Shown here: positions 1-64,000 of the stretch, piece after piece
Numbering within the stretch: the stretch's first letter is position 1
How the letters are laid out: each line of letters starts with the position of its first letter
Sequence record: MW341595
Reading direction: 5' to 3' (one strand)
From: Shigella phage Sfk20
DNA length: 64,000 nt
Program-made: the position numbers and the translations under genes
Notes under the pieces: generated by a model
What the model saw: the letters and a program-made list of their open reading frames with translations, nothing else
Told to the model about the DNA's origin: nothing
Databases searched by the model: none

Positions 1-105
1 AATAGTACCATCAGACTTTTCAAAAACTACGTTTGAAATCCCCATGGACAATTTAGTTTTCAAAATTTCACGAATTGCTACTTTTTGTTCAGTCGTTAGT
101 TTCAT
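1..105 (-). CDS. hypothetical protein, N-terminal part only (gene runs off window start)
   Basis: ATG at 103-105 opens minus-strand frame MKLTTEQKVAIREILKTKL... that continues past position 1. Confidence 0.4.
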   Translation of the reverse strand, partial: MKLTTEQKVAIREILKTKLSMGISNVVFEKSDGTI

Positions 106-342
106 TTATTTACCTATCACAGTTTTAATATGAGTTGTTCCACGTTCTTTAAGAGTGGAAAGCAATTTTTGGCATTTTTCTAAATCAGATTTCCAACTAT
201 ACGGCCTATCAATACTAGTCCAATCAGTTTTATAATACTGTTTCCATTTAGAGAAAAAATATTTTTTATACTCTACAGCAAATGAAATGTTCTCGTTAGA
301 ATAAGAACTAATTGCTGTGAGCTGTACCAAACGAAATTTCAT
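106..342 (-). CDS. hypothetical protein (78 aa)
   Basis: ORF track; start ATG overlaps cd stop by 1 nt (TAATG coupling). Confidence 0.55.
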   Translation of the reverse strand: MKFRLVQLTAISSYSNENISFAVEYKKYFFSKWKQYYKTDWTSIDRPYSWKSDLEKCQKLLSTLKERGTTHIKTVIGK

Positions 343-923
343 TATTCACCACAGAATTCGTTGATATTTTCCCAGTTTAACTTATTCAAGTTTTTCTTAG
401 GAACATTAAACACTTCAATACCTGCATTTCGCAGAATATCATCCCAGCCAGGTTTATTTTTATCGTATGTTTCGCAATAAACCAGCTTTTTAATACCAGA
501 TTGAGCTATCGCTTTTGCACAATCTGGGCAAGGAGAAAGTGTTACATACATAGTAGCACCTTCAATTGAAGAACCGTTTCGTGCAGCAAACAAAATCGCA
601 TTTAGTTCAGCATGAATTTCATTTTTAGACGACCATTCAGAGTGAGCGCTACGGTGTTCTTTCGCCAAGACAAAACGATCAGTTGAACCAAACGATACAC
701 ATTCAGGCTTATGACCTTGAATGATAGTATGTTTAGGCTTATTCAGCAACCAACCTTGCTCAGCAGCATAATCACAACAGTTCACACCCCCGGCAGGTGA
801 ACCATTATATCCGGTAGAAATAATACGTCCATTCTTTTCAATTACTGCTCCTACCTTCCAGGAGCAACATTTTGATTCTTGTGATACTAAATATGCAATT
901 TGAAGTACTGTACTCGCTTTCAT
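342..923 (-). CDS. cd: dCMP deaminase
   Basis: 193 aa, zinc-binding HAE...PCPDC deaminase motifs; matches T4 Cd length and sequence. Confidence 0.95.
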   Translation of the reverse strand: MKASTVLQIAYLVSQESKCCSWKVGAVIEKNGRIISTGYNGSPAGGVNCCDYAAEQGWLLNKPKHTIIQGHKPECVSFGSTDRFVLAKEHRSAHSEWSSKNEIHAELNAILFAARNGSSIEGATMYVTLSPCPDCAKAIAQSGIKKLVYCETYDKNKPGWDDILRNAGIEVFNVPKKNLNKLNWENINEFCGE

Positions 924-1258
924 TTCATAATCACCAGATAAGCAGATTTAGCAGTTTCAACACGATAAATTTCGTGACGAAGTTTAGTTATACTTTTAAT
1001 AACAGAACTAATTATATTCTGCCCATCTTTAAAGCGGTTTTTCTTATCAATAAAAATTGCGCCAACCATCTTTTTGTGAAGCTCAACTGGATACTTCGTC
1101 ACAATAATAGCATCATACACAGAAGGATGAATACTATTCACTAGAGTGTCATTCATTAAAGTTATTCTAATAAACTGTGCTGTGTCAGAGTCAAGCGCTC
1201 TATGATCGCCAGTATCATTTTCAAGACAATTATCAATTATATCAGTTAAATTCATCAT
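920..1258 (-). CDS. hypothetical protein (112 aa), cd-pseT accessory cluster
   Basis: ORF track; 4-nt overlap with cd start. Confidence 0.55.
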   Translation of the reverse strand: MMNLTDIIDNCLENDTGDHRALDSDTAQFIRITLMNDTLVNSIHPSVYDAIIVTKYPVELHKKMVGAIFIDKKNRFKDGQNIISSVIKSITKLRHEIYRVETAKSAYLVIMK

Positions 1259-1491
1259 AGTACGCCATACACCCTTTGTGCTTCAACTAATCCATCAAAA
1301 TCCAATTTGAGATGTGTTATTTGGTCACCATCACCTGGATTCACAATTACTAATACTGAACGAGGAGTTTCGGTAATAACGCGAACCGATGTTTCTGGAA
1401 ATCGTTCAGAAACCTTATTTACCAATTCCTGAGCAAATAGTTTAACTTTTTCTTGGAATTCTTTAACAGTAATTGGTTTTTCACTTAGCAT
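1255..1491 (-). CDS. hypothetical protein (78 aa)
   Basis: ORF track; overlapping start/stop with neighbours. Confidence 0.55.
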   Translation of the reverse strand: MLSEKPITVKEFQEKVKLFAQELVNKVSERFPETSVRVITETPRSVLVIVNPGDGDQITHLKLDFDGLVEAQRVYGVL

Positions 1492-2012
1492 GTTGATCCC
1501 AGCTCCTTACTTTCAACGTTTTTAACTAATTTGACAGAAACTAATTCGGCATCTTGGGTAATCATTACCGGGCCTTCTTTATACTCTTCAAGATATTCTA
1601 GAGCTTTCTTTTTAGCTTCTTCCTTCGTATCAGTTTGAGCATAGATATAAAACATGCAACCAGTAATACCTACTACTTTCCACTTAATTTCTTTATCAGT
1701 TTTAATTTCAAATTTACTGACAGAATCATCTTTTTGAACTTCTTCGAAAAAAGAATATTCTAACATATAAGCAATTGAAAATAACGGGCTAACTTTATAG
1801 GATTCGCCCATTACATCAACAGCTTTATACCAGCAGTCATCAATTTCGCGTTTAATGCTAATAACATTTTTCGCAGGATCTATTTTTACTTTAAATGAAT
1901 TTTCCCCAATAAACTGGGCAATTCGTTTATTAGCCCCGCAAGTTTCATTAAAAATATCTTTATATCCAGCTTTAAAGCGATAAACCTTATCTTCTTCAAA
2001 CCATTCGCTCAT
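1485..2012 (-). CDS. hypothetical protein (175 aa)
   Basis: ORF track; early-promoter-like motif immediately upstream at ~2041-2074. Confidence 0.6.
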   Translation of the reverse strand: MSEWFEEDKVYRFKAGYKDIFNETCGANKRIAQFIGENSFKVKIDPAKNVISIKREIDDCWYKAVDVMGESYKVSPLFSIAYMLEYSFFEEVQKDDSVSKFEIKTDKEIKWKVVGITGCMFYIYAQTDTKEEAKKKALEYLEEYKEGPVMITQDAELVSVKLVKNVESKELGSTC

Positions 2013-2040
2013 TTCAATTTCCTCATTTGTTTTGGTAGAG

Positions 2041-2074
2041 CTATAATATCACAACTCTACCGTAAAGTAAACTG
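2041..2074 (-). promoter_or_regulatory. T4-type early promoter (GTTTAC ... TATTAT)
   Basis: minus-sense GTTTAC-18nt-TATTAT upstream of 1485..2012. Confidence 0.5.
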
Positions 2075-2356
2075 TTAAATTGCTTTGAATTCTGATGTCT
2101 GCGATTCAAAACGAATATCGCCTTTGATGACTAGCTCAGCATCAAGACCAAATACGACAATGATATGCGCGGAACCTGGATACAGCGTAATGGCAATAGA
2201 ATCCACCTGGTCTGGAAGCAAAGTGTTCAATACATGAGTCACTTGAGCATGAATTCGAAGCTCGGCTGCGTTATCAAGCTTTTCAAACATATTATTAGCG
2301 ATAATTTGACTAAACACTACTTCTACGATTTTAGAATAAGTCGGAAACATATTCAC
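2075..2356 (-). CDS. hypothetical protein (93 aa)
   Basis: ORF track. Confidence 0.5.
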   Translation of the reverse strand: MNMFPTYSKIVEVVFSQIIANNMFEKLDNAAELRIHAQVTHVLNTLLPDQVDSIAITLYPGSAHIIVVFGLDAELVIKGDIRFESQTSEFKAI

Positions 2357-2553
2357 CCCACATAATTTTCTTCAAGCCAATTAATAACATCCAACGCATT
2401 ATCAAAAGTTGAACCATCTACTATGTCTTCTGTTTCATAATCAAGAATATCTAAGTCTATTCTTCCATCAACAATAGGCCATAAACAAAATAGATATTTC
2501 TTTTCTTTTTCAATTTTATCGCAAAGTTGATAAATCTTTTCTATGTTATTCAT
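2353..2553 (-). CDS. hypothetical protein (66 aa)
   Basis: ORF track; 4-nt overlap with downstream ORF. Confidence 0.5.
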   Translation of the reverse strand: MNNIEKIYQLCDKIEKEKKYLFCLWPIVDGRIDLDILDYETEDIVDGSTFDNALDVINWLEENYVG

Positions 2554-2742
2554 AAGTTTTCCATGGTAAAGGCAGTTTAGTTTTCTTTACTGTTAGTTCA
2601 ACATCAGGATTCTTTTCTCTTAATTTAAGGCATTCCTCCCAAGCTCTGATTTCACTAGTGAATACACAAAATTGCCCATTATTAGTACCAACTAAACCAC
2701 TATTTACAATAACAATAGACCAAGTTTCATGATGCCACGCCA

Positions 2743-2743
<1 letters not shown>
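2546..2743 (-). CDS. hypothetical protein (about 65 aa from internal ATG)
   Basis: ORF track 2546..2773; internal ATG at 2741-2743 overlaps pseT stop (TAATG), preferred start. Confidence 0.45.
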
Positions 2744-3968
<1,225 letters not shown>

Positions 3969-3971
3969 TTA

Positions 3972-4196
3972 TTATTTCTCAACCAACGATTGAATATAAT
4001 CATGTAGGTCTTTAGATGCTTTACCCCACTTATTTTGGTATTCATTTTTAAGATTAGCACGTGATTGAGCTAATAAAACATCATTAGTTGGAGGTAAAGA
4101 TTCTAACCGCTGAATCTGGCGTCCGTAAATCATTGCAGCCATCTCGGATTCATAAATCAATCCTTTGAGATGTTCAAATTGATGCCATGAAATCAT
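3972..4196 (-). CDS. hypothetical protein (74 aa)
   Basis: ORF track. Confidence 0.5.
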   Translation of the reverse strand: MISWHQFEHLKGLIYESEMAAMIYGRQIQRLESLPPTNDVLLAQSRANLKNEYQNKWGKASKDLHDYIQSLVEK

Positions 4197-4492
4197 TTAC
4201 ATTTATCCTCTTTTAACTCTTGGCGATAATAACATATCATAGTTTTCTGATCATGTACATATCGTTTTACATCATTAAGCCAAATACGAAATTCCTGGGA
4301 ATCTTCAAATGGCATACCGACCCAAGCTTTACCATCAATAACTTTAACTTGCCAGGATAGTTTAGCTTCATCATATGACTTTATTTGTACTGGCCAATTA
4401 GGATGAACTGTTTCTTTCTTTACTTCTAGAGGCTTTGTCGAACAACCAACTAGAAGACCAATAGATAATATTACTGCTGATAGTTTAATCAT
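4193..4492 (-). CDS. outer-membrane spanin lipoprotein (Rz1-like, separate architecture)
   Basis: 99 aa; signal peptide with lipobox LLVGC; adjacent to i-spanin-like ORF; position next to pseT as for T4 spanins. Confidence 0.6.
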   Translation of the reverse strand: MIKLSAVILSIGLLVGCSTKPLEVKKETVHPNWPVQIKSYDEAKLSWQVKVIDGKAWVGMPFEDSQEFRIWLNDVKRYVHDQKTMICYYRQELKEDKCK

Positions 4493-4842
4493 TTAGAAAG
4501 GTCCTGGATGTCTTCTGCGAACTTGTTGAAGGAGTTGTTGATTTGTTTTTCAACCAATCCTGGCTTATGAGCCACCACATCCGCCTTCTTTGCGTCTTTG
4601 CGCAGTTTTTCATTTTCACGCTCAATAGCAGCAATTGCCTCACGATTTTTATTATTCATCGCATCAATATAATTATACTGAATTCGCAAATTATTTAATG
4701 CTAAAGCGTTTTCATTGGCCGTTTTTGTAATTTCTACAACAGACGTTTCTAATCTTTCAATTTTATTTTTTAAAATTAAAGAAGTTCCGCCCAATGCAAT
4801 TACAATTAATAGCAAGCCTGCTGTCGTATTACTTAATTGCAT
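4489..4842 (-). CDS. inner-membrane spanin (Rz-like)
   Basis: 117 aa; N-terminal TM helix (GLLLIVIALGG) followed by charged coiled-coil region. Confidence 0.6.
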   Translation of the reverse strand: MQLSNTTAGLLLIVIALGGTSLILKNKIERLETSVVEITKTANENALALNNLRIQYNYIDAMNNKNREAIAAIERENEKLRKDAKKADVVAHKPGLVEKQINNSFNKFAEDIQDLSK

Positions 4843-5336
4843 AAAGTTTTAATAACCTCTATAATATCGTCTTGAGAAAGACCGTTAATTAAAATATGAT
4901 GTTCAGCCGGAGATTTAGAAATTTTAAAGCATGCCTCAACATCTTCTGCCATATCCGATGCGCTACGATTTGGATTACTAATTCCAAGACGATGTTTTCC
5001 CGTTAAAGGATTAACGATGATATAGCATTTACAGTTGTTAATATGAACATTAGGTTGAGTCTGATTAATGAACACATCACAATCATATTTCGCAAGCTGA
5101 TTTTCTAAAAAGACTTTCATCTCCTCAACCGCATCAGGAAGCATATCACGGGCTTGCTCAAGACGACGATTTCGATATTCTTTAATGGTCGTTTTCCGCT
5201 TGACTTGTTTAGCTAAATCTTTCTTAAGATCGGTGATATATCCAACTCGACGATTTCCTTTAAATACAGAAATCCCATCTGTAGTATCACCGTATGCTTC
5301 AACGACCATCTCAGTAGTAATAAGCTGTAAATCCAT
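4833..5336 (-). CDS. alc: Alc, unmodified-cytosine-DNA transcription terminator
   Basis: 167 aa from second ATG (MDLQLITTEMVVEAYGD...); matches T4 Alc. Confidence 0.8.
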   Translation of the reverse strand: MDLQLITTEMVVEAYGDTTDGISVFKGNRRVGYITDLKKDLAKQVKRKTTIKEYRNRRLEQARDMLPDAVEEMKVFLENQLAKYDCDVFINQTQPNVHINNCKCYIIVNPLTGKHRLGISNPNRSASDMAEDVEACFKISKSPAEHHILINGLSQDDIIEVIKTLCN

Positions 5337-5400
5337 CATAAAGTCCTCATGTTATGTCAGTAAGACTACTGTAACACAACACGAGGGACTTGTAAACAGC

Positions 5401-6988
<1,588 letters not shown>

Positions 6989-7015
6989 AATAAAATGGGC
7001 CTTGCGGCCCACTCC

Positions 7016-8194
7016 TTAAAAATATTTTTTAAAACTCATCATAACTTTATCATCAACATCATTATCAATCTGTGCAACAAGGTAAGATGACAGTTCTACT
7101 TCTTGCGGCGCGGATTGAACATTATCAGAATTAAGATATTCACGAATCCAAGGATACGGATGTTTAACCGGAGCATCAGTAATTGGGCATGGAAGACCGC
7201 ACTGTTTCATACGAGATACAGTTAAGTAATCAATAAAGCTCCACATGCTATTTGTATTTAATCCAGGAACATCGCCATCTTTAAATAAATGAACTGCCCA
7301 ATCTTTTTCTTGACGGTTAACTTCCATGAAAATATCAACTGCTTCTTGTTCACACTCTTGGGCGATTTTAACCCATTCATCACCATCAGTGCCAAGTTGA
7401 AGTTGACGAATAATATATTGGGTACCTTTAAGGTGAAGCTGTTCATCACGAGCAATGAACTTCATAATCTTGGCATTACCTTCCATGATTTCCATGTTCT
7501 TATGGAAGTTAAAGGTACATGCAAAAGATACATAAAAACGAATAGCTTCCAATGCGTTGATTACATGAAGGCAAAGATAAAGAGATTTCATTAGTGCTCG
7601 TTTAGCTTCGGCTTCTTGTTTAATAGCTCGATTTAAACGAAAATCAGCATCAGGAGATTCTTTAGCTAGTTCTACGAATTCTTTAGCATTTTCCCATTCA
7701 CGGGTCTTCTTAAGAACATCATCGTAATAGCGACCAATGGACTCGGCACGTTTCATAATATCTTCATCTAATACAATCTCATCAAATACCTTTGACGGAT
7801 CAGTATAAAGATTTCGCATAATATGAGTATATGAACGACTGTGAATAGTTTCACTAAAAGTCCATGTAGCAACCCATGTATCAAGACTTGGATCTGAAAT
7901 TAATGACATAAGTACAGCAGACGGTGCACGACCCTGAATGCTATCCAAAAGTGATTGATACTTCAGGTTATTAGTAAAAATATCTTGCTGATACTGAGGA
8001 AGCTTGTTAAATTGTGCAGCATCCATCATCAAGTTTACTTCTTCAGGACGCCAGAAAAATGACAATTGCTTTTCGGTTAAATCTTCAAAAACTTTATGGC
8101 GTTGAATATCATAACGCGCAATACCAAGACCTGAACCGAAGAACATGGGTTCTTTTAAAACATCAACTGGATTTGTATTAAAAACTGTGCTCAT
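7016..8194 (-). CDS. nrdB: ribonucleotide reductase small subunit, uninterrupted (no intron)
   Basis: 392 aa continuous ORF with diiron-tyrosyl radical R2 fold. Confidence 0.95.
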   Translation of the reverse strand: MSTVFNTNPVDVLKEPMFFGSGLGIARYDIQRHKVFEDLTEKQLSFFWRPEEVNLMMDAAQFNKLPQYQQDIFTNNLKYQSLLDSIQGRAPSAVLMSLISDPSLDTWVATWTFSETIHSRSYTHIMRNLYTDPSKVFDEIVLDEDIMKRAESIGRYYDDVLKKTREWENAKEFVELAKESPDADFRLNRAIKQEAEAKRALMKSLYLCLHVINALEAIRFYVSFACTFNFHKNMEIMEGNAKIMKFIARDEQLHLKGTQYIIRQLQLGTDGDEWVKIAQECEQEAVDIFMEVNRQEKDWAVHLFKDGDVPGLNTNSMWSFIDYLTVSRMKQCGLPCPITDAPVKHPYPWIREYLNSDNVQSAPQEVELSSYLVAQIDNDVDDKVMMSFKKYF

Positions 8195-8208
8195 AAATTT
8201 TCCGCTTA

Positions 8209-8226
8209 GTTAATAGATAGTGACTC
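8209..8226 (-). promoter_or_regulatory. intercistronic hairpin between nrdA and nrdB
   Basis: TGACTC-GTCCGT-GAGTCA inverted repeat in the ~50-nt nrdA-nrdB spacer. Confidence 0.4.
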
Positions 8227-8245
8227 GTCCGTGAGTCAAATTATA

Positions 8246-10510
8246 TCATAATTTACAGGATGAACAATCTTCAGCTTTTGGAGTTTCTATTTCATAATCA
8301 TCAGTACCAGAACCGTCACGGGTATTATGATAATAGAAATTTTTTCCGCCAAAATACCAAAAATATAAAAGGTCATCAATCATTATTGACATTGGAACCT
8401 TTCCTTTTGGAAAAATCTGCGGGTCATAATATGTATTCGCTGAAGCTGATTGACACACCCATTTAAGCATAATAGCTACCTGCGTAAGATAAGGTTTATT
8501 ACCTTTCTTAGCTAATTTCCACGTATAATCATATAGGTCTATGTTATGCTCAATATTGGGCACGACTTGATTAAAGGAACCCTCTTTTGATTCTTTAACA
8601 GAGACTGGTCCACGTGGAGGCTCGATACCGTTTGTACTGTTAGAAACTTGGGAAGATGACTCACATGGCATAAGTGCTGATAATGTGCTATTACGGATGC
8701 CAAAGAGCTTAAGGTCTTCCCGCAGCGACGACCAGTCACAAACGTATTTTGGAGCTGCGATTTGGTCAATCTTTTTATTGTACCAGTCAATAGGTAATTC
8801 GCCTCGAGACCAACGAGTGTCTGAATAATATTCGCAAGGTCCTTTTTCTTTGGCGAGCTTAATGGATGCTTTAATGAGTCCATACTGTAATCTCTCAAAT
8901 AGTTCATGTGTTAAATCGTTAGCATCTTCATAAGAAGCAAAATTACTTGCCAGCCAAGCTGCATAGTTAGTAACACCTACGCCAAGGTTTCGACGTTTTT
9001 TAGCTTTTTCTGCTTCAGGAACTGGATATCCTTGGTAGTCCAAAAGATTATCAAGAGCACGAACTTGGACTTCTGCCAATTCATTAATTTTATCTTGGTC
9101 TTGCCAATCGAAGTTATCTAACACAAATGCAGATAACGTACACAATCCAATTTCAGCATCAGGACTATTCACATCATTTGTTGGAATAGCAATTTCACAA
9201 CACAAGTTACTCTGGCGAATAGGTGCCTTTTCGCGAATAAACGGAGTATAGTTATTCGTATTATCAATGAACTGCACATAAATCCTTGCTGTTCCTGAGC
9301 GTTCAGTCATGAGCAATTCAAACAGTTCACGGGCTTTAATACGCTTTTTACGAATATTAGGGTCTTTTTCTGCGGCTTCGTATAATTCACGGAAACGGTC
9401 TTGGTCTTTAAAATAAGAATAATAAAGTTCGCCACCCATTTCATGCGGACTGAACAAAGTAATGTAATCATTCTTTCCGAATCGTTCCATCATTAGGTCA
9501 TTCAGTTGAACGCCATAATCCATATGACGGATACGGTTTTCTTCTACACCTTTGTTATTTTTCAAAACGAGAAGATTTTCAACTTCCAAATGCCAAATAG
9601 GATAATAAGCAGTAGCAGCGCCGCCACGAATTCCACCCTGTGAACATGATTTAACTGCAGTCTGAAAATGTTTCCAAAAAGGAATAACACCAGTATGACG
9701 CACTTCACCCATTCCAATCTTAGAACCTTCGGCACGAATCATACCAACGTTAATACCAATTCCAGCGCGTTTGGAGATATATTCAACAATTGAAGCAGAA
9801 GCCTTATTGATAGACTTTAATGAATCACCTGCCTCAATAACAACGCATGAACTAAACTGCCGAGTTGGAGTACGGCAACCAGCCATAATAGGGGTTGGCA
9901 GTGAAATCTGTCGAGTAGATACTGCTTCATAAAAACGAATAACATGTTTTAATCTATCAACAGGTTCATCTTGATGCAATGCCATTCCAATAGTCATAAA
10001 TGCAAACTGTGGAGTTTCATAAATTTGACCAGTGGTTTTATCTTTAACTAGATATTTTTCTTTTAATTGCATCGCCCCGGAATAAGTAAATTCCATATCC
10101 CGTTCGTGCTTAATTTTTGATTCTAAAAATGTAATTTCTTCTGCTGAATATTTTGACAATAATTCAGGGTCGTATTTACCTTCATTTACACAATAAGAAA
10201 TATGATCAATAAATGAACGTGGTTCATACTGTCCATAAACATGCTTACGAAGAGCGAACATTAAACAGCGTGCAGCTACATATTGGTAATCAGGCTCTTC
10301 AACTGAAATAGAATTCGCAGCAGCCTTAATTACAATGGTTTGAATGTCATCAGTTGTCATTCCATCACGGAGATATGATTTAATATTTTCATATAATTCA
10401 TAAGGATCTACAGATGTTCCTTCAGCTGCCCAAGATAAAACTTTAATAATTTTTTGCGGGTCAAAGCTCTGAGAAACACCACTACTTTTGATAACATTAA
10501 TTAATTGCAT
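8246..10510 (-). CDS. nrdA: ribonucleotide reductase large subunit
   Basis: 754 aa; class Ia NrdA (ATP-cone, catalytic Cys motifs); matches T4 NrdA. Confidence 0.95.
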   Translation of the reverse strand: MQLINVIKSSGVSQSFDPQKIIKVLSWAAEGTSVDPYELYENIKSYLRDGMTTDDIQTIVIKAAANSISVEEPDYQYVAARCLMFALRKHVYGQYEPRSFIDHISYCVNEGKYDPELLSKYSAEEITFLESKIKHERDMEFTYSGAMQLKEKYLVKDKTTGQIYETPQFAFMTIGMALHQDEPVDRLKHVIRFYEAVSTRQISLPTPIMAGCRTPTRQFSSCVVIEAGDSLKSINKASASIVEYISKRAGIGINVGMIRAEGSKIGMGEVRHTGVIPFWKHFQTAVKSCSQGGIRGGAATAYYPIWHLEVENLLVLKNNKGVEENRIRHMDYGVQLNDLMMERFGKNDYITLFSPHEMGGELYYSYFKDQDRFRELYEAAEKDPNIRKKRIKARELFELLMTERSGTARIYVQFIDNTNNYTPFIREKAPIRQSNLCCEIAIPTNDVNSPDAEIGLCTLSAFVLDNFDWQDQDKINELAEVQVRALDNLLDYQGYPVPEAEKAKKRRNLGVGVTNYAAWLASNFASYEDANDLTHELFERLQYGLIKASIKLAKEKGPCEYYSDTRWSRGELPIDWYNKKIDQIAAPKYVCDWSSLREDLKLFGIRNSTLSALMPCESSSQVSNSTNGIEPPRGPVSVKESKEGSFNQVVPNIEHNIDLYDYTWKLAKKGNKPYLTQVAIMLKWVCQSASANTYYDPQIFPKGKVPMSIMIDDLLYFWYFGGKNFYYHNTRDGSGTDDYEIETPKAEDCSSCKL

Positions 10511-10827
10511 AAGTCCTCAACTTGAAAATCGTCTTTAAACAATCGGTTAACTATATGAGCTATTATATCACCATGACACGGCTTCGGTTTACATGTGCAT
10601 CCTAGCCTCATTCCACGTAAAGGCTCTAAATGTGCTTTAGTTATTTCTCCGGATTTAATTCGACGTATAAAATCTTTTTTGAATAATTCAATGGCAGCCT
10701 CCCGGCTGCCAGCATCTTTACCGACGTAATTTCCCCAAAATGTACCACGGTGAATATTAACATCAAAGTCGGATTTATATTTATTCACTACCTGGCATAG
10801 ACGGCCCGCGCGGTGATAATTCGTCAT
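10501..10827 (-). CDS. hypothetical Cys/His-containing protein (108 aa), nrdA-td interval
   Basis: ORF track; [11 protein letters not shown] motif. Confidence 0.6.
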
Positions 10828-11056
10828 ATTGTTTTTCCGTTAAAACAGTAATATCATAATAACAGTCAGAAGAAGTTTTAACTGTGGAAATTTTATTATC
10901 AAAATACTCACGAGTCATTTTATGAGTATAATATTTTTTGCCATAAATGATAATAGGCTGATTTGGTCCTGGAACTTCTAACTCGCTTGGATTAGGAAGT
11001 GTAAAAAGAACGACACCAGAAGTATCTTTAAATCGTAAAATCATATATCCTCGCAA
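10781..11056 (-). CDS. hypothetical protein (91 aa), nrdA-td interval
   Basis: ORF track. Confidence 0.5.
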
Positions 11057-11067
11057 TTAAATTAAAA

Positions 11068-11927
11068 TTATACCGCCATCTTTCCTTTAATTGGCGGGTG
11101 AGATACATAGTTGTTAAGAACAAAATCATGCGGCTTTGCGAATTGACTCAACCAAAATACCTGTGATTCTGTGTTCCATTCATCAAATTCATCTGGAAAT
11201 TTTAATTGTAATTCGCATAAATCCATAGGTTCACGACGCAAAATTTCTTTACATTGTTCTACGTGATTCATATAGATATGAGTATTACCACCAGAAAATA
11301 TCAAATCTCCAGGAATAAGATTACACATCTTAGCTACAATATGAACTAACGTAGCATATGATGCAATATTAAATGGAAGACCGAGGAAAACATCTACCGA
11401 ACGTTGATACCACTGCAAATCCAAATAGCCATTACGCACATTAAATTGATAGAACATATGACAAGGTGGTAATGCCATTTGCTTGAGTTCAGCTGGATTC
11501 CATGCTGAAACAATTTGACGTCTATCATTTGGCAGTTTTTTAATACGATCAACAACTTCTATAATTTGGTCTACACCACCAAAATCACGCCACTGTTTTC
11601 CATAAATTGGACCAAGTTCACCACTATGGTATCCTAAATCTTTTGCTTGATTTTCGTAATTTTCATCCCAGACTGTTTTGCCTTGAATTAATGAATCATG
11701 TTGAATTAATCGCAAATCATTGACATTTGTGCTTCCCGATAAAAACCATATTAGCTCAGCAATGCAAGCTTTCCAGGCAAGCTTCTTAGTCGTTACTGCA
11801 GGAAAACCTTTAGTTAAATCCCAGCGTAATTTAGTACCGAACAAAGCAATTGTTCCTGTGCCTGTTCGGTCATCGGTTTCATAACCGTTTTCCAGGATAT
11901 CTTTAATTAAAAATTGGTATTGTTTCA

Positions 11928-11928
<1 letters not shown>
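11068..11928 (-). CDS. td: thymidylate synthase, uninterrupted (no group I intron)
   Basis: 286 aa from ATG at 11926-11928 (MKQYQFLIKDILENGYETDDRTGTGT...); ThyA catalytic LPPCH motif; continuous ORF. Confidence 0.95.
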
Positions 11929-12957
<1,029 letters not shown>

Positions 12958-12965
12958 TTTATCTC

Positions 12966-13301
12966 CTAATATAAAGGATCGGGAACATATCCACTAGCTT
13001 TAATCATTTTAATTAATGTTAACATTCCTTTATTAACTGCTAGTGAAATTTCATCAAAAACTTCATCACTAAAAAGTTCTAACACGCCCTTCTGAACTTT
13101 TAGTTTACAGCCAACAATTTCGTCATCGCCTATAGTAAATTCGTTTCCGCCAATTCCACCGAAAAACTTAATTACGCCAGTTAACTGTCTTCCACGAGAA
13201 TATGGGTCGTGCGATAAAGTAATATGAGTCACCCCAGGTACAGTTTTAAATTGGCAGCGGATGTTTACTTGAGCAATTCCAGTTACATGAATGTCAGACA
13301 T
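12966..13301 (-). CDS. hypothetical protein (111 aa), frd-32 interval
   Basis: ORF track. Confidence 0.55.
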   Translation of the reverse strand: MSDIHVTGIAQVNIRCQFKTVPGVTHITLSHDPYSRGRQLTGVIKFFGGIGGNEFTIGDDEIVGCKLKVQKGVLELFSDEVFDEISLAVNKGMLTLIKMIKASGYVPDPLY

Positions 13302-13311
13302 AATATTTTCC

Positions 13312-13554
13312 TCAAACAGTCTTTTTCACAATTTTCCAATCAGCTTTAAACTGTTCAACATCAGAATGGTAAATCCAGAATCCTGCGCTTTCTCCATCCT
13401 CATAAAGAGGGCATCCATCACATTCATCTTCCCATCCCATATCACGCAAAAGATGTTCAGCTTTTTCAACAAGTTCAGAATCTTTACCGATGATATTAAA
13501 ATACCATTTACCTCTAACTTCTGAATCTTTAATGCTCTGACGTTGTAATCTCAT
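13312..13554 (-). CDS. hypothetical protein (80 aa), frd-32 interval
   Basis: ORF track; promoter/stem-loop element immediately upstream. Confidence 0.55.
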   Translation of the reverse strand: MRLQRQSIKDSEVRGKWYFNIIGKDSELVEKAEHLLRDMGWEDECDGCPLYEDGESAGFWIYHSDVEQFKADWKIVKKTV

Positions 13555-13573
13555 TTTATTCTCCTTAGTTGAT

Positions 13574-13609
13574 AGGGTAATAGTATCACACTACTACCCT
13601 ACTGTAAAC
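13574..13609 (-). promoter_or_regulatory. early promoter with embedded stem-loop (PeSL-like)
   Basis: minus-sense GTTTAC ... AGGGTA-loop-TACCCT containing TACTAT. Confidence 0.5.
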
Positions 13610-13974
13610 TACTTTTTGAAAGTTTTTCGCAAAAGTTCAATGATTTCGTCGACGTTATTTTCGTCTACAATGCAGTGAATTTTTGTTACGCCAGAAACCT
13701 TGTCTTCGATTTCATCTTCTTCAGAAGTCGGTTCTTTATATTCACGGAAACAATGAAATTCATCTTCGCAAACGTTAAAGTAAAAATGCTTTCCATTTGC
13801 GCATTCAATGTGTTTTATTACTCTAAATCCATCGGCAAAGAAAGCTTCTTTAACTTCAAACCATCCGCCATTTTCTTGAATAATTTTAACTATTGATGAA
13901 TTAGAACGTGGGCGATAATTAATAAATGTATTAATAAGTCTTGGAACAAGCTCATACTTTTTGCCGATATACAT
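13609..13974 (-). CDS. hypothetical Cys-containing protein (121 aa)
   Basis: ORF track. Confidence 0.55.
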   Translation of the reverse strand: MYIGKKYELVPRLINTFINYRPRSNSSIVKIIQENGGWFEVKEAFFADGFRVIKHIECANGKHFYFNVCEDEFHCFREYKEPTSEEDEIEDKVSGVTKIHCIVDENNVDEIIELLRKTFKK

Positions 13975-14017
13975 TGTGTTTCCTCATTTTAATAGGGGCT
14001 TTATAGCCCCTTGATAA

Positions 14018-14248
14018 TTATTGTTCAATTAATCCCATGTAAAATTCTGTGTCTTCAGAATCCATACCATCACAATATTCATTAGCCATAAAGCGGGTGA
14101 GGTCTTCAAGAGGACCTTCAATGACAATAGAAAAATTGCAATAATTGGGATCATCGTGAATACTTGTGATACTAAGCTCAGGATAACGATTACGAATAAT
14201 TTCTTCAATATATTCAAAATCAACGATGTCAATATCAACTTTAGCCAT
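14018..14248 (-). CDS. hypothetical acidic protein (about 76 aa from internal ATG)
   Basis: track ORF 14018..14332 overlaps gene 32; internal ATG (MAKVDIDIV...) preceded by AGAGGA RBS just after gene 32 stop. Confidence 0.5.
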
Positions 14249-14261
14249 ATTATTTTCCTCT

Positions 14262-15197
14262 TTAATCATCAGCAGTATTGCCGATAGTTGTATAGTACCA
14301 CAGTCCTTGTTGTAGGTCCGTGTCATCAGCACTAGATGAACTGCCAGAGCTTGAGCTCATAAAATCATCTTCAGTTTTTGTATTGAAGTCGTCAACATTG
14401 AATGCATCCAAATCATCAGCAACTTTATCAGCTTTCTTAGCGGCAGTCGCTGCGGCACCACCCATAGCAGCAGTTCCCATAACTTGACTGAATTTAGTGC
14501 TCAGTTCTTCAAACGATTTGAATTTATCTTTAGAAGTCATTTCAGAAAGGTCAACCATTTGTTCGAACAGTTCTTTCTGGAAAGATTCATCATCAATGTT
14601 TGGAATCGCAGATTGATTCAGGAATTTAGATTCGTCGTAGTTACTAAAACCAGAAACTTGTTTAACTTTCAGTACAAAGTTAGCACCTTCCCACGGACAA
14701 GTTACATCAACCGGAGTTTCACCCATTTCAACATCAACTGCAATCATTGCATTGATTTTATCCCAGATTTTCTTACCGAAGCGGTATTTAAATACTTTAC
14801 CTTCATTTTCTGGAGCAGCCGGGTCTTTTACTACAAGAATGTTAGCCCAGTAAGAAGTTTTACGTTTAACAAGACCGTACTCTTTATTGTCAGTGTTATA
14901 CAAATCATTTTTACTGATGTACTGACATACTGGACAAGAATCGTAATCACCGTGGGTAGATGAACAGTTTTCAATATACCATTTACCATTTTTCTTGAAA
15001 CCGTGATTTACAAGAATTGCAAATGGTGCTTGTTCATCATTTTTAGACGGAAGAAAACGAATTACTGCTTGACCGTTACCCGCATTATCGAGTTTCAGTT
15101 TCCACTCGCCTTTATCTTCAGAAGAAAAACCACCTTTATTTCCAGCCAGTTTAGCCATTTGTGCAGCGAGTTCAGCAGTAGATTTACGTTTAAACAT
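14262..15197 (-). CDS. 32: single-stranded DNA-binding protein gp32 with non-canonical C-terminal tail
   Basis: 311 aa; N-terminus and core match T4 gp32; last residues read ...[22 protein letters not shown]. Confidence 0.95.
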
Positions 15198-15229
15198 TTT
15201 TATTTCCTTTTTAATTTAATTAACAGTTG

Positions 15230-15266
15230 GTGCTATGACGATGTATGACCTCATAGCTGGTCAGTG
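15230..15266 (-). promoter_or_regulatory. gene 32 translational operator (leader pseudoknot)
   Basis: minus-sense UGACC-AGCUAUGA-GGUCA-UACAUCG-UCAUAGC pseudoknot followed by A/U-rich leader before the gene 32 ATG. Confidence 0.55.
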
Positions 15267-15280
15267 AGATAATTATAATC

Positions 15281-15288
15281 TATTTATA
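15281..15288 (-). promoter_or_regulatory. T4 late promoter TATAAATA upstream of gene 32
   Basis: exact TATAAATA on minus strand about 85 nt upstream of gene 32 start. Confidence 0.5.
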
Positions 15289-15296
15289 ATAAGCAA

Positions 15297-15950
15297 TTAA
15301 TACTTGCAAGATTTCACAGTTTCAATGAAAACACTTTTAGCTTTCTGTGAATCAATATTTAAAATTTTTCTATAAGCCTTTAACTTTATAGAATAATTAT
15401 TCCAGACTAAATTATCAGTCTGTTCATCATGTTTATCGATTATATTTAAAAACGAATCAAGCAAGATAAACGTCTCAAACGAAATTATATTCGATTGAAG
15501 TAGTTTAAAAATATAACTTGATTGGACTTTTGGATTATACTCAAAGATTTCTTTAAAAGCAGAAACTTCAACTTTTTTACTAAAATAATAAATGTTGCGA
15601 ATATCTTCTTCAAACTTAAATTTAATTTGCTTTAAGCGTCCGATATATTCACGATAAAACACAAGTGCATCAGCGTCAGAGATATCACCAATCCAAGCAT
15701 CTTGGTTAGCAACCAGATTGCTTATAAAGATTAAAGCAAGTTCCTTTAATTTATATTTTTCTGATAACTTCTGGAAAAAATACTTATCCCTTCGCTTTTG
15801 ATAAGCGGCATCAGACACCCGCATGCACCAATTATACTTAATTACATCATACTTTCCGTTCATATGTTGTTTTATCATTAAGTATAATTTATAAACTGAT
15901 TTACCATCAATATATCTTTCACCACCAGCAGGCATGCGGAGTTTAATCAT
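15297..15950 (-). CDS. 59: helicase loader gp59
   Basis: 217 aa; matches T4 gp59. Confidence 0.95.
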   Translation of the reverse strand: MIKLRMPAGGERYIDGKSVYKLYLMIKQHMNGKYDVIKYNWCMRVSDAAYQKRRDKYFFQKLSEKYKLKELALIFISNLVANQDAWIGDISDADALVFYREYIGRLKQIKFKFEEDIRNIYYFSKKVEVSAFKEIFEYNPKVQSSYIFKLLQSNIISFETFILLDSFLNIIDKHDEQTDNLVWNNYSIKLKAYRKILNIDSQKAKSVFIETVKSCKY

Positions 15951-16285
15951 AGTAGAAAATCTAATGTATTAGTTTTTTCACAACGAACAACAGAAGGACG
16001 TAAAAGATTTTCGTCGATAGCTTCTGACTGAATTTTTTCAATTATACCCGAAGGAATAAATTTAGCAAATTGAGTTTCAGGAATAGAATTTTCTTCCAAG
16101 AATGCTGTTGTAGCTTCAAGATAACTCATTCCAAACTCTTCTACCATTTTTTCAATAATAAATCCATTTTCTTGGCGGTCAAGAAGCTTTGCAATTTCAT
16201 CCTTTTCTTTCTTAATTGAAAGTTCTTTTTCTGAAAGACCGGTCTCATCGACCGGACGAATATCATTTAGAGAAAACTGTGTCAT
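15947..16285 (-). CDS. 33: late transcription co-activator gp33
   Basis: 112 aa from internal ATG (MTQFSLNDIRPVDETGL...); matches T4 gp33. Confidence 0.9.
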   Translation of the reverse strand: MTQFSLNDIRPVDETGLSEKELSIKKEKDEIAKLLDRQENGFIIEKMVEEFGMSYLEATTAFLEENSIPETQFAKFIPSGIIEKIQSEAIDENLLRPSVVRCEKTNTLDFLL

Positions 16286-16532
16286 AAAGTTCAACTACCT
16301 CTTCAGTTTCAGCTTCAAACACATCACGGTTATCTTTATGATACAAAGCTAACAGACGATTAAACATCTTACCATCAACGCCAAGTTCATCTTTAGCACG
16401 AATTCGAATATCTTTAATCAATTCATTATAACCAGAAATTTTCAGTTTATGATCAGATGCTTCTTTAATAAATTTAGCCAAGTCTTCGCCATGGATAGCT
16501 TCATCAAATTCAACCATTTCTTTTTTAGCCAT
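16263..16532 (-). CDS. dsbA: dsDNA-binding late transcription enhancer DsbA
   Basis: 89 aa; matches T4 DsbA; overlaps 33 start. Confidence 0.85.
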   Translation of the reverse strand: MAKKEMVEFDEAIHGEDLAKFIKEASDHKLKISGYNELIKDIRIRAKDELGVDGKMFNRLLALYHKDNRDVFEAETEEVVELYDTVFSK

Positions 16533-16540
16533 TATTCACC

Positions 16541-17458
16541 TCAAAATTCATTAATGCTATTAGTTAATTTAGAAAGACCCGCTTTTACAAAATATGAATA
16601 AATTTTGCCACGCGGTGGTAATTTATATGAATTATAATAATTCACAATGTTTGAAGCAATATTATCAGGAATATAATCAAAATCAATTAGAACTAAATTT
16701 TCTTTATAACGATTATATTCAGATTCTGTGAGAAGCACCTTAGCTTGATCACGGTCATTAGCAATAGCTTCGACAATAGATGTTTTCATTGAAGGAGTTC
16801 GTTCACCTTCAACTCTGGTAAACCAAAAGTCAGATCGTACTTTAACTGAAGCAACGTTATCCTTTTTGTCACCTTTAAGGATTTTAGTCATACAGTCAAT
16901 TTCAGCAGAACCGCTTTTAATTTTAACCCATTTCTTGTGCATCGGTGACCATTGCTTAACATTTGGGTATTTATGAAGTTGAGTAAAGTCACCATCCGAT
17001 GAAATGATTAAAATCTTATGTCCTTCTAAAGAGAACTTTTTAACAAGAACAGCAATATGGTCATCTGCTTCATACTTATCAATATCCATAACGATGTATG
17101 GCATATAAGCTTTCAGTTCATCTATAACTTTATGACTGGATTCAAAATAACCTTCCCAGTCCCAAGTAGATTCTTCTCGTGCTTTTCCACGGTTTTTCTT
17201 ATAATAATAAGCAAAATCACGACGCCAGTATCCAGATTTCGCGTTATCAATACACAATACAATTTTAGTGTATCCAAGAGTTTTTGCTTTTTTAACATTG
17301 AACTTAATTGAGTTCAATATCAAATGACGAACCATTGATAAATTAATTTTTTCTTTATCTGGGAAGTTTACCAGAGCAGTTGAAAGCGCAATCTGACTAA
17401 AGTCAATTAAGCAAATTCCTTCTTTGTAATCTTCATCCAGCATCATTTCTAAATCCAT
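16541..17458 (-). CDS. rnh: RNase H (5'-3' exonuclease/FEN)
   Basis: 305 aa from internal ATG (MDLEMMLDEDYKEG...); matches T4 RNase H. Confidence 0.95.
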   Translation of the reverse strand: MDLEMMLDEDYKEGICLIDFSQIALSTALVNFPDKEKINLSMVRHLILNSIKFNVKKAKTLGYTKIVLCIDNAKSGYWRRDFAYYYKKNRGKAREESTWDWEGYFESSHKVIDELKAYMPYIVMDIDKYEADDHIAVLVKKFSLEGHKILIISSDGDFTQLHKYPNVKQWSPMHKKWVKIKSGSAEIDCMTKILKGDKKDNVASVKVRSDFWFTRVEGERTPSMKTSIVEAIANDRDQAKVLLTESEYNRYKENLVLIDFDYIPDNIASNIVNYYNSYKLPPRGKIYSYFVKAGLSKLTNSINEF

Positions 17459-17486
17459 ATGAACCTCGTTCAATTAGTGAGATTTC

Positions 17487-17517
17487 TATTATATACTATC
17501 CAAATCTTAAAGTAAAC
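17487..17517 (-). promoter_or_regulatory. early promoter for rnh
   Basis: minus-sense GTTTAC-16nt-TATATAAT upstream of rnh. Confidence 0.5.
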
Positions 17518-17520
17518 AAG

Positions 17521-17528
17521 TATAAATA
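17521..17528 (+). promoter_or_regulatory. late promoter TATAAATA for gene 34
   Basis: exact TATAAATA about 35 nt upstream of gene 34 ATG, RBS TAGGAG. Confidence 0.7.
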
Positions 17529-17562
17529 CTTATTATTGAAAACACAATAGGAGCCCGGGAGA

Positions 17563-20500
17563 ATGGCCGAGATTAAAAGAAAGTTCAGAGCAGAAGATGG
17601 TCTGGACGCAGGTGGCGATAAAATAATCAACGTAGCTTTAGCTGATCGTGCCGTAGGAACTGACGGTGTTAACGTTGATTACCTAATTCAAGAAAACACA
17701 GTTCAACAATATGATCCAACTCGTGGATATTTAAAAGATTTTGTAATCATTTATGATAACCGCTTTTGGGCTGCTATAAATGATATTCCAAAACCGGCAG
17801 GAGCTTTTAATAGCGTGCGCTGGAGAGCATTACGTACTGATGCAAACTGGACAACTGTTTCGTCAGGACCTTATCAATTAAAGTCAGGTGAATCAATTTC
17901 AGTTAATACTGCAGCAGGAAATGATATCACATTTACTTTGCCAACTTCTCCAATTGATGGAGATACTATCGTTCTTCAAGATATTGGTGGAAAACCCGGA
18001 GTTAACCAAGTTTTAATTGTAGCTCCAGTGCAAAGTATTGTAAACTTTAGAGGCGAACAAGTACGATCAGTACTAATGACCCATCCAAAATCACAGATAG
18101 TTTTAATTTTTAGTAATCGTCTGTGGCAAATGTATGTGGCTGATTATAGTAGAGAAGCGGTAGTTGTGACGCCAGCAAGTCTCTACCAGGCGCAGTCAAA
18201 CGATTTTATCGTACGCAGATTTACTTCTGCTGCACCGATAAATATTAAACTTCCGAGATTTGCTAATCATGGCGATATTATTAATTTCGTTGATTTAGAT
18301 AAATTAAATCCTCTTTATCATACAATTGTTACTACATATGATGAAACTACATCAGTACAAGAAGATGGAACTCATTCCATTGAAGGACGTACATCGATTG
18401 ACGGTTTCTTGATGTATGATGATAATGAGAAATTATGGAGATTATTTGACGGGGATAGTAAAGCACGTTTACGCGTTATAACAACTAATTCTAATATTCG
18501 TCCAAACGAAGAAGTTATGGTATTTGGTGCGAATAATGGAACAACTCAAACAATTGAACTTCAGCTTCCGACCGATATTTCCATTGGCGATACTGTTAAA
18601 ATTTCCATGAATTACATGAGAAAAGGCCAAACAGTTAAAATCAAAGCTGCCGGTGAAGATAAAATTGCTTCTTCAGTTCAATTGCTGCAATTCCCAAAAC
18701 GTTCAGAATATCCACCTGAAGCTGAATGGGTGACTGTTCAAGAATTAGTTTTTAACGGTGAAACTAATTATGTTCCAGTTTTACAACTTGCTTATATCGA
18801 AGATTCTGACGGAAAATACTGGGTTGTACAGCAAAACGTTCCAACTGTAGAAAGAGTTGATTCTTTAAATGATTCTACTAGAGCAAGATTAGGCGTGATT
18901 GCTTTAGCTACACAAGCTCAAGCTAACGTCGATTTAGAAAATTCTCCACAAAAAGAATTAGCAATTACTCCAGAAACATTAGCTAACCGTACTGCTACAG
19001 AAACTCGTAGAGGTATCGCAAGAATAGCAACTACCGCCCAAGTGAATCAGGATACTACATTCTCTTTTGCTGACGATATTATCGTCACTCCTAAAAAGCT
19101 GAATGAAAGAACTGCTACAGAAACTCGTAGAGGTGTTGCTGAAATTGCTACGCAACAAGAAACTAATACAGGTACTGATGATACTACGATCATCACTCCT
19201 AAAAAGCTTCAAGCTCGTCAGGGTTCTGAATCATTATCTGGTATTGTAACCTTTGTATCTACCGCAGGAGCTACTCCAGCCTCTAGTCGTGAATTAAATG
19301 GTACAAATGTTTACAATAAAAACACTAATAATTTAGTTGTTTCGCCTAAAGCTCTGGATCAGTATAAAGCTACTCCAACACAACAAGGCGCAGTAATTTT
19401 AGCAGTTGAAAGTGAAGTAATTGCTGGACAAAGCCAAGAAGGATGGGCAAATGCGGTTGTAACTCCAGAAACGTTACATAAAAAGACATCAACTGATGGA
19501 AGAATTGGTTTAATTGAAATTGCTACGCAAAGTGAAGTTAATACAGGAACTGATTATACTCGCGCAGTCACTCCTAAAACTTTAAATGACCGTAAAGCAA
19601 CTGAAAGTTTAAGTGGTATAGCTGAAATTGCTACGCAAGTTGAATTCGACGCAGGCGTCGACGATACTCGTATCTCTACACCATTAAAAATTAAAACCAG
19701 ATTTAATAGTACTGATCGTACTTCTGTTGTTGCTCTATCTGGATTAGTTGAATCAGGAACTCTCTGGGACCATTATACCCTTAATATTCTTGAAGCAAAT
19801 GAGACACAGCGTGGTACACTTCGTGTGGCTACACAAGTTGAAGCTGCTGCAGGAACATTAGATAATGTTCTAATAACTCCTAAAAAGCTTTTAGGTACTA
19901 AATCTACTGAAGCGCAAGAAGGCGTTATTAAAGTTGCAACTCAATCTGAAACTGTAGCTGGAACGTCAGCAAATACTGCTGTATCTCCAAAAAATTTAAA
20001 ATGGATTGTGCAGAGCGAACCTACTTGGGCAGCAACTACTTTGGTAAGAGGTTTTGTTAAAACTTCATCTGGTTCAATTACATTCGTTGGTAATGATACA
20101 GTTGGTTCAACGCAGTCATTAGACTTGTACGAGAAAAATAGCTATGCAGTATCGCCATATGAATTAAACCGTGTATTAGCAAATTATTTGCCTTTAAAGG
20201 CAAAAGCTGCTGACACGAATTTATTGGATGGTCTAGATTCATCCCAGTTCATTCGTAGGGATATTGCGCAGACGGTTAATGGTTCACTAACCTTAACTCA
20301 ACAAACGAATCTGAGTGCCCCTCTTGTATCATCTAGTACTGCTACGTTTGGTGGATCAGTTTCGGCAAATAGTACACTAACTATTTCTAATACTGATGGA
20401 ACAGCAACTCGTCTGATTTTTGAGAAAGGACCTCAAACTGGAACGAACCCGGCTCAAACGATGACAGTCAGCGTGTGGGGGAATCAATTTAGTGGGGAAT

Positions 20501-21435
20501 CAAACACAACACGTTCTACCGTATTTGAAGTTAGTGATGAAACATCTTATCACTTTTATTCTCAACGCGATAAAGATGGTAATATAGCATTTAGCATTAA
20601 TGGTACTGTAATGCCAATAAATGTGAATGCTTTAGGAACATTGAATGCAAATGGTGTAGCAACATTTGGTAATTCAGTCACTGCAAGTGGTGAAATTATT
20701 TCTCGAAGCGCAAATGCTTTCCGTGCTATTAACGGAAATTATGGTTTTATTGTTCGCAATGACGGGTCAGTAACGAATTTTATGCTTACTGCATCGGGCG
20801 ATCAGACTGGTGGATTTAATGGATTACGTCCATTAACTATTAATAATGCATCTGGTCAAGTAACGATTGGTGAAAGCTTAATCATTGCCAAAGGTGCTAC
20901 TATAAATTCAGGCGGTTTAACTGTTAACTCGAGAATTCGTTCTCAAGGTGTTAAAACATCTGACTTATATACCCGTGCGCCAACATCTGATACTGTAGGA
21001 TTCTGGTCAATCGATATTAATGATTCAGCCACTTATAACCAGTTCCCGGGTTATTTTGAAATGGTTGAAAAAACTAATGAAGTGACTGGGCTTCCATACT
21101 TAGAACGTGGCGAAGAGGTTAAATCTCCTGGTACATTGACTCAGTTTGGTAACACACTCGATTCGCTTTACCAAGATTGGATTACTTATCCAACGACTCC
21201 AGAAGCACGTACCACTCGCTGGACGCGTACATGGCAGAAAACCAAAAACTCTTGGTCAAGTTTTGTTCAGGTATTTGATGGAGGTAACCCTCCTCAGCCA
21301 TCTGATATCGGTGCTTTACCATCTGATAATGCTATAATGGGGAATCTTACTATTCGTGATTTCTTACGAATTGGTAATGTTCGCATTATTCCTGACCCAG
21401 TGAATAAAACGGTTAAATTTGAATGGGTTGAATAA
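17563..21435 (+). CDS. 34: long tail fibre proximal subunit gp34
   Basis: 1290 aa; matches T4 gp34; internal repeated ITPKKL...IATQ motifs. Confidence 0.95.
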   Translation: MAEIKRKFRAEDGLDAGGDKIINVALADRAVGTDGVNVDYLIQENTVQQYDPTRGYLKDFVIIYDNRFWAAINDIPKPAGAFNSVRWRALRTDANWTTVSSGPYQLKSGESISVNTAAGNDITFTLPTSPIDGDTIVLQDIGGKPGVNQVLIVAPVQSIVNFRGEQVRSVLMTHPKSQIVLIFSNRLWQMYVADYSREAVVVTPASLYQAQSNDFIVRRFTSAAPINIKLPRFANHGDIINFVDLDKLNPLYHTIVTTYDETTSVQEDGTHSIEGRTSIDGFLMYDDNEKLWRLFDGDSKARLRVITTNSNIRPNEEVMVFGANNGTTQTIELQLPTDISIGDTVKISMNYMRKGQTVKIKAAGEDKIASSVQLLQFPKRSEYPPEAEWVTVQELVFNGETNYVPVLQLAYIEDSDGKYWVVQQNVPTVERVDSLNDSTRARLGVIALATQAQANVDLENSPQKELAITPETLANRTATETRRGIARIATTAQVNQDTTFSFADDIIVTPKKLNERTATETRRGVAEIATQQETNTGTDDTTIITPKKLQARQGSESLSGIVTFVSTAGATPASSRELNGTNVYNKNTNNLVVSPKALDQYKATPTQQGAVILAVESEVIAGQSQEGWANAVVTPETLHKKTSTDGRIGLIEIATQSEVNTGTDYTRAVTPKTLNDRKATESLSGIAEIATQVEFDAGVDDTRISTPLKIKTRFNSTDRTSVVALSGLVESGTLWDHYTLNILEANETQRGTLRVATQVEAAAGTLDNVLITPKKLLGTKSTEAQEGVIKVATQSETVAGTSANTAVSPKNLKWIVQSEPTWAATTLVRGFVKTSSGSITFVGNDTVGSTQSLDLYEKNSYAVSPYELNRVLANYLPLKAKAADTNLLDGLDSSQFIRRDIAQTVNGSLTLTQQTNLSAPLVSSSTATFGGSVSANSTLTISNTDGTATRLIFEKGPQTGTNPAQTMTVSVWGNQFSGESNTTRSTVFEVSDETSYHFYSQRDKDGNIAFSINGTVMPINVNALGTLNANGVATFGNSVTASGEIISRSANAFRAINGNYGFIVRNDGSVTNFMLTASGDQTGGFNGLRPLTINNASGQVTIGESLIIAKGATINSGGLTVNSRIRSQGVKTSDLYTRAPTSDTVGFWSIDINDSATYNQFPGYFEMVEKTNEVTGLPYLERGEEVKSPGTLTQFGNTLDSLYQDWITYPTTPEARTTRWTRTWQKTKNSWSSFVQVFDGGNPPQPSDIGALPSDNAIMGNLTIRDFLRIGNVRIIPDPVNKTVKFEWVE
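18960..19700 (+). repeat. tandem imperfect repeats inside gene 34 (about 130-nt period)
   Basis: recurrent ACTGCTACAGAAACTCGTAGAGGT and GAAATTGCTACGCAA blocks. Confidence 0.6.
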
Positions 21436-21443
21436 GAGGTATT

Positions 21444-22559
21444 ATGGAAAAATTTATGGCAGAGTTTGGACAAGGATATGTCCAAACGCCATTTTTATCG
21501 GAAAGCAATTCAGTAAGATATAAAATAAGTATAGCGGGTTCTTGCCCGCTTTCTACAGCAGGTCCATATGTTAAATTTCAGGATAATCTTGTTGGAAGCC
21601 AAACATTTAGCGCGGGTCTTCATTTAAGAGTTTTTGACCCTTCCACCGGAGCATTAGTTGACAGTAAGTCATATGCTTTTTCGACTTCAAATGATACTGC
21701 ATCAGCTGCTTTTGTTAGTTTCATGAATTCTTTTTCAAACAACAGACTTGTTGCTATATTAACTAGCGGAAAGGTTAATTTTCCTCCTGAAGTAGTATCT
21801 TGGCTAAGAACCGCAGGAACGTCTGCTTTTCCATCTGATTCTATATTGTCAAGATTTGACGTATCATATGCTGCTTTTTATACTTCTTCTAAAAGAGCTA
21901 TTGCATTAGAGCATGTTAAACTGAGCAACAGAAAAAGCACAGATGACTATCAAACTATCTTAGATGTTGTATTTGACAGTTTAGAAGACGTTGGAGCTAC
22001 AGGATTTCCTAAAAGAACATATGAAAGCGTGGAGCAATTTATGTCAGCAGTCGGTGGAACTAATAACGAAATTGCACGTTTACCAACTTCATCTGCGATA
22101 AGTAAACTCTCTGACTATAATTTAATTCCTGGCGATGTTCTTTATCTTAAAGCGCAGTTATATGCTGATGCAGATTTACTTGCGCTTGGAACTACAAATA
22201 TATCTATCCGTTTTTATGATGAATCGAATGGATATATTTCTTCAACACACGCTGAGTTTACTGGACAAGCTGAGTCATGGGAATTAAAGGAAGATTATGT
22301 AGTTATTCCAGAAAATGCAGTAGGATTTACGATATATGCACAAAGAACTGCACAAGCAGGTCAAGGCGGCATGAGAAATTTAAGCTTTTCTGAAGTATCA
22401 AGAAATGGTGGAATTTCAAAACCTGCTGAATTTGGCGTCAATGGTATTCGAGTTAATTATGTCTGTGAATCTGCTTCACCTCCGGATATAATGGTACTTC
22501 CTACGCAAGCATCGTCTAAAACTGGTAAAGTGTTTGGACAAGAATTTAGAGAAGTTTAA
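21444..22559 (+). CDS. 35: long tail fibre hinge connector gp35
   Basis: 371 aa; position and sequence as T4 gp35. Confidence 0.9.
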   Translation: MEKFMAEFGQGYVQTPFLSESNSVRYKISIAGSCPLSTAGPYVKFQDNLVGSQTFSAGLHLRVFDPSTGALVDSKSYAFSTSNDTASAAFVSFMNSFSNNRLVAILTSGKVNFPPEVVSWLRTAGTSAFPSDSILSRFDVSYAAFYTSSKRAIALEHVKLSNRKSTDDYQTILDVVFDSLEDVGATGFPKRTYESVEQFMSAVGGTNNEIARLPTSSAISKLSDYNLIPGDVLYLKAQLYADADLLALGTTNISIRFYDESNGYISSTHAEFTGQAESWELKEDYVVIPENAVGFTIYAQRTAQAGQGGMRNLSFSEVSRNGGISKPAEFGVNGIRVNYVCESASPPDIMVLPTQASSKTGKVFGQEFREV

Positions 22560-22564
22560 ATTGA

Positions 22565-22590
22565 GGGAGCCTTCGGGTTCCCTTTTTCTT
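22565..22590 (+). terminator. rho-independent terminator after gene 35
   Basis: GGGAGCC-TTCG-GGTTCCC hairpin followed by TTTTTCTT. Confidence 0.7.
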
Positions 22591-22598
22591 TATAAATA
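22591..22598 (+). promoter_or_regulatory. late promoter TATAAATA for genes 36-37-38
   Basis: exact TATAAATA 24 nt upstream of gene 36 ATG. Confidence 0.7.
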
Positions 22599-22621
22599 CT
22601 ATTAAAATAAAGGGGCATACA

Positions 22622-23278
22622 ATGGCTGATTTAAAAGTAGGTTCAACAACTGGAGGCTCTGTCATTTGGCATCAAGGAAATTTTCCATTGAATCCAGCCG
22701 GTGACGATGTACTCTATAAATCATTTAAAATATATTCAGAATATAATAAACCACAAGCTGCTGATAACGATTTCGTTTCTAAAGCTAATGGCGGTACGTA
22801 TTTAAATAAAGTAATTTTTAATAAAGGAATGACTGTTCCTGGCGCAGGGTCAGGTGACAACGGTATTTTTGCTGGTCCTGGTGATAATGCCACATATGAT
22901 ACTACAAATATGGATATTGTTTCATGGTATGGTATTGGTTTTAAATCATCACAAGGAACAGCAGGTAGAACTGTAGTAATTAACACACGAAATGGAGATA
23001 TTAGCTCAAAGGGCGTAATTGAAGCATCGCAAATACGCGCAACTTCATTATCTCCAGTAAATAATTATGACCTCACGCGGAAAGATTATGTCGATGGAGC
23101 AATAAATATTGTTACAGCAAACGCAAACTCTAGAGTATTACGCTCTGGAGATACTATGACAGGTAACTTAACCGCGCCAAACCTTTTTTCACAGAATCCT
23201 GCATCTCAACCTTCGCATGTTCCACGATTTGATCAAATTGTTATTAAGGATTCTGTTCAAGATTTCGGCTATTATTAA
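22622..23278 (+). CDS. 36: long tail fibre distal connector gp36
   Basis: 218 aa; position and sequence as T4 gp36. Confidence 0.9.
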   Translation: MADLKVGSTTGGSVIWHQGNFPLNPAGDDVLYKSFKIYSEYNKPQAADNDFVSKANGGTYLNKVIFNKGMTVPGAGSGDNGIFAGPGDNATYDTTNMDIVSWYGIGFKSSQGTAGRTVVINTRNGDISSKGVIEASQIRATSLSPVNNYDLTRKDYVDGAINIVTANANSRVLRSGDTMTGNLTAPNLFSQNPASQPSHVPRFDQIVIKDSVQDFGYY

Positions 23279-23286
23279 GAGGACTT

Positions 23287-27409
<4,123 letters not shown>

Positions 27410-27439
27410 TTTGAATAAATATCCTTAAAAGGAGGGTCT

Positions 27440-28096
27440 ATGGCAGCACCTAGAATATCATTTTCGCCCTCTGATATTCTGTTGGGTGTTCTAGATCGCT
27501 TGTTCAAAGATAACGCTACCGGGAAAGTTCTTGCTTCCCGGGTAGCTGTCGTAATTCTTTTGTTTATAATGGCGATTGTTTGGTATAGGGGAGATAGTTT
27601 CTTTGAGTACTATAAGCAATCAAAGTATGAAACATACAGTGAAATTATTGAAAAGGAAAGAAATGCACGCTTTGAATCTGTCGCCCTGGAACAACTCCAG
27701 ATAGTTCATATATCATCTGAGGCAGACTTTAGTGCGGTGTATTCTTTCCGCCCTAAAAACTTAAACTATTTTGTTGATATTATAGCATATGAAGGAAAAT
27801 TACCTTCAACGATAAGTGAAAAATCACTTGGAGGATATCCTGTTGATAAAACTATGGATGAATATGCAGTTCATTTAAATGGACGTCATTATTATTCCAA
27901 CTCAAAATTTGCTTTTTTACCGACTAAAAAGCCTACTCCCGAAATAAATTACATGTACAGTTGTCCATATTTCAATTTGGATAATATCTATGCTGGAACA
28001 ATAACCATGTACTGGTATAGAAATGATCATATAAGTAATGACCGCCTTGAATCAATATGTGCTCAGGCGGCCAGAATATTAGGAAGGGCTAAATAA
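27440..28096 (+). CDS. t: holin T
   Basis: 218 aa; matches T4 holin; single N-terminal TM helix. Confidence 0.95.
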   Translation: MAAPRISFSPSDILLGVLDRLFKDNATGKVLASRVAVVILLFIMAIVWYRGDSFFEYYKQSKYETYSEIIEKERNARFESVALEQLQIVHISSEADFSAVYSFRPKNLNYFVDIIAYEGKLPSTISEKSLGGYPVDKTMDEYAVHLNGRHYYSNSKFAFLPTKKPTPEINYMYSCPYFNLDNIYAGTITMYWYRNDHISNDRLESICAQAARILGRAK

Positions 28097-28369
28097 TTAT
28101 TTGTTTGTATACATCTCTAGATATCGATATACACCCTCAAAACCCTCGTTGAATTCGTCGATGAGGGTTTTCTTATCTTCTTGAGTTAATTCAGAAACAA
28201 TTTTACGGAATGAATTCTGATTTAACTTTCTACCTTCATGCGTTACTCCAATCTCATTCAGAAATGCAATAAAATTAGCGCGATTCTCAACAATATCTTC
28301 TCTGGAAAATTTAATCAAAATAGACGCAACAGTAATAATTTCACGAACTGTATCAATATTTTTATTCAT
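28097..28369 (-). CDS. asiA: anti-sigma-70 factor AsiA
   Basis: 90 aa; matches T4 AsiA. Confidence 0.95.
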   Translation of the reverse strand: MNKNIDTVREIITVASILIKFSREDIVENRANFIAFLNEIGVTHEGRKLNQNSFRKIVSELTQEDKKTLIDEFNEGFEGVYRYLEMYTNK

Positions 28370-28380
28370 TAACTATACCA

Positions 28381-28530
28381 CTCAATTAGTTGACTTTGTT
28401 ATAATATCATCAGACGCTTGATTTGTAAACTGGTCTGTAGTATTTTCTTCAAAAATTTTTTCTACGAATTCCTTGAACGACTTACGTTCCTGAGCTACAT
28501 TATGCTCGATTACCTTTTCAAGATTATGAC
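28381..28530 (-). CDS. small hypothetical protein (49 aa)
   Basis: manual translation MSHNLEKVIEHNVAQERKSFKEF...; ATG adjacent to arn stop; contains asiA early promoter. Confidence 0.35.
28400..28430 (-). promoter_or_regulatory. early promoter for asiA
   Basis: minus-sense GTTTAC-18nt-TATTAT. Confidence 0.5.
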
Positions 28531-28809
28531 TCATTCGAAATAATCTTCAATTTCATAATCATGGACATAAATCATTATAGTTTTTAATACATCATCAATA
28601 CTTTTTCCTGGAACTGGAATTACGTAAAAATATCCCGCCTTTGAATTATCTTTATAAGTTCCAACCAAGAAATCATTATTCTCGAGATGTAGTTCTTCAA
28701 CTAATTCATTAACAATTGAGTGGTATAAATTTGGTAGTAACTTGTATAGCTTTTCTAGAATATCAATTTTGATTGTGTATTGAACCACAGACTGAGAATC
28801 AATAATCAT
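28531..28809 (-). CDS. arn: anti-restriction nuclease Arn (McrBC inhibitor)
   Basis: 92 aa acidic protein; matches T4 Arn. Confidence 0.9.
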   Translation of the reverse strand: MIIDSQSVVQYTIKIDILEKLYKLLPNLYHSIVNELVEELHLENNDFLVGTYKDNSKAGYFYVIPVPGKSIDDVLKTIMIYVHDYEIEDYFE

Positions 28810-28892
28810 AGACCTTCCCCTTATGTTTCTGTTTGCGATTAGATTCTTTAAACGCTTTCTTCTTATCCTTATGGACAGAAGCTTTATTAAAA

Positions 28893-29111
28893 TTATGTTT
28901 TGCGACTAAATTGTTCATAGTGCTGAATTACCTCTCTCAAACATTTGCATGTGAATGAAAACTTTTTAGCTACACCACATTCAAATATATGTTCTCTTAA
29001 ATCGCGTGTGTCAGTATATCCCATCTCAACGATAAAATGTCTTATTAAATTTTTATCTTTATCATTGAGAGAATTAAAATAATCGGATTTTGAATTAATT
29101 TCCCTGGTCAA
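28893..29111 (-). CDS. hypothetical Cys-containing protein (72 aa), arn-motA interval
   Basis: ORF track. Confidence 0.5.
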   Translation of the reverse strand: MTREINSKSDYFNSLNDKDKNLIRHFIVEMGYTDTRDLREHIFECGVAKKFSFTCKCLREVIQHYEQFSRKT

Positions 29112-29391
29112 ATTGAATCACCTTCAGTTGACGTTTTAGTTCTTTTATCATTTCTTCGTTCATCGCAATATAAAGATCGCGTAAAGCGGGTTTTAGCATT
29201 CCATTTACTGGAGAACTAAATGGGCATACATAATTTTTTCCTACGAGCTTTTTAGCGAATTCCATATCACAGAACTGAAATGCCGGTTCATTGGCATAAA
29301 TTCCCCATTTGGTTGACATCATTTTATTGGCATATTCCAACGCCTGGATTTGATTCTTAATTCCATCAATTTGAAACTTTTTAATATTCAT
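29095..29391 (-). CDS. hypothetical protein (98 aa), arn-motA interval
   Basis: ORF track. Confidence 0.55.
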   Translation of the reverse strand: MNIKKFQIDGIKNQIQALEYANKMMSTKWGIYANEPAFQFCDMEFAKKLVGKNYVCPFSSPVNGMLKPALRDLYIAMNEEMIKELKRQLKVIQFDQGN

Positions 29392-29852
29392 TAGTAAAGG
29401 TCCTCAGAGTAAAGTTCTTTTTCACTACCACCGCGTTCAATACGTACTTGTCCGGCGTAAGTTGCAATAATCATTGCTTCTTCACGTGTCCAATAATTAC
29501 TATATTGGTCAATAAACCCTTGGTCATCATCACAAACTTGTTGAGTAACTAATTGAGGTTTAACTACATCTAAAACTTCTGCCATATCTTTAGAATAATG
29601 ACGAGCACCCGGAATAACAAGAGTTCGTCCATCTTTTAATTTAAAACGGTTGGCTGCGCAAACAATTCGTCGTTGATATTTTTGGTTTTCGTCCCAATAC
29701 GCAGTCTGCCAACAGATTTCAGGAACTTCATCTAAAACATTTTGTTCTGTGTATTCACCACTGTAAGAAGCTAATTTAGCAGCCAAACTTTCTGGAGTCT
29801 CACGTGACAAAGCTTTATCTAACAGAGCTAAACGTTCTTTAAAAGTTTTCAT
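29391..29852 (-). CDS. hypothetical protein (153 aa), arn-motA interval
   Basis: ORF track; ATGA overlap with neighbour. Confidence 0.55.
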
Positions 29853-30178
29853 TTAAACCATCCTTTAATACGCTGCCACAAATTTTTCTGTTGAGCTTTA
29901 TTAACACCAATTGAGCGAATAACTGGTTGAGATTCCTGGAATTCTTTATAATCAGCAAGGTAAATTTCGTAAGCTGCATCCGTAAATGAACTTATCGCCG
30001 CCATAAAATTATTGCGAATACCTACTGGAGCATCTTTACTTTCACGAATAATCATGTATTTACCAGTCTTAATCTTTACGATAGTTCCAAGATAAGCTCC
30101 ATGGTACCAGATGTCCCACCCCTCTTGAGTGGGTTCTGCACAACGACGAAGTTCATTAACAATTTCTAACTTGTTCAT
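29849..30178 (-). CDS. hypothetical protein (109 aa), arn-motA interval
   Basis: ORF track. Confidence 0.55.
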
Positions 30179-30188
30179 TATTTATTCC

Positions 30189-30824
30189 TCACAGTTCAGA
30201 TGCTACGGTGATTACTGCTTCAATGTTTTCCGCCGAGCGTTTAATGTCAAGATACACATTACCGTTTTTAGCGATTTTACATGACATTCCGATATCAGTA
30301 AATTTCTGAATATGATGTTCCATCATTTTGTATCCAAAAATTCGCATATTTCCATTGTTATTAATTTCAAAATTGCGAATTCCGTGAGTGCGTTTTTCTA
30401 AAATAGCAAGATAGTTACTGCGGTAAGTTTCAACCTTTTTAAGAACAAATCCATTTTCATCTAAAAGTTTTATCATGAAGTCTTTATCTTCTTCCATATC
30501 GGAAGTAATCTCACGAGCTTTACGAGTTGCTCGTTTTTTCAGTAGTTCAGGAGCATTTTCCTGTGCATATAAAGTTGCCGCATTTGAAATAATATCCTGA
30601 GCTTCGCCTGTAATGATTAATCCATCACCAGATTTCTCCACCAGGCCTTTTTTAATCAATACCCCAATATTACTATTAACTACTGCGTTACCTAAATCTG
30701 GATGCACCTCACGAACTTCTGCAGCTGTAATGAAATCTTTCTTAGCAATGGTAATTAAAATTGCAGCAGTTTTTTCATTCAGAACATCGTTAGAAGCTTT
30801 GATGATGTAAGTTACTTTAGACAT
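30189..30824 (-). CDS. motA: middle transcription activator MotA
   Basis: 211 aa; matches T4 MotA. Confidence 0.95.
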   Translation of the reverse strand: MSKVTYIIKASNDVLNEKTAAILITIAKKDFITAAEVREVHPDLGNAVVNSNIGVLIKKGLVEKSGDGLIITGEAQDIISNAATLYAQENAPELLKKRATRKAREITSDMEEDKDFMIKLLDENGFVLKKVETYRSNYLAILEKRTHGIRNFEINNNGNMRIFGYKMMEHHIQKFTDIGMSCKIAKNGNVYLDIKRSAENIEAVITVASEL

Positions 30825-30845
30825 TTTCTAATCTCCGTAATTCTG

Positions 30846-30902
30846 TATCAGTAGTTGATAGTTGTATAGTACCACAGTATGCTTTGGAGAGCCTCGGCTC
30901 TC
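30846..30902 (-). promoter_or_regulatory. hairpin plus promoter cassette upstream of motA
   Basis: GGAGAGCC-GAGG-CTCTCC hairpin followed by the shared GTTGATAGTTGTATAGTACCACAG element. Confidence 0.5.
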
Positions 30903-30909
30903 CCTAAAA

Positions 30910-31059
30910 TTACTGCATAACTGTGATAACTGTCATGATAACACGTTGAATTCCGAACGCAAGAAGACCTCCTGCTACGGCTGGAACAACACCTAAACCC
31001 GCCAGTAAAATGCTACCAGATACTAATGCAGCGCTTGTGATACCAATGAATGGACTCAT
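30910..31059 (-). CDS. small hydrophobic membrane protein (49 aa)
   Basis: manual translation MSPFIGITSAALVSGSILLAGLGVVPAVAGGLLAFGIQRVIMTVITVMQ; start overlaps gene 52 stop. Confidence 0.45.
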   Translation of the reverse strand: MSPFIGITSAALVSGSILLAGLGVVPAVAGGLLAFGIQRVIMTVITVMQ

Positions 31060-32384
31060 TTGATTTCCTCTAAATCTTTAGTGTATTCTGTAACTACATC
31101 AGTAGTTTTCCAATATTCGTTTTCTTCTTTTTTAGCTTTAGCTTCTTCAGCAAGTTTCTTTGCTTCGTCGGAAGTCATATGAAAAATATTCATTCCAACT
31201 AGTTTATCAACATAAGAAGAATACATATCAATTTTAGAAAGTTCTTCGGTCAGTTCTTTGCGAGTTTTACCCTGTACAACAATTTCACCTGAAATTACTT
31301 TCTTAATGAAATGTGCCTTGGCAAAGGCTAAACGAAATGCTGATTCAGTTTCTTTGATTTTGTTATCAATTCGTTTTTGGACATAAGTTTTACGAACTTC
31401 AACGAAGTCTTTGATTAAATCAACTACGTTATCGTAAACTTGTAGTTTTCCTTTCTCATTAATAACGGTAATATTCTGGGAACGACGCTCAATCAACCCG
31501 AAGTCTTTCATAATTTTTGCATGACGTTCTTCTTCGTTATCACTCAAAGAGTATTCTTTACGGAATTTAACTTTAAAGCCAAAACCATGCTCACCGCAAG
31601 CATCATCCCACGTAATGAAACCTTTATCTTCAAGCGGGTCTAAGATTTTACTCACGTAAGTTTCACGATCATACTTATATGGAATCTCAGTGATATGCAT
31701 TTGAGTTCGTGAAGTAAACTTGTATGTTCCACGAATTTCATATTGACCGTCAATTTCAACGACTTCACCGCGAAATTCTGGGAATTCTACCTTCGGTTTA
31801 GTTACTTTCTTTCCTTGAAGAGCTTGCAATACAGCTTTCTTGACAGAAGAAACACTATGAGGAAGAATGTAAGTTGCATAACCAGTTGCAATACCGGAAA
31901 CACCATTAAGAAGAACAGTAGGAATAATAGGCAAATAGAAAGCAGGCGGAATGTGTTCTTTATCTTGATGTACCGGAGCATATTCAGTATCTTTATATAC
32001 GCTATAGAAATTTTTACTTACACGAGCAAAAATATAACGACTTGCCGCTGCTTTTTGAACGGTACGAGAACCAAAGTTTCCTTGACCATCTAACAAAGGA
32101 AAGTTATTATTCCAAGTATTAGCCATCAAAGCACCTGCGTCTTGTGCAGAGTTTTCACCATGATGATATCCAAGGTCTGCTACACCACCTGCAATAGAAG
32201 CGAGTTTGTGAAACTTATCTTTATTTCCTCGTGCCAAATCAAGGGCTCGAGCAATAACAAATCGTTGAACTGGCTTAAATCCATCAATCATATTTGGGAT
32301 AGCACGATTTTCAACCGTGTACATAGCATAAGCCAATGCTTCATTATCAATGATACTTTTTAAATCACGATTATTCAGTTGCAT
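31056..32384 (-). CDS. 52: DNA topoisomerase II medium subunit (GyrA-like)
   Basis: 442 aa; matches T4 gp52. Confidence 0.95.
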   Translation of the reverse strand: MQLNNRDLKSIIDNEALAYAMYTVENRAIPNMIDGFKPVQRFVIARALDLARGNKDKFHKLASIAGGVADLGYHHGENSAQDAGALMANTWNNNFPLLDGQGNFGSRTVQKAAASRYIFARVSKNFYSVYKDTEYAPVHQDKEHIPPAFYLPIIPTVLLNGVSGIATGYATYILPHSVSSVKKAVLQALQGKKVTKPKVEFPEFRGEVVEIDGQYEIRGTYKFTSRTQMHITEIPYKYDRETYVSKILDPLEDKGFITWDDACGEHGFGFKVKFRKEYSLSDNEEERHAKIMKDFGLIERRSQNITVINEKGKLQVYDNVVDLIKDFVEVRKTYVQKRIDNKIKETESAFRLAFAKAHFIKKVISGEIVVQGKTRKELTEELSKIDMYSSYVDKLVGMNIFHMTSDEAKKLAEEAKAKKEENEYWKTTDVVTEYTKDLEEIK

Positions 32385-32386
32385 AA

Positions 32387-32529
32387 ATTTACCATACTAG
32401 TGAATGTAGTGCCATAATAACATCAGAAATGAAAAGCACGACTTGAATTAATCCGAACATTACTCCATAATATAGTGCTACCAATAAAGTAGCAAGGGCT
32501 AATGAATAGCCCAAGATTTTCTTAATCAT
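32387..32529 (-). CDS. small membrane peptide (46 aa)
   Basis: manual translation MIKKILGYSLALATLLVALYYGVMFGLIQVVLF... Confidence 0.35.
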
Positions 32530-32680
32530 TAGTAGATAACAACACAAATGTTAAATATGCACACATACCCTGGGCTAAAGCTTGTGAAAACACACTGCTA
32601 GCATCGATACAGATAGTTAAAACACATGCTACTATCCAACAAATAAATGAAATAACTCCTAATAATTTTGCGATATTCAT
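32522..32680 (-). CDS. small membrane peptide (52 aa from internal ATG)
   Basis: track ORF 32522..32710; ATG MNIAKLLGVISFICWIVACVLTI... preceded by GAGGAG RBS. Confidence 0.45.
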   Translation of the reverse strand: MNIAKLLGVISFICWIVACVLTICIDASSVFSQALAQGMCAYLTFVLLSTND

Positions 32681-32690
32681 AATATTCTCC

Positions 32691-32846
32691 TCAACTATTT
32701 TTAGAACCAATGTACGCGAATAATGATAAAATCGCTAATACGCCCTGAGCTGATGCCTGCAAAAATACTGAAGTTTCTCCAGTTATTACTGTTCCGACGC
32801 ATAAAAAGAACCAGCAGAAAAAGGCTATACCGTGAACAAATTTCAT
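32691..32846 (-). CDS. small membrane peptide (51 aa), paralogue of the preceding one
   Basis: manual translation MKFVHGIAFFCWFFLCVGTVITGETSVFLQASAQGVLAILSLFAYIGSKNS. Confidence 0.45.
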   Translation of the reverse strand: MKFVHGIAFFCWFFLCVGTVITGETSVFLQASAQGVLAILSLFAYIGSKNS

Positions 32847-32858
32847 ATTTTCCTCACT

Positions 32859-32874
32859 GGCGTCCGAAGACGCC
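32859..32874 (-). promoter_or_regulatory. GC tetraloop hairpin downstream of ndd
   Basis: GGCGTC-CGAA-GACGCC. Confidence 0.45.
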
Positions 32875-32933
32875 TTTGGTTTTAAGATTGTTACGATAGA
32901 ACTGCATCACATGTTCGTTATGGAAATTACTCA

Positions 32934-33389
32934 TTAATATGCCTGCAAAACAAATTTAAAGTTATCAGCCAACATACGGTTCATTTCTTCAAGCGTTTGA
33001 TACTCAGAATGATGATTACGAGTAAACGCTAAAGCTAACTGACCTTTTCCAAATCCCGTCGTCAGAGGTTTCATCTTAGAAGCAGGTAGATAAAATACCG
33101 TGTATGGAACATTGTTATTTACAATAGTACGCGCAAGCTGAGACCGACGTTGACGAATATGACTTAAAACTGCACTAAACCCTTGCTTAGAACGCTGATT
33201 ACCTACATAAAATCGTGCAGATACGCATGGACTACTAAATGGACCACCGAGTTTACTCACTAAAAAGTAAAATCCAGGTTTAGATAAAATATCTTTGTGC
33301 GGAGTTCCCAAAAACCATTCACCGCCCTTGATTGTACCAATAACAGTTGCGCCTGCATTATTCAAATCAGTAACAGTCATGTATTTCAT
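32934..33389 (-). CDS. ndd: nucleoid disruption protein Ndd
   Basis: 151 aa; matches T4 Ndd. Confidence 0.9.
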
Positions 33390-33448
33390 ATTAATTTCCT
33401 CTAATTATTTTCTACTCCAAGGCCGCATGAATACACACGGCCGATAAA

Positions 33449-33664
33449 TTAATCGTCGCAGTCGACGCTCAATTCCCAGAACTCTTCTACAGTATAAGTT
33501 TCAGTATCATTTTCAATACAGAAACGTTCATTACTGTTGTTTGCTAAAGTAGCATTAACTGTCATTTTCTCGCTAGTGCTCTTAAGAGGTGAAATACGAA
33601 TTAACTGATCACCGCTATCCAAACAAAAAATTTCGCCAACTTTTACATCTTTAAAAATTTTCAT
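33449..33664 (-). CDS. hypothetical acidic protein (71 aa)
   Basis: ORF track. Confidence 0.5.
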   Translation of the reverse strand: MKIFKDVKVGEIFCLDSGDQLIRISPLKSTSEKMTVNATLANNSNERFCIENDTETYTVEEFWELSVDCDD

Positions 33665-33779
33665 AATTCACCTCAGGGAGTATAAAATCCAAATGCAGTT
33701 GTTGACCATCCCATCCAATACGGAAAATTTGCACCAACGTAAAACATGAGAATATAAAACCAACCACTCAGCAAATTTA

Positions 33780-33998
33780 TCATTTTACACCATTCCAAAT
33801 TGTTTCAACCACAGATTTTAAGCCATTTTGATGAATGTCCATTCCGACAACCGTCATCAAATAAATTCCAACTACAACTGAACCTAAGGCGAAAATCAGC
33901 ATGAAAATGAATAAAGCTGGAAAAATATTATCGAAAAACCATTCAATAAATGTAAAAGCACTGCGTTTACGCTTCATATTTTCCTCACATAAATCCAA
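33780..33998 (-). CDS. small membrane protein (72 aa or shorter)
   Basis: ORF track; strongly hydrophobic C-terminal half. Confidence 0.45.
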   Translation of the reverse strand: MDLCEENMKRKRSAFTFIEWFFDNIFPALFIFMLIFALGSVVVGIYLMTVVGMDIHQNGLKSVVETIWNGVK

Positions 33999-34098
33999 AG
34001 CAAGCGTTTAATACATCAATCATTAAAACGATTGGGAATATACTCAAAACTACTAATATTATAACTACATTCCATATAGCTTTAACAATCTTTTTCAT
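33985..34098 (-). CDS. small membrane peptide (about 37 aa)
   Basis: internal ATG MKKIVKAIWNVVIILVVLSIFPIVLMIDVL... within track ORF 33985..34233. Confidence 0.35.
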   Translation of the reverse strand: MKKIVKAIWNVVIILVVLSIFPIVLMIDVLNACFGFM

Positions 34099-34122
34099 TT
34101 TGTGTTCCTCCGTAGTTGATAG

Positions 34123-34156
34123 GGTAATAATACCACAGAGGAACAGTCTTGTAAAC
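34123..34156 (-). promoter_or_regulatory. early promoter/stem-loop cassette
   Basis: GTTTAC plus shared CAGAGGAACAGTCTTGTAAACA block also present at 60251-60293. Confidence 0.5.
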
Positions 34157-34373
34157 AACTTTTTTAAAAATATTCGTAATAAATGTGAATACCAACTACT
34201 ACTGCTGAAACTTGCGCAACCCACCACGCACAAGCAATAAGCACAGAATTCAAAATTTTCATAATAACCTCATCACAAAAGTAAATGTTAAACAAATTAA
34301 TGGAATACTAATTAACCAAATAAAACACCACCACAATGAACTCATAGTTCAATCTCAACGATTTTCATTTTAC

Positions 34374-34592
34374 TCAATAATCTGCTAAAAGATCGACGAT
34401 TGCATCACGAAGACACTTATTCGCAATACGTTTAAGAGCAATTTCAGTTTCTGGAGCATTTTGAATAATCATTGAATTCAATTCAGCCTCAGCAAACTGA
34501 AGTTCTTTAACTAATTCAGCTTTATATTTTCCTTGCCCTTTCTTAGCTTTTGCTCGTTTTAATTCAGCTGTAGTAAACATTTTATTCTCCAA
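34374..34592 (-). CDS. hypothetical basic helical protein (72 aa)
   Basis: ORF track. Confidence 0.5.
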   Translation of the reverse strand: MENKMFTTAELKRAKAKKGQGKYKAELVKELQFAEAELNSMIIQNAPETEIALKRIANKCLRDAIVDLLADY

Positions 34593-34603
34593 ATCCGTAT
34601 CAG

Positions 34604-34644
34604 TTGATAGTTGTATAGTACCACAGTCCTTGTGGTATGTAAAC
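34604..34644 (-). promoter_or_regulatory. early promoter with stem-loop (PeSL-like), full copy
   Basis: minus-sense GTTTAC-ATACCACAAGGACTGTGG-TACTATACAACTATC; CCAC...GTGG stem between -35 and -10. Confidence 0.55.
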
Positions 34645-34662
34645 TGTTTTGTGAAAAATTTT

Positions 34663-35220
34663 TTAAATGGAAAGATACCATCCGTTGTAGTTGCTTTTTC
34701 TTACAACCTTACGAAGGTCTTCTCTATCACCGATGAACTTCGGAGTGTACTGGATGACACCTGGATGAATTTCTTTAGTGTTGAATATAATTATACAGTC
34801 AGCGACCTGATGATTCAGAATGGGCCCTAGATTTATTCCAGAACCGTATGGATACTCTCCGCTGCATCCGGTTGTTACCGAAATCCAACGTGAGTCAGTT
34901 TGATGTGTCTTAACTTCTACACGAAGCCCGCAGTATCTTGGATGCGCCAATACATCCCATGCGTATGTATACGGGTCATTAACATCCTCTTGGCCTTTGT
35001 TAACATACCCGCTTAGCCAATCTGCTACAAAAAACTCTGCGTACACCGCGATACGACATCTTTCGATAACTTCTGCTTTATCCTGGTTCGGGTTTTGTTT
35101 TAAAGAGTATCTTGCTGTATCAGCAATTTTGACCTTCATTTCACTAGTCAAGTCACTGTTCGATAGGGTAAATGTCGGAATCTGAAATAGTCTCTGTAAA
35201 CCCGGATTCGTTTTCTGCAT
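34663..35220 (-). CDS. denB: endonuclease IV
   Basis: 185 aa; matches T4 DenB. Confidence 0.9.
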   Translation of the reverse strand: MQKTNPGLQRLFQIPTFTLSNSDLTSEMKVKIADTARYSLKQNPNQDKAEVIERCRIAVYAEFFVADWLSGYVNKGQEDVNDPYTYAWDVLAHPRYCGLRVEVKTHQTDSRWISVTTGCSGEYPYGSGINLGPILNHQVADCIIIFNTKEIHPGVIQYTPKFIGDREDLRKVVRKSNYNGWYLSI

Positions 35221-35482
35221 TTAGACTTTCCTTTTTACCGCTGAGATAAGCGTTATATACTTTAAGAGTGCCGTAATAAATTCGGTCATTTTCGTCTAAA
35301 GACTCATGGTCGAGTTCATCAAGTTCCTTTTTATCCATGACTATAACATCATTACAGTAAAGAAACCCAAGTTTTTCGTGACCAAACTCAAATTTATTGC
35401 AGTACACAATATTAGCGTGATGGTTTCCGTGCAGTTTAATCTCTTTTATGTCGGAATCACTGATATTCATACAGTAAATCAT
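35153..35482 (-). CDS. hypothetical acidic protein (109 aa), overlaps denB start
   Basis: ORF track; 68-nt overlap with denB makes boundaries uncertain. Confidence 0.4.
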   Translation of the reverse strand: MIYCMNISDSDIKEIKLHGNHHANIVYCNKFEFGHEKLGFLYCNDVIVMDKKELDELDHESLDENDRIYYGTLKVYNAYLSGKKESLNAENESGFTETISDSDIYPIEQ

Positions 35483-35500
35483 AATTTTTCCTTAAAACAA

Positions 35501-35517
35501 AAGGGCCGAAGCCCCTT
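35501..35517 (-). terminator. GC UUCG-tetraloop hairpin with T-run
   Basis: minus-sense AAGGGGC-TTCG-GCCCTT followed by TTTGTTTT. Confidence 0.5.
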
Positions 35518-35520
35518 ATT

Positions 35521-35715
35521 TTATTTGAATTGTGCAATTCTTTTTTCTAAACAATCTGCGTAAGATTTCATTGAGATGAACTGTGAAAGCAGTAATTCTT
35601 GCTCAACTTCATTAATTGTTAGAAACTTTGTACTTTCTAAAAATTTGCTCAGTGCATTAATTTTGAGCATTAATTGATCGTATTCTTCTTTTACTCGTGC
35701 TTGATAACCTAACAT
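35521..35715 (-). CDS. hypothetical helical protein (64 aa) flanked by twin hairpins
   Basis: ORF track. Confidence 0.5.
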   Translation of the reverse strand: MLGYQARVKEEYDQLMLKINALSKFLESTKFLTINEVEQELLLSQFISMKSYADCLEKRIAQFK

Positions 35716-35730
35716 AATTTTCCTTAGTTA

Positions 35731-35745
35731 AGGGCCGAAGCCCTT
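35731..35745 (-). promoter_or_regulatory. intercistronic GC hairpin between rIIB and the 64-aa ORF
   Basis: AAGGGC-TTCG-GCCCTT directly after rIIB stop. Confidence 0.45.
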
Positions 35746-36682
35746 ATTTAAATTGTTCAGTAACGTCTTCAACTACTTCGTATTGGCAGGTACGCATTTT
35801 AGCATCGTTGTAATCAATCGGAATTGATACTACATCGCGAGGATGTACTTTAACTTTTACAACTCGACTAGTTGAACTACCAAAGTGACGAATATAAGAT
35901 TTAGAACACACATGCAGACCACGAGAACAAGTTTGTGTATCATCATCGTTCACACGAGTACGTGGCATTTTAACTACTTTACCAGGACTGTTATCAAAAG
36001 TATTTGAATGACAGTCAAAGTAATTGCTGCGAACTACTTTCCAAGCATAGAAGTAGCCATCTTCTGTAATTTCAATATCGTTTGCTACCAAGAAATCAAA
36101 GAGTCGAGATACCGCTTTTTGGCTTGGGTTTTCCAACAGATTTTCCAGGAACGGAAAATAAAATTCAAAGTTTTCACCTTTTTCCATCGAATCGAGAATA
36201 CGATCAACTAAACCAGACCGCAATTCAATATTTTGATAGAACAAGCTTCCACCTTCAATTCGAACATCACCGGAAATATATTTTTCAACAGCGCGACGAA
36301 CATTAATTTTTTGTGCCGCTTCTTCCAATTTATCTGCAACAAGCAGATTAAGAATTTCCTGGAAGTTTGAATGAGTATTAGGAGTTGCGTTATAAGTTAC
36401 ACCGTCAACAGTAATTGAAATGAATTTTTTAGATGCATTCCAAATAATGTCAGATTTAGCAACTGGAGCAATAGCTACATCGCTATTAACTTTAACTGTA
36501 ATATCACCGCTAATAGTAACTTTAGAGCGCTCAGCTTCTTCAGCATTTTTCAAAACACGACGGATTGTGTCAACCGATACACCTTGCCAATCAGCCAATT
36601 CCTGTTGGGTATAATTACCACTTGAATACAGTTTGACAATTTCAGCTTGTTCGTTTTTGGTCAGGCATTTAATATTGTACAT
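35744..36682 (-). CDS. rIIB: rIIB protein
   Basis: 312 aa; matches T4 rIIB. Confidence 0.95.
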   Translation of the reverse strand: MYNIKCLTKNEQAEIVKLYSSGNYTQQELADWQGVSVDTIRRVLKNAEEAERSKVTISGDITVKVNSDVAIAPVAKSDIIWNASKKFISITVDGVTYNATPNTHSNFQEILNLLVADKLEEAAQKINVRRAVEKYISGDVRIEGGSLFYQNIELRSGLVDRILDSMEKGENFEFYFPFLENLLENPSQKAVSRLFDFLVANDIEITEDGYFYAWKVVRSNYFDCHSNTFDNSPGKVVKMPRTRVNDDDTQTCSRGLHVCSKSYIRHFGSSTSRVVKVKVHPRDVVSIPIDYNDAKMRTCQYEVVEDVTEQFK

Positions 36683-36693
36683 AATTTTCCTTA

Positions 36694-38871
36694 TTAGGCC
36701 GCAAGGGCCTTCATAGTTTTAGCGATTTGGGAAACTTCATCATCACTTAAAGAGTTGCGATAACCGATGAAGTCGGAAACAATACGGAATTTCTTGGTAA
36801 ACTCAGCAACCATTTTATCACTGTTTTTTGAAGCATTATATGATAGTGTTTCAAAAAGATTAGTTACTGTCCAGATGTCATGACCGATGGTACCTTTTCC
36901 ACCGTTGAAATATATACCCTGCAATGAACTAACCATATTACCAAGGCGAGTATATTCTTCGGAAACTTCATCTACACTGAAGTACTTCATCATAAAATCT
37001 AACTCAGGATACTTGATAATTTTATCAATATATCGTTTAGCTGAACTTGAATAACCTACATACTTATCATAATCTACATCATCAAAAGCATCTACATATA
37101 AATCACGTAGAGTTTCAAAAATACATTGGCACTGACCAAGTTCTTTTACCTTTTTCTGCAAAAGTGGACGAATAACATAAAATTCATTAATGCCAATAAG
37201 ATTAGCCATACGAGTCAAAATACTCGTAGACGGATTACAGAGCGATGTAGTACCATCCATAGAGAAAATATCAGAACGATGCATGTATGCTACATAACCA
37301 GTAATTTCATCTGCTTCTGACGTAAGTGTAAACAGTTCCTCTTTTTCCCAGCGCCCGTCTTTAATTTCAAACTTAAACGCAGTAGCAGCTTTAGGACGAG
37401 GAGCTTTACTTTTAACTGCCTTCGGAATATAACTTTTAACTAAAGCTTCAATTTCTGACAAATAATGAATGTTAACTTCATCACTTTCAAACATTGCCAT
37501 AATATCAGGGAGTAAATCAATCTGCGATTCTACTTCCGGATTAATAAACAAAAGACGCTCATTATGATGAATATTCAAAGTGTTATTAAATTCTTTATCA
37601 TCTAACGCATGCGCTAATCCACGGACAATATTAACACGATTTTTAATATTATCAATAACGATATTAATTTTTGTTGTATTAATACCGAACAGACGATAAC
37701 TTGATGCAACGGCTGAAGTTTCATGACTTTGCTTAATGCGTTTCAGTCGAGGGTCAAGATTTACTTCATACACAACTCCTGCATTACATAGTTTACTATC
37801 AGGTTCAAACATGCTTTGCATCTTCTTATATGACAGATTTTTAGTCGTAAATTTGACTGAATTACTAATCATATAATCTCGAGCAGAATATCCCATCTTC
37901 ATCAATTCACGGTATGTATGACGAGGAGATGTAGATTCTTTAAATCGTTTTACATCTTCATTGAATGCTTTCTCACTAAGCTCTTTAACACGCTCAATAA
38001 TATTTTTACGGGTACGATCATCTAGTGAAAGAGCTTCGCGTGATGGAGCAATATCAAGTGAACCCATTGGAAACTTAATGTAATTCACTTCATTGCGGAT
38101 GCTTAACCAGTTACGGTCTCTAATAACACCATCGATAGGATAAACAATACCACCATAGATAGCATACAATCCACCACGATCTGGCCAGTATCTTTCTGGA
38201 TTTACGCCGTAATAGTCATCAAAATCCGGAAAATAATCAATTTCGCGGTCAAGACCATTAATGATAGCTAAATCTTTGAATGGTCGCATGATATAAGAAA
38301 CTTCATAAGCAAAGTTTCTAAAGTCTTTTTCTTCAACTGGAACTACGATTTCAATACCAGTTTTATCATCTGGACCCATTTCTTTTACAAATGTAGGTTT
38401 AATTTGTGGACCATCGCCATCCATGTAAGCTACATAACCACGAATTTCGCCTTTATGATATGAAGTAATACTAAACGTATCAGTATAGCTAAACGGGGAT
38501 TTAGAACCTAAACCAAATCCGCCAATGAAATCATTAGATTCAGCCTTAGATGAACTAAAGTATGAATTATACAACCCAGGAGAATTATCATCACCTTGAA
38601 TATCAAAATCGCTCATACCTGGACCAAAATCTCGACAAACAAATCGCGGATCTAATCGTCCTGGAACTTGAATGATAAATTTTTCAGGATTTCCATTAAG
38701 AGCATGGGCATCAATCATGTTGGTAATCAATTCACGGACAACTGCGCGAATCTTGTTTGTATACAAGTCAGATGACAGAATTTTAAATACTTTAGGAGAT
38801 GCTGTGATGCTAAATGCTTTTGATTTAGAACCATTACCAAGAATTGTTTCTTTTTCAGTGGTGATAATCAT
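36694..38871 (-). CDS. rIIA: rIIA protein
   Basis: 725 aa; matches T4 rIIA. Confidence 0.95.
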
Positions 38872-38881
38872 AATTTCCTCA

Positions 38882-39085
38882 TTAATTCATATTGCGTTTA
38901 ATAACTTCAGCAACTTCTAGTAGTTCATCTTTAGTTGCGGTGTCGGATTGAATTTTATCTCTAATATCCTTAAAGCGGTTTTTAAACTCTTCAGCTTCTC
39001 CCATATCGAAAAAGCGTTGAATGATTCTATATTCTCGATGAACTGCTTTATCAAAAAGTTCTAAATTTACTTTATATGATTTCAT
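38882..39085 (-). CDS. hypothetical protein (67 aa) adjacent to rIIA
   Basis: ORF track. Confidence 0.55.
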
Positions 39086-39110
39086 TTCAATATCCTCATT
39101 TGCCCAATTA

Positions 39111-39140
39111 ATTATACCACATCCTTGTGGTAAAGTAAAC
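39111..39140 (-). promoter_or_regulatory. early promoter with stem-loop (PeSL-like)
   Basis: minus-sense GTTTAC-TTTACCACAAGGATGTGG-TATAAT; overlaps gene 39 stop. Confidence 0.55.
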
Positions 39141-40960
39141 TACTGGCTCATCCATTCTTTACGAAGGTCAGCATTATCCCCCATGAGCATTTCAAAAAGC
39201 TCTTTCCAGTTCTCAGGAAGTTTAACAACATCATATACCGGGTTTTGAATCATCTCACGATATTCAGATTTTTCCAAAGAGCCAAGTCCCTTAATATAAC
39301 GGATGCTATGTTTAGGTAGAGCATCTTTGGAACTCTCATATTCAGCGACTGTATAAAACCATTCTTGTTTTTTACCGACCTGAGCGATGATTACGGGAGT
39401 TTTGACGAAGCGAATTCTTCCTTGTTCAAACAGTTCTGGCCAATTACTAAAAAATCCGAGCAGAGAAGGATAAATGCTTCCTAGACCATCGTGGTCAGCA
39501 TCAGTCATAATAGCAATATTATGATAATTCAAGTTTTCAGCCTTTTCACCAAGAACTAATCCAGTGATTGCGCAAATATCAAACAGTTCTTTGTTTTTAA
39601 GCATATCAGCATATGACATACCCCAACTGTTGAGAACTTTACCACGTAATGGATAACCGCCATGAAGTTCTTTATCACGAACATCAATAAGATATCCGAT
39701 AGCAGAATCACCCTCAGTCAAGAAAAGAGTCGTGTCAGCATCTTTACCACAAAGATTCGCTTTAATATGTTTATGAACCTTAGCTTTAGAGGCCTTTTTA
39801 GCTGCTTTAGTTTCTGCTGCTTTTTCTGCCGCCAATTTACGAGCCAAGGCAGCTTCAATAATTGGCATTAAAATTGCTTCATTATTTAAAATAGCGCGTG
39901 AAATCTTTTTAGCATCAAGCTGAATATGACTACGAATTTCACCAAATGGAGAAGTCAAACGCTCTTTAGTCTGAGAATCAAATCGCATGTTTTTCATATC
40001 ACGAACAAACATAACGATAGTCAAACATTCTTTAACACGTGCTTTAGTTACATCAATTTTGAACTTACGTTTGATTTGTGGAATAAGGTCTTCACAAATA
40101 TCATCCATAACGCAGTCAATATGATGGCCACCATTCTTAGTATGAATGTTATTGACGTATGTTAATTGACGAAAACCATCCGGTGAACGACCAACCGCAA
40201 TAGAACAATTTTCTTGTTCTTGAACAATAGCATGCTCATCATATTGGCGTGCATATTTCTTAAAATTACCCTGAACCTTTTTACCATTAAAGGTAAATTG
40301 AATATCAGGATAAACTACTGCAAGTGTCTGGAGACGATCTAATGTAATGTCAAGATAAACTTGAGATAGCTCATTAGTTTCAAATGACATAAAATCAGGA
40401 ATGAAAGTAACACGAGTTCCTTTCCATTTTCCAGGAATAGTTTCCCATGATTTATTTTCCATGCCATTTGAACAACGAACTACAATATTATTTTGACCGT
40501 CGCCAGTTTCACCGACAAACATCACAGAAAAAATGTTAGTTAAACTAGAACCAACACCGTTCATACCGCCAGTGACACGTTCTTTATCATCACCGAAGTT
40601 ACCACCTGCTTTTGGAATAGTCCAGGCGGCAACAGGACCGGGAATTTCTTCACCAGTAAGTGTTTTAACCATCGCTTGTGGAATACCACGACCGTTATCT
40701 TCAACTGTTACTTGATTGTTTTTGATAGTAACATTAATTTTATTCGCGAATTTAAACTTAGTACGAATACCTTCATCTACTGAGTTATCGATAATTTCAT
40801 CAATAAGCTTAACAAGACCAGGTACATACTGAACACTTTCCCATTTACCAAACAGAAAGCGCTCATGCATTTCATTAGCGGAAGAGCCAATGTACATGCC
40901 GCTACGCTTTTTGATATGTTCAATATCGCTCAGAATTTTAATTTCATTCTTAATCATCAC
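39140..40960 (-). CDS. 39: DNA topoisomerase II large subunit (GyrB-like), single fused ORF
   Basis: 606 aa continuous ORF covering ATPase and TOPRIM regions. Confidence 0.95.
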   Translation of the reverse strand: MMIKNEIKILSDIEHIKKRSGMYIGSSANEMHERFLFGKWESVQYVPGLVKLIDEIIDNSVDEGIRTKFKFANKINVTIKNNQVTVEDNGRGIPQAMVKTLTGEEIPGPVAAWTIPKAGGNFGDDKERVTGGMNGVGSSLTNIFSVMFVGETGDGQNNIVVRCSNGMENKSWETIPGKWKGTRVTFIPDFMSFETNELSQVYLDITLDRLQTLAVVYPDIQFTFNGKKVQGNFKKYARQYDEHAIVQEQENCSIAVGRSPDGFRQLTYVNNIHTKNGGHHIDCVMDDICEDLIPQIKRKFKIDVTKARVKECLTIVMFVRDMKNMRFDSQTKERLTSPFGEIRSHIQLDAKKISRAILNNEAILMPIIEAALARKLAAEKAAETKAAKKASKAKVHKHIKANLCGKDADTTLFLTEGDSAIGYLIDVRDKELHGGYPLRGKVLNSWGMSYADMLKNKELFDICAITGLVLGEKAENLNYHNIAIMTDADHDGLGSIYPSLLGFFSNWPELFEQGRIRFVKTPVIIAQVGKKQEWFYTVAEYESSKDALPKHSIRYIKGLGSLEKSEYREMIQNPVYDVVKLPENWKELFEMLMGDNADLRKEWMSQ

Positions 40961-40984
40961 TTATCCTCGTTTGGTTTCGGGAAT

Positions 40985-41012
40985 ATTATACTCCGGTAAT
41001 CATAAAGCTAAA
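40985..41012 (-). promoter_or_regulatory. middle-type promoter for gene 39 (MotA-box-like plus -10)
   Basis: minus-sense TTAGCTTTA-12nt-TATAAT upstream of gene 39. Confidence 0.45.
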
Positions 41013-41020
41013 GGCCCGAA
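41003..41020 (-). terminator. GC tetraloop hairpin upstream of gene 39 promoter
   Basis: GGCC-CGAA-GGCC with flanking T/A runs. Confidence 0.45.
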
Positions 41021-41026
41021 GGCCTT

Positions 41027-41287
41027 TTATTTAAAACGGATAGTCGAATCCTTGAAGAATAGACCAGAACATACGGTTCCTTCTACTTTCTGCCCGGTAG
41101 GTCCAATAGCACGAAATCCAGTATGTTGGAAATCATTTTCAGAGCAACCGAACCAATTGTATCCAGTGATTTCAATATTAGTAAACCCACTTGAAGACAA
41201 AACTTTGGTTGCATTATCAGCATCAGTACATCCTACTAAAGATACTGCTAATACTAATGCCGCGATAGAACGATTAACATATTTCAT
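41027..41287 (-). CDS. putative lipoprotein (86 aa)
   Basis: signal peptide with lipobox LVGC (MKYVNRSIAALVLAVSLVGC...); track start 41299 is upstream alternative. Confidence 0.55.
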   Translation of the reverse strand: MKYVNRSIAALVLAVSLVGCTDADNATKVLSSSGFTNIEITGYNWFGCSENDFQHTGFRAIGPTGQKVEGTVCSGLFFKDSTIRFK

Positions 41288-41291
41288 AATT

Positions 41292-41669
41292 TCACTCAAA
41301 TTTAATGGCTTGAAGGAGAATAATAATTCTTAAACGGCTTCTTTCATCTTTAACTGTAAAAGAAAGAGGGTCGCCAGATTTCATAGTGATAGTGCATTCA
41401 AAATCAAAATCTTCAGAAACTTCTTCGAAGAAGTCAAATTCTTCATCATAAATTAGAACATTACTCTGAAAACTGTGAAGAATTTTTCCATCATTTCCAG
41501 ATGCTGTACTAATCATTGTAACATTATTACCTTTCATATCTTCAACGATAAATTCGCTTGTAGATATTACGGCATTAATAGAACCATTCCTATAAATAGA
41601 AGAAAGTAGATATTTCTTTTCTTCACCTTCGCGAACACGATATTTCTTACCGATTTTAAACATAATCAC
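41292..41669 (-). CDS. hypothetical protein (125 aa)
   Basis: ORF track. Confidence 0.55.
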   Translation of the reverse strand: MIMFKIGKKYRVREGEEKKYLLSSIYRNGSINAVISTSEFIVEDMKGNNVTMISTASGNDGKILHSFQSNVLIYDEEFDFFEEVSEDFDFECTITMKSGDPLSFTVKDERSRLRIIILLQAIKFE

Positions 41670-41842
41670 CCTTTAAGTAAGTCGTAAAATCCACCATTCA
41701 CATGCTTAGGAGCAGAAGGCCGACAAGTAGACAGACGATGACATTTAGGGCAAACATCATTTTCTCGTTCAGAAATCTTTTTAATTTTTTCATATTCATG
41801 CCCGCAATCTTCGGATTGGCATTTATAATCATACATTGGCAT
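41666..41842 (-). CDS. small zinc-ribbon protein (58 aa)
   Basis: manual translation MPMYDYKCQSEDCGHEYEKIKKISERENDVCPKCHRLSTCRPSAP...; two CxxC pairs. Confidence 0.45.
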   Translation of the reverse strand: MPMYDYKCQSEDCGHEYEKIKKISERENDVCPKCHRLSTCRPSAPKHVNGGFYDLLKG

Positions 41843-41844
41843 AA

Positions 41845-42264
41845 TTATTCCTTAAAGTGAGCTTTCAACATCTGATACAAGGACCATGCCTGTTCATTAT
41901 TTTCAATAGTAACTTTCATGACAGGAAATTCTGTGAAATCTTCTATTTGTTCTTGCTCTTCCTGCTCTTGCTCTTCAGATGCCTGATATGGATTTTCCAC
42001 TTCATCAAAAAACCCAGCTTCACTTTTTGAAAGCCAAATAAAGTCTTCATCCAAAACATCTTTATCAGGAGATAGTACTAAATTTCCAGTAGATGACAAA
42101 ATTTTAATAGGACGCCCAAGAGAGTCCACATCTAAAATTTTAAAAGGATACATACCTAAACGGCGCGCATAAATTCCGTTATTAATATGGTCTTTAATAA
42201 AATTTTCTTGGGCTTGTTTATTTTTAAATTGATACCATTTATTAATTTCAAATCTAATAGCCAT
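41845..42264 (-). CDS. hypothetical acidic protein (139 aa)
   Basis: ORF track; [10 protein letters not shown] acidic stretch. Confidence 0.55.
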
Positions 42265-42479
42265 TAATAAATTTCCTTCCAGTAAGTTGTACCGTCTTCA
42301 GTGATTTCACGGAATACACCATAAATTGGTTGTTTATCACCAACCTTTTCATACACATAAACCGAAGTCAAGTGAGTAAACTTAGCAGTGTTCTCTTTTT
42401 GAACTACTACCAAATCTGGATCGAATAATACATCTTCAAATTCGTCGTTGGTGCAATTTTGAACAATTTTACGTTTCAT
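42264..42479 (-). CDS. hypothetical protein (71 aa)
   Basis: ORF track. Confidence 0.55.
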
Positions 42480-42580
42480 TACAATTTCCTCATTAATTGA
42501 ACATTGGAGCGATGTGTTTCAGAAGAGTAGTAGCACCTTTGGCAAATTTTCCATTTTATTCTCCAAGTTGTTTTCTGTAT

Positions 42581-42650
42581 CAGTAGTTGATATTGATATA
42601 GTACTATAATCAACTACTGATGTATATAGTTTTATGAAAAAATTTTAAAC
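42581..42650 (-). promoter_or_regulatory. promoter region with 11-bp perfect inverted repeat
   Basis: CAGTAGTTGAT-17nt-ATCAACTACTG plus GTTTAA and TATATA boxes. Confidence 0.5.
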
Positions 42651-42651
42651 T

Positions 42652-43140
42652 TTATGCATAGAGAGCTTTGCTATAGTGTTTAATCCAGCTTTCAGGAATG
42701 ACTTTGTATGTTCCTAAAAATACCACATTATACAGCTTAACACCGTCTTCTACCCACTGATCGGTAATGTATGCGCACATAGCACGAGTATAAACAGCCG
42801 CACCATCATCTTTGATAAATTTAAATTCACAAGGAGCAATGAACTTAATAGCCTGACCGAGTTTCCACTTAAAGTCTACACCTACGTGCGAAGTATCAAT
42901 CGTTTCAATTCCTTTAGCAGGAACAGCTTTCAAAAACGCAGACTCAAGAAATTTCGCGCGAACATAGCCAAACTGGGGTTTAGACTTTCCATCTTTAGGA
43001 ATGATACGCACTTTTACTTCAGAATCTTCATCTTTAACACCATGTTTAAGCTGAATGCTTACAATTTCAACCAATTTTCCTGCTGCTTTAGAACGGGATT
43101 TATCAGATACACGAGCAATTTCACCAATATTAATAATCAT
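42652..43140 (-). CDS. motB: MotB
   Basis: 162 aa; length and sequence as T4 MotB. Confidence 0.75.
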   Translation of the reverse strand: MIINIGEIARVSDKSRSKAAGKLVEIVSIQLKHGVKDEDSEVKVRIIPKDGKSKPQFGYVRAKFLESAFLKAVPAKGIETIDTSHVGVDFKWKLGQAIKFIAPCEFKFIKDDGAAVYTRAMCAYITDQWVEDGVKLYNVVFLGTYKVIPESWIKHYSKALYA

Positions 43141-43165
43141 AGTTATCTCTCACTTGTTAAAAAGA

Positions 43166-43214
43166 TTTTATACTCCACAGGACCATTATACTCTGGTCCC
43201 AAGAGTTTGTAAAC
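43166..43214 (-). promoter_or_regulatory. early promoter with stem-loop (PeSL-like) upstream of motB
   Basis: minus-sense GTTTAC ... GGACCAGAGTATAATGGTCC stem-loop ... GAGTATAAAAT. Confidence 0.55.
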
Positions 43215-43216
43215 TA

Positions 43217-43756
43217 TTAATTCAAAATAGCTACCACTGCACTACGAGGTACTACGCTAAAATCACCTGCATGAACAACGTTCAGAAGTTCAACACCATC
43301 TTCAATCCATTGGTCTGTTACCCAACCACAGACCGAAACAAATGGGGTCTTGATAGCTACAGCACGAGTTAGAAGGTCAGTAGGATCGCATTCTTGGAAG
43401 AGGATAAGCTCTGCTTCAAAGACTATAGTTTTAATTACTTCATCATTATCTAAGCGTTGTGCTCGAATCACATAAGCTTTATTCTTATCATGCCAATTAC
43501 TTTTTGAAAAACTTTTAACCACAAACTCGCCTTCACCCAAAACACTGGTCAATGCTTTATAACCCAAACTTAGTTCAGTAGTTTTAATTTCAGTTTCAAC
43601 CAGTTTGTAGATTTTGCCGATTTCAATAGCGGTAGTCATAGTAGGTTCCTTAATTTCCAGTGGTTTAACAGGGCATACATAAGTGCTTACAACATCAAAA
43701 TCAATCAGTTTAGCTACCGGATTTGGTGTGTATTCAGGATTATAATTAAATTTCAT
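43217..43756 (-). CDS. MotB paralogue (179 aa)
   Basis: C-terminal ...WVTDQWIEDGVELLNVVHAGDFSVVP... aligns to MotB ...YITDQWVEDGVKLYNVVFLGTYKVIP... Confidence 0.65.
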   Translation of the reverse strand: MKFNYNPEYTPNPVAKLIDFDVVSTYVCPVKPLEIKEPTMTTAIEIGKIYKLVETEIKTTELSLGYKALTSVLGEGEFVVKSFSKSNWHDKNKAYVIRAQRLDNDEVIKTIVFEAELILFQECDPTDLLTRAVAIKTPFVSVCGWVTDQWIEDGVELLNVVHAGDFSVVPRSAVVAILN

Positions 43757-43758
43757 AA

Positions 43759-44259
43759 TTATCTCATTTCAATAAAATCTATAAGTTCAGCATGGGATTT
43801 ACGGAACATTACTTGATGTCCGCCAATGATAACTTGGTCATCTGGCACTTCGTATACAGCAAGATAAAATCCTTTAGAAGATAATTCTTCACGCTCTTCT
43901 CGTGTGAACCATCTCATCATATCATATTCACTAGCGAAAGCAAAATGATAAAGAGCTATAAACCATCCTGGAATATGATATTCTACTCCAACATAATCTT
44001 TCTTGAACTTAGTATTAATTACTATATTAGCGTTTTTAACTAACAGTTTATCTTCATGTGGTACAGGAATTCTTTTATTATCATCACTATGATGCATAAA
44101 ATTAGGTCTACTATAACCTACCCGTAATAGCCACTCTTCGCTCCATGAATCTATTATACTCCTGTACGGCGTTATTTGAACACAAAGATTTCGACGTATT
44201 GTTATAGCATCTTCATAATCAAGAATACTAAACGATGATTCAACACGATAAATTTTCAT
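43759..44259 (-). CDS. hypothetical protein (about 166 aa from internal ATG)
   Basis: track ORF 43759..44298; ATG MKIYRVESS... preceded by GAGGA RBS and early promoter 44284-44316. Confidence 0.55.
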   Translation of the reverse strand: MKIYRVESSFSILDYEDAITIRRNLCVQITPYRSIIDSWSEEWLLRVGYSRPNFMHHSDDNKRIPVPHEDKLLVKNANIVINTKFKKDYVGVEYHIPGWFIALYHFAFASEYDMMRWFTREEREELSSKGFYLAVYEVPDDQVIIGGHQVMFRKSHAELIDFIEMR

Positions 44260-44283
44260 TTTATTATCCTCAGTAGCTATGGT

Positions 44284-44316
44284 GTTATAATACCACAACT
44301 AACAGAGGAAGTAAAC
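44284..44316 (-). promoter_or_regulatory. early promoter
   Basis: minus-sense GTTTAC-17nt-GGTATTATAAC. Confidence 0.5.
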
Positions 44317-44322
44317 AACTTT

Positions 44323-45006
44323 TTATCGTTTTGTTGGAAGAGATAGAGGATCGCACTCTTCCTCTGACGGAGCATCTTCAAGACCCATAGCATATCGCAA
44401 AGCATACTTCATCATCAGGATGTCTTTTGCACAGTCATGAATAGAATCATGTGCAACGAATCCGTCTAAAGTTCCCTTTGGAAGAGGACATGTGGTCATA
44501 TCACGAACAAGCAGAAGTGCTTCAATTCTGGTACGAATATCACGTTGATTCCAGAATTTACAAGGTTCTAACTTAAACGTATCAAGCTCATTCTCGGAAA
44601 CGCCGTTAAGACGTTGAATATCACGAATGAGATCAACTAAAATTGGAAAATCAAACGACATTCCACGGCACCAGCCTTGAGATTTCCAAGGATCGATATT
44701 ATGCGCATTGATGTAATCATTAAATTTTGCAATACCATCGATGGTGCTTACATCTTCATCTGATGGTGCAATATTTTTTCGAGCTTCTGGAGATTGGTTT
44801 TTCCACCATTCGATAGTGCTTTTAGTAAAAAGACGATGTCCTTTTTGGCTTTTTAAATCAAATTTGATTTTAATGCCGCGTGAAACTAATTCATCAAATG
44901 TTTCAACTACTTCTGGATTAGGGTCAAAGGCAATAACAGCTAAGTCAATAACAGCTGCCTTTTCACCGCTTCCCATTGTTTCAAAATCTATAATAAAATC
45001 AAACAT
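44323..45006 (-). CDS. dexA: exonuclease A (DnaQ-like 3'-5' exonuclease)
   Basis: 227 aa; matches T4 DexA. Confidence 0.9.
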   Translation of the reverse strand: MFDFIIDFETMGSGEKAAVIDLAVIAFDPNPEVVETFDELVSRGIKIKFDLKSQKGHRLFTKSTIEWWKNQSPEARKNIAPSDEDVSTIDGIAKFNDYINAHNIDPWKSQGWCRGMSFDFPILVDLIRDIQRLNGVSENELDTFKLEPCKFWNQRDIRTRIEALLLVRDMTTCPLPKGTLDGFVAHDSIHDCAKDILMMKYALRYAMGLEDAPSEEECDPLSLPTKR

Positions 45007-45281
45007 TAAATTTTCCTCGCTAAATCGCGAATTTGACCTACAGTATAATCTTGGATATAAACTTTATTAATGGGCTCATCAATAAATTTTGTCATAGATT
45101 CAATATCTTTTTGTATCTCTTCAAGACTGTATACTATCTTTAAAGCTTTTTCGCGAATAGTAACATTATCAGGTCCTGAATTTTCTTGAATGACAGCTTT
45201 AACATTTGCCATAAGAGACTTAAACTGATGCAAACTTAATTCAATCATTAATAACCGCCTTATAAAGATGGCTAATTTCAC
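45006..45281 (-). CDS. hypothetical protein (91 aa)
   Basis: ORF track. Confidence 0.5.
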   Translation of the reverse strand: MKLAIFIRRLLMIELSLHQFKSLMANVKAVIQENSGPDNVTIREKALKIVYSLEEIQKDIESMTKFIDEPINKVYIQDYTVGQIRDLARKI

Positions 45282-45501
45282 CTAAAACATAATCACTGAT
45301 TGTAACAGTTTTCACTTCGCCGCAAAAGAATTCTAACGCAATCAAATCTCGTTCAATTTCTTCCAATTGAAGCATTAACTTGCCTGATTCAATTTTCACG
45401 TTTTTGCGATTTTTACTATAAGCTATTTCATAAATTTCGCTCACTTTATCTTGAAGCAGATAAAACTGGTCTTTAGTTATTTCCACGAATAGCTTCCTCA
45501 A
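45241..45501 (-). CDS. hypothetical protein (86 aa)
   Basis: ORF track. Confidence 0.5.
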   Translation of the reverse strand: MRKLFVEITKDQFYLLQDKVSEIYEIAYSKNRKNVKIESGKLMLQLEEIERDLIALEFFCGEVKTVTISDYVLGEISHLYKAVIND

Positions 45502-45733
45502 ATTTAATCAGCAGCTTACAGACACTTTCATCTAATGTAATTACCGTGTCTGTATTACTATGATATGATTGTTTTTCAATTCGTTTAATTGCTAGTATAG
45601 TATCACTTATAAGATTAAGCTTATAAAGGAGCTCAGCTCCTGTTACCATAACACTGAGGTTATCTTGCTTATCAGTGTGCTTCTTTATACCATCTATTAG
45701 ACGATTTAAATATTTTGAATTGATGTTAATCAT
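45473..45733 (-). CDS. hypothetical protein (86 aa)
   Basis: ORF track. Confidence 0.5.
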   Translation of the reverse strand: MININSKYLNRLIDGIKKHTDKQDNLSVMVTGAELLYKLNLISDTILAIKRIEKQSYHSNTDTVITLDESVCKLLIKFEEAIRGNN

Positions 45734-45739
45734 ATATCC

Positions 45740-47059
45740 TCACACATAAAACACATCATAACGACCACGAGTGACACCAACATAAAGAAGCTGCTGAGCC
45801 AATTCAGCATCTGCATAATGAATACAAGGCGTATAGATGAAAGCCCGGTCTACAGACATGCCCTGAGCTTTGTGGAATGTTGATGCAGGAAGTGCTTTCA
45901 CTTTACTAAACTGTGATTTAGCATCCCAAAAATCACTCCACGGAGCTTTTCCACCTTTATTCCAATTTTTATAAGTTTCTGCAGTTTTACCTAAAAATAA
46001 GTTAAACTTATACAGCTCTTCATCAGATGAAATTATTTTAATCTTTTCACGATAATATTCATCATCGCCGTAAGTTTCTACCGTTAAATCCCAATGACGA
46101 ATTAGATATTCTCCAGAAACACCACGAGCTTTAACAAATGTTGATGTATACTCTGCTTCTATAATACGAACTAATTGTCCGTTATTAAAAATAATTTCTG
46201 ACACAGGCTTTCCATCAATTTTATATGTTTTAATTAATGGTTCCTGCATTACAATAATTTCACCAACGATAAAATCTTTATCAGTTTCAAAAATCTTTTT
46301 GCGAATAATGTTATTTAACTTATCAACAGATTTATTCGTAAATGCCATGACGCGATTTTCAAACAAATCATCTAGCGATTTTACGATTGAAAAATAATTT
46401 ACCATAAAATCGCGTAAAGCGGTATCACCAGTAAATCCACGTACTCCATGCCCGTCAACAACTTTATCATAAATCCACTTACCGTTGCGAACATCAGTAG
46501 CTACATCAATAATAGGAGCATTACTGCGTTTAACTTCAGTGAGTTCACACTGATAAAAATCTTTATGCGTAAAGAATGGACTGATATAAGCAGTGTTTTC
46601 TCCTGGGTCAACAGGTCTAATTTGCTTATTATCGCCTATTCCAATTATAGTACACCACGGCGGGATAGTTGAAAGCAGAATTTTAAATAGCTTTCTATCA
46701 TACATTGACACTTCGTCGCAGATTAATACTCTGCATTTAGCTAAATCCGGTACTTCTTTTTGTTCAAAAAGAACGTTTTCTTCATATGTTACTGGGTTAA
46801 TTTTAAGAATACTGTGAATAGTACTCGCTTCTTTCCCTGATAGTTTTGAAAGAATCTTTTTAGCTGCATGAGTAGGAGCTGCTAAAATAATGCCAGTTTC
46901 GCCTGTAGATATTAAAGCTTCAATGATGAACTTAGTAAGAGTAGTCTTACCAGTACCAGCAGGTCCATTAATAGTTACATGATGTTTCTTTTCTTTAATA
47001 GCCCTCATAACGATGTTAAAGGCATTTTTCTGGCCTTCGGTCAAATCATCAAATGTCAT
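45740..47059 (-). CDS. dda: Dda DNA helicase (SF1B)
   Basis: 439 aa; Walker A GPAGTGKT; matches T4 Dda. Confidence 0.95.
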   Translation of the reverse strand: MTFDDLTEGQKNAFNIVMRAIKEKKHHVTINGPAGTGKTTLTKFIIEALISTGETGIILAAPTHAAKKILSKLSGKEASTIHSILKINPVTYEENVLFEQKEVPDLAKCRVLICDEVSMYDRKLFKILLSTIPPWCTIIGIGDNKQIRPVDPGENTAYISPFFTHKDFYQCELTEVKRSNAPIIDVATDVRNGKWIYDKVVDGHGVRGFTGDTALRDFMVNYFSIVKSLDDLFENRVMAFTNKSVDKLNNIIRKKIFETDKDFIVGEIIVMQEPLIKTYKIDGKPVSEIIFNNGQLVRIIEAEYTSTFVKARGVSGEYLIRHWDLTVETYGDDEYYREKIKIISSDEELYKFNLFLGKTAETYKNWNKGGKAPWSDFWDAKSQFSKVKALPASTFHKAQGMSVDRAFIYTPCIHYADAELAQQLLYVGVTRGRYDVFYV

Positions 47060-47367
47060 CGTAAATTCCCTGCAATTGGTATACTAACAATACGCCCAGT
47101 ATCTAAAATTCGCCGATATAATCTTTGTGTGTCTACATCAGGCTTAACATGTTTAACTTCTATTTTATTAAACCAAAACTTGCGTGGAGTCTCAACTAAT
47201 CTCGGAATTCCCATACCTAAAGCTAGTCGATACTGATCTTTAAGAGTGGTAAATACTTTATCAGCAATCTCCCTTTCAAAAAATACAGCAGGGCGGTGTT
47301 CATCAAGAGGAACAGGCACTGCAAATCCATCTTTGTCTCTATACACTATCGCATATACATAAAACAT
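47056..47367 (-). CDS. hypothetical protein (103 aa) downstream of dda region
   Basis: ORF track. Confidence 0.55.
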   Translation of the reverse strand: MFYVYAIVYRDKDGFAVPVPLDEHRPAVFFEREIADKVFTTLKDQYRLALGMGIPRLVETPRKFWFNKIEVKHVKPDVDTQRLYRRILDTGRIVSIPIAGNLR

Positions 47368-47368
47368 A

Positions 47369-48115
47369 TTATCCTCGGATAAGTTTAAAAATTGAACAAT
47401 TTAGCGGGTATCCTCTTTTCAGTTTAAGTTTATCAATAAAAGACAAGTTTTGATACCGCTCTACACCTTGAATAATTTTATCACACATATCATATTGCAT
47501 TTCTGCTTCTGACAACTTTTTCACAGTTTTCCAATCAGAGCCTTTAAGAAGAACGTTCAATTTAACAACTTCAGTGCCTTCTGCTATACGAGAACCATCA
47601 ATACGAGCTTTGAGTGCTACAATCGTTAGCTTAATGTCAGAGGTTTGTTTTGATTTAGAAAGCTGAGAAATGTGTTCAATTCGGTTTTCACGTTTTTTCT
47701 GTATAGCTTTAATTTGATTATAAGTCTTTTTGATTTTAGCCCATTTCTTTTCATCTAAATTTAGTTTATGAACTTTTTTCGCAGATGAACGACCAATTCG
47801 CAAAGCAAATAAATCACGCTTTTCAATCAACTCTTCTAAAGTATAATCAGAACGAAATGTATTGTACTTTTTCTTTACTGCAATAACATTCCCTTTAATG
47901 TATCCAACGTTATTATCAAAACGTTCTAATGATAATTTCTCTCCTTCAATACGATTATCAAAAGGTTCTCCTGAGTAAGCGCAAACTTTCTGATCTAAAA
48001 TGTTCTTAATGTAATTGAAGTCTAAGTTAAAATCTTTAGAACGTCTTTTAGCAGATGCCTGGGTATGCTCTAGACGACGTGTAATTTTACGAATTTGATT
48101 TTTAGACAGTTTCAT
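47369..48115 (-). CDS. basic 248-aa protein, possibly Srd
   Basis: ORF track; position between dda and modA as T4 srd; identity from memory only. Confidence 0.5.
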   Translation of the reverse strand: MKLSKNQIRKITRRLEHTQASAKRRSKDFNLDFNYIKNILDQKVCAYSGEPFDNRIEGEKLSLERFDNNVGYIKGNVIAVKKKYNTFRSDYTLEELIEKRDLFALRIGRSSAKKVHKLNLDEKKWAKIKKTYNQIKAIQKKRENRIEHISQLSKSKQTSDIKLTIVALKARIDGSRIAEGTEVVKLNVLLKGSDWKTVKKLSEAEMQYDMCDKIIQGVERYQNLSFIDKLKLKRGYPLNCSIFKLIRG

Positions 48116-48140
48116 ATTTTTCTCACGGACGGGTTTAACT

Positions 48141-48176
48141 ACTTATACTATAACATTTTCACTTCAGCTTGTAAAC
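48141..48176 (-). promoter_or_regulatory. early promoter upstream of the 248-aa ORF
   Basis: minus-sense GTTTAC-18nt-TATAGT. Confidence 0.45.
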
Positions 48177-48232
48177 AACTTTATGAAAAATGCTTTAAAA
48201 CTTTCATGGTATAATGAATCTAAGTCCTTCCA

Positions 48233-48835
48233 TTATAGATTAAATCCTTCAAAATCAAGAGTATAGATAGTGTATGTTGAATACTTTTTATACTCGTATC
48301 TATCCGCAATTCTAAATACGCTTCCAGCTGGTATCATTACTTCTTGTTCATCTGAAACTAATTCCATATTACGATAGCGATGGCTATCTGGAAACTTAAA
48401 ACTTGGACTATATTCTTTACAGCGTAGAGCTTTTATAGCATACTCCTGGAAATTAAACACCATAGGAGCTTTGAATTCAAAAATAACTTGCGTGTTGTAT
48501 TCTAATCCAGAAGCAAAATGTAGAGCTATATTTTTATCATATGAAGCTGATACTACTTTATCAAATGTAATAATATCAATTCCTTGATTTAACACCTGCT
48601 TAGTCTCAACTGGAACACCTCTCCAAAGAGGTTTATCGTTTGGTTCCAAACGAGATTTGATTATTTCATTTAACCAAGAATGATCGTCTGGCTTATTAGT
48701 AATACAATGAATTAAAAGTTCAATTTCGGATAAATTAAATCCTTCAGAAAGTAATTCTTCACGAATAGAAGCACGCACAGATGCATCCATTGATTTGATT
48801 TTAAAATCTTTTAATTGCATTGCTGAATATTTCAT
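48233..48835 (-). CDS. modA: ADP-ribosyltransferase ModA
   Basis: 200 aa; paralogous to adjacent ORF; length/position as T4 ModA. Confidence 0.75.
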   Translation of the reverse strand: MKYSAMQLKDFKIKSMDASVRASIREELLSEGFNLSEIELLIHCITNKPDDHSWLNEIIKSRLEPNDKPLWRGVPVETKQVLNQGIDIITFDKVVSASYDKNIALHFASGLEYNTQVIFEFKAPMVFNFQEYAIKALRCKEYSPSFKFPDSHRYRNMELVSDEQEVMIPAGSVFRIADRYEYKKYSTYTIYTLDFEGFNL

Positions 48836-49455
48836 TCAACTACCTCAATATCATACACTTTAAATGTTCCAAATGAATCGTGTAATTTTTCTTTTGAAAT
48901 AGAAGTTATTTTATACTTTCCAATTGGAATCATCCATTCTTGTTCACGCACAATCATCATTAAGTTATCAGTACGTTCTGAATCTAATCCATCAGTATCT
49001 TCATATGTATACTTAAACTCAGTATTAGGAGAAGAAAGTATAATATCACTGATATGGTCAGAATAATTAAAAGCTTTATCAGTTTTTAAGCGAAATATTA
49101 TTTCAGTGGAATATTCAACATAAGAAAAACCACATGCTGTGTGCAAACTAGTAGTAAATGAATCTACTCTGTTCGTTGAAAACACTTCTCCGACTTGTAA
49201 ATCTTTAATGAGTTCTTTTGTCGATTTTGATATACCACGATATAGCTGATAAGGCGATTTAGTTAAATGCTTTTTAACGATTTTATTCAACTGCCGGTGA
49301 AGAGCTTCATTCTTTTTGGCTTCCATACATTGCCAAAGAACTGACTGTTCAAAGTCAGTAAATTTTTCACAGACCTTTTTATACATATCATATTGAAAAT
49401 CGACACTTTCAGCTTTTATAGATAACTGTTCAACATCTGCAAGATTAATAATCAT
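48832..49455 (-). CDS. modB: ADP-ribosyltransferase ModB
   Basis: 207 aa; paralogue of ModA; length/position as T4 ModB. Confidence 0.75.
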   Translation of the reverse strand: MIINLADVEQLSIKAESVDFQYDMYKKVCEKFTDFEQSVLWQCMEAKKNEALHRQLNKIVKKHLTKSPYQLYRGISKSTKELIKDLQVGEVFSTNRVDSFTTSLHTACGFSYVEYSTEIIFRLKTDKAFNYSDHISDIILSSPNTEFKYTYEDTDGLDSERTDNLMMIVREQEWMIPIGKYKITSISKEKLHDSFGTFKVYDIEVVE

Positions 49456-49474
49456 GATAGCCTCCGTATACTTC

Positions 49475-49511
49475 AGAAGCTATCATATCATTGTTAGGAA
49501 GGAAAGTAAAC
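49475..49511 (-). promoter_or_regulatory. early promoter upstream of modB
   Basis: minus-sense GTTTAC-18nt-TATGAT. Confidence 0.5.
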
Positions 49512-49522
49512 AACTTTTTGAA

Positions 49523-49705
49523 TTATTTTGCCCAGGGAGCCCAGGGCGGAGGGTCAAGATGGTATGAAGCTAGTTCTTCTAGAAGAGCATCTGGGGCTTC
49601 AATTCCATAATTCTGTAATACTATACGGTACTCTTTCTTATAATCACTAGAATCATTCTGGTTATTCGTAGAATGATTATCTTCTAACATCTCAAATAAA
49701 TCCAT
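49523..49705 (-). CDS. hypothetical protein (60 aa)
   Basis: ORF track. Confidence 0.45.
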   Translation of the reverse strand: MDLFEMLEDNHSTNNQNDSSDYKKEYRIVLQNYGIEAPDALLEELASYHLDPPPWAPWAK

Positions 49706-49713
49706 ATTAATTC

Positions 49714-50184
49714 CTAGCGATAAAAACCAAAATGACGATTAGCTTCAATAATCTTTCTTTCTTCTTCTGACATTCTCCAGCGTAGTCCAACATCAAAATG
49801 AGCCCAGACCATCTTAACAAATGCATTTATATCTTTAATATCTTCAATAATGAATGTTTTACTTTTATAAGGTTGACTAGCTAATTTAACTTTATCGTCT
49901 TCAAACAGGTCAAAAAGACCATATTCATGAGCTCTTTTATAGCCTTTAATAGTTAAAGCTTCAGAAGAAGAAAACGGTGAATCGGTATTCTGTAAAATAT
50001 CTTCAGTATGCTTTATAATTAGAATAACATTTTCTGGATATTTTCTTTCTTTTATATCTTTAATTAAAAAATCCGGATTTTCTGCTAAAGGAATAATTAA
50101 TGAGCAATTTTTATTAAGTGTATTTACTGATTTACCTTCTTTAGACATAAATTCTATTGAATATCGTTTTGCTACTTCAATCAT
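49714..50184 (-). CDS. hypothetical protein (156 aa)
   Basis: ORF track. Confidence 0.55.
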
Positions 50185-50337
50185 GTGATTTCCTTTTGCC
50201 TACTAATGGACCGTCAGGAATTTTGTTTTCCTGGATATATTTCTCATTTTCTTCCATCATTTTACTGCCAATTTTAAGAAGCAAATCCATTGCTTCATTT
50301 GCTTTAGCTTTAGCCTCTTCTAACGTCATATCTCTGT
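50184..50337 (-). CDS. small hypothetical protein (about 50 aa)
   Basis: manual translation [28 protein letters not shown]...; fills gap between track ORFs. Confidence 0.3.
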
Positions 50338-50541
50338 TCACGATTTATCCCCATAGATGTCTCTCATCAATTTAAGCGCTGAGCGTTCTAATTTCTTTTC
50401 TTTCTCGGCACTAATCATTGATTTCATCCATTCTTCTGATTCATTCTGCATTTCTTTATTTGCTTGTTCAACCCAACCATCATCAATATACATTGAGTTT
50501 GGTCTATTGAACCATTCAAGCATTTTCTTCAGAACTTTCAT
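50338..50541 (-). CDS. hypothetical protein (67 aa)
   Basis: ORF track. Confidence 0.5.
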
Positions 50542-51013
50542 TTGTTTTACCTAAAATAACAGTAGGAGCATCATCAAATTCATGAATTTTTAGCAAATTT
50601 GGATGTAAACTATTCCATACAGAAGAAATAAAGTATGATAAAGCATCTTCACTTGCAATTATAAATTTATTTCCTTTATCTATTTTCCAACTATATACTG
50701 AATCATACGAATAAAAAGATAAAGGTTTATCATTATATTGTTCTGCGCTAACATTAATGTATTCTGATTTAGTAAATGCTTCAATTGCTCTAAATGGAAT
50801 ATTTGGTACAGTTTCAATAATACCAATCTTTTTAAGTTTTATTTCAGCATCTTCTGGAACTGGCATTGAAACGAAATTTTCTACGAGATACATTGGGTCA
50901 CAATAACCCTTATCAATCATTACTGCTACGGTAATTGGAACGTCTTTAGCAAACGACAAACTATTACTGCTAATATACATTTCAAACAAAATCGCTTCCA
51001 TAATTTTCCTCAA
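50516..51013 (-). CDS. hypothetical protein (165 aa)
   Basis: ORF track. Confidence 0.55.
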
Positions 51014-51348
51014 TCACAAGATGTAGATGAACAACTAGAATCACAAGAACTTCCACATGAATCGCCCGTCCATACATGAACAGGAACATTAGTATCATAT
51101 GAATCAGAACTAGACTGTGTATTCTGCGCATTAGATGATGTAGGTGTTGACCAACGCCAAGGATTTTTATAATATTCCTGGGCTTCTTCATAAGTCATAG
51201 TAACTGCTTCTACTGTTCCATCTCCCATATAAACATATTCAACTACAGTTAAAGGGAGGTAGTCATTTGAAATAGGAACTACACCTTCTCCGGGAGTCGT
51301 AGAGAAAAAATCCGTAAAGAAACTTTTAAACCAATTAAAGATAAACAT
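51010..51348 (-). CDS. hypothetical protein with Ser/Cys-rich C-terminal tail (112 aa)
   Basis: ORF track; C-terminus ...[20 protein letters not shown]. Confidence 0.5.
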
Positions 51349-51560
51349 TACAAAAAGCCTCTTTGAAATTCGACTCTTTGAAATCCACCCCAGTCAGTGT
51401 ATCGCATTTCAGCATTGAACTCGACTGAACCATCTGCATGCATCATGAATGAATGCGTGACGATATCACAATCCCAGCTTTTCATACCCCATTTATCAGA
51501 GATAGCTTTATCAAGAACCTTCTGGAGGTCTTCATTTGGTTTAATCCAACGATTTAACAT
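51348..51560 (-). CDS. hypothetical protein (70 aa)
   Basis: ORF track; early promoter 51583-51616 upstream. Confidence 0.5.
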   Translation of the reverse strand: MLNRWIKPNEDLQKVLDKAISDKWGMKSWDCDIVTHSFMMHADGSVEFNAEMRYTDWGGFQRVEFQRGFL

Positions 51561-51582
51561 AGTGCTCTCCTCTATAAGATAA

Positions 51583-51616
51583 TTCTATTATACCATACTT
51601 GTTTTGGAAAGTAAAC
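51583..51616 (-). promoter_or_regulatory. early promoter
   Basis: minus-sense GTTTAC-17nt-TATAAT. Confidence 0.5.
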
Positions 51617-51658
51617 CGGTAAAATGAAAAAAGGACTCCCGAAGGAGTCCTTGAATTA

Positions 51659-51904
51659 TTAACCACCAGTTACTTTCCACAAATCTTCGTTTGCAGTAAT
51701 CCATGCATCACGTTGATTTTCTTCGTATACAGTAGTATATGCTGCTTTTTCTGAAGGGAATGTCTGGTAATGAGCGCCAGAAATTTTGTGAACGTCAGAA
51801 TAAAGAGGGAAAGCTACAGAAATTTCCTTTCCTTCAATTTTCTTATTTCCATCTAATTTCTGCTCAAATGTTTTAATATTAACATAACCGCGAGTACTAG
51901 CCAT
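51659..51904 (-). CDS. soc: small outer capsid protein Soc
   Basis: 81 aa; matches T4 Soc. Confidence 0.9.
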   Translation of the reverse strand: MASTRGYVNIKTFEQKLDGNKKIEGKEISVAFPLYSDVHKISGAHYQTFPSEKAAYTTVYEENQRDAWITANEDLWKVTGG

Positions 51905-51976
51905 GTAATTCTCCTTTTATTTAAATTACATGACTATTTATAATAAATTCTCACAGCTTTTAAGCCGTCGTTTATA

Positions 51977-52495
51977 TTAATAACCTCGGTCTTGACGAGC
52001 GAAGTTTTCAGCATTTTTCAGATAATAAAGTTTAAAGATTTCTTCAGCCGTAAGACCGAGACCTTGGAACATGTTCAGAACGAAATGAAGAATATCAATC
52101 ATTTCGAATTTAATTTCCAACTGGTCTTGTGGAGATAAGTCAGTAATCAGAGTTTCACGACGTTCACCGTGTTGCGACTTCCAAGGCTTCCATACAGCAG
52201 ATGCATCTTTTTCGCCATTGCTCATACCACCAAGAGAAGTCAGAAGTTCGCGGAATTCATCATCAATATAATCTTTCTGATTACGCAGCCAATCAACAAC
52301 TTCACCTGCAGTAGCCAAATCATCAGGATGACGGTTATATTCAGGTTTATCTTTAGCTAAACGAACCTGCAGAGATTTCTGCATATCAAGCATAACTTGC
52401 AACGGATCTTTTTCATCACCGAGAATATCCCAGTATTCATTTTGAGCTTTATCAGCGCCTTCAATCAGTTGACTACATTCATTAAAGTAAGCCAT
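51977..52495 (-). CDS. 56: dCTP pyrophosphatase gp56
   Basis: about 172 aa from internal ATG (MAYFNECSQLIEGADKAQNEYWD...); matches T4 gp56. Confidence 0.9.
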   Translation of the reverse strand: MAYFNECSQLIEGADKAQNEYWDILGDEKDPLQVMLDMQKSLQVRLAKDKPEYNRHPDDLATAGEVVDWLRNQKDYIDDEFRELLTSLGGMSNGEKDASAVWKPWKSQHGERRETLITDLSPQDQLEIKFEMIDILHFVLNMFQGLGLTAEEIFKLYYLKNAENFARQDRGY

Positions 52496-52529
52496 TATTT
52501 TTCCTTTCAATTCATGGGTTAGTAGATTA

Positions 52530-52555
52530 ATTATACAATAAATATATAAAGCAAT
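52530..52555 (-). promoter_or_regulatory. MotA-dependent middle promoter for gene 56
   Basis: minus-sense ATTGCTTTA (MotA box) -11nt- TATAAT. Confidence 0.55.
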
Positions 52556-52566
52556 AAGGAGGACAT

Positions 52567-52767
52567 ATGGTACAAAAATTAATGGCACTTGTTAATGCCA
52601 TAAAAGGTAATAAAAAACGTATAGCTTTTACTATTTCTGCTATGGTAGGAATTTTACTCTGGAATTTTGTTTTATCACCAATTGCTATTGCTCATGGTGT
52701 TAATATTCCAGTAATTACTCTTGATACATTCGTAGATTTAGCATTTGCTTTGGTTGGGTTAATTTAA
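52567..52767 (+). CDS. plus-strand small membrane protein (66 aa)
   Basis: ORF track; AAGGAGG RBS 6 nt before ATG; hydrophobic segments; lies antisense to the 61-56 intergenic region. Confidence 0.4.
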   Translation: MVQKLMALVNAIKGNKKRIAFTISAMVGILLWNFVLSPIAIAHGVNIPVITLDTFVDLAFALVGLI

Positions 52768-53792
52768 ATCTTAGCATATTTAGATAGCCGCATTTTAGCC
52801 ATCAACCCTTGGGCAATATTATTTTTCATATATTCCATAATTTGTTCAGGGGTTGCACCTTCCTTTCTAATCATATCATTAACATCTTTTGATTTCCAGG
52901 GAGATTTATCCCAAAACATAACCCTTTCTCCTGCATCAACTAATTTAGTCATTCGTTTAATAGTGTCAGGGTGACGAGGTTCATTATCTAAAACCCACAC
53001 ACGTCTATCTTTAAATGGAACAATTTCTAGGTCTAATTGACCACCCGTAATAGCTATACCATTTTCAATAAAAAGTGAATCTATAGGTCCTTCTAGAACA
53101 TATACATCACCATCTTTGACTCGTTCAACTCCATAGATTTTTGTTGCCTCAGGATAAGCTTTGATGGTGATATATTTTTGAGGAGCATCTTTCTTTAATG
53201 CACGTCCTTGAAAAGACTCGGCTTTTCCGTTAGCGTTATAAATTGGAATAACAAGACGAGGCTCGGGCATTTCCTTTTTATATGTTCCTGGCGCTATACT
53301 ATTAACTAATTTAGGCCATTCGGTTGTAAACCAAAGATATTTCCATTTATTCTTTGGAATACAACGAGCTTTTACATATTTTATAATTGGATGGTCTTCC
53401 GCCAGTTTATCTAATCTAATGCATGACGGAAGAGATTTAATTATTTTCTTCTCAGGTTGTTTAGGAAGTTCTTTAGGTTTTTCTACTGGACGACTTTTAC
53501 CTTTTTCTTTTCTTATTTCAAAGATATACTCACGATATAAATCAGGTTCAAACTCCTTTAAATATATTCCAATTGGTGCATGATAGTTACAGTTATAACA
53601 ATGAATATTTCCTTCATTATTATCGCCATAATACCATCCACGGGCTTTATTTTGATCGGTTTTTGAATCTCCACAAACAGGGCATCTAAACCGTAATTTA
53701 AAAGTTGAACTATTATTTACTTGTGCGAATTTAGGTAAATGAGCCAATGCACGGTATGCAAACTCATTATCAATCCAAGGTATTGATGACAT
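52764..53792 (-). CDS. 61: DNA primase gp61
   Basis: 342 aa; zinc ribbon CPVCGD...CYNC and TOPRIM; matches T4 gp61. Confidence 0.95.
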   Translation of the reverse strand: MSSIPWIDNEFAYRALAHLPKFAQVNNSSTFKLRFRCPVCGDSKTDQNKARGWYYGDNNEGNIHCYNCNYHAPIGIYLKEFEPDLYREYIFEIRKEKGKSRPVEKPKELPKQPEKKIIKSLPSCIRLDKLAEDHPIIKYVKARCIPKNKWKYLWFTTEWPKLVNSIAPGTYKKEMPEPRLVIPIYNANGKAESFQGRALKKDAPQKYITIKAYPEATKIYGVERVKDGDVYVLEGPIDSLFIENGIAITGGQLDLEIVPFKDRRVWVLDNEPRHPDTIKRMTKLVDAGERVMFWDKSPWKSKDVNDMIRKEGATPEQIMEYMKNNIAQGLMAKMRLSKYAKI

Positions 53793-53794
53793 TT

Positions 53795-53959
53795 TTACTC
53801 TTCTTTTTCTTTAGATTCCTCTTTTTTCTTTTTAGGAATCTGTTCAGGACCTTTATTTACTACAGCGCCTGACGTTGTTCCAGTAGAGATATTTTCAGGA
53901 TTACCACCTGAATCTCCAGCTACCATATCTTCTTTGATAAATTCTTTAAACGTTTTCAT
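53795..53959 (-). CDS. small Gly/Lys-rich protein (54 aa)
   Basis: manual translation MKTFKEFIKEDMVAGDSGGNPENIS...KKKKEESKEKEE; stop adjacent to gene 61 start. Confidence 0.35.
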   Translation of the reverse strand: MKTFKEFIKEDMVAGDSGGNPENISTGTTSGAVVNKGPEQIPKKKKEESKEKEE

Positions 53960-53971
53960 ATTAGCCTCTAA

Positions 53972-54265
53972 TTATTCACCTACCACTTCAGCGATGATAT
54001 TTTTATTATTAAAGTTTTTATCGCAATACAGAACATAATTATACTGCATTACACCACCAGACTTAAGCTGTTTTTGCACTTCGGCTTTCATTTCAGGGCG
54101 ATCACGCTCAACGATATTCATAATATCTGCTTCAATTTGAGTTTCAACCTCAGTCTGATCTGCAGTCATAGACCATTCACACAAATCTTTGTCATAACCC
54201 GCCATAGCAGGCTGAGCAGCACAAGAAGATAAAGCAAAAATTGTAGCAAAGATAAATTTTTTCAT
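53972..54265 (-). CDS. sp: periplasmic protein, Spackle-like (signal peptide)
   Basis: 97 aa; cleavable signal peptide MKKFIFATIFALSSCAAQPAMA; position between 61 and 41. Confidence 0.6.
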   Translation of the reverse strand: MKKFIFATIFALSSCAAQPAMAGYDKDLCEWSMTADQTEVETQIEADIMNIVERDRPEMKAEVQKQLKSGGVMQYNYVLYCDKNFNNKNIIAEVVGE

Positions 54266-54323
54266 GATAATCTCCTCAGTAGTTTATGTTTATAGTATCT
54301 CAATTTCTAATAAAAGTAAACAG

Positions 54324-54581
54324 TTATTTTAAAACTTCTGCATAATCACATGTTACAAACTGTTTCTCTAACTTGGCGATTTTACGAAAGTATCTTTTGC
54401 ATTGACGAATCTGTCGCTTTGTAGGGCGCACAGCAAACTTAATAAATTCCACTCGACCAAATGGAGGGCTTTCTTCTGCCGGAATATCTAATACTAATTC
54501 CCACGTATCTGCAATAAGTGCTTTGAATTGAGTATTTTTCCTGACGTTATACGGTGTAGGTTTAAATAAAACAATATGCAT
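54324..54581 (-). CDS. hypothetical protein (about 85 aa from internal ATG)
   Basis: track ORF 54324..54623; ATG MHIVLFKPTPY... preceded by GAGGA RBS. Confidence 0.55.
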   Translation of the reverse strand: MHIVLFKPTPYNVRKNTQFKALIADTWELVLDIPAEESPPFGRVEFIKFAVRPTKRQIRQCKRYFRKIAKLEKQFVTCDYAEVLK

Positions 54582-54582
54582 A

Positions 54583-54765
54583 TTATCCTCGGCAATCCAC
54601 TTCGCATACTTTCTTGTCATCAATGAAAGCTTTAACTAATGCTTTATTAACTTCAGCATATTGAGTAGTAGCCCATTGAACGTCATCTTTCATCATTGTG
54701 ATTTCTTTAGTAAACATGCTTTCATTCTTAAACCACCCCATAAAAACTACCTTTACCAATTCCAT
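54583..54765 (-). CDS. dmd: 60-aa protein, probable Dmd antitoxin (inhibitor of host RnlA/LsoA)
   Basis: 60 aa, immediately downstream of gene 41 with own early promoter; identity from length/position and memory. Confidence 0.55.
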   Translation of the reverse strand: MELVKVVFMGWFKNESMFTKEITMMKDDVQWATTQYAEVNKALVKAFIDDKKVCEVDCRG

Positions 54766-54787
54766 AACAATCTCCTCATTTAACCAA

Positions 54788-54824
54788 CAAGACTACTATA
54801 CCATAGTCTTGTCGGCTTGTAAAC
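54788..54824 (-). promoter_or_regulatory. early promoter with 9-bp stem-loop (PeSL-like) for dmd
   Basis: minus-sense GTTTAC ... CAAGACTA-TGGTA-TAGTCTTG; overlaps gene 41 stop. Confidence 0.55.
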
Positions 54825-56251
54825 TAAAATTTTAATTCATTTGCCAAAGCATCTAACTGAGCTCGAGCTGATTCGTTTCTTTGATAGCGATTCTGTTCAG
54901 CCTGAATCTGCTGTGAACCTGCTACTTCGTTCACTTCGGTTGGAGTAGAATCTTGCTCAATTTCTACCCATTTTTGATTTCCTTTTTGAACACCCATCAA
55001 AAACTTATTCCATTTATTCTTATCACCATATCGTGATTTGATTTGCTTAATGAGTTGTTGTTCAGCGGCTGCTAACTCCTCGGTTTCAATGACCGCAAGC
55101 ATAAAATCGGCTGTTGCTGGAAGACCGGCAGATTCTGCAATATCGCTCATGTTAACATCAGAAGAATCCCAAGCTTGTTTACCAACTTGTGCTGCGGTCC
55201 AAAGAACAGTTTCGGTTTCAACAGCCAGAGCACGCAATTCCTCTGCGATAGCTTTAACAGTTGTGTAACTATTTTCTGAATAAACTCTAATGCGGCAAGA
55301 TTTACAAATACCCAGATAGTCAACAATAATGATTGTTGGAACAAAATTCTTCTTGAGCTTCAATTCATTCAAGAGAGACCTGAATGTATTAGCGTCTGCT
55401 CCACCAGTAGGATACTGTTTAACGATTAAACGGCCGAGAGTAGATTTCTCACGCCATTTTTCCATTTTTCCTTTATACTCAGCGTAAGAAATATGCCCAT
55501 CATCAATGTCATCAAGAGAAACATCAAGCATATTAGCATCAATACGCTTAGCACAGACTTCTTCTGCCATTTCCATGGAAATGTAAAGAACATTATGTCC
55601 GAGCTGCAAATAATCTGCTGCCAATGAACACAATCCTAATGACTTACCGACGTTAACACCAGCCATTAAAACGTTCAGTGTTCCAGTTTCAGCTCCGCCT
55701 TTAGTAATTTTATTTAGAATTTTGAGTCTAAATGGAACCTTACGAGCTTTATTCATATAAGATAGCCAACGTGCTTCGTAGTCATCCATCCAATCATGAC
55801 CAACGTAACTATCAAATGAAATTGATAATGCTTGGCGCATGATGTCAGGAATAGCACCAACATCCGGCATTTTCTTATTTCGTTTTTCCGGAGGAAGCTC
55901 AGCATTAGTTTGAATTTCAATTATTTTAGATGTGGCGTTAAACATCGCCCTTTGCTGAACATATTTTTCTGTTTCTTTTACTAACCAGCTGTGGTCTTCT
56001 GGAGAATCGGCTAGTTTCGAAATAAGTGTTTTTACACCAGAATATTCTGTTTCAGTAAATGAACTATTTTCTAATGCAACATTTAACGCATTAATAGATG
56101 GAACGCTATGGTACTCATTAACATGAGATTTAATTAATTTGAATGTATTTTTAGCTGGACCACTTTCAAAATATTCTGAATCCATATATGGCCAAACTTT
56201 TGAAAAATAAGCTTGATCAAATATGAGATGAGAAAGAATAATTTCTACCAC
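54824..56251 (-). CDS. 41: replicative DNA helicase gp41
   Basis: 475 aa; DnaB-like Walker A GVNVGKS; matches T4 gp41. Confidence 0.95.
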   Translation of the reverse strand: MVEIILSHLIFDQAYFSKVWPYMDSEYFESGPAKNTFKLIKSHVNEYHSVPSINALNVALENSSFTETEYSGVKTLISKLADSPEDHSWLVKETEKYVQQRAMFNATSKIIEIQTNAELPPEKRNKKMPDVGAIPDIMRQALSISFDSYVGHDWMDDYEARWLSYMNKARKVPFRLKILNKITKGGAETGTLNVLMAGVNVGKSLGLCSLAADYLQLGHNVLYISMEMAEEVCAKRIDANMLDVSLDDIDDGHISYAEYKGKMEKWREKSTLGRLIVKQYPTGGADANTFRSLLNELKLKKNFVPTIIIVDYLGICKSCRIRVYSENSYTTVKAIAEELRALAVETETVLWTAAQVGKQAWDSSDVNMSDIAESAGLPATADFMLAVIETEELAAAEQQLIKQIKSRYGDKNKWNKFLMGVQKGNQKWVEIEQDSTPTEVNEVAGSQQIQAEQNRYQRNESARAQLDALANELKF

Positions 56252-56260
56252 ACTTACTCC

Positions 56261-56623
56261 TTAAAAGAATTTAAATTTTTTCTTTGACCTTTTATTAAAT
56301 GCATCTTGTAGCTGCATTGTAATACATTTTTCTACATGAGGAGCTAACTCAGCTTTTCTTTCTTGGTCAAGAACAGCAAAGTCCATTACGACTTTTCCAT
56401 CAACCCAATCTAATTTTGTCACATACACAATGTGTGTAGAACCGTCTTCTAGTTTAATGACAATCTCCTGGATAACATTTTCCATGGCAGATTTAATTAT
56501 CTTAAGAGATTCATTAAAAAGACGTTCTTTTCTTTCTTCTTCCCCCTCCGAAGAGGGGGATTCGTCGATAATTTCTAGATCTAAATCCAAATCATCTTTA
56601 TTCATTAAATTCTTCCATATCAC
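56261..56623 (-). CDS. 40: gp40-like acidic protein (120 aa)
   Basis: position between uvsX and 41 as T4 gene 40; contains internal GC hairpin. Confidence 0.6.
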   Translation of the reverse strand: MIWKNLMNKDDLDLDLEIIDESPSSEGEEERKERLFNESLKIIKSAMENVIQEIVIKLEDGSTHIVYVTKLDWVDGKVVMDFAVLDQERKAELAPHVEKCITMQLQDAFNKRSKKKFKFF

Positions 56624-57779
56624 TTAACTGATCTAGGTCAGTTTCTAAATCAGCTGCTGATTTACTTTTACTTTCTGGAGATTTAAATTTTTCAACCTTT
56701 GAGTTAATCAATTCATCAACTTCAGCTTCAACAATTTCATTACTATCAATAGCACCTAACTGATAAGCGCGTTTAATAGCATCTCGGAATGGTTGATGCT
56801 TAAATAAAGGACCCCAGAATGTAGTGCAGTTGGTATCTTTTGCACGCCAAGATTTTTCTTCGCGAATCATCTCGCCGGTTTCTTCGTCAAGAAATTCACG
56901 AGCATACCAGCCATTTTTAGGTTTTACCACAAATCCTAATTCAAGAGCCATATCTAACAATCCAGAATAAGGATCGATACCACCGTCAAATTTAACATCA
57001 ATAAAGAATTTACTTTTTTCTTTAACAGTGCGAGATTTTTCTACATTTAGAACAAATTGATACCCCTGAAGATCAGAACCATCTTTAATCTGGCGCTTAC
57101 CGATAATGAATACAGTATCAGCCGAATACATTACGCCTGTACCACCTGTCATCACGGTTTTACTAAACATTTCAATGGTTTCAATTGTATGGTTAACCGC
57201 AACACATGGAATGTTTTTAATACTAAAATAAGGAGTAACAATACGGAATAATGACTTCAGTGATTTAGCACGAGTCATATCTGCCACAGATTTTTCATTT
57301 AAGGCATCTTCCGTTTCTTTCTTAGAAGCCATATTACCAATTGAGTCGATGAATACAATAACTTTTTCACCGCGCTCAATAGCTTCAAGCTGATTCACCA
57401 TATCAATTTTCAGCTGTTCAACTGACTGAATTGGTGTATGAATTACTCGTTCCGGGTCAACTCCCATGGATCGCAAATAAGCTGGAGTAATACCAAATTC
57501 GCTATCATAAAATAGACATACCGCGTCAGGATATTTGTTCAAATACGCCGCAACCATAGTCAAAGACATATTTGATTTAAAGTGTTTAGAAGGACCTGCA
57601 AAAATGGTTAAACCAGACTGCATACCACCATCAATCGCACCAGAAATAGCGATATTAAGCATTGGGATTTTTGTACGGATTACATCCTTTTCATTAAAGA
57701 ATTTAGATGTAGTCAGTTCAGCAGTCATTTTAGAAGTGGAAGCTTTAATCAAACGGGATTTTAAATCTGCAATAGACAT
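56598..57779 (-). CDS. uvsX: recombinase UvsX (RecA-like)
   Basis: 393 aa; matches T4 UvsX. Confidence 0.95.
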   Translation of the reverse strand: MSIADLKSRLIKASTSKMTAELTTSKFFNEKDVIRTKIPMLNIAISGAIDGGMQSGLTIFAGPSKHFKSNMSLTMVAAYLNKYPDAVCLFYDSEFGITPAYLRSMGVDPERVIHTPIQSVEQLKIDMVNQLEAIERGEKVIVFIDSIGNMASKKETEDALNEKSVADMTRAKSLKSLFRIVTPYFSIKNIPCVAVNHTIETIEMFSKTVMTGGTGVMYSADTVFIIGKRQIKDGSDLQGYQFVLNVEKSRTVKEKSKFFIDVKFDGGIDPYSGLLDMALELGFVVKPKNGWYAREFLDEETGEMIREEKSWRAKDTNCTTFWGPLFKHQPFRDAIKRAYQLGAIDSNEIVEAEVDELINSKVEKFKSPESKSKSAADLETDLDQLSDMEEFNE

Positions 57780-57856
57780 TCATTTTTTCCATAGGCAACA
57801 TTATATTTTCCTCACTGGTTAAAGATAGAATAATTATAACACAATAAATTTAGGCA

Positions 57857-58699
57857 TTAATCAACTGCTATTGGATGAATAGCATTAAACTTATGAAACG
57901 CTTCTGATTTTTCTTTGCGCGAAACACACATGCGAAGAACCTTTAATGGCTCGTCTTCTTCACCCAACGATTTTCTCTTTTCAATATTCGATGTTTTCCA
58001 ACGAGCTTGCTCTGGAAACTCTCTATTGATTTGCTCAAGAGCTCTATTATGTTTTGAATTACTACGAATTGAACTGCACCCGCCAGGAGCTTGCGCTTTT
58101 CCGGATACAACCAGATATTTGAACAAGGCCAAATGCGGATAACCTTGATTAATTAAATTGAGAAATGCATACATATCTTCGCATAAATCAATTTTTCCAT
58201 ACCCAATTTGTTCTGTTGTAAGTTTTCCGAGGTCATACCAAGTATTCGTGAATCCATATGAATTTTCACGATAATTACCCCAAGATGAAGTAATTTTAAA
58301 AATTGGTAAACGAGCATGACCATGATAATACCCGCAATCCATGGCATCTTCAACGTATTGAATCAATTCATAGAACTGTTCACGAGTTAACTGATTAATT
58401 TTATCTACGCAGCGACGATCATCTTTCTTTCGCATTGAACTCATACGAATAGTAGTATCATCATCAATCATCCAAATTCGTTGACCTGCATACATATCAG
58501 TAATTGCTTTACGAGTACCAGCAATTCCATTAACATCATCAGGAATAGTTATAATTTTAGCTCTAGACCCGTAAGCGTCATAATAAGCTTTTTCTTCGTG
58601 TTCACGTACTACAATATGAGGTTCATAATCAGTCGGAAACATATCAAGGGCAGAAACTGCCCCTACGCGTTGATAGCTTGGAATTACGAATTGAATCAT
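57857..58699 (-). CDS. GT-A-type glycosyltransferase at the beta-gt locus
   Basis: about 280 aa from ATG overlapping gene 42 stop (ATGA); VIPSYQR start and WMIDDD (DxD) motif. Confidence 0.6.
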   Translation of the reverse strand: MIQFVIPSYQRVGAVSALDMFPTDYEPHIVVREHEEKAYYDAYGSRAKIITIPDDVNGIAGTRKAITDMYAGQRIWMIDDDTTIRMSSMRKKDDRRCVDKINQLTREQFYELIQYVEDAMDCGYYHGHARLPIFKITSSWGNYRENSYGFTNTWYDLGKLTTEQIGYGKIDLCEDMYAFLNLINQGYPHLALFKYLVVSGKAQAPGGCSSIRSNSKHNRALEQINREFPEQARWKTSNIEKRKSLGEEDEPLKVLRMCVSRKEKSEAFHKFNAIHPIAVD

Positions 58700-59436
58700 T
58701 TCCACTCACCATTATAATCTTTTTTCGCAATATGAGTTTCGCCAGTTTTCCACCAATGGTCAACCAAATAAAAATGACGGGAATACACATGAAGGCTTCC
58801 GACATTCCATATAATGGAACCTGCTTTATACTGACGAGTTGAATCACCTGCATTCAAATCAGATACTAATTTATCTAGTACGTATTTTTGCCATGCATAA
58901 TCATTACGGAATCCGAAGACCACGTCATTTGAACGCATGCTTACTACTGCATTGACTTTCTTATCACGAATCAGGTACTGTACTGTATTCGTACACATGA
59001 AATCTGACATACCATCTTTATTGTAGTCAAACTGCATGGATGGACGAGTATAAATCATGATACCACGTCGAGAATCAGGATTTTGACCAAGTTCAGCTAA
59101 ACACATATCATACTGGGCATAGTTATCTTCTGACCAGATGGCCCAACCATAATTCGAGTTAATTTCGCCTTTAGAAGATGCTACCTGTTGCCAAATCTTC
59201 GGTGTTTCACCCGGAATATCTTTAACAAACAAACTTTTAGATTTATACCATTCAAGTTCACGCTGAATGTATTCATCATTAAGAGCGCCAAAAATAAACG
59301 GTTCATCTGCTACAAATGATGCGCCAATAATTTCAATAGTTTTAACGCCAGTTTTATCAATTACGAAATCTTTTTCCTTTAACGCAATTCCCAAATGAAG
59401 ACGAGTTTCTTCAACTGTCAAAGAGTCATTAATCAT
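58696..59436 (-). CDS. 42: dCMP hydroxymethylase gp42
   Basis: 246 aa; matches T4 gp42. Confidence 0.95.
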   Translation of the reverse strand: MINDSLTVEETRLHLGIALKEKDFVIDKTGVKTIEIIGASFVADEPFIFGALNDEYIQRELEWYKSKSLFVKDIPGETPKIWQQVASSKGEINSNYGWAIWSEDNYAQYDMCLAELGQNPDSRRGIMIYTRPSMQFDYNKDGMSDFMCTNTVQYLIRDKKVNAVVSMRSNDVVFGFRNDYAWQKYVLDKLVSDLNAGDSTRQYKAGSIIWNVGSLHVYSRHFYLVDHWWKTGETHIAKKDYNGEWK

Positions 59437-59443
59437 TTAAACC

Positions 59444-59593
59444 TCAATTGATACATTCATATTTAACTTGTAACAGTAATAAACTCCACCCTATAATAAG
59501 CGTTGGAATCATACAAGGAACCGTTACGCTATAGTATATACTTATTATAATCATCAAGATTAAAAGCAATACTGTTAAAATTTTGCTTTTCAT
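59444..59593 (-). CDS. small membrane protein (49 aa) coupled to imm
   Basis: manual translation MKSKILTVLLLILMIIISIYYSVTVPCMIPTLIIGWSLLL...; ATG overlaps imm stop (ATGA). Confidence 0.4.
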   Translation of the reverse strand: MKSKILTVLLLILMIIISIYYSVTVPCMIPTLIIGWSLLLLQVKYECIN

Positions 59594-59841
59594 TCCTTCT
59601 CTCTGATGATAATTACTTGATTTGGTTGTGCGGATTTTTTAGTTTCACCCGCAATTGACCAAATAAATGTAATAAACCAACCAATAATTGACCAGTTAAA
59701 CAGTAAAGATGTAAAAAAGATTCCTACTGTCGATTTTGACCCGCGCATCAAGGCGATGAACCATGGAAGCATGTATATAATAATAGCCAACACGCCTGAT
59801 ACTAAAACCATAAAAATTGAACCTGCTACTAAAGTTTCCAT
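59590..59841 (-). CDS. imm: immunity (superinfection exclusion) membrane protein Imm
   Basis: 83 aa, two TM helices; matches T4 Imm. Confidence 0.9.
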   Translation of the reverse strand: METLVAGSIFMVLVSGVLAIIIYMLPWFIALMRGSKSTVGIFFTSLLFNWSIIGWFITFIWSIAGETKKSAQPNQVIIIREKE

Positions 59842-59848
59842 GCTTTCC

Positions 59849-60229
59849 TCACTTAGTCAAATTTTTTACACATGAATTATAAGAATTCACTACATACTCC
59901 ATCGGAGCATTTTTACCTGTGCGCCATTGGTAATTATTAGCCCAATTAGCCCAAAGTTCGGCGCAGTAGTTTTCAATTTTTTCTTCGCGTGTAATTACAT
60001 CTGAATTACGATATGCTTGAGCAGATTCATCTGGACGAATAGCTTCGTCAAAATTCGCCTGCATTTGTTCTACTGTCTGTTTTGGAGCCTCTTTATAACA
60101 CTTAACATTAGGATTATAAAATTTGCTTGAACAATTTACAATTTTTCCTGCATCAGACTGATTTACTACCGGTCCTTGAGCTACACAACCAGTAAGACCC
60201 AATGCAATAACCAAAATAGCGATTTTCAT
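59849..60229 (-). CDS. putative lipoprotein (126 aa, six Cys)
   Basis: signal peptide with lipobox LTGC (MKIAILVIALGLTGC...); own promoter and upstream terminator. Confidence 0.55.
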   Translation of the reverse strand: MKIAILVIALGLTGCVAQGPVVNQSDAGKIVNCSSKFYNPNVKCYKEAPKQTVEQMQANFDEAIRPDESAQAYRNSDVITREEKIENYCAELWANWANNYQWRTGKNAPMEYVVNSYNSCVKNLTK

Positions 60230-60250
60230 TTCATTCTCCAAATCTGTATC

Positions 60251-60293
60251 AGTTGATAGTTATATAGTACCAAAGAGGAACAGTCTTGTAAAC
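60251..60293 (-). promoter_or_regulatory. early promoter/stem-loop cassette
   Basis: GTTTAC plus shared block with the 34123-34156 and 34604-34644 elements. Confidence 0.5.
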
Positions 60294-60373
60294 AGTTTTG
60301 TGAAAAATTTTTTAATGAATTCCAAAGGTCCAGAATCATCTATTTTTTCCTAAGTATAGATTTATATTACTTG

Positions 60374-60399
60374 TATGAAAAAGGGACCCGGAGGTCCCC
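60374..60399 (-). terminator. rho-independent terminator after gene 43
   Basis: minus-sense GGGGACC-TCCG-GGTCCC followed by TTTTTC. Confidence 0.65.
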
Positions 60400-60411
60400 A
60401 GATTTATTCTA

Positions 60412-63108
60412 TCAGCCAAACAGGAAGTCTAACGAAGCTTTTTCCTCATAGTCCATACCTGCCGATTCACACATACCAGCAAGAGGTTTAACAAACGATT
60501 TTTGGAACAAAGTTGAGTAGTCAATCCAAGACAGTACGTCAGAACGAATTTCTTTTGGAAGTTCTGTACCCGACGGCCAAGCAATGCACTTGTCACCAAA
60601 CGGATTTCCTTCGCGTAATGGAAGAACCATTACCTTATTTCCATCCAAAATTGGAGCTACACCTAAACCGCTAACAGCTCGACGATAAGTTAGCACACCG
60701 CGAATATGGAACGGGCATTTAAATCCTGGCCAGCCTTTATCATCATATTTCGCTATATCGTTCGCAGTTTTTACTTCAGCAATAACTTTATAGTCAAGTT
60801 GACGATATTCTTTCTCAAAGTTCTTGTAGTATTCTTGGACAGACTCTTCACCTTCCTGAAGAATACGACGAATACTTTCTTCGAGAGCTTCTTGTACTGC
60901 TTTTGGTGTTGAACTCTGTTGAGTTTCCATACCCATGATTTTTAAATGCGGTTCGGCAAATCGCTTATCTTCCATATCATAAACGTTCAGAGCATAACGT
61001 TTTTTCGCTTTCCAAAATCCACCAACACCCTTTGAACCAAGTGGAGGGCAAGAAATAGCTTCACGGTCCATATGCATCAGATGCTCGCGGTTATTCATAT
61101 AATCACATAACTCACGATATGCAACATCAATCATAGGTTCCATCTTTTTCTTACCAAACTGATTCATGAATTCAACTAAATCATTTTGTTCTTTAAAGCG
61201 ATCAAGACCTACTTTTTCAATAACTTTATCTACACAAACATATACCGAATCAGTATCACCTGCTGCGATGAAATCTTCACCATTAGTTCCACATACTTTA
61301 TTTAGATACTCATTAATTTTACGAGCAATCCATTGAATACCGACTTGACCGAAAATTGTGATAGCAGTAGCATTTCGCAAATCATAGTAGCGAAAATGAA
61401 TATTACCAAGAGCACCATAAAGACTGTTAATAAGAATTTTACGGTTCAGCTGATTTGTGTTAGCAAGCGTAGCTGCTTTTTCACATTCTTCGATCAGACT
61501 ATTAAGAACAGATTCAGTGTAATTCGATAATTCGTTTAAGAAATCATCATTGAACTTAACATATCGTTCAACTTCCGGTTTAGTTGAACAGGACCCTGCA
61601 CCTTTCATAATAATCTTTTTAATAGCTTCGGCATTCATTTCTTCCGCGAACATTTTCTTTTTCCAATCTTTACGCTGGAAAAATACTTTAGCGATTTCCT
61701 TTGGAATGATACCTTCTTGGTGCTTATCATACATCCATCCATTCGGAGAGCAAGAATATTCATCACTTGGCTTAGGAGCTGTTCCTGCGATATATTCATG
61801 AATTGGATGAACTTTAAACTGCCCACGAATAGTCTCAGGACTAATGTTAACCTGACGAATAATGCTAGGATACAGAGACGTCAAGTCAAAACTCATAATG
61901 TATCGACGAGCAATCGGTTTAGGTTCAAACACAAATGCACCTGGAAAACTCTGTTTAACGTGCGAACCTTGTTGAGGAATAACCTTATGTTCACCTTTCA
62001 GTGAGTTAAAAATAATAGCATCCCAAGTTTTAATAGGACTCATTACACCAGAAAAAGGCATTTTAGCGTAATAAGACATACTTAAAACTAGATCGATAAA
62101 CCCACGAATTTTATCAATTGCTTGAACTGATTCTACGTCAATGATGTTATAACTAATGTATCGTTGATGATTAGTCTCACGAAGTTTATTAATAGGACCA
62201 TCGTACGGCAATTTACCTTTTTTGGTTTCATGTTGAGCAACTGATTCCAAAGAGAACGATGGCAAATTAGTAAATGCGAATTTCTTGTACAAATCTAAAT
62301 AATCAAGAATAGATACGCCATCAATAGAATAAATTTCTTTACTACCGTACATATTTTGAATTAGTTTAGATTTTACTCGACCGATTGGAGAGAAGCGTTT
62401 CATACTACGTTCACCGAGAACCATTTTAACACGATTCATGATATACGGAACGTCAAATCCCTCAATATTCCAACCGGTAAAAATAGCAGGTCGTTTCTGT
62501 TCCCAGAGATTAATATATTCCATGAGCATATCACGCTCATTATCAAATGGCATATAAATTACTCGGTCAAGAATTTCTTGAGGAACTTCATCACCACCTT
62601 CACAGTCAAGCTTAGCAGCTAACTTTGCGTCCCATTTTGATACTGAACCGTACATTGAATTCAACAAATCAAAGACGTAAAAACGGTCGTCAATTGAATC
62701 ATAATGAGTGATAGCATCAATTTCATATTCTGCTTTCATTGGGTCAGGAAATTTATCACCAGTAACCTCAATGTCACAGTTAGCTACACGAACAAATTTT
62801 CGGTCATAAACAATTTCTGAACCATATGTATCACTGATATAAGCGAGTTTAAAATCGTTCATACCGAGAGCTTCGAGACCGATGTCTTCCATTCGCTTCA
62901 TCCAGTCTCGTGCATCTTTCATTGATGGAAATTTTTGAGGAGCACAGTTTTTACCATAAATGTCTTTGTACTTTGACTCTTCCTTACAATGCCTAAACAT
63001 AGTCGGAAGATATTCTACTTCACGAGTACGTTCCTTTCCATTTTCATCAATATAACGCTCAACAATATTATTTCCGACTGTTTCGATAGAGATATAAAAT
63101 TCTTTCAT
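60412..63108 (-). CDS. 43: DNA polymerase gp43 (family B)
   Basis: 898 aa; near-identical to T4 gp43 along its length (MKEFYISIETVGNNIVERYIDENGKERTREVEY...). Confidence 0.98.
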   Translation of the reverse strand: MKEFYISIETVGNNIVERYIDENGKERTREVEYLPTMFRHCKEESKYKDIYGKNCAPQKFPSMKDARDWMKRMEDIGLEALGMNDFKLAYISDTYGSEIVYDRKFVRVANCDIEVTGDKFPDPMKAEYEIDAITHYDSIDDRFYVFDLLNSMYGSVSKWDAKLAAKLDCEGGDEVPQEILDRVIYMPFDNERDMLMEYINLWEQKRPAIFTGWNIEGFDVPYIMNRVKMVLGERSMKRFSPIGRVKSKLIQNMYGSKEIYSIDGVSILDYLDLYKKFAFTNLPSFSLESVAQHETKKGKLPYDGPINKLRETNHQRYISYNIIDVESVQAIDKIRGFIDLVLSMSYYAKMPFSGVMSPIKTWDAIIFNSLKGEHKVIPQQGSHVKQSFPGAFVFEPKPIARRYIMSFDLTSLYPSIIRQVNISPETIRGQFKVHPIHEYIAGTAPKPSDEYSCSPNGWMYDKHQEGIIPKEIAKVFFQRKDWKKKMFAEEMNAEAIKKIIMKGAGSCSTKPEVERYVKFNDDFLNELSNYTESVLNSLIEECEKAATLANTNQLNRKILINSLYGALGNIHFRYYDLRNATAITIFGQVGIQWIARKINEYLNKVCGTNGEDFIAAGDTDSVYVCVDKVIEKVGLDRFKEQNDLVEFMNQFGKKKMEPMIDVAYRELCDYMNNREHLMHMDREAISCPPLGSKGVGGFWKAKKRYALNVYDMEDKRFAEPHLKIMGMETQQSSTPKAVQEALEESIRRILQEGEESVQEYYKNFEKEYRQLDYKVIAEVKTANDIAKYDDKGWPGFKCPFHIRGVLTYRRAVSGLGVAPILDGNKVMVLPLREGNPFGDKCIAWPSGTELPKEIRSDVLSWIDYSTLFQKSFVKPLAGMCESAGMDYEEKASLDFLFG

Positions 63109-63111
63109 AGA

Positions 63112-63150
63112 TATTCCTTAGTTTATAGCCCGAGTTATTAGGCTCTTGAT
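63112..63150 (-). promoter_or_regulatory. gene 43 translational operator (hairpin plus RBS)
   Basis: minus-sense AGCC-UAAUAACUC-GGCU hairpin directly upstream of SD AAGGAA and ATG. Confidence 0.5.
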
Positions 63151-63166
63151 ATATTATACTCCAAAT

Positions 63167-63184
63167 AAGGGGCCGAAGCCCCTT
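63167..63184 (-). terminator. GC UUCG-tetraloop hairpin after regA
   Basis: minus-sense GGGGC-TTCG-GCCCC followed by TTATTT. Confidence 0.5.
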
Positions 63185-63186
63185 GC

Positions 63187-63555
63187 TTAATTACCAATCG
63201 TATATTTAGGAACGAGTTTCCATTCATGTTTTTGTTTAAAAGAAATAACTCGGAAGTTATTGGTTAAATCTTTCATAAAAGTTCTTTGACCAGGAACGAT
63301 TTCAATCAATCCCCAATCTTCTAATAGCCATGCAATCGAATCACGACGAACTTCATCTTCTTCTGTCATTTCAACCTGACGGCCATCCATACGAAGCATT
63401 TCTTTAAAATGGACGATATAGTATAGTCCTTTTTTCTGAAGAATGTGGCAGGACTGATACAGAACTTTATCTTTATTATTAGCAATTCCCATACGAGTCA
63501 AAGTTTCTTTTACTTTCAGAAAATCTTCAGGTTTTTTAAGAGTAATTTCAATCAT
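63187..63555 (-). CDS. regA: translational repressor RegA
   Basis: 122 aa; matches T4 RegA. Confidence 0.95.
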   Translation of the reverse strand: MIEITLKKPEDFLKVKETLTRMGIANNKDKVLYQSCHILQKKGLYYIVHFKEMLRMDGRQVEMTEEDEVRRDSIAWLLEDWGLIEIVPGQRTFMKDLTNNFRVISFKQKHEWKLVPKYTIGN

Positions 63556-63556
63556 T

Positions 63557-64000
63557 TTACCATTCCAATGCTAGTTTTTTGAGTTGTTTCTGTTCTTTTA
63601 CGTTCTTAGTCACTTCTTTCAAAAAATCATCCGTGACTAAACCTTTTAGTTCTTTTAATACTAAAGGAAGTTTTCCATTTTTAGTAAGAATTGATTTATA
63701 GTTAATTGCATCATTTGTATTAACTTGATACCGCTTAGCAAGTAACTTAATAATCAATACTTCAGTAGAATCTTCGACAAGTTTTGCCCATTTACCATAT
63801 CTTTTACCCCGAGGAACAGCAGCCATCAGATAATTAAAATGGGCTTCATCGCTTAAACCTGATCCAATTAAATTCATAGCATATACAGCTGGCATGCATT
63901 CAGGAAATTGTGATAATGCATTCTCAACCATGTATTTTGAATAATCTTTTTGAACAATAGAGCATTTAGTTTTATTATTAATAGCTCCAATTATTTCAAA
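63557..64000 (-). CDS. 62: clamp loader small subunit gp62, C-terminal part (start lies beyond window end)
   Basis: frame stays open to position 64000; matches C-terminal two thirds of T4 gp62. Confidence 0.9.

What the first reader, a model, noticed from the sequence alone, without database searches (positions are those of the whole stretch)
14262..14310. gp32 C-terminal tail replaced by a partial promoter/stem-loop element
gp32 matches T4 up to ...SSSSADDTD, then ends [17 protein letters not shown] instead of the acidic ...LDDLLNDL I recall for T4. The divergent codons contain the 28-nt block GATAGTTGTATAGTACCACAGTCCTTGT, identical to the promoter cassette at 34605-34632. The extreme C-terminus of gp32 is the acidic domain that contacts other replication and recombination proteins, so this could alter protein-protein interactions and also places a promoter-like -10 inside the gene 32 3' end.
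Basis: partly seen in the sequence, partly recalled or inferred. Interest (0 to 1): 0.5.

Follow-up and report, generated by a model that had tools for sequence, protein, structure and literature searches.

The report
Deletion fuses gene 32 into promoter
A natural 105-bp deletion in this T4-like phage removed the last seven amino acids of its single-stranded-DNA-binding protein, the gene's terminator and half of the next gene's promoter, so the protein now ends in 16 residues translated from promoter DNA; a few other wild phages carry the same junction, so a deeply conserved tail motif can be lost in nature.

Summary
gp32 (window 14262-15197, minus strand, 311 aa) matches T4 up to ...ADDTDL and then ends [16 protein letters not shown]. 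The 28-nt block is exact at 14283-14310 and 34606-34633.

The cause is not an inserted promoter cassette. It is a 105-bp deletion relative to T4, KNP5 and pSs-1. The deletion joins gene 32 codon 295 to position 2 of the spacer of the resident frd.3 early promoter. Lost are the codons for DDLLNDL plus the stop, the gene 32 terminator hairpin, the UP region and the GTTTAC -35. Kept are the extended -10 (TGGTACTAT), the frd.3 leader, its Shine-Dalgarno site and frd.3 itself.

The 28-nt identity exists because both loci belong to one early-promoter cassette family whose spacers are exchanged between copies.

The lost tip ([LI]-D-x-[LI]-L-x-x-[LMF]) is the most conserved part of the gp32 tail across 58 homologues. 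Published data on gp32(1-295) predict only partly relieved autoinhibition, and the Dda-binding helix is retained.

Eight other sequenced phages carry the identical junction on at least five spacer variants. Four of them encode gp32-Frd.3 fusions.

This phage also has a private 42-bp deletion of the -35 half of the motA promoter.

It is real, natural and apparently undescribed, and of moderate interest.

The parts
14262..15197 (-). Gene 32 CDS (gp32 ssDNA-binding protein, 311 aa). Codons 1-295 are native; codons 296-311 are the new tail.
   Evidence: ORF list. Pfam PF08804 gp32, E = 1.9e-66. 98% identical to the GRNsp7 gp32 cluster.
14314..14315 (-). Deletion junction, inside codon 295 (CTA, Leu). 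14315 and above derive from gene 32 (...GACACGGACC). 14314 and below are the frd.3 promoter spacer from its position 2. The T at 14314 could come from either side.
   Evidence: Alignments with T4, SA21RB, pSs-1 and KNP5. The anchor-to-anchor distance is 30 nt here against 135 nt in intact alleles, a difference of 105 bp.
14265..14312 (-). New tail codons 296-311 ([16 protein letters not shown]), translated from the promoter spacer, the -10 and the frd.3 5' leader. The stop codon TAA is at 14262-14264.
   Evidence: Translation. The same DNA is untranslated promoter and leader in T4, pSs-1 and KNP5.
14301..14314 (-). Remnant of the promoter spacer (TACAACAAGGACTG). It is identical to the pSs-1 frd.3 promoter spacer from position 2 and differs by one mismatch from the spacer at 34624-34637.
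14292..14300 (-). Retained extended -10 element TGgTACTAT of the frd.3 early promoter. The -35 GTTTAC and the A/T-rich UP region are deleted.
   Evidence: SA21RB annotates a promoter at the homologous site. The generic sigma-70 scan no longer calls a promoter here.
14283..14310 (+).
14249..14261 (-). Interval of 13 nt between the gene 32 stop and the frd.3 ATG. It contains the Shine-Dalgarno site AGAGGAAAA and is predicted unpaired in the read-through RNA.
   Evidence: Sequence; RNA fold.
14018..14248 (-). frd.3 CDS (76 aa, net charge -15, function unknown). It now lies directly behind gene 32 with no intervening terminator.
   Evidence: Pfam PF05798 Phage_FRD3, E = 1.6e-37; T4 annotation; charge.
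13994..14011 (-). Hairpin AGGGGC-TATAAA-GCCCCT after frd.3, the next candidate terminator for gene 32 transcripts. Its T-run is poor.
   Evidence: Sequence. A terminator is annotated at the homologous position in SA21RB. The simple scan does not call it.
34606..34644 (-). Copy 2, an intact T4-type early promoter downstream of denB. GTTTAC is at 34639-34644, the spacer ATACCACAAGGACTG at 34624-34638 (with hairpin CCACA-AGGAC-TGTGG), and TGGTACTAT at 34615-34623. The 28-mer is 34606-34633.
   Evidence: denB is identified.
30866..30904 (-). Second truncated cassette in this phage, the motA early promoter. The terminator hairpin (30886-30904) is joined directly to CCAAAGCATACTG-TGGTACTAT (30866-30874). 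A 42-bp stretch holding the T-run, UP region and GTTTAC -35 is missing.
   Evidence: Alignment with T4; indel list against KNP5; no database record shares the junction.

Best explanation
This is a natural deletion allele of the gene 32 / frd.3 intergenic region of a Tequatrovirus.

Shown:
- 105 bp present in T4, KNP5, pSs-1 and nearly all relatives are missing.
- The left end lies in gene 32 codon 295 (...GAC ACG GAC C|TG GAT...).
- The right end lies one base after the -35 hexamer of the frd.3 early promoter (GTTTACA|TACAAC...).
- At most one base of microhomology is shared at the junction.
- The deletion removes the codons for DDLLNDL and the stop, the rho-independent terminator GGGGACCCTAGAGGTCCCCTTTTTT, the A/T-rich UP region and the GTTTAC -35.
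- Translation of gene 32 therefore continues through the promoter spacer, the -10 and the frd.3 leader. It stops at a TAA that overlaps the frd.3 Shine-Dalgarno region.
- The 28-nt identity with 34606-34633 arises because both loci are copies of one early-promoter cassette family (PeSL-type). The flanks of these cassettes are conserved, and their 15-nt spacers are drawn from a shared, exchanged repertoire.

Inferred consequences:
1. gp32 loses a conserved short C-terminal helix motif. By analogy with gp32(1-295) and the T4 mutant dPR201, it should bind ssDNA and dsDNA somewhat more tightly because autoinhibition is partly relieved. It should keep its core, cooperativity and Dda-binding functions. 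It may lose whatever partner contact the tip makes.
2. Gene 32 transcripts no longer terminate after gene 32. They read into frd.3, which becomes the distal cistron of a 32-frd.3 mRNA and is probably translationally coupled, since 13 nt separate the stop and the ATG and the Shine-Dalgarno site is unpaired.
3. Independent early transcription of frd.3 falls to whatever the extended -10 alone supports.

The allele most likely arose once. It then spread onto other spacer and frd.3 backgrounds by recombination whose heteroduplex tracts end at the heterology boundary, which is the junction.
For: - Missing 105 bp and exact junction.
- An intact parent-type allele with the same spacer exists in pSs-1.
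- T4 tail LDDLLNDL verified.
- Terminator and early promoter are annotated at the homologous sites in SA21RB and R5505.
- frd.3 produces abundant primary, NAD-capped transcripts in T4 (bioRxiv 10.1101/2024.04.04.588121).
- Same junction in 8 other phages from France, Malaysia, China, Poland and South Africa.
- Cassette family and shared spacers. The R5505/RB14 frd.3 cassette is identical over about 72 nt to the T4 motA cassette.
- Tip conservation: nearly all of 120 homologues end in the motif. Column entropy is 0-1 bit at the L-D-D-L-L positions against 2.4-3.4 bits in the linker, and L299 is invariant in 58 sequences.
- AlphaFold2 model: linker 272-291 has pLDDT below 50, followed by a helix at 294-301 with pLDDT about 63-65.
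- Biochemistry of gp32(1-295) and dPR201 (PMC5892887).
- Dda-binding helix 248-270 is retained (PMC11551737).
- The Shine-Dalgarno site and ATG are unpaired in the predicted read-through RNA.
Against: - Reads for this window cannot be inspected. This exact allele (junction plus pSs-1-type spacer) and this exact 311-aa protein are in none of the collections searched.
- An identical junction on at least five spacer variants, each matching a different intact allele, is not what a simple single deletion predicts. It needs an extra assumption, either exchange ending at the junction or recurrent deletion.
- No transcript, protein or fitness data exist for any deletion-type phage. All functional consequences are therefore inferences from T4 laboratory variants, which lack the 16 added residues.
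Confidence: 0.85

Rival explanations
1. A mobile promoter/stem-loop (PeSL) cassette, for example a copy of the element at 34.6 kb, inserted into or replaced the 3' end of gene 32.
For: There is 28 nt of exact identity with the 34.6-kb promoter. PeSL cassettes are documented mediators of shuffling in T4-like phages.
Against: - The locus is shorter than in relatives, not longer, by 105 bp.
- Everything 3' of the junction is collinear with the resident frd.3 promoter, leader and gene in T4, KNP5 and pSs-1.
- The spacer matches the pSs-1 frd.3 allele exactly but differs by one base from the 34.6-kb copy.
- The sequence after the block is frd.3-specific.
Confidence: 0.03
2. The junction is an assembly or sequencing artefact of this window.
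For: The exact allele and the exact protein are not found elsewhere. A second, private 42-bp deletion in a related repeat, the motA promoter, could hint at collapse of repeated cassettes by an assembler.
Against: - The same junction is present in 10 independent GenBank records.
- The two junction sides share only 1-2 nt, so repeat collapse would not produce them.
- Both deletions leave intact, sensible ORFs and Shine-Dalgarno/ATG contexts.
Confidence: 0.04
3. The deletion is recurrent and site-directed, not a single ancestral event. On this view a process that breaks or switches template just 3' of the -35 hexamer of this cassette subfamily repeatedly generates the same junction in different lineages.
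For: - The identical junction occurs on at least five spacer variants and at least three frd.3 haplotypes. Each spacer equals that of a different intact allele.
- The same phage carries an independent deletion at the motA cassette whose right end also falls 1-3 nt after GTTTACA.
- Arbiol et al. speculate about targeted recombination at PeSLs.
- The T4 dPR201 15-nt deletion lies in the same GATGAC repeat region.
Against: - The left endpoint in gene 32 is also identical in all nine alleles, although better direct repeats lie nearby.
- Only 'AC' or one T of microhomology is available.
- The motA deletion has a different kind of left end.
- Branch migration stalling at a 105-nt heterology is a simpler way to place exchange points at the junction.
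- T-even genomes are highly mosaic.
Confidence: 0.2
4. The allele is adaptive rather than a tolerated lesion. Possible advantages are escape from a host factor or defence that recognises the gp32 tip, tuning of gp32 autoinhibition, or placing frd.3 under gene 32 expression. In the -1 frame variants Frd.3 is fused to gp32.
For: - The allele persists worldwide on several backgrounds.
- Four phages keep an in-frame gp32-Frd.3 fusion across two frd.3 haplotypes, including a compensating +3 indel.
- The tip is otherwise almost never lost.
Against: - Frequency is low, about 8 of about 500 Tequatrovirus records.
- There is no association with a particular host.
- No defence system is known to me that senses the gp32 tip.
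- The new tail sequence is dictated by promoter and leader constraints.
Confidence: 0.15

Closest known systems
T4 gp32 laboratory variants gp32(1-295) and dPR201 (deletion of residues 292-296), from Hurley et al. 1993 and Pant et al. 2018 (PMC5892887)
   Same: These variants lose essentially the same extreme C-terminal residues. The window lacks T4 residues 295-301, and 1-295 lacks 296-301. dPR201 is a deletion in the same GATGAC-repeat stretch of gene 32. Both variants keep the core, the N-terminal cooperativity domain and most of the acidic domain.
   Different: Here 16 new residues ([16 protein letters not shown]) are appended. The lesion extends beyond the gene into the terminator and the next promoter. 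It is a naturally circulating allele, not a laboratory construct.
PeSL (promoter-early stem-loop) cassettes of T4-like phages and their degraded '1/2 PeSLs' near indels (Arbiol 2010, PMC2839356; Comeau 2014, PMC4122927)
   Same: The intact gene 32-frd.3 intergenic region has the PeSL layout: a GGGG...CCCC stem-loop terminator, an A/T-rich region, TTTACW, N17, TAYWAT, a Shine-Dalgarno site and an ATG. The window keeps only part of it, next to an indel. Cassette copies exchange sequence with each other.
   Different: The described half-PeSLs keep the -35 and/or the stem-loop. This one keeps only the spacer, the -10 and the Shine-Dalgarno site. The deletion is not a PeSL-by-PeSL exchange, since one endpoint is inside an essential core gene. 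It rewrites a protein terminus rather than swapping accessory ORFs.
C-terminal acidic tips of other SSBs (E. coli SSB ...DDDIPF; T7 gp2.5 C-terminal tail)
   Same: The gp32 family has the same arrangement: a disordered linker followed by a short conserved acidic/hydrophobic tip at the very C-terminus. In those systems the tip both autoinhibits DNA binding and recruits partners (general knowledge; PMC7145534 and PMC10359462 listed).
   Different: For gp32 the partner of the tip is not defined. The one mapped partner site (Dda) is upstream, at residues 248-270. In E. coli and T7, loss of the tip is lethal or severely defective, whereas here phages lacking the tip are viable isolates.
Deletion-type alleles in GenBank phages TB004, SP21535, EO1, vB_EcoM_11B_SA_NWU (310-311 aa gp32) and CrRp10, phiC600P9, GEP001, vB_Eco-B1.1 (392-aa gp32-Frd.3 fusion)
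   Same: They have the identical junction (gene 32 ...ACGGACC joined to spacer position 2) and the identical 105-bp loss. Their downstream new-tail sequence is near-identical, ...[12 protein letters not shown] (11B_SA_NWU ends ...IADN).
   Different: The spacer-encoded residues differ: LQQGL here, HQSIL, LSVLL, LPVLP and LLVLP elsewhere. None has the window's pSs-1-type spacer. Four have a 1-nt shorter spacer that puts gene 32 in frame with frd.3.

Membership tests
gp32 family of T4-like ssDNA-binding proteins (Pfam PF08804) | OB-fold core domain matching the family profile over its full length | tested here: met
   PF08804, E = 1.9e-66, profile positions 1-208 of 208, residues 40-240. 98% identity to the Tequatrovirus gp32 cluster.
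gp32 family of T4-like ssDNA-binding proteins (Pfam PF08804) | Zinc-ligand residues (T4 His64, Cys77, Cys87, Cys90) and the N-terminal basic cooperativity motif (FKRKST) | tested here: met
   The sequence reads MFKRKST... and ...NHGF...[17 protein letters not shown].... The columns for H65, C78, C88 and C91 are invariant in 58 homologues.
gp32 family of T4-like ssDNA-binding proteins (Pfam PF08804) | Amphipathic helix in the acidic C-domain that binds Dda (T4 residues 248-270, [23 protein letters not shown]) | tested here: met
   An identical stretch is present in the window protein. The site is defined in PMC11551737.
gp32 family of T4-like ssDNA-binding proteins (Pfam PF08804) | Extreme C-terminal tip motif [LI]-[DN]-x-[LI]-L-x-x-[LMFI] | tested here: not met
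   It is replaced by [16 protein letters not shown] after the first Leu. The motif is present in essentially all full-length homologues.
PeSL (promoter-early stem-loop) cassette, T4/PST type | Stem-loop terminator just upstream of the promoter | tested here: not met
   GGGGACCCTAGAGGTCCCC-T6 is present in T4, pSs-1 and KNP5 but deleted here. Definition from PMC4122927.
PeSL (promoter-early stem-loop) cassette, T4/PST type | A/T-rich upstream region and a -35 box TTTACW | tested here: not met
   Both lie within the 105 bp that are missing. ACGGACC occupies the -35 position.
PeSL (promoter-early stem-loop) cassette, T4/PST type | A -10 box TAYWAT (preceded here by TGg) at the right distance from a Shine-Dalgarno site and a start codon | tested here: met
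   TGGTACTAT at 14292-14300, AGAGGAAAA at 14253-14261 and the frd.3 ATG at 14246-14248.
PeSL (promoter-early stem-loop) cassette, T4/PST type | Promoter activity and terminator activity in vivo | not testable with these tools
   Needs transcription start and 3'-end mapping in infected cells. For the intact T4 allele, abundant primary frd.3 transcripts are reported.
T4 early promoter (copy 2 at 34606-34644) | GTTTAC, N14, gtgg, TAttaT consensus with an A/T-rich upstream region | tested here: met
   AAAAAATTTTTCACAAAACAGTTTAC-ATACCACAAGGACT-GTGG-TACTAT. The consensus is as quoted in the SA21RB annotation.

The most novel reading that the evidence does not exclude
The gp32 C-terminal tip is invariant across the family, yet wild phages repeatedly dispense with it or replace it. 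The gene 32/frd.3 junction may be a genuine hotspot. One possibility is a site-directed deletion process acting just 3' of the -35 of a specific early-promoter cassette, which would also explain the private motA-promoter deletion in this genome. The other is a heterology-boundary recombination hotspot that lets 15-nt promoter spacers be swapped without upstream homology. In either case the allele may be kept by selection, for example through altered gp32 autoinhibition or partner choice, immune evasion, or coupling or fusion of the very acidic Frd.3 to gp32.
Probability: 0.15. Interest if true: 0.65.

Novelty: new variant of a known kind. Interest (0 to 1): 0.42.

Why it matters
gp32 is the textbook phage SSB. 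Its acidic C-domain is held to organise the replisome and to gate DNA binding. This work shows that the last eight residues are the most conserved part of that domain, and that viable wild phages nevertheless lack them. That gives a natural experiment for two questions: what the tip does, since its partner is still undefined and recent structural work set residues 281-301 aside, and how much of it is needed.

The allele also rewires transcription of a classic autoregulated gene. The terminator is lost, frd.3 is co-transcribed, and in four phages frd.3 is fused to gene 32.

The identical junction on many spacer backgrounds offers a tractable case for studying how T-even recombination behaves at heterology boundaries and how early-promoter cassettes exchange their spacers.

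On the practical side, annotators currently label these ORFs inconsistently: a 392-aa 'SSB', a missing gene 32, or a 'hypothetical protein'.

Tried and rejected
- Cassette insertion was rejected on synteny.
- I looked for the junction outside GenBank phages. There were no matches in IMG/VR viral contigs or JGI metagenomes. IMG/VR held only three intact alleles.
- An exact-protein look-up of the 311-aa gp32 found nothing.
- An Rfam scan of 13500-15600 at E <= 1 found nothing.
- The generic sigma-70 and terminator scan gave only chance-level calls and did not flag the residual -10 or the frd.3 hairpin.
- Flanking-haplotype analysis, meant to decide between a single origin and recurrent deletion, was uninformative. 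The flanks are mosaic and no marker is private to the deletion alleles.
- I tested whether the window's spacer came from its own 34.6-kb copy (ectopic conversion). It matches the pSs-1 frd.3 allele better, 0 mismatches against 1, so allelic exchange is at least as likely.
- A literature search for the tip sequence (DDLLNDL) gave no hits. Krassa et al. 1991 was not available.
- An AlphaFold2 model of a wild-type gp32 shows only a modest-confidence terminal helix. The output gives no contact information, so docking of the tip onto the core could not be assessed.
- A second model for the new tail was not run because it would not be decisive.

Full report
**Observation.**
- Gene 32 lies at window 14262-15197 on the minus strand. 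It encodes 311 aa ending ...[26 protein letters not shown].
- T4 gp32, translated from NC_000866, is 301 aa and ends ...ADDTDLDDLLNDL.
- The 28-mer GATAGTTGTATAGTACCACAGTCCTTGT is present exactly twice, at 14283-14310 and 34606-34633. None were expected by chance. The two loci are unrelated outside it.
- Pfam confirms gp32 (PF08804) and confirms that the next ORF, 14018-14248, is Frd.3 (PF05798).

**What copy 2 is.**
- On the minus strand, 34606-34644 reads GTTTAC-ATACCACAAGGACT-GTGG-TACTAT, preceded by AAAAAATTTTTCACAAAAC.
- This is a full T4-type early promoter, with a small hairpin in its spacer. It lies downstream of denB.
- The window holds several members of this cassette family, at 60323, 34674, 34186, 39170, 44346 and 51646.

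**What happened at gene 32.**
- Most of about 550 related phage records match the region in two pieces spanning about 805 bp, against 699 bp here.
- Alignment with T4, SA21RB, pSs-1 and KNP5 shows that the window lacks exactly 105 bp.
- The missing stretch is TGGATGACCTTTTGAATGACCTTTAATAG...GGGGACCCTAGAGGTCCCCTTTTTT...AAAAATTTTTTCACAAAACAGTTTACA.
- It contains the last seven codons and the stop of gene 32, the rho-independent terminator, the UP region and the -35 of the frd.3 early promoter. SA21RB and R5505 annotate both the terminator and the promoter at these positions.
- pSs-1 carries the intact arrangement with the same spacer (GTTTAC-ATACAACAAGGACTG-TGGTACTAT). The window therefore equals a pSs-1-like parent minus 105 bp, with the junction at GGACC|TACAAC (window 14315|14314) and at most one base of microhomology.
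- Reading continues through the spacer, the -10 and the leader. It stops at a TAA 13 nt before the frd.3 ATG.
- So the new tail is promoter DNA, but from the resident downstream promoter, exposed by a deletion. It did not come from an inserted cassette.
- The 28-nt identity with the denB-proximal promoter reflects common family membership plus a shared spacer type, which differs by one mismatch just outside the block.

**Frequency and relatives.**
- Ten records (eight phages) of about 505 matching records carry the same junction.
- TB004, SP21535, EO1 and 11B_SA_NWU encode 310-311-aa gp32 proteins with tails HQSIL-, LSVLL-, LLVLP- and [13 protein letters not shown](T/I)AD(D/N).
- CrRp10, phiC600P9, GEP001 and vB_Eco-B1.1 have a spacer shorter by 1 nt. 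This puts gene 32 in frame with frd.3, and the ORF is annotated as a 392-aa 'SSB'.
- None has the window's spacer. The window's exact protein is not on record. The junction is absent from IMG/VR and JGI metagenomes.

**An unexplained regularity.**
- All nine alleles have the identical junction, but their 14 spacer bases fall into at least five variants. Each variant equals the spacer of a different intact allele: window = pSs-1, TB004 = R5505/RB14, SP21535 = GRNsp7, EO1 = IMGVR1, and 11B is close to IMGVR3.
- The flanks are mosaic and span at least three frd.3 haplotypes.
- Spacers are clearly exchanged among cassettes. The R5505/RB14 frd.3 cassette is identical over about 72 nt to the T4 motA promoter cassette.
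- I favour one ancestral deletion followed by exchanges whose heteroduplex tracts run in from the frd.3 side and stop at the 105-nt heterology. That would place exchange points at the junction. This is inference.
- A recurrent, site-directed deletion is the rival. It gains some weight from the next observation.

**A second, private deletion.**
- Against KNP5 (about 97% identity over about 50 kb), the only sizeable 'window lacks' indels are the 105 bp above and 42-43 bp upstream of motA.
- Compared with T4, the motA locus has lost CCTTTTTTATTTTAAAAATTTTTTCACAAAACGGTTTACAA. The terminator hairpin now abuts CCAAAGCATACTGTGGTACTAT.
- No other record shares this junction.
- Both deletions remove the T-run, UP region and -35 half of the same cassette subfamily. 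Both end 1-3 nt after GTTTACA.

**What is lost from gp32.**
- Among 120 homologues down to about 60% identity, essentially every full-length protein ends in [LI]-[DN]-x-[LI]-L-x-x-[LMFI].
- In a 58-sequence alignment, column entropy is 0-1 bit at L-D-D-L-L, with one Leu invariant. The preceding Ser/Asp linker has 2.4-3.4 bits.
- An AlphaFold2 model of a wild-type protein shows a disordered linker (272-291, pLDDT below 50) followed by a terminal helix at 294-301 (pLDDT about 63-65).
- The Dda-binding helix (248-270) is intact. He et al. did not study residues 281-301 in detail and found only weak binding for peptide 271-301.
- Pant et al. showed that gp32(1-295) and the T4 mutant dPR201 have Kss about 3-fold and Kds 1.5-2-fold above wild type, with intermediate helix destabilisation. 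This is a partial loss of C-domain autoinhibition.
- The window protein should behave similarly, modified by 16 extra residues. These carry net charge -2, against -3 for the lost seven, and add Trp-Tyr-Tyr.

**Transcription and translation (inferred).**
- With the terminator gone, gene 32 transcripts should run into frd.3. The next hairpin is at 13994-14011.
- The frd.3 Shine-Dalgarno site and ATG are unpaired in the predicted RNA, and the gene 32 stop is 13 nt upstream, so translational coupling is plausible.
- Only an extended -10 (TGgTACTAT) remains of a promoter that gives abundant NAD-capped primary transcripts in T4. The generic scan no longer calls a promoter there.

**Comparison with known systems.**
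- The intact intergenic region fits the PeSL definition: stem-loop terminator, A/T-rich region, TTTACW, N17, TAYWAT, Shine-Dalgarno site, ATG.
- Degraded half-PeSLs near indels are known. The described kinds keep the -35 and/or the stem-loop, and they lie among accessory genes. Here only the -10 half survives, and one deletion endpoint is inside an essential core gene.
- The nearest protein precedents are the laboratory variants gp32(1-295) and dPR201.
- I found no publication describing this natural allele.

**Verdict.** This is a real, natural and apparently undescribed deletion allele. It is a new variant of known kinds: a gp32 C-terminal truncation and a degraded PeSL. Its mechanism is corrected from replacement by a cassette to deletion into the resident promoter, and its functional claim is tempered.

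Noticed in passing
window 30866-30904 (minus strand), upstream of motA (30189-30824): A 42-bp deletion private to this phage removes the terminator T-run, UP region and GTTTAC -35 of the motA early promoter. The hairpin GGGAGAGCCGAGGCTCTCC is left abutting CCAAAGCATACTGTGGTACTAT. No database record shares the junction. It is the same kind of lesion as at gene 32/frd.3.
   Followed up: partly
L003 (CrRp10) 54-1232; L006 (phiC600P9), L018 (GEP001) and L019 (vB_Eco-B1.1) 339-1517: In four deletion-type phages a spacer shorter by 1 nt puts gene 32 in frame with frd.3. The result is an annotated 392-aa 'SSB': gp32(1-294), a 22-23-aa linker, then the very acidic Frd.3 (net charge -15). The fusion frame is kept across two frd.3 haplotypes, one of which has a compensating +3 indel.
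   Followed up: partly
L012 (R5505) and L014 (RB14) frd.3 promoter, compared with L015 (T4) motA promoter: The frd.3 promoter cassette of R5505 and RB14 is identical over about 72 nt to the T4 motA promoter cassette, including the spacer AACCAAAGCATACTG. T4's own frd.3 promoter has a different spacer. Across phages the frd.3 promoter carries at least five spacer types. This implies frequent conversion between cassette copies about 16 kb apart.
   Followed up: partly
window 34370-34602, compared with KNP5 locus L017 34731-34981: The small ORF directly downstream of the copy-2 promoter (34374-34580, 68 aa, no Pfam hit) is replaced by unrelated sequence in the closest relative KNP5. Homology resumes at the promoter. 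This looks like a PeSL-associated gene swap.
   Followed up: no
window 12962-13304: About 340 bp containing a 111-aa ORF (12966-13301, minus strand), between frd and the frd.1/frd.2 region, has no counterpart in KNP5.
   Followed up: no
window 15198-15296: There is no segG homing-endonuclease gene between gene 59 and gene 32, unlike T4. Some deletion-type phages (11B_SA_NWU, EO1) do have an endonuclease gene there, so the deletion allele is not linked to SegG presence or absence.
   Followed up: no
alignment A4, gp32 C-terminal region: The extreme C-terminal motif L-D-D-L-L-x-x-L is far more conserved than the Ser/Asp-rich linker and contains one of only 58 invariant columns of the protein. 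Recent structural work nevertheless treated residues 281-301 as unlikely to make specific contacts. Its binding partner appears to be undefined.
   Followed up: partly
window 13773 and 42791; window 7664: There are small in-frame-sized indels against KNP5. The window lacks 15 nt within frd.2 and 9 nt at 42791. KNP5 lacks 11 nt at window 7664, which is possibly an error in that record.
   Followed up: no

Follow-up and report, generated by a model that had tools for sequence, protein, structure and literature searches.

A compact gene 56-61 interval without dam in Shigella phage Sfk20 and the conserved small gene opposite its middle promoter

Analysis of 64,000 nucleotides of Shigella phage Sfk20 DNA (record MW341595; the whole stretch is referred to here as the window) suggests that the short interval between genes 56 and 61 is likely a Tequatrovirus locus in an empty state, the conserved core of which would be a MotA promoter together with a divergent, late-expressed gene for a small membrane protein. 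The cassette taken to be absent from the site comprises a nuclease-fold gene and dam in phages of the T2 type, and dam with a remnant of the nuclease gene in T4. In this reading, a MotA-dependent middle promoter on the minus strand would drive gene 56, while the divergent small gene on the plus strand would be transcribed late by gp55-RNA polymerase from the element AATAAATA (52537-52544), with a start near 52550. Translation from a strong AAGGAGG site would then yield a bitopic inner-membrane protein of 66 amino acids.

Genes 56 and 61 and the dam cassette

Over its whole length the window is 93-98% identical to positions 130,944-168,805 plus 1-28,825 of Escherichia phage EC121, the closest complete genome, and from this alignment it is assigned to Tequatrovirus (T4-type), as a segment leading from the tail-fibre/lysis region through rII to the replication genes. 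EC121 is also the best of the 728 phage records that match positions 51900-53100 (98.9% identity over 1201 bases). Gene 56 (dCTPase/dUTPase, present as a non-T4 allele) occupies 51977-52495 on the minus strand, its open reading frame (ORF) matching phrog_173 (E=1.5e-46), and gene 61 (DNA primase) lies on the same strand at 52764-53792, its ORF matching phrog_47 (E=5e-107). The distance between the two genes, given as about 270 bp in the first-pass annotation of the window, measures 268 bp (52496-52763). The same arrangement has already been annotated in RB51, EC121 and other phages.

Two further features of the surroundings vary among these phages. Gene 56 occurs as two alleles, the type found in the window and RB51 being 71-74% identical in amino acid sequence to the T4 type (loci L007 and L012), despite the approximately 98% identity of gp61 of the window to both RB51 and T4 gp61; gp56 of the window is 100% identical to that of RB51. 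In T4, the homing endonuclease gene segF adjoins the gene 56 allele. The window also has no gene 61.2, so that 61.1 (53795-53959) and sp (53972-54265) stand 12 nt apart (53960-53971); EC121, T4 and RB51 carry gene 61.2 of about 0.6 kb between 61.1 and sp, and positions 17298-17912 of EC121 have no counterpart in the window.

For T4, the reference record (NC_000866) has both dam (16846-17625) and oriA (16763) in the 56-61 interval, in agreement with what the first-pass annotation said about this neighbourhood. That annotation had also seen no DPPY-type methyltransferase ORF in the window. A tblastn search of the window with T4 Dam bears this out, as the best match has E=0.77 and no Dam-like gene is present, and none of the four matches to the motif [DNS]PP[YFW] in the window falls in a methyltransferase-like match. 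The genome-wide search for dam that had been called for was carried out on the complete EC121 genome, where T4 Dam gives a best E of 1.5 with no Dam-like sequence anywhere; among the EC121 ORFs of at least 150 aa, the sole [DNS]PP[YFW] is a DPPF in the ORF of the gp13 neck protein. The combination of T4 Dam similarity and DPPY motif that marks a D12-class N6-adenine methyltransferase is thus found neither in the window nor in EC121, and the possibility that dam has been relocated elsewhere in the genome was rejected on the EC121 search. The first-pass annotation had allowed for a contrary situation in which dam lies elsewhere and T4 lacks it at this site; the opposite is seen, with T4 carrying dam at the site and EC121 having none elsewhere.

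The dam-less state is widespread. T4-type Dam, at 90% identity or more, turns up in about 182 records, compared with about 499 Tequatrovirus records that hold the 66-codon ORF at an identity of at least 90%; from these record counts, dam would be missing in about 317 of the 499, or roughly two thirds. At least 80% of a 1.2-kb query from this region is covered in one place in 428 records, and insertions of 350-650 bp are present in some of those listed. Likewise, dam is missing at the 56-61 site in the examined loci of Mosigvirus, Gaprivervirus and Jiaodavirus type and in both metagenomic lineages. Because these other genera and lineages share the empty layout, the empty state is the more parsimonious ancestral one, and comparison of the sequences suggests that a 56-61 site without dam is ordinary and probably ancestral. 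The reading implied earlier, that the interval is out of the ordinary and that a membrane ORF occupies the place of dam, does not hold, since T4 and T2 have both and the dam-less state is in the majority. For the same reason the ORF was rejected as a substitute for dam: T4 and T2 carry the same ORF beside gene 61 in addition to dam. The compact arrangement without dam is common and already annotated, and its observation here is ordinary and already known.

Where dam is present it may have a partner. In locus L008, a 186-aa ORF lies directly upstream of dam, and its stop overlaps the dam start codon. This ORF occurs in 164 phage records, including T2, and contains an FDIVI...EIK motif of the PD-(D/E)XK type; PADLOC matches it to REase_II (E=9e-5), and Pfam to DpnII below threshold only. 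T4 keeps just the last ~27 codons of the nuclease-fold gene upstream of dam, which corresponds to a deletion of ~540 bp relative to the T2-type, and this remnant lies at 2411-2473 of the KJ477684 locus (L012) and at ~17640-17700 of NC_000866. P(E)17.40, the annotated early promoter of dam, falls within the same stretch of ~115 bp as the T4 remnant. No remnant of either dam or the nuclease gene is found in the window or in EC121. The nuclease-fold ORF abutting dam and the T4 remnant lead us to read the variable unit at the 56-61 site as a restriction-modification-like gene pair which, judged from these sequences, T2-type phages keep intact, T4 has in decayed form and the window lacks. The T4 56-dam-61 region (NC_000866, 16270-18963) has the same flanking genes as the window, the same position of the MotA promoter and the same plus-strand ORF abutting gene 61. 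It differs in that the MotA box and the region upstream of the ORF are set ~0.9 kb farther apart by a stretch that holds dam, P(E)17.40 and the nuclease remnant, and also in its other gene 56 allele and in the presence of segF.

The 66-codon gene and its relatives

The ORF in the interval spans 52567-52767 on the plus strand and encodes a strongly hydrophobic product (GRAVY +1.25) of 66 aa, residues 2-66 of which match phrog_2024 (E=5.4e-31), the family of RB32ORF030w and RB69ORF029w. A Shine-Dalgarno (SD) sequence, AAGGAGG, is read at 52556-52562, 4 nt before the ATG. This spacing is at the short end of the range and counts against our model; the sequence itself is kept as AAGGAGG, AAGGAG or AGGAGG in all lineages compared. 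The TAA stop (52765-52767) overlaps the stop of gene 61 (52764-52766, minus strand) in a convergent overlap of 4 nt (52764-52767). The first-pass description of a hydrophobic 66-aa ORF on the opposite strand, with an AAGGAGG ribosome binding site and a convergent overlap with the gene 61 stop, is therefore accurate. No minus-strand ORF of at least 30 aa lies inside the non-overlapping part of the ORF. A dual start at Met1 and Met6 was considered and rejected, as Met6 is not kept in other genera.

Membership of the family is indicated by similarity over the full length and by position, on the opposite strand between genes 56 and 61 and abutting the 3' end of the primase gene. The protein is 100% identical to the EC121 copy and 97% identical to that of RB51, and RB32ORF030w and RB69ORF029w share family, position, strand and length with it, with no material difference. 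RB32ORF030w is annotated as 'similar to RB69ORF029w', and in other records, in hundreds of genomes, the product is called a hypothetical protein. A tblastn search with the ORF finds 692 phage records, about 499 of them at 90% identity or more (Tequatrovirus) and about 190 at ~50% (Mosigvirus, Gaprivervirus); among the matches listed, the ORF is at the primase 3' end wherever the record is annotated.

The T4 and T2 reference records lack this annotation. The 309 bp between dam and gene 61 in NC_000866 carry none, yet the same ORF, the same AAGGAGG and the same stop overlap are there, with the ORF at ~17740-17940 on the plus strand (3241-3441 of L002) and 95.5% identical in amino acid sequence to that of the window. 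In T2 (NC_054931), the same ORF is found at 16642-16839 (plus strand), again without RefSeq annotation. RB69ORF029w was listed in 2006 among the numbered ORFs of RB69's own, though T4 has an unannotated copy.

Beyond Tequatrovirus, the order of gene 56, the oppositely oriented ORF and gene 61 is kept in the examined loci of Mosigvirus, Gaprivervirus and Klebsiella phages of Jiaodavirus type, and in two metagenomic lineages (68% and 52% identity), so that, examined one locus at a time, at least four genera agree in position and strand. The Jiaodavirus-type Klebsiella phage has a positional orthologue of 63 aa with the same WN[FY]xxxP[LI]AxxHGxxxP core, and a tblastn search with this query gives weaker matches, at the level of the matches themselves, in genomes of Moonvirus, Gelderlandvirus, Karamvirus and Dhakavirus. 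At the 56-61 site, co-oriented ORFs are present instead in one locus each of Karamvirus and Winklervirus. In the Gaprivervirus phage VR25 (L010), the ORF is present as two tandem copies (2495-2692 and 2701-2901, plus strand), the second strongly diverged while keeping LWN...P(I)A...G...LP. In TH40 (L011), the second tandem copy is disrupted, and only a shorter, unrelated-looking ORF is present at its position.

Pairwise dN/dS values range from 0.05 to 0.25 within Tequatrovirus, and the window differs from RB51 by seven synonymous and two non-synonymous substitutions. Across genera, the frame, the length (63-66 codons) and a strong SD sequence are kept at an amino acid identity of only ~30-50%. 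On this comparative evidence, the ORF is a real, conserved protein-coding gene under purifying selection. The family appears to be a small one. The ORF has no match in Pfam, NCBIfam or PADLOC (none in Pfam or NCBIfam at E<=10), and an exhaustive profile HMM search of 1.84 billion cluster representatives returned six clusters, all of the same small family. Foldseek against viral models gave the family itself plus weak matches to small transmembrane (TM) proteins, with no characterised protein among them, and no paralogue is present in the EC121 genome. Literature searches with the ORF names and on T4 ribosome profiling or unannotated ORFs and T4 transcription-start mapping returned nothing on the ORF.

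Promoter motifs in the interval

On the minus strand, a MotA-type middle promoter for gene 56 is located at 52530-52553, with TGCTTTA at 52553-52547, a spacer of 11 nt and a -10 TATAAT at 52535-52530. Taken with its flank, the stretch 52555-52530 reads ATTGCTTTA, 11 nt, TATAAT, which agrees with a MotA box of the form (a/t)(a/t)(a/t)TGCTT(t/c)A followed, some 12 bp downstream, by a sigma-70 -10 TAnnnT. Chance alone would give 3.6 matches to the pattern TGCTTTA-N11-TATAAT in the window, where 14 are present. Similar MotA boxes are present at the same place in Mosigvirus and Gaprivervirus, and the window promoter is the positional equivalent of T4 P(M)16.53, which was annotated by Macdonald and Mosig; the earlier assignment of a MotA-box middle promoter for gene 56 to this interval can thus be retained. 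The T4 record places oriA at the gene 56 5' end and names the gene 56 transcript as primer, and P(M)16.53 is the promoter thought to prime oriA in T4 (PMC3016281). For the window, an oriA-type arrangement, in which transcription from a MotA promoter runs into gene 56 at its 5' end, is suggested by positional homology only. The plus-strand gene beside this promoter would create local divergence; any bearing of this on origin function is pure speculation.

A late-promoter-like element, AATAAATA, is present on the plus strand at 52537-52544, 22 nt upstream of the ORF ATG. It matches the T4 late promoter TATAAATA in seven of eight positions and stands, as an element of the TATAAATA type would, about 6 nt upstream of the proposed start and near the gene. 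Its heptamer, ATAAATA, matches the T4 late-promoter core and is rare, with 13 occurrences in the 64 kb of the window when both strands are counted. The heptamer lies 13-22 nt before the ORF start codon in eight of nine lineages, despite unrelated flanking sequence; in one lineage (P0028, L013) the exact ATAAATA was not found. It has no fixed place with respect to the MotA box: the window, RB51 and locus L004 have it within the spacer, in Gaprivervirus it overlaps the upstream flank of the box, in Mosigvirus it lies past the box, and in T4 it is ~900 bp away. With such varying distances to the opposing promoter, ATAAATA tracks the ORF and not the MotA promoter.

In EC121, as mapped on the annotations, the same combination of AATAAATA, SD and ATG is found in front of t, gene 15 and inh. 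The holin gene t of the window (218 aa; 27440, plus strand, upstream region 27414-27440) has AATAAATAT in place of the canonical TATAAATA, followed by AAGGAGG, so that within the window t and the 66-codon gene share the same AATAAATAT promoter variant and the same ribosome binding site. From the conservation of ATAAATA, its rarity and the presence of the variant at known late genes we infer a gp55-dependent late promoter, and late transcription is most likely for the 66-codon gene as far as the motif can tell. The resemblance extends to the layout of T4 late genes such as t, gene 15 and inh, which have AATAAATA or TATAAATA 13-35 nt upstream of SD and ATG and are, as most late genes, on the plus strand. 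Unlike them, the 66-codon gene is a solitary one within an early/middle region and diverges from a middle promoter. According to Nolan et al. (PMC1524935), T4-like late promoters show little conservation of the T at -13, where A is common. In T4 and Gaprivervirus this first base of the octamer is G and C, respectively, and not T or A, which may weaken the promoter. No late promoter was predicted upstream of RB69ORF029w by Nolan et al. in 2006 (PMC1524935).

With the late element placed in the spacer of the MotA promoter on the other strand, the two promoters would share the same ~25 bp and would be used one after the other, in middle and then in late transcription. As a corollary of the doubtful late-envelope role considered below, and weaker than it, a late promoter nested in the promoter thought to prime oriA could add to the reported late activity of oriA. 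Downstream of the ORF, no plus-strand intrinsic terminator is found within ~3.5 kb, and a late transcript would therefore run antisense into gene 61. On the minus strand, a terminator-like hairpin followed by a T-run is located at 52572-52601 (8-bp stem, 52601-52582), as a consensus match that is also present in the minimum free energy (MFE) fold. It lies inside codons 6-12 of the ORF and is kept in Tequatrovirus only, not in other genera. Judged from its sequence, it could terminate transcription of gene 61 ahead of the gene 56 promoter. As a cause of the conservation of the ORF the hairpin was rejected, because it is confined to Tequatrovirus.

Predicted product, other readings and meaning

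AlphaFold2 (shallow alignment, pLDDT 76) models the product as helices at residues 2-12, 16-42 and 52-63, with an HG...P loop between the last two, and a single TM segment (21-41) has been predicted for RB69ORF029w (Nolan et al., PMC1524935 supplement). All five basic residues are N-terminal to the long helix, both Asp residues are C-terminal to it, and no basic residue occurs after position 18. This charge distribution and the positive-inside rule predict an N-in/C-out orientation, and the model is that of a single-pass (bitopic) inner-membrane protein. The Lys/Arg-rich N-terminus would be cytoplasmic, one TM helix at about residues 19-42 would carry the WN[FY]...P...HG core, and the acidic-hydrophobic C-terminal tail of 24 residues would face the periplasm. 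An accessory role in the envelope or in the lysis phase is a guess of low confidence. A more specific idea, doubtful in our own estimation, is that the protein is an overlooked late-envelope component of T-even phages, which might act in lysis timing, lysis inhibition or late superinfection control, with T, RI or a host membrane protein as the target of its WN[FY]-P-HG TM core.

It might be asked whether this product is simply a lysis protein of the holin or pinholin type. In its small size, its hydrophobicity and its predicted late expression it resembles small phage holins (class II/pinholin); it has a TM domain, and its gene shares the AATAAATAT and AAGGAGG arrangement with holin gene t; the labels 'Holin' for phage OE5505 (UniRef/BFVD) and 'putative holin' for Klebsiella phage KP1079 point the same way. 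However, these labels come from automatic annotation without experimental support, and the T holin is already encoded in the window (27440). The product has just one segment long enough to span the membrane and not two, its C-terminus, ...DTFVDLAFALVGLI (...AFALVGLI), is hydrophobic whereas a holin tail is charged and hydrophilic, and no holin family of Pfam or NCBIfam matches it. Given the single spanning segment, the missing charged tail and the missing family match, the ORF is not classed as a holin, and we hold such an identity to be quite improbable. Still further from our expectation, and in our view highly improbable, is an untranslated ORF conserved for cis elements, be it a gene 61 terminator, a 3' UTR or a template for late RNA antisense to the primase mRNA. 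The minus-strand hairpin inside the ORF and the lack of a plus-strand terminator, by which a transcript would enter gene 61 in antisense, fit this explanation. The predominance of synonymous substitutions (seven to two between the window and RB51) does not, nor do the frame, length and strong SD sequence that persist across genera at ~30-50% identity; the hairpin is not kept outside Tequatrovirus, and the diverged tandem duplicate of VR25 keeps the protein motif.

A separate question is whether the compact interval reflects a recent deletion of dam in this lineage and not a cassette that was never acquired. T-even phages recombine freely, the two states coexist at more than 95% identity of the flanks, and in T4, where only the last ~27 nuclease codons are left, the cassette is seen decaying. 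Against a deletion stand the lack of any dam or nuclease remnant in the window and EC121 and the empty layout of the Mosigvirus, Gaprivervirus and Jiaodavirus-type loci and both metagenomic lineages, which makes the empty state the more parsimonious ancestor. The late element and the MotA promoter are, moreover, tightly interleaved with the same sequence in RB51, L004 and the window, a sign that the arrangement is an established one. We consider a recent deletion unlikely, though a reading of some weight, and prefer an empty-state locus with its MotA promoter and divergent small gene as the conserved core.

For the window itself the matter is a small one, a common dam-less Tequatrovirus state with an ORF that earlier records already call a hypothetical protein. 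What is new is limited to three points: an annotation gap in the T4 and T2 records, a late promoter inferred to lie within the MotA promoter, and a nuclease gene as the partner of dam in related phages. The first of these has a practical side: the T4 and T2 RefSeq records miss a conserved gene, and proteomics and transcriptomics built on those annotations cannot detect it. The last concerns the T-even phages more generally, in which dam would be the methylase half of a variably present pair with a partner of the type II restriction-endonuclease fold, and this alters the view of the 'orphan' Dam of T2 and T4.

Follow-up and report, generated by a model that had tools for sequence, protein, structure and literature searches.

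A T2/T6-type glucosyltransferase gene between uvsX and gene 42 of Shigella phage Sfk20

The stretch of DNA analysed here, referred to as the window, comprises 64,000 nucleotides of Shigella phage Sfk20 (sequence record MW341595). Its minus strand carries an intact open reading frame of 280 codons at 57857..58699, running from an ATG at 58699..58697 to a TAA at 57859..57857, which we call ggt. A program-made list of reading frames lengthened it by two codons to an upstream GTG at 58705, giving 282 aa, whereas the ATG form of 843 nt is the version annotated in phages pSs-1, T2, CP and BGP. The encoded protein begins MIQFVIPSYQR and contains the internal sequence RIWMIDDDTT, with D79-D81 encoded at 58457..58465. 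A gene of about 280 aa with a VIPSYQR start and a WMIDDD motif had been proposed here from the sequence, and the reading frame, its length and both motifs were all found. A megablast search recovered ggt at full length in 474 of the 479 phage records matched, at 90-99% nucleotide identity, and it is therefore not a chance reading frame. Many of these records label the gene beta-glucosyl-HMC-alpha-glucosyltransferase.

The placement of the gene between uvsX and gene 42 in the original prediction also held, as both neighbours were identified by tblastn. Gene 42 (58696..59436, minus strand) encodes the dCMP hydroxymethylase that makes the hydroxymethylcytosine (hmC) precursor, and its product is 95.5% identical to T4 gp42 over 245 aa. 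Downstream of ggt lies uvsX (56598..57779, minus strand), 99.7% identical to T6 UvsX. Gene 42 ends in GEWK followed by a TGA at 58698..58696, and this stop codon overlaps the ggt start codon in a 4-nt ATGA (58696..58699, minus strand; ...ggt gag tgg aaA TGA ttc...), as had been predicted. The same overlap is annotated in pSs-1, T2, CP and BGP, and the arrangement suggests that ggt and gene 42 may be co-transcribed and translationally coupled. A scan of 57500..60500 for sigma-70 promoters found 16, compared with 11.8 +/- 3.0 in shuffled sequence; since this is no excess, we claim no promoter for ggt. A terminator scan picked out a GC-rich hairpin of 9 bp (GGGGCAG-TTT-CTGCCC region) with a T-rich stretch after it at 58645..58665 on the minus strand. 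It lies near the start of ggt, inside the initial 55 coding nucleotides, and has the same sequence in T6.

The order gene 42-ggt-uvsX is common to T2, T6, pSs-1, CP and BGP, and in these phages, as in the window (57780..57856), nothing but a 77-nt spacer separates ggt from uvsX. In T4, by contrast, the GIY-YIG homing endonuclease gene segA (T4 3571..4236) lies between b-gt and uvsX, whereas no match to segA was found in the window. More widely, the window comes from a Tequatrovirus and, over 24 kb, shares 97-98% identity with phages that include ECp13, ESh16 and pSs-1. Genes 40, 41, 61, imm, imm.1, 43 and regA were also recognised in it by tblastn, and the window stops, at position 64000, within gene 62. 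A homologue of the gp56 dCTPase is encoded at 51977..52495 on the minus strand; tblastn with T6 gp56 aligned all 172 aa at 71.5% identity (51980..52495). As the dCTPase is needed for the exclusion of cytosine, its presence implies that hmC takes the place of C. No match to alpha-gt was found within the 64-kb window. In pSs-1, T2, T6 and CP this gene lies some 11-13 kb beyond gene 42, and the equivalent point here is past position 64000; judging from these relatives, an alpha-gt partner is probably encoded outside the window.

Three further features of the segment were observed. The gp56 homologue is only 71.5% identical to its T6 counterpart while the flanking 61, 41, 40 and uvsX are 98-100% identical, marking a locally mosaic segment (51977..52588), and the mechanically called frame over this interval on the minus strand gives 203 aa from a GTG compared with the 172-aa T6 protein. 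Just 3' of the gene 43 stop codon and ahead of imm.1, a strong terminator-like hairpin, GGGGACCTCCGGGTCCC, is followed by TTTTT (60382..60399, minus strand). Between imm and gene 42 there is a hydrophobic reading frame of 49 codons (59444..59593, minus strand; MKSKILTVLLLILMIIISIYY...), with intact counterparts in T4, T2, T6, pSs-1, CP and BGP at 86-92% conservation. The T4 RefSeq, T2 and T6 records have no annotated coding sequence at this place, and the frame may represent a small membrane protein absent from the reference annotation.

The ggt protein is 100% identical to pSs-1 YP_009110862.1. It differs from the T2 enzyme by four substitutions (R11H, K92R, I101V and P251S; 98.6% identity) and from that of Durham phage CP by three residues, and it is 98% identical to the T6 and BGP proteins; the comparison with the T2 and T6 transferases called for in the original prediction thus gave 98-99% identity over the full length. 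PHROG 842, 'beta-glucosyl-HMC-alpha-glucosyltransferase', matches residues 1-275 with an E-value of 5.6e-89, and Pfam PF20691 (TAGT, TET-associated glycosyltransferase) scores 38.8 bits, above its curated gathering cutoff of 27.5 bits, across profile positions 2-205 of 205. The window copy shares with the T2/T6 enzyme its 280-aa length, its locus, its ATGA overlap and its motifs, and nothing of substance separates them. The gene is undamaged in the window, but has a lesion in each of the two public T6 records. The gene therefore belongs within the T2/T6 family, beyond mere resemblance to it. The family enzyme, also named ba-gt, g-gt or TAGT, is EC 2.4.1.28, glucosyl-DNA beta-glucosyltransferase, and Winkler and Rueger reportedly described its original cloning in 1993.

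The lesions differ between the two T6 records. In MH550421.1 (7924..7980), ggt codon 10 reads TAG instead of the CAG of the other T6 record (the equivalent here is 58670..58672), and the annotation begins at the internal Met20, giving a 261-aa product. In AP018814.1 (7135..7974), one GAT of the GAT-GAT-GAT run encoding DDD is missing (the equivalent here is 58457..58465), leaving 279 aa. The gene is intact in T2, pSs-1, CP, BGP and the window. It is possible that laboratory stocks of T6 have lost the second glucosyltransferase, or that these are sequencing errors.

The locus is one that T4 uses for a different enzyme. T4 beta-gt likewise lies beside gene 42, and according to the literature UDP-glucose is the donor for both enzymes, the linkage made is beta and the substrate is hmC DNA. 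However, T4 beta-gt is a GT-B enzyme of 351 aa that glucosylates the hydroxymethyl group, whereas ggt is a GT-A enzyme (PMC13216743) of 280 aa whose acceptor is the glucose of alpha-glucosyl-hmC. It had been noted that the gene product does not resemble T4 beta-gt (351 aa, starting MKIAIINMGNN), and a BLASTP comparison of the two bears this out, with a best E-value of 3.4 and so no sequence similarity despite the shared locus. A Pfam search of the protein did not find PF09198, the T4 b-gt family, and tblastn with T4 b-gt over the window gave no match below an E-value of 0.7. Membership of the T4 family (GT-B, PF09198) was rejected, as both the sequence and the two-Rossmann-domain fold failed to agree. 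In the Durham Tequatroviruses, too, TAGT has been described at the site syntenic with T4 beta-GT (PMC13390438).

Neither the protein alone nor a nine-sequence profile retrieved a significant solved relative from PDB sequences, and the fold is therefore taken from a model. A homologue search recovered 11 proteins, and an AlphaFold2 model built from a nine-sequence alignment was of moderate confidence, with a mean pLDDT of 73 and a pTM of 0.75, and two loops, 140-149 and 191-211, below pLDDT 50. In this model the protein is unambiguously of the GT-A fold class with a conserved DXD motif, in keeping with the GT-A assignment of the original prediction: an invariant DDD follows the central strand E74-77. 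This placement, together with the residues that are invariant in the homologues, indicates that the GT-A call is right.

The conserved positions cluster in four segments, all on the minus strand. VIPSYQR (residues 5-11; 58667..58687) forms the first beta-strand, E3-7 in the model, and the loop that follows it. I6, P7, S8, Y9 and R11 do not vary among homologues, even those as distant as 29% identity, and the segment aligns with IIPTYNR of the GT2 glucosyltransferase 9jma_A, a weak match (E 0.25), which makes it the putative counterpart of the 'IPxYNR' nucleotide-binding start of GT2 enzymes. DDD (D79-D81; 58457..58465), the DXD motif, aligns with LDDDD of 9jma_A in the same weak match (E 0.25), and we infer that it would bind a divalent metal and the UDP diphosphate. 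E174-D175 ('CEDMY'; 58175..58180) opens model helix 174-184; D175 is invariant in the alignment and, with the 'ED' base of GT2 enzymes as a guide, is the likely candidate for the catalytic base of an inverting GT-A transferase. Finally, the conserved PGGCSSIR loop (residues 205-212; 58064..58087) lies mostly in the low-confidence model segment 191-211. Its G206, G207, S209 and R212 are invariant even in a 29%-identical homologue, and it may be a mobile loop that covers the active site or donor, or contacts the DNA acceptor.

The similarity to cellular inverting GT-A enzymes of family GT2 (such as AvpGT 9jma, TarP 6h1j, BcsA and SpsA) is not significant by sequence, with a best E-value of 0.25, and they differ from ggt in that its acceptor is a sugar on duplex DNA. 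Assignment to CAZy GT2 was likewise rejected, with 9jma_A at E 0.25 and Pfam giving TAGT rather than Glycos_transf_2. A published analysis puts the TAGTs of phages outside GT2, as its sister group (PMC13216743). We conclude that ggt works like a GT2 inverting GT-A enzyme, and that its resemblance to the GT2 fold is real while sequence membership is not significant.

Taken with the identity to the T2/T6 enzyme, the GT-A fold, the DXD motif, the synteny and the lack of a T4-type beta-gt in the window, these observations leave us in little doubt that the gene encodes the Tequatrovirus beta-glucosyl-HMC-alpha-glucosyltransferase, which adds a second glucose to alpha-glucosyl-hmC DNA. The reaction, and its protective role against enzymes that recognise alpha-glucosyl-hmC, come from the literature on near-identical (98-100%) proteins. 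In the proposed pathway, gp42 and gp56 would place hydroxymethylcytosine in the DNA instead of cytosine, an alpha-glucosyltransferase encoded outside the window would add alpha-glucose to about three quarters of the hmC, and the ggt enzyme would transfer a second glucose from UDP-glucose to the 6-OH of the alpha-glucose with inversion. The product would be beta-1,6-glucosyl-alpha-glucosyl-hmC, or gentiobiosyl-hmC. Formation of a beta product from UDP-alpha-glucose implies that the mechanism is inverting, as would suit a GT-A enzyme resembling those of GT2. The original prediction of a sugar or linkage different from that of T4 beta-gt was thus correct in outline, the difference being that near-identical enzymes add a beta-1,6-linked second glucose to alpha-glucosyl-hmC.

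How far the second glucosylation proceeds is a separate matter. T2 is reported to have only about 5% gentiobiosyl-hmC (PMC6024577, PMC11078745), compared with about 72% for T6 and a range of roughly 40% to two thirds among the Durham phages. As near-identical enzymes span about 5% to about 72%, the amount here is not predictable from sequence. The same enzyme might have a minor effect, as in T2, with a few percent of hmC doubly glucosylated and the DNA mostly alpha-glucosyl-hmC and bare hmC. Such a reading departs from the main second-glucose one in extent rather than chemistry, and we consider it unlikely. In its favour, of the positions at which T2 and T6 differ, Y40, D55 and R106 of the ggt protein are the T2 residues. 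However, R11 and P251 are T6-like, and CP, which differs from the window protein at three residues and has the same Y40, D55 and R106, contains about two thirds gentiobiosyl-hmC with alpha-glucosyl-hmC at background only (PMC13390438). Since high-extent CP has them, these three residues do not dictate a low extent, and prediction of a T2-like or T6-like extent from the variable residues was dropped. More speculatively, and with rather lower probability, this allele (K92, I101 and residues like those of T2 at some sites and of T6 at others), or the way it is expressed, could set a distinct level of second glucosylation; if so, natural alleles compared with T2, T6, CP and BGP could map the determinants of its extent.

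Two further readings alter the chemistry itself. In the first, the enzyme would be a primary glucosyltransferase acting directly on hmC, a functional replacement of T4 beta-gt. Its gene is indeed syntenic with that of T4 beta-gt, and solitary TAGT homologues are known in phages that have neither alpha-GT nor beta-GT (PMC13216743). Against this, LC-MS of Durham Tequatroviruses with alpha-GT and TAGT, whose genes are 98-99% identical to ggt, detected hmC, alpha-glucosyl-hmC and gentiobiosyl-hmC but no beta-glucosyl-hmC (PMC13390438). T6 deleted for ba-gt was taken to retain alpha-glucosyl-hmC only, losing just the second glucose, and its DNA is degraded by Brig1, to which the phage becomes more sensitive (PMC11078745). 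T6 delta-g-gt DNA releases glucose under the deglucosylase BapA whereas wild-type T6 DNA does not (bioRxiv 10.64898/2026.02.25.707755). T2 and T6, which have no beta-gt, also keep about 25% bare hmC, which should have been glucosylated by a beta-gt acting on it directly, and we regard a primary role as highly improbable. Least probable of all is a donor sugar other than glucose, such as the arabinose of RB69-type Mosigviruses: GT-A enzymes accept many donors and cytosines are arabinosylated in other T4-like phages (PMC6024577, PMC13390438), but the 98-100% identical enzymes belong to phages with the gentiobiose disaccharide, and the window phage, which has gp42, belongs to the Tequatroviruses and not to the Mosigviruses.

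The second-glucose transferase has already been published together with its fold, locus and product, and RefSeq contains the exact protein under the right name, so that no new question is opened. The identification is of use in annotating the phage and in predicting how sensitive it is to defence systems. The presence of ggt instead of beta-gt predicts DNA of the T2/T6 type, in which bare hmC would account for roughly a quarter to a third and beta-glucosyl-hmC would be absent. Gentiobiosyl-hmC withstands Brig1 glycosylase and BapA deglucosylase in vitro but remains a target of GmrSD (PMC11078745, bioRxiv 10.64898/2026.02.25.707755, PMC13216743), and this modification thereby alters which host defences can act on the phage DNA.
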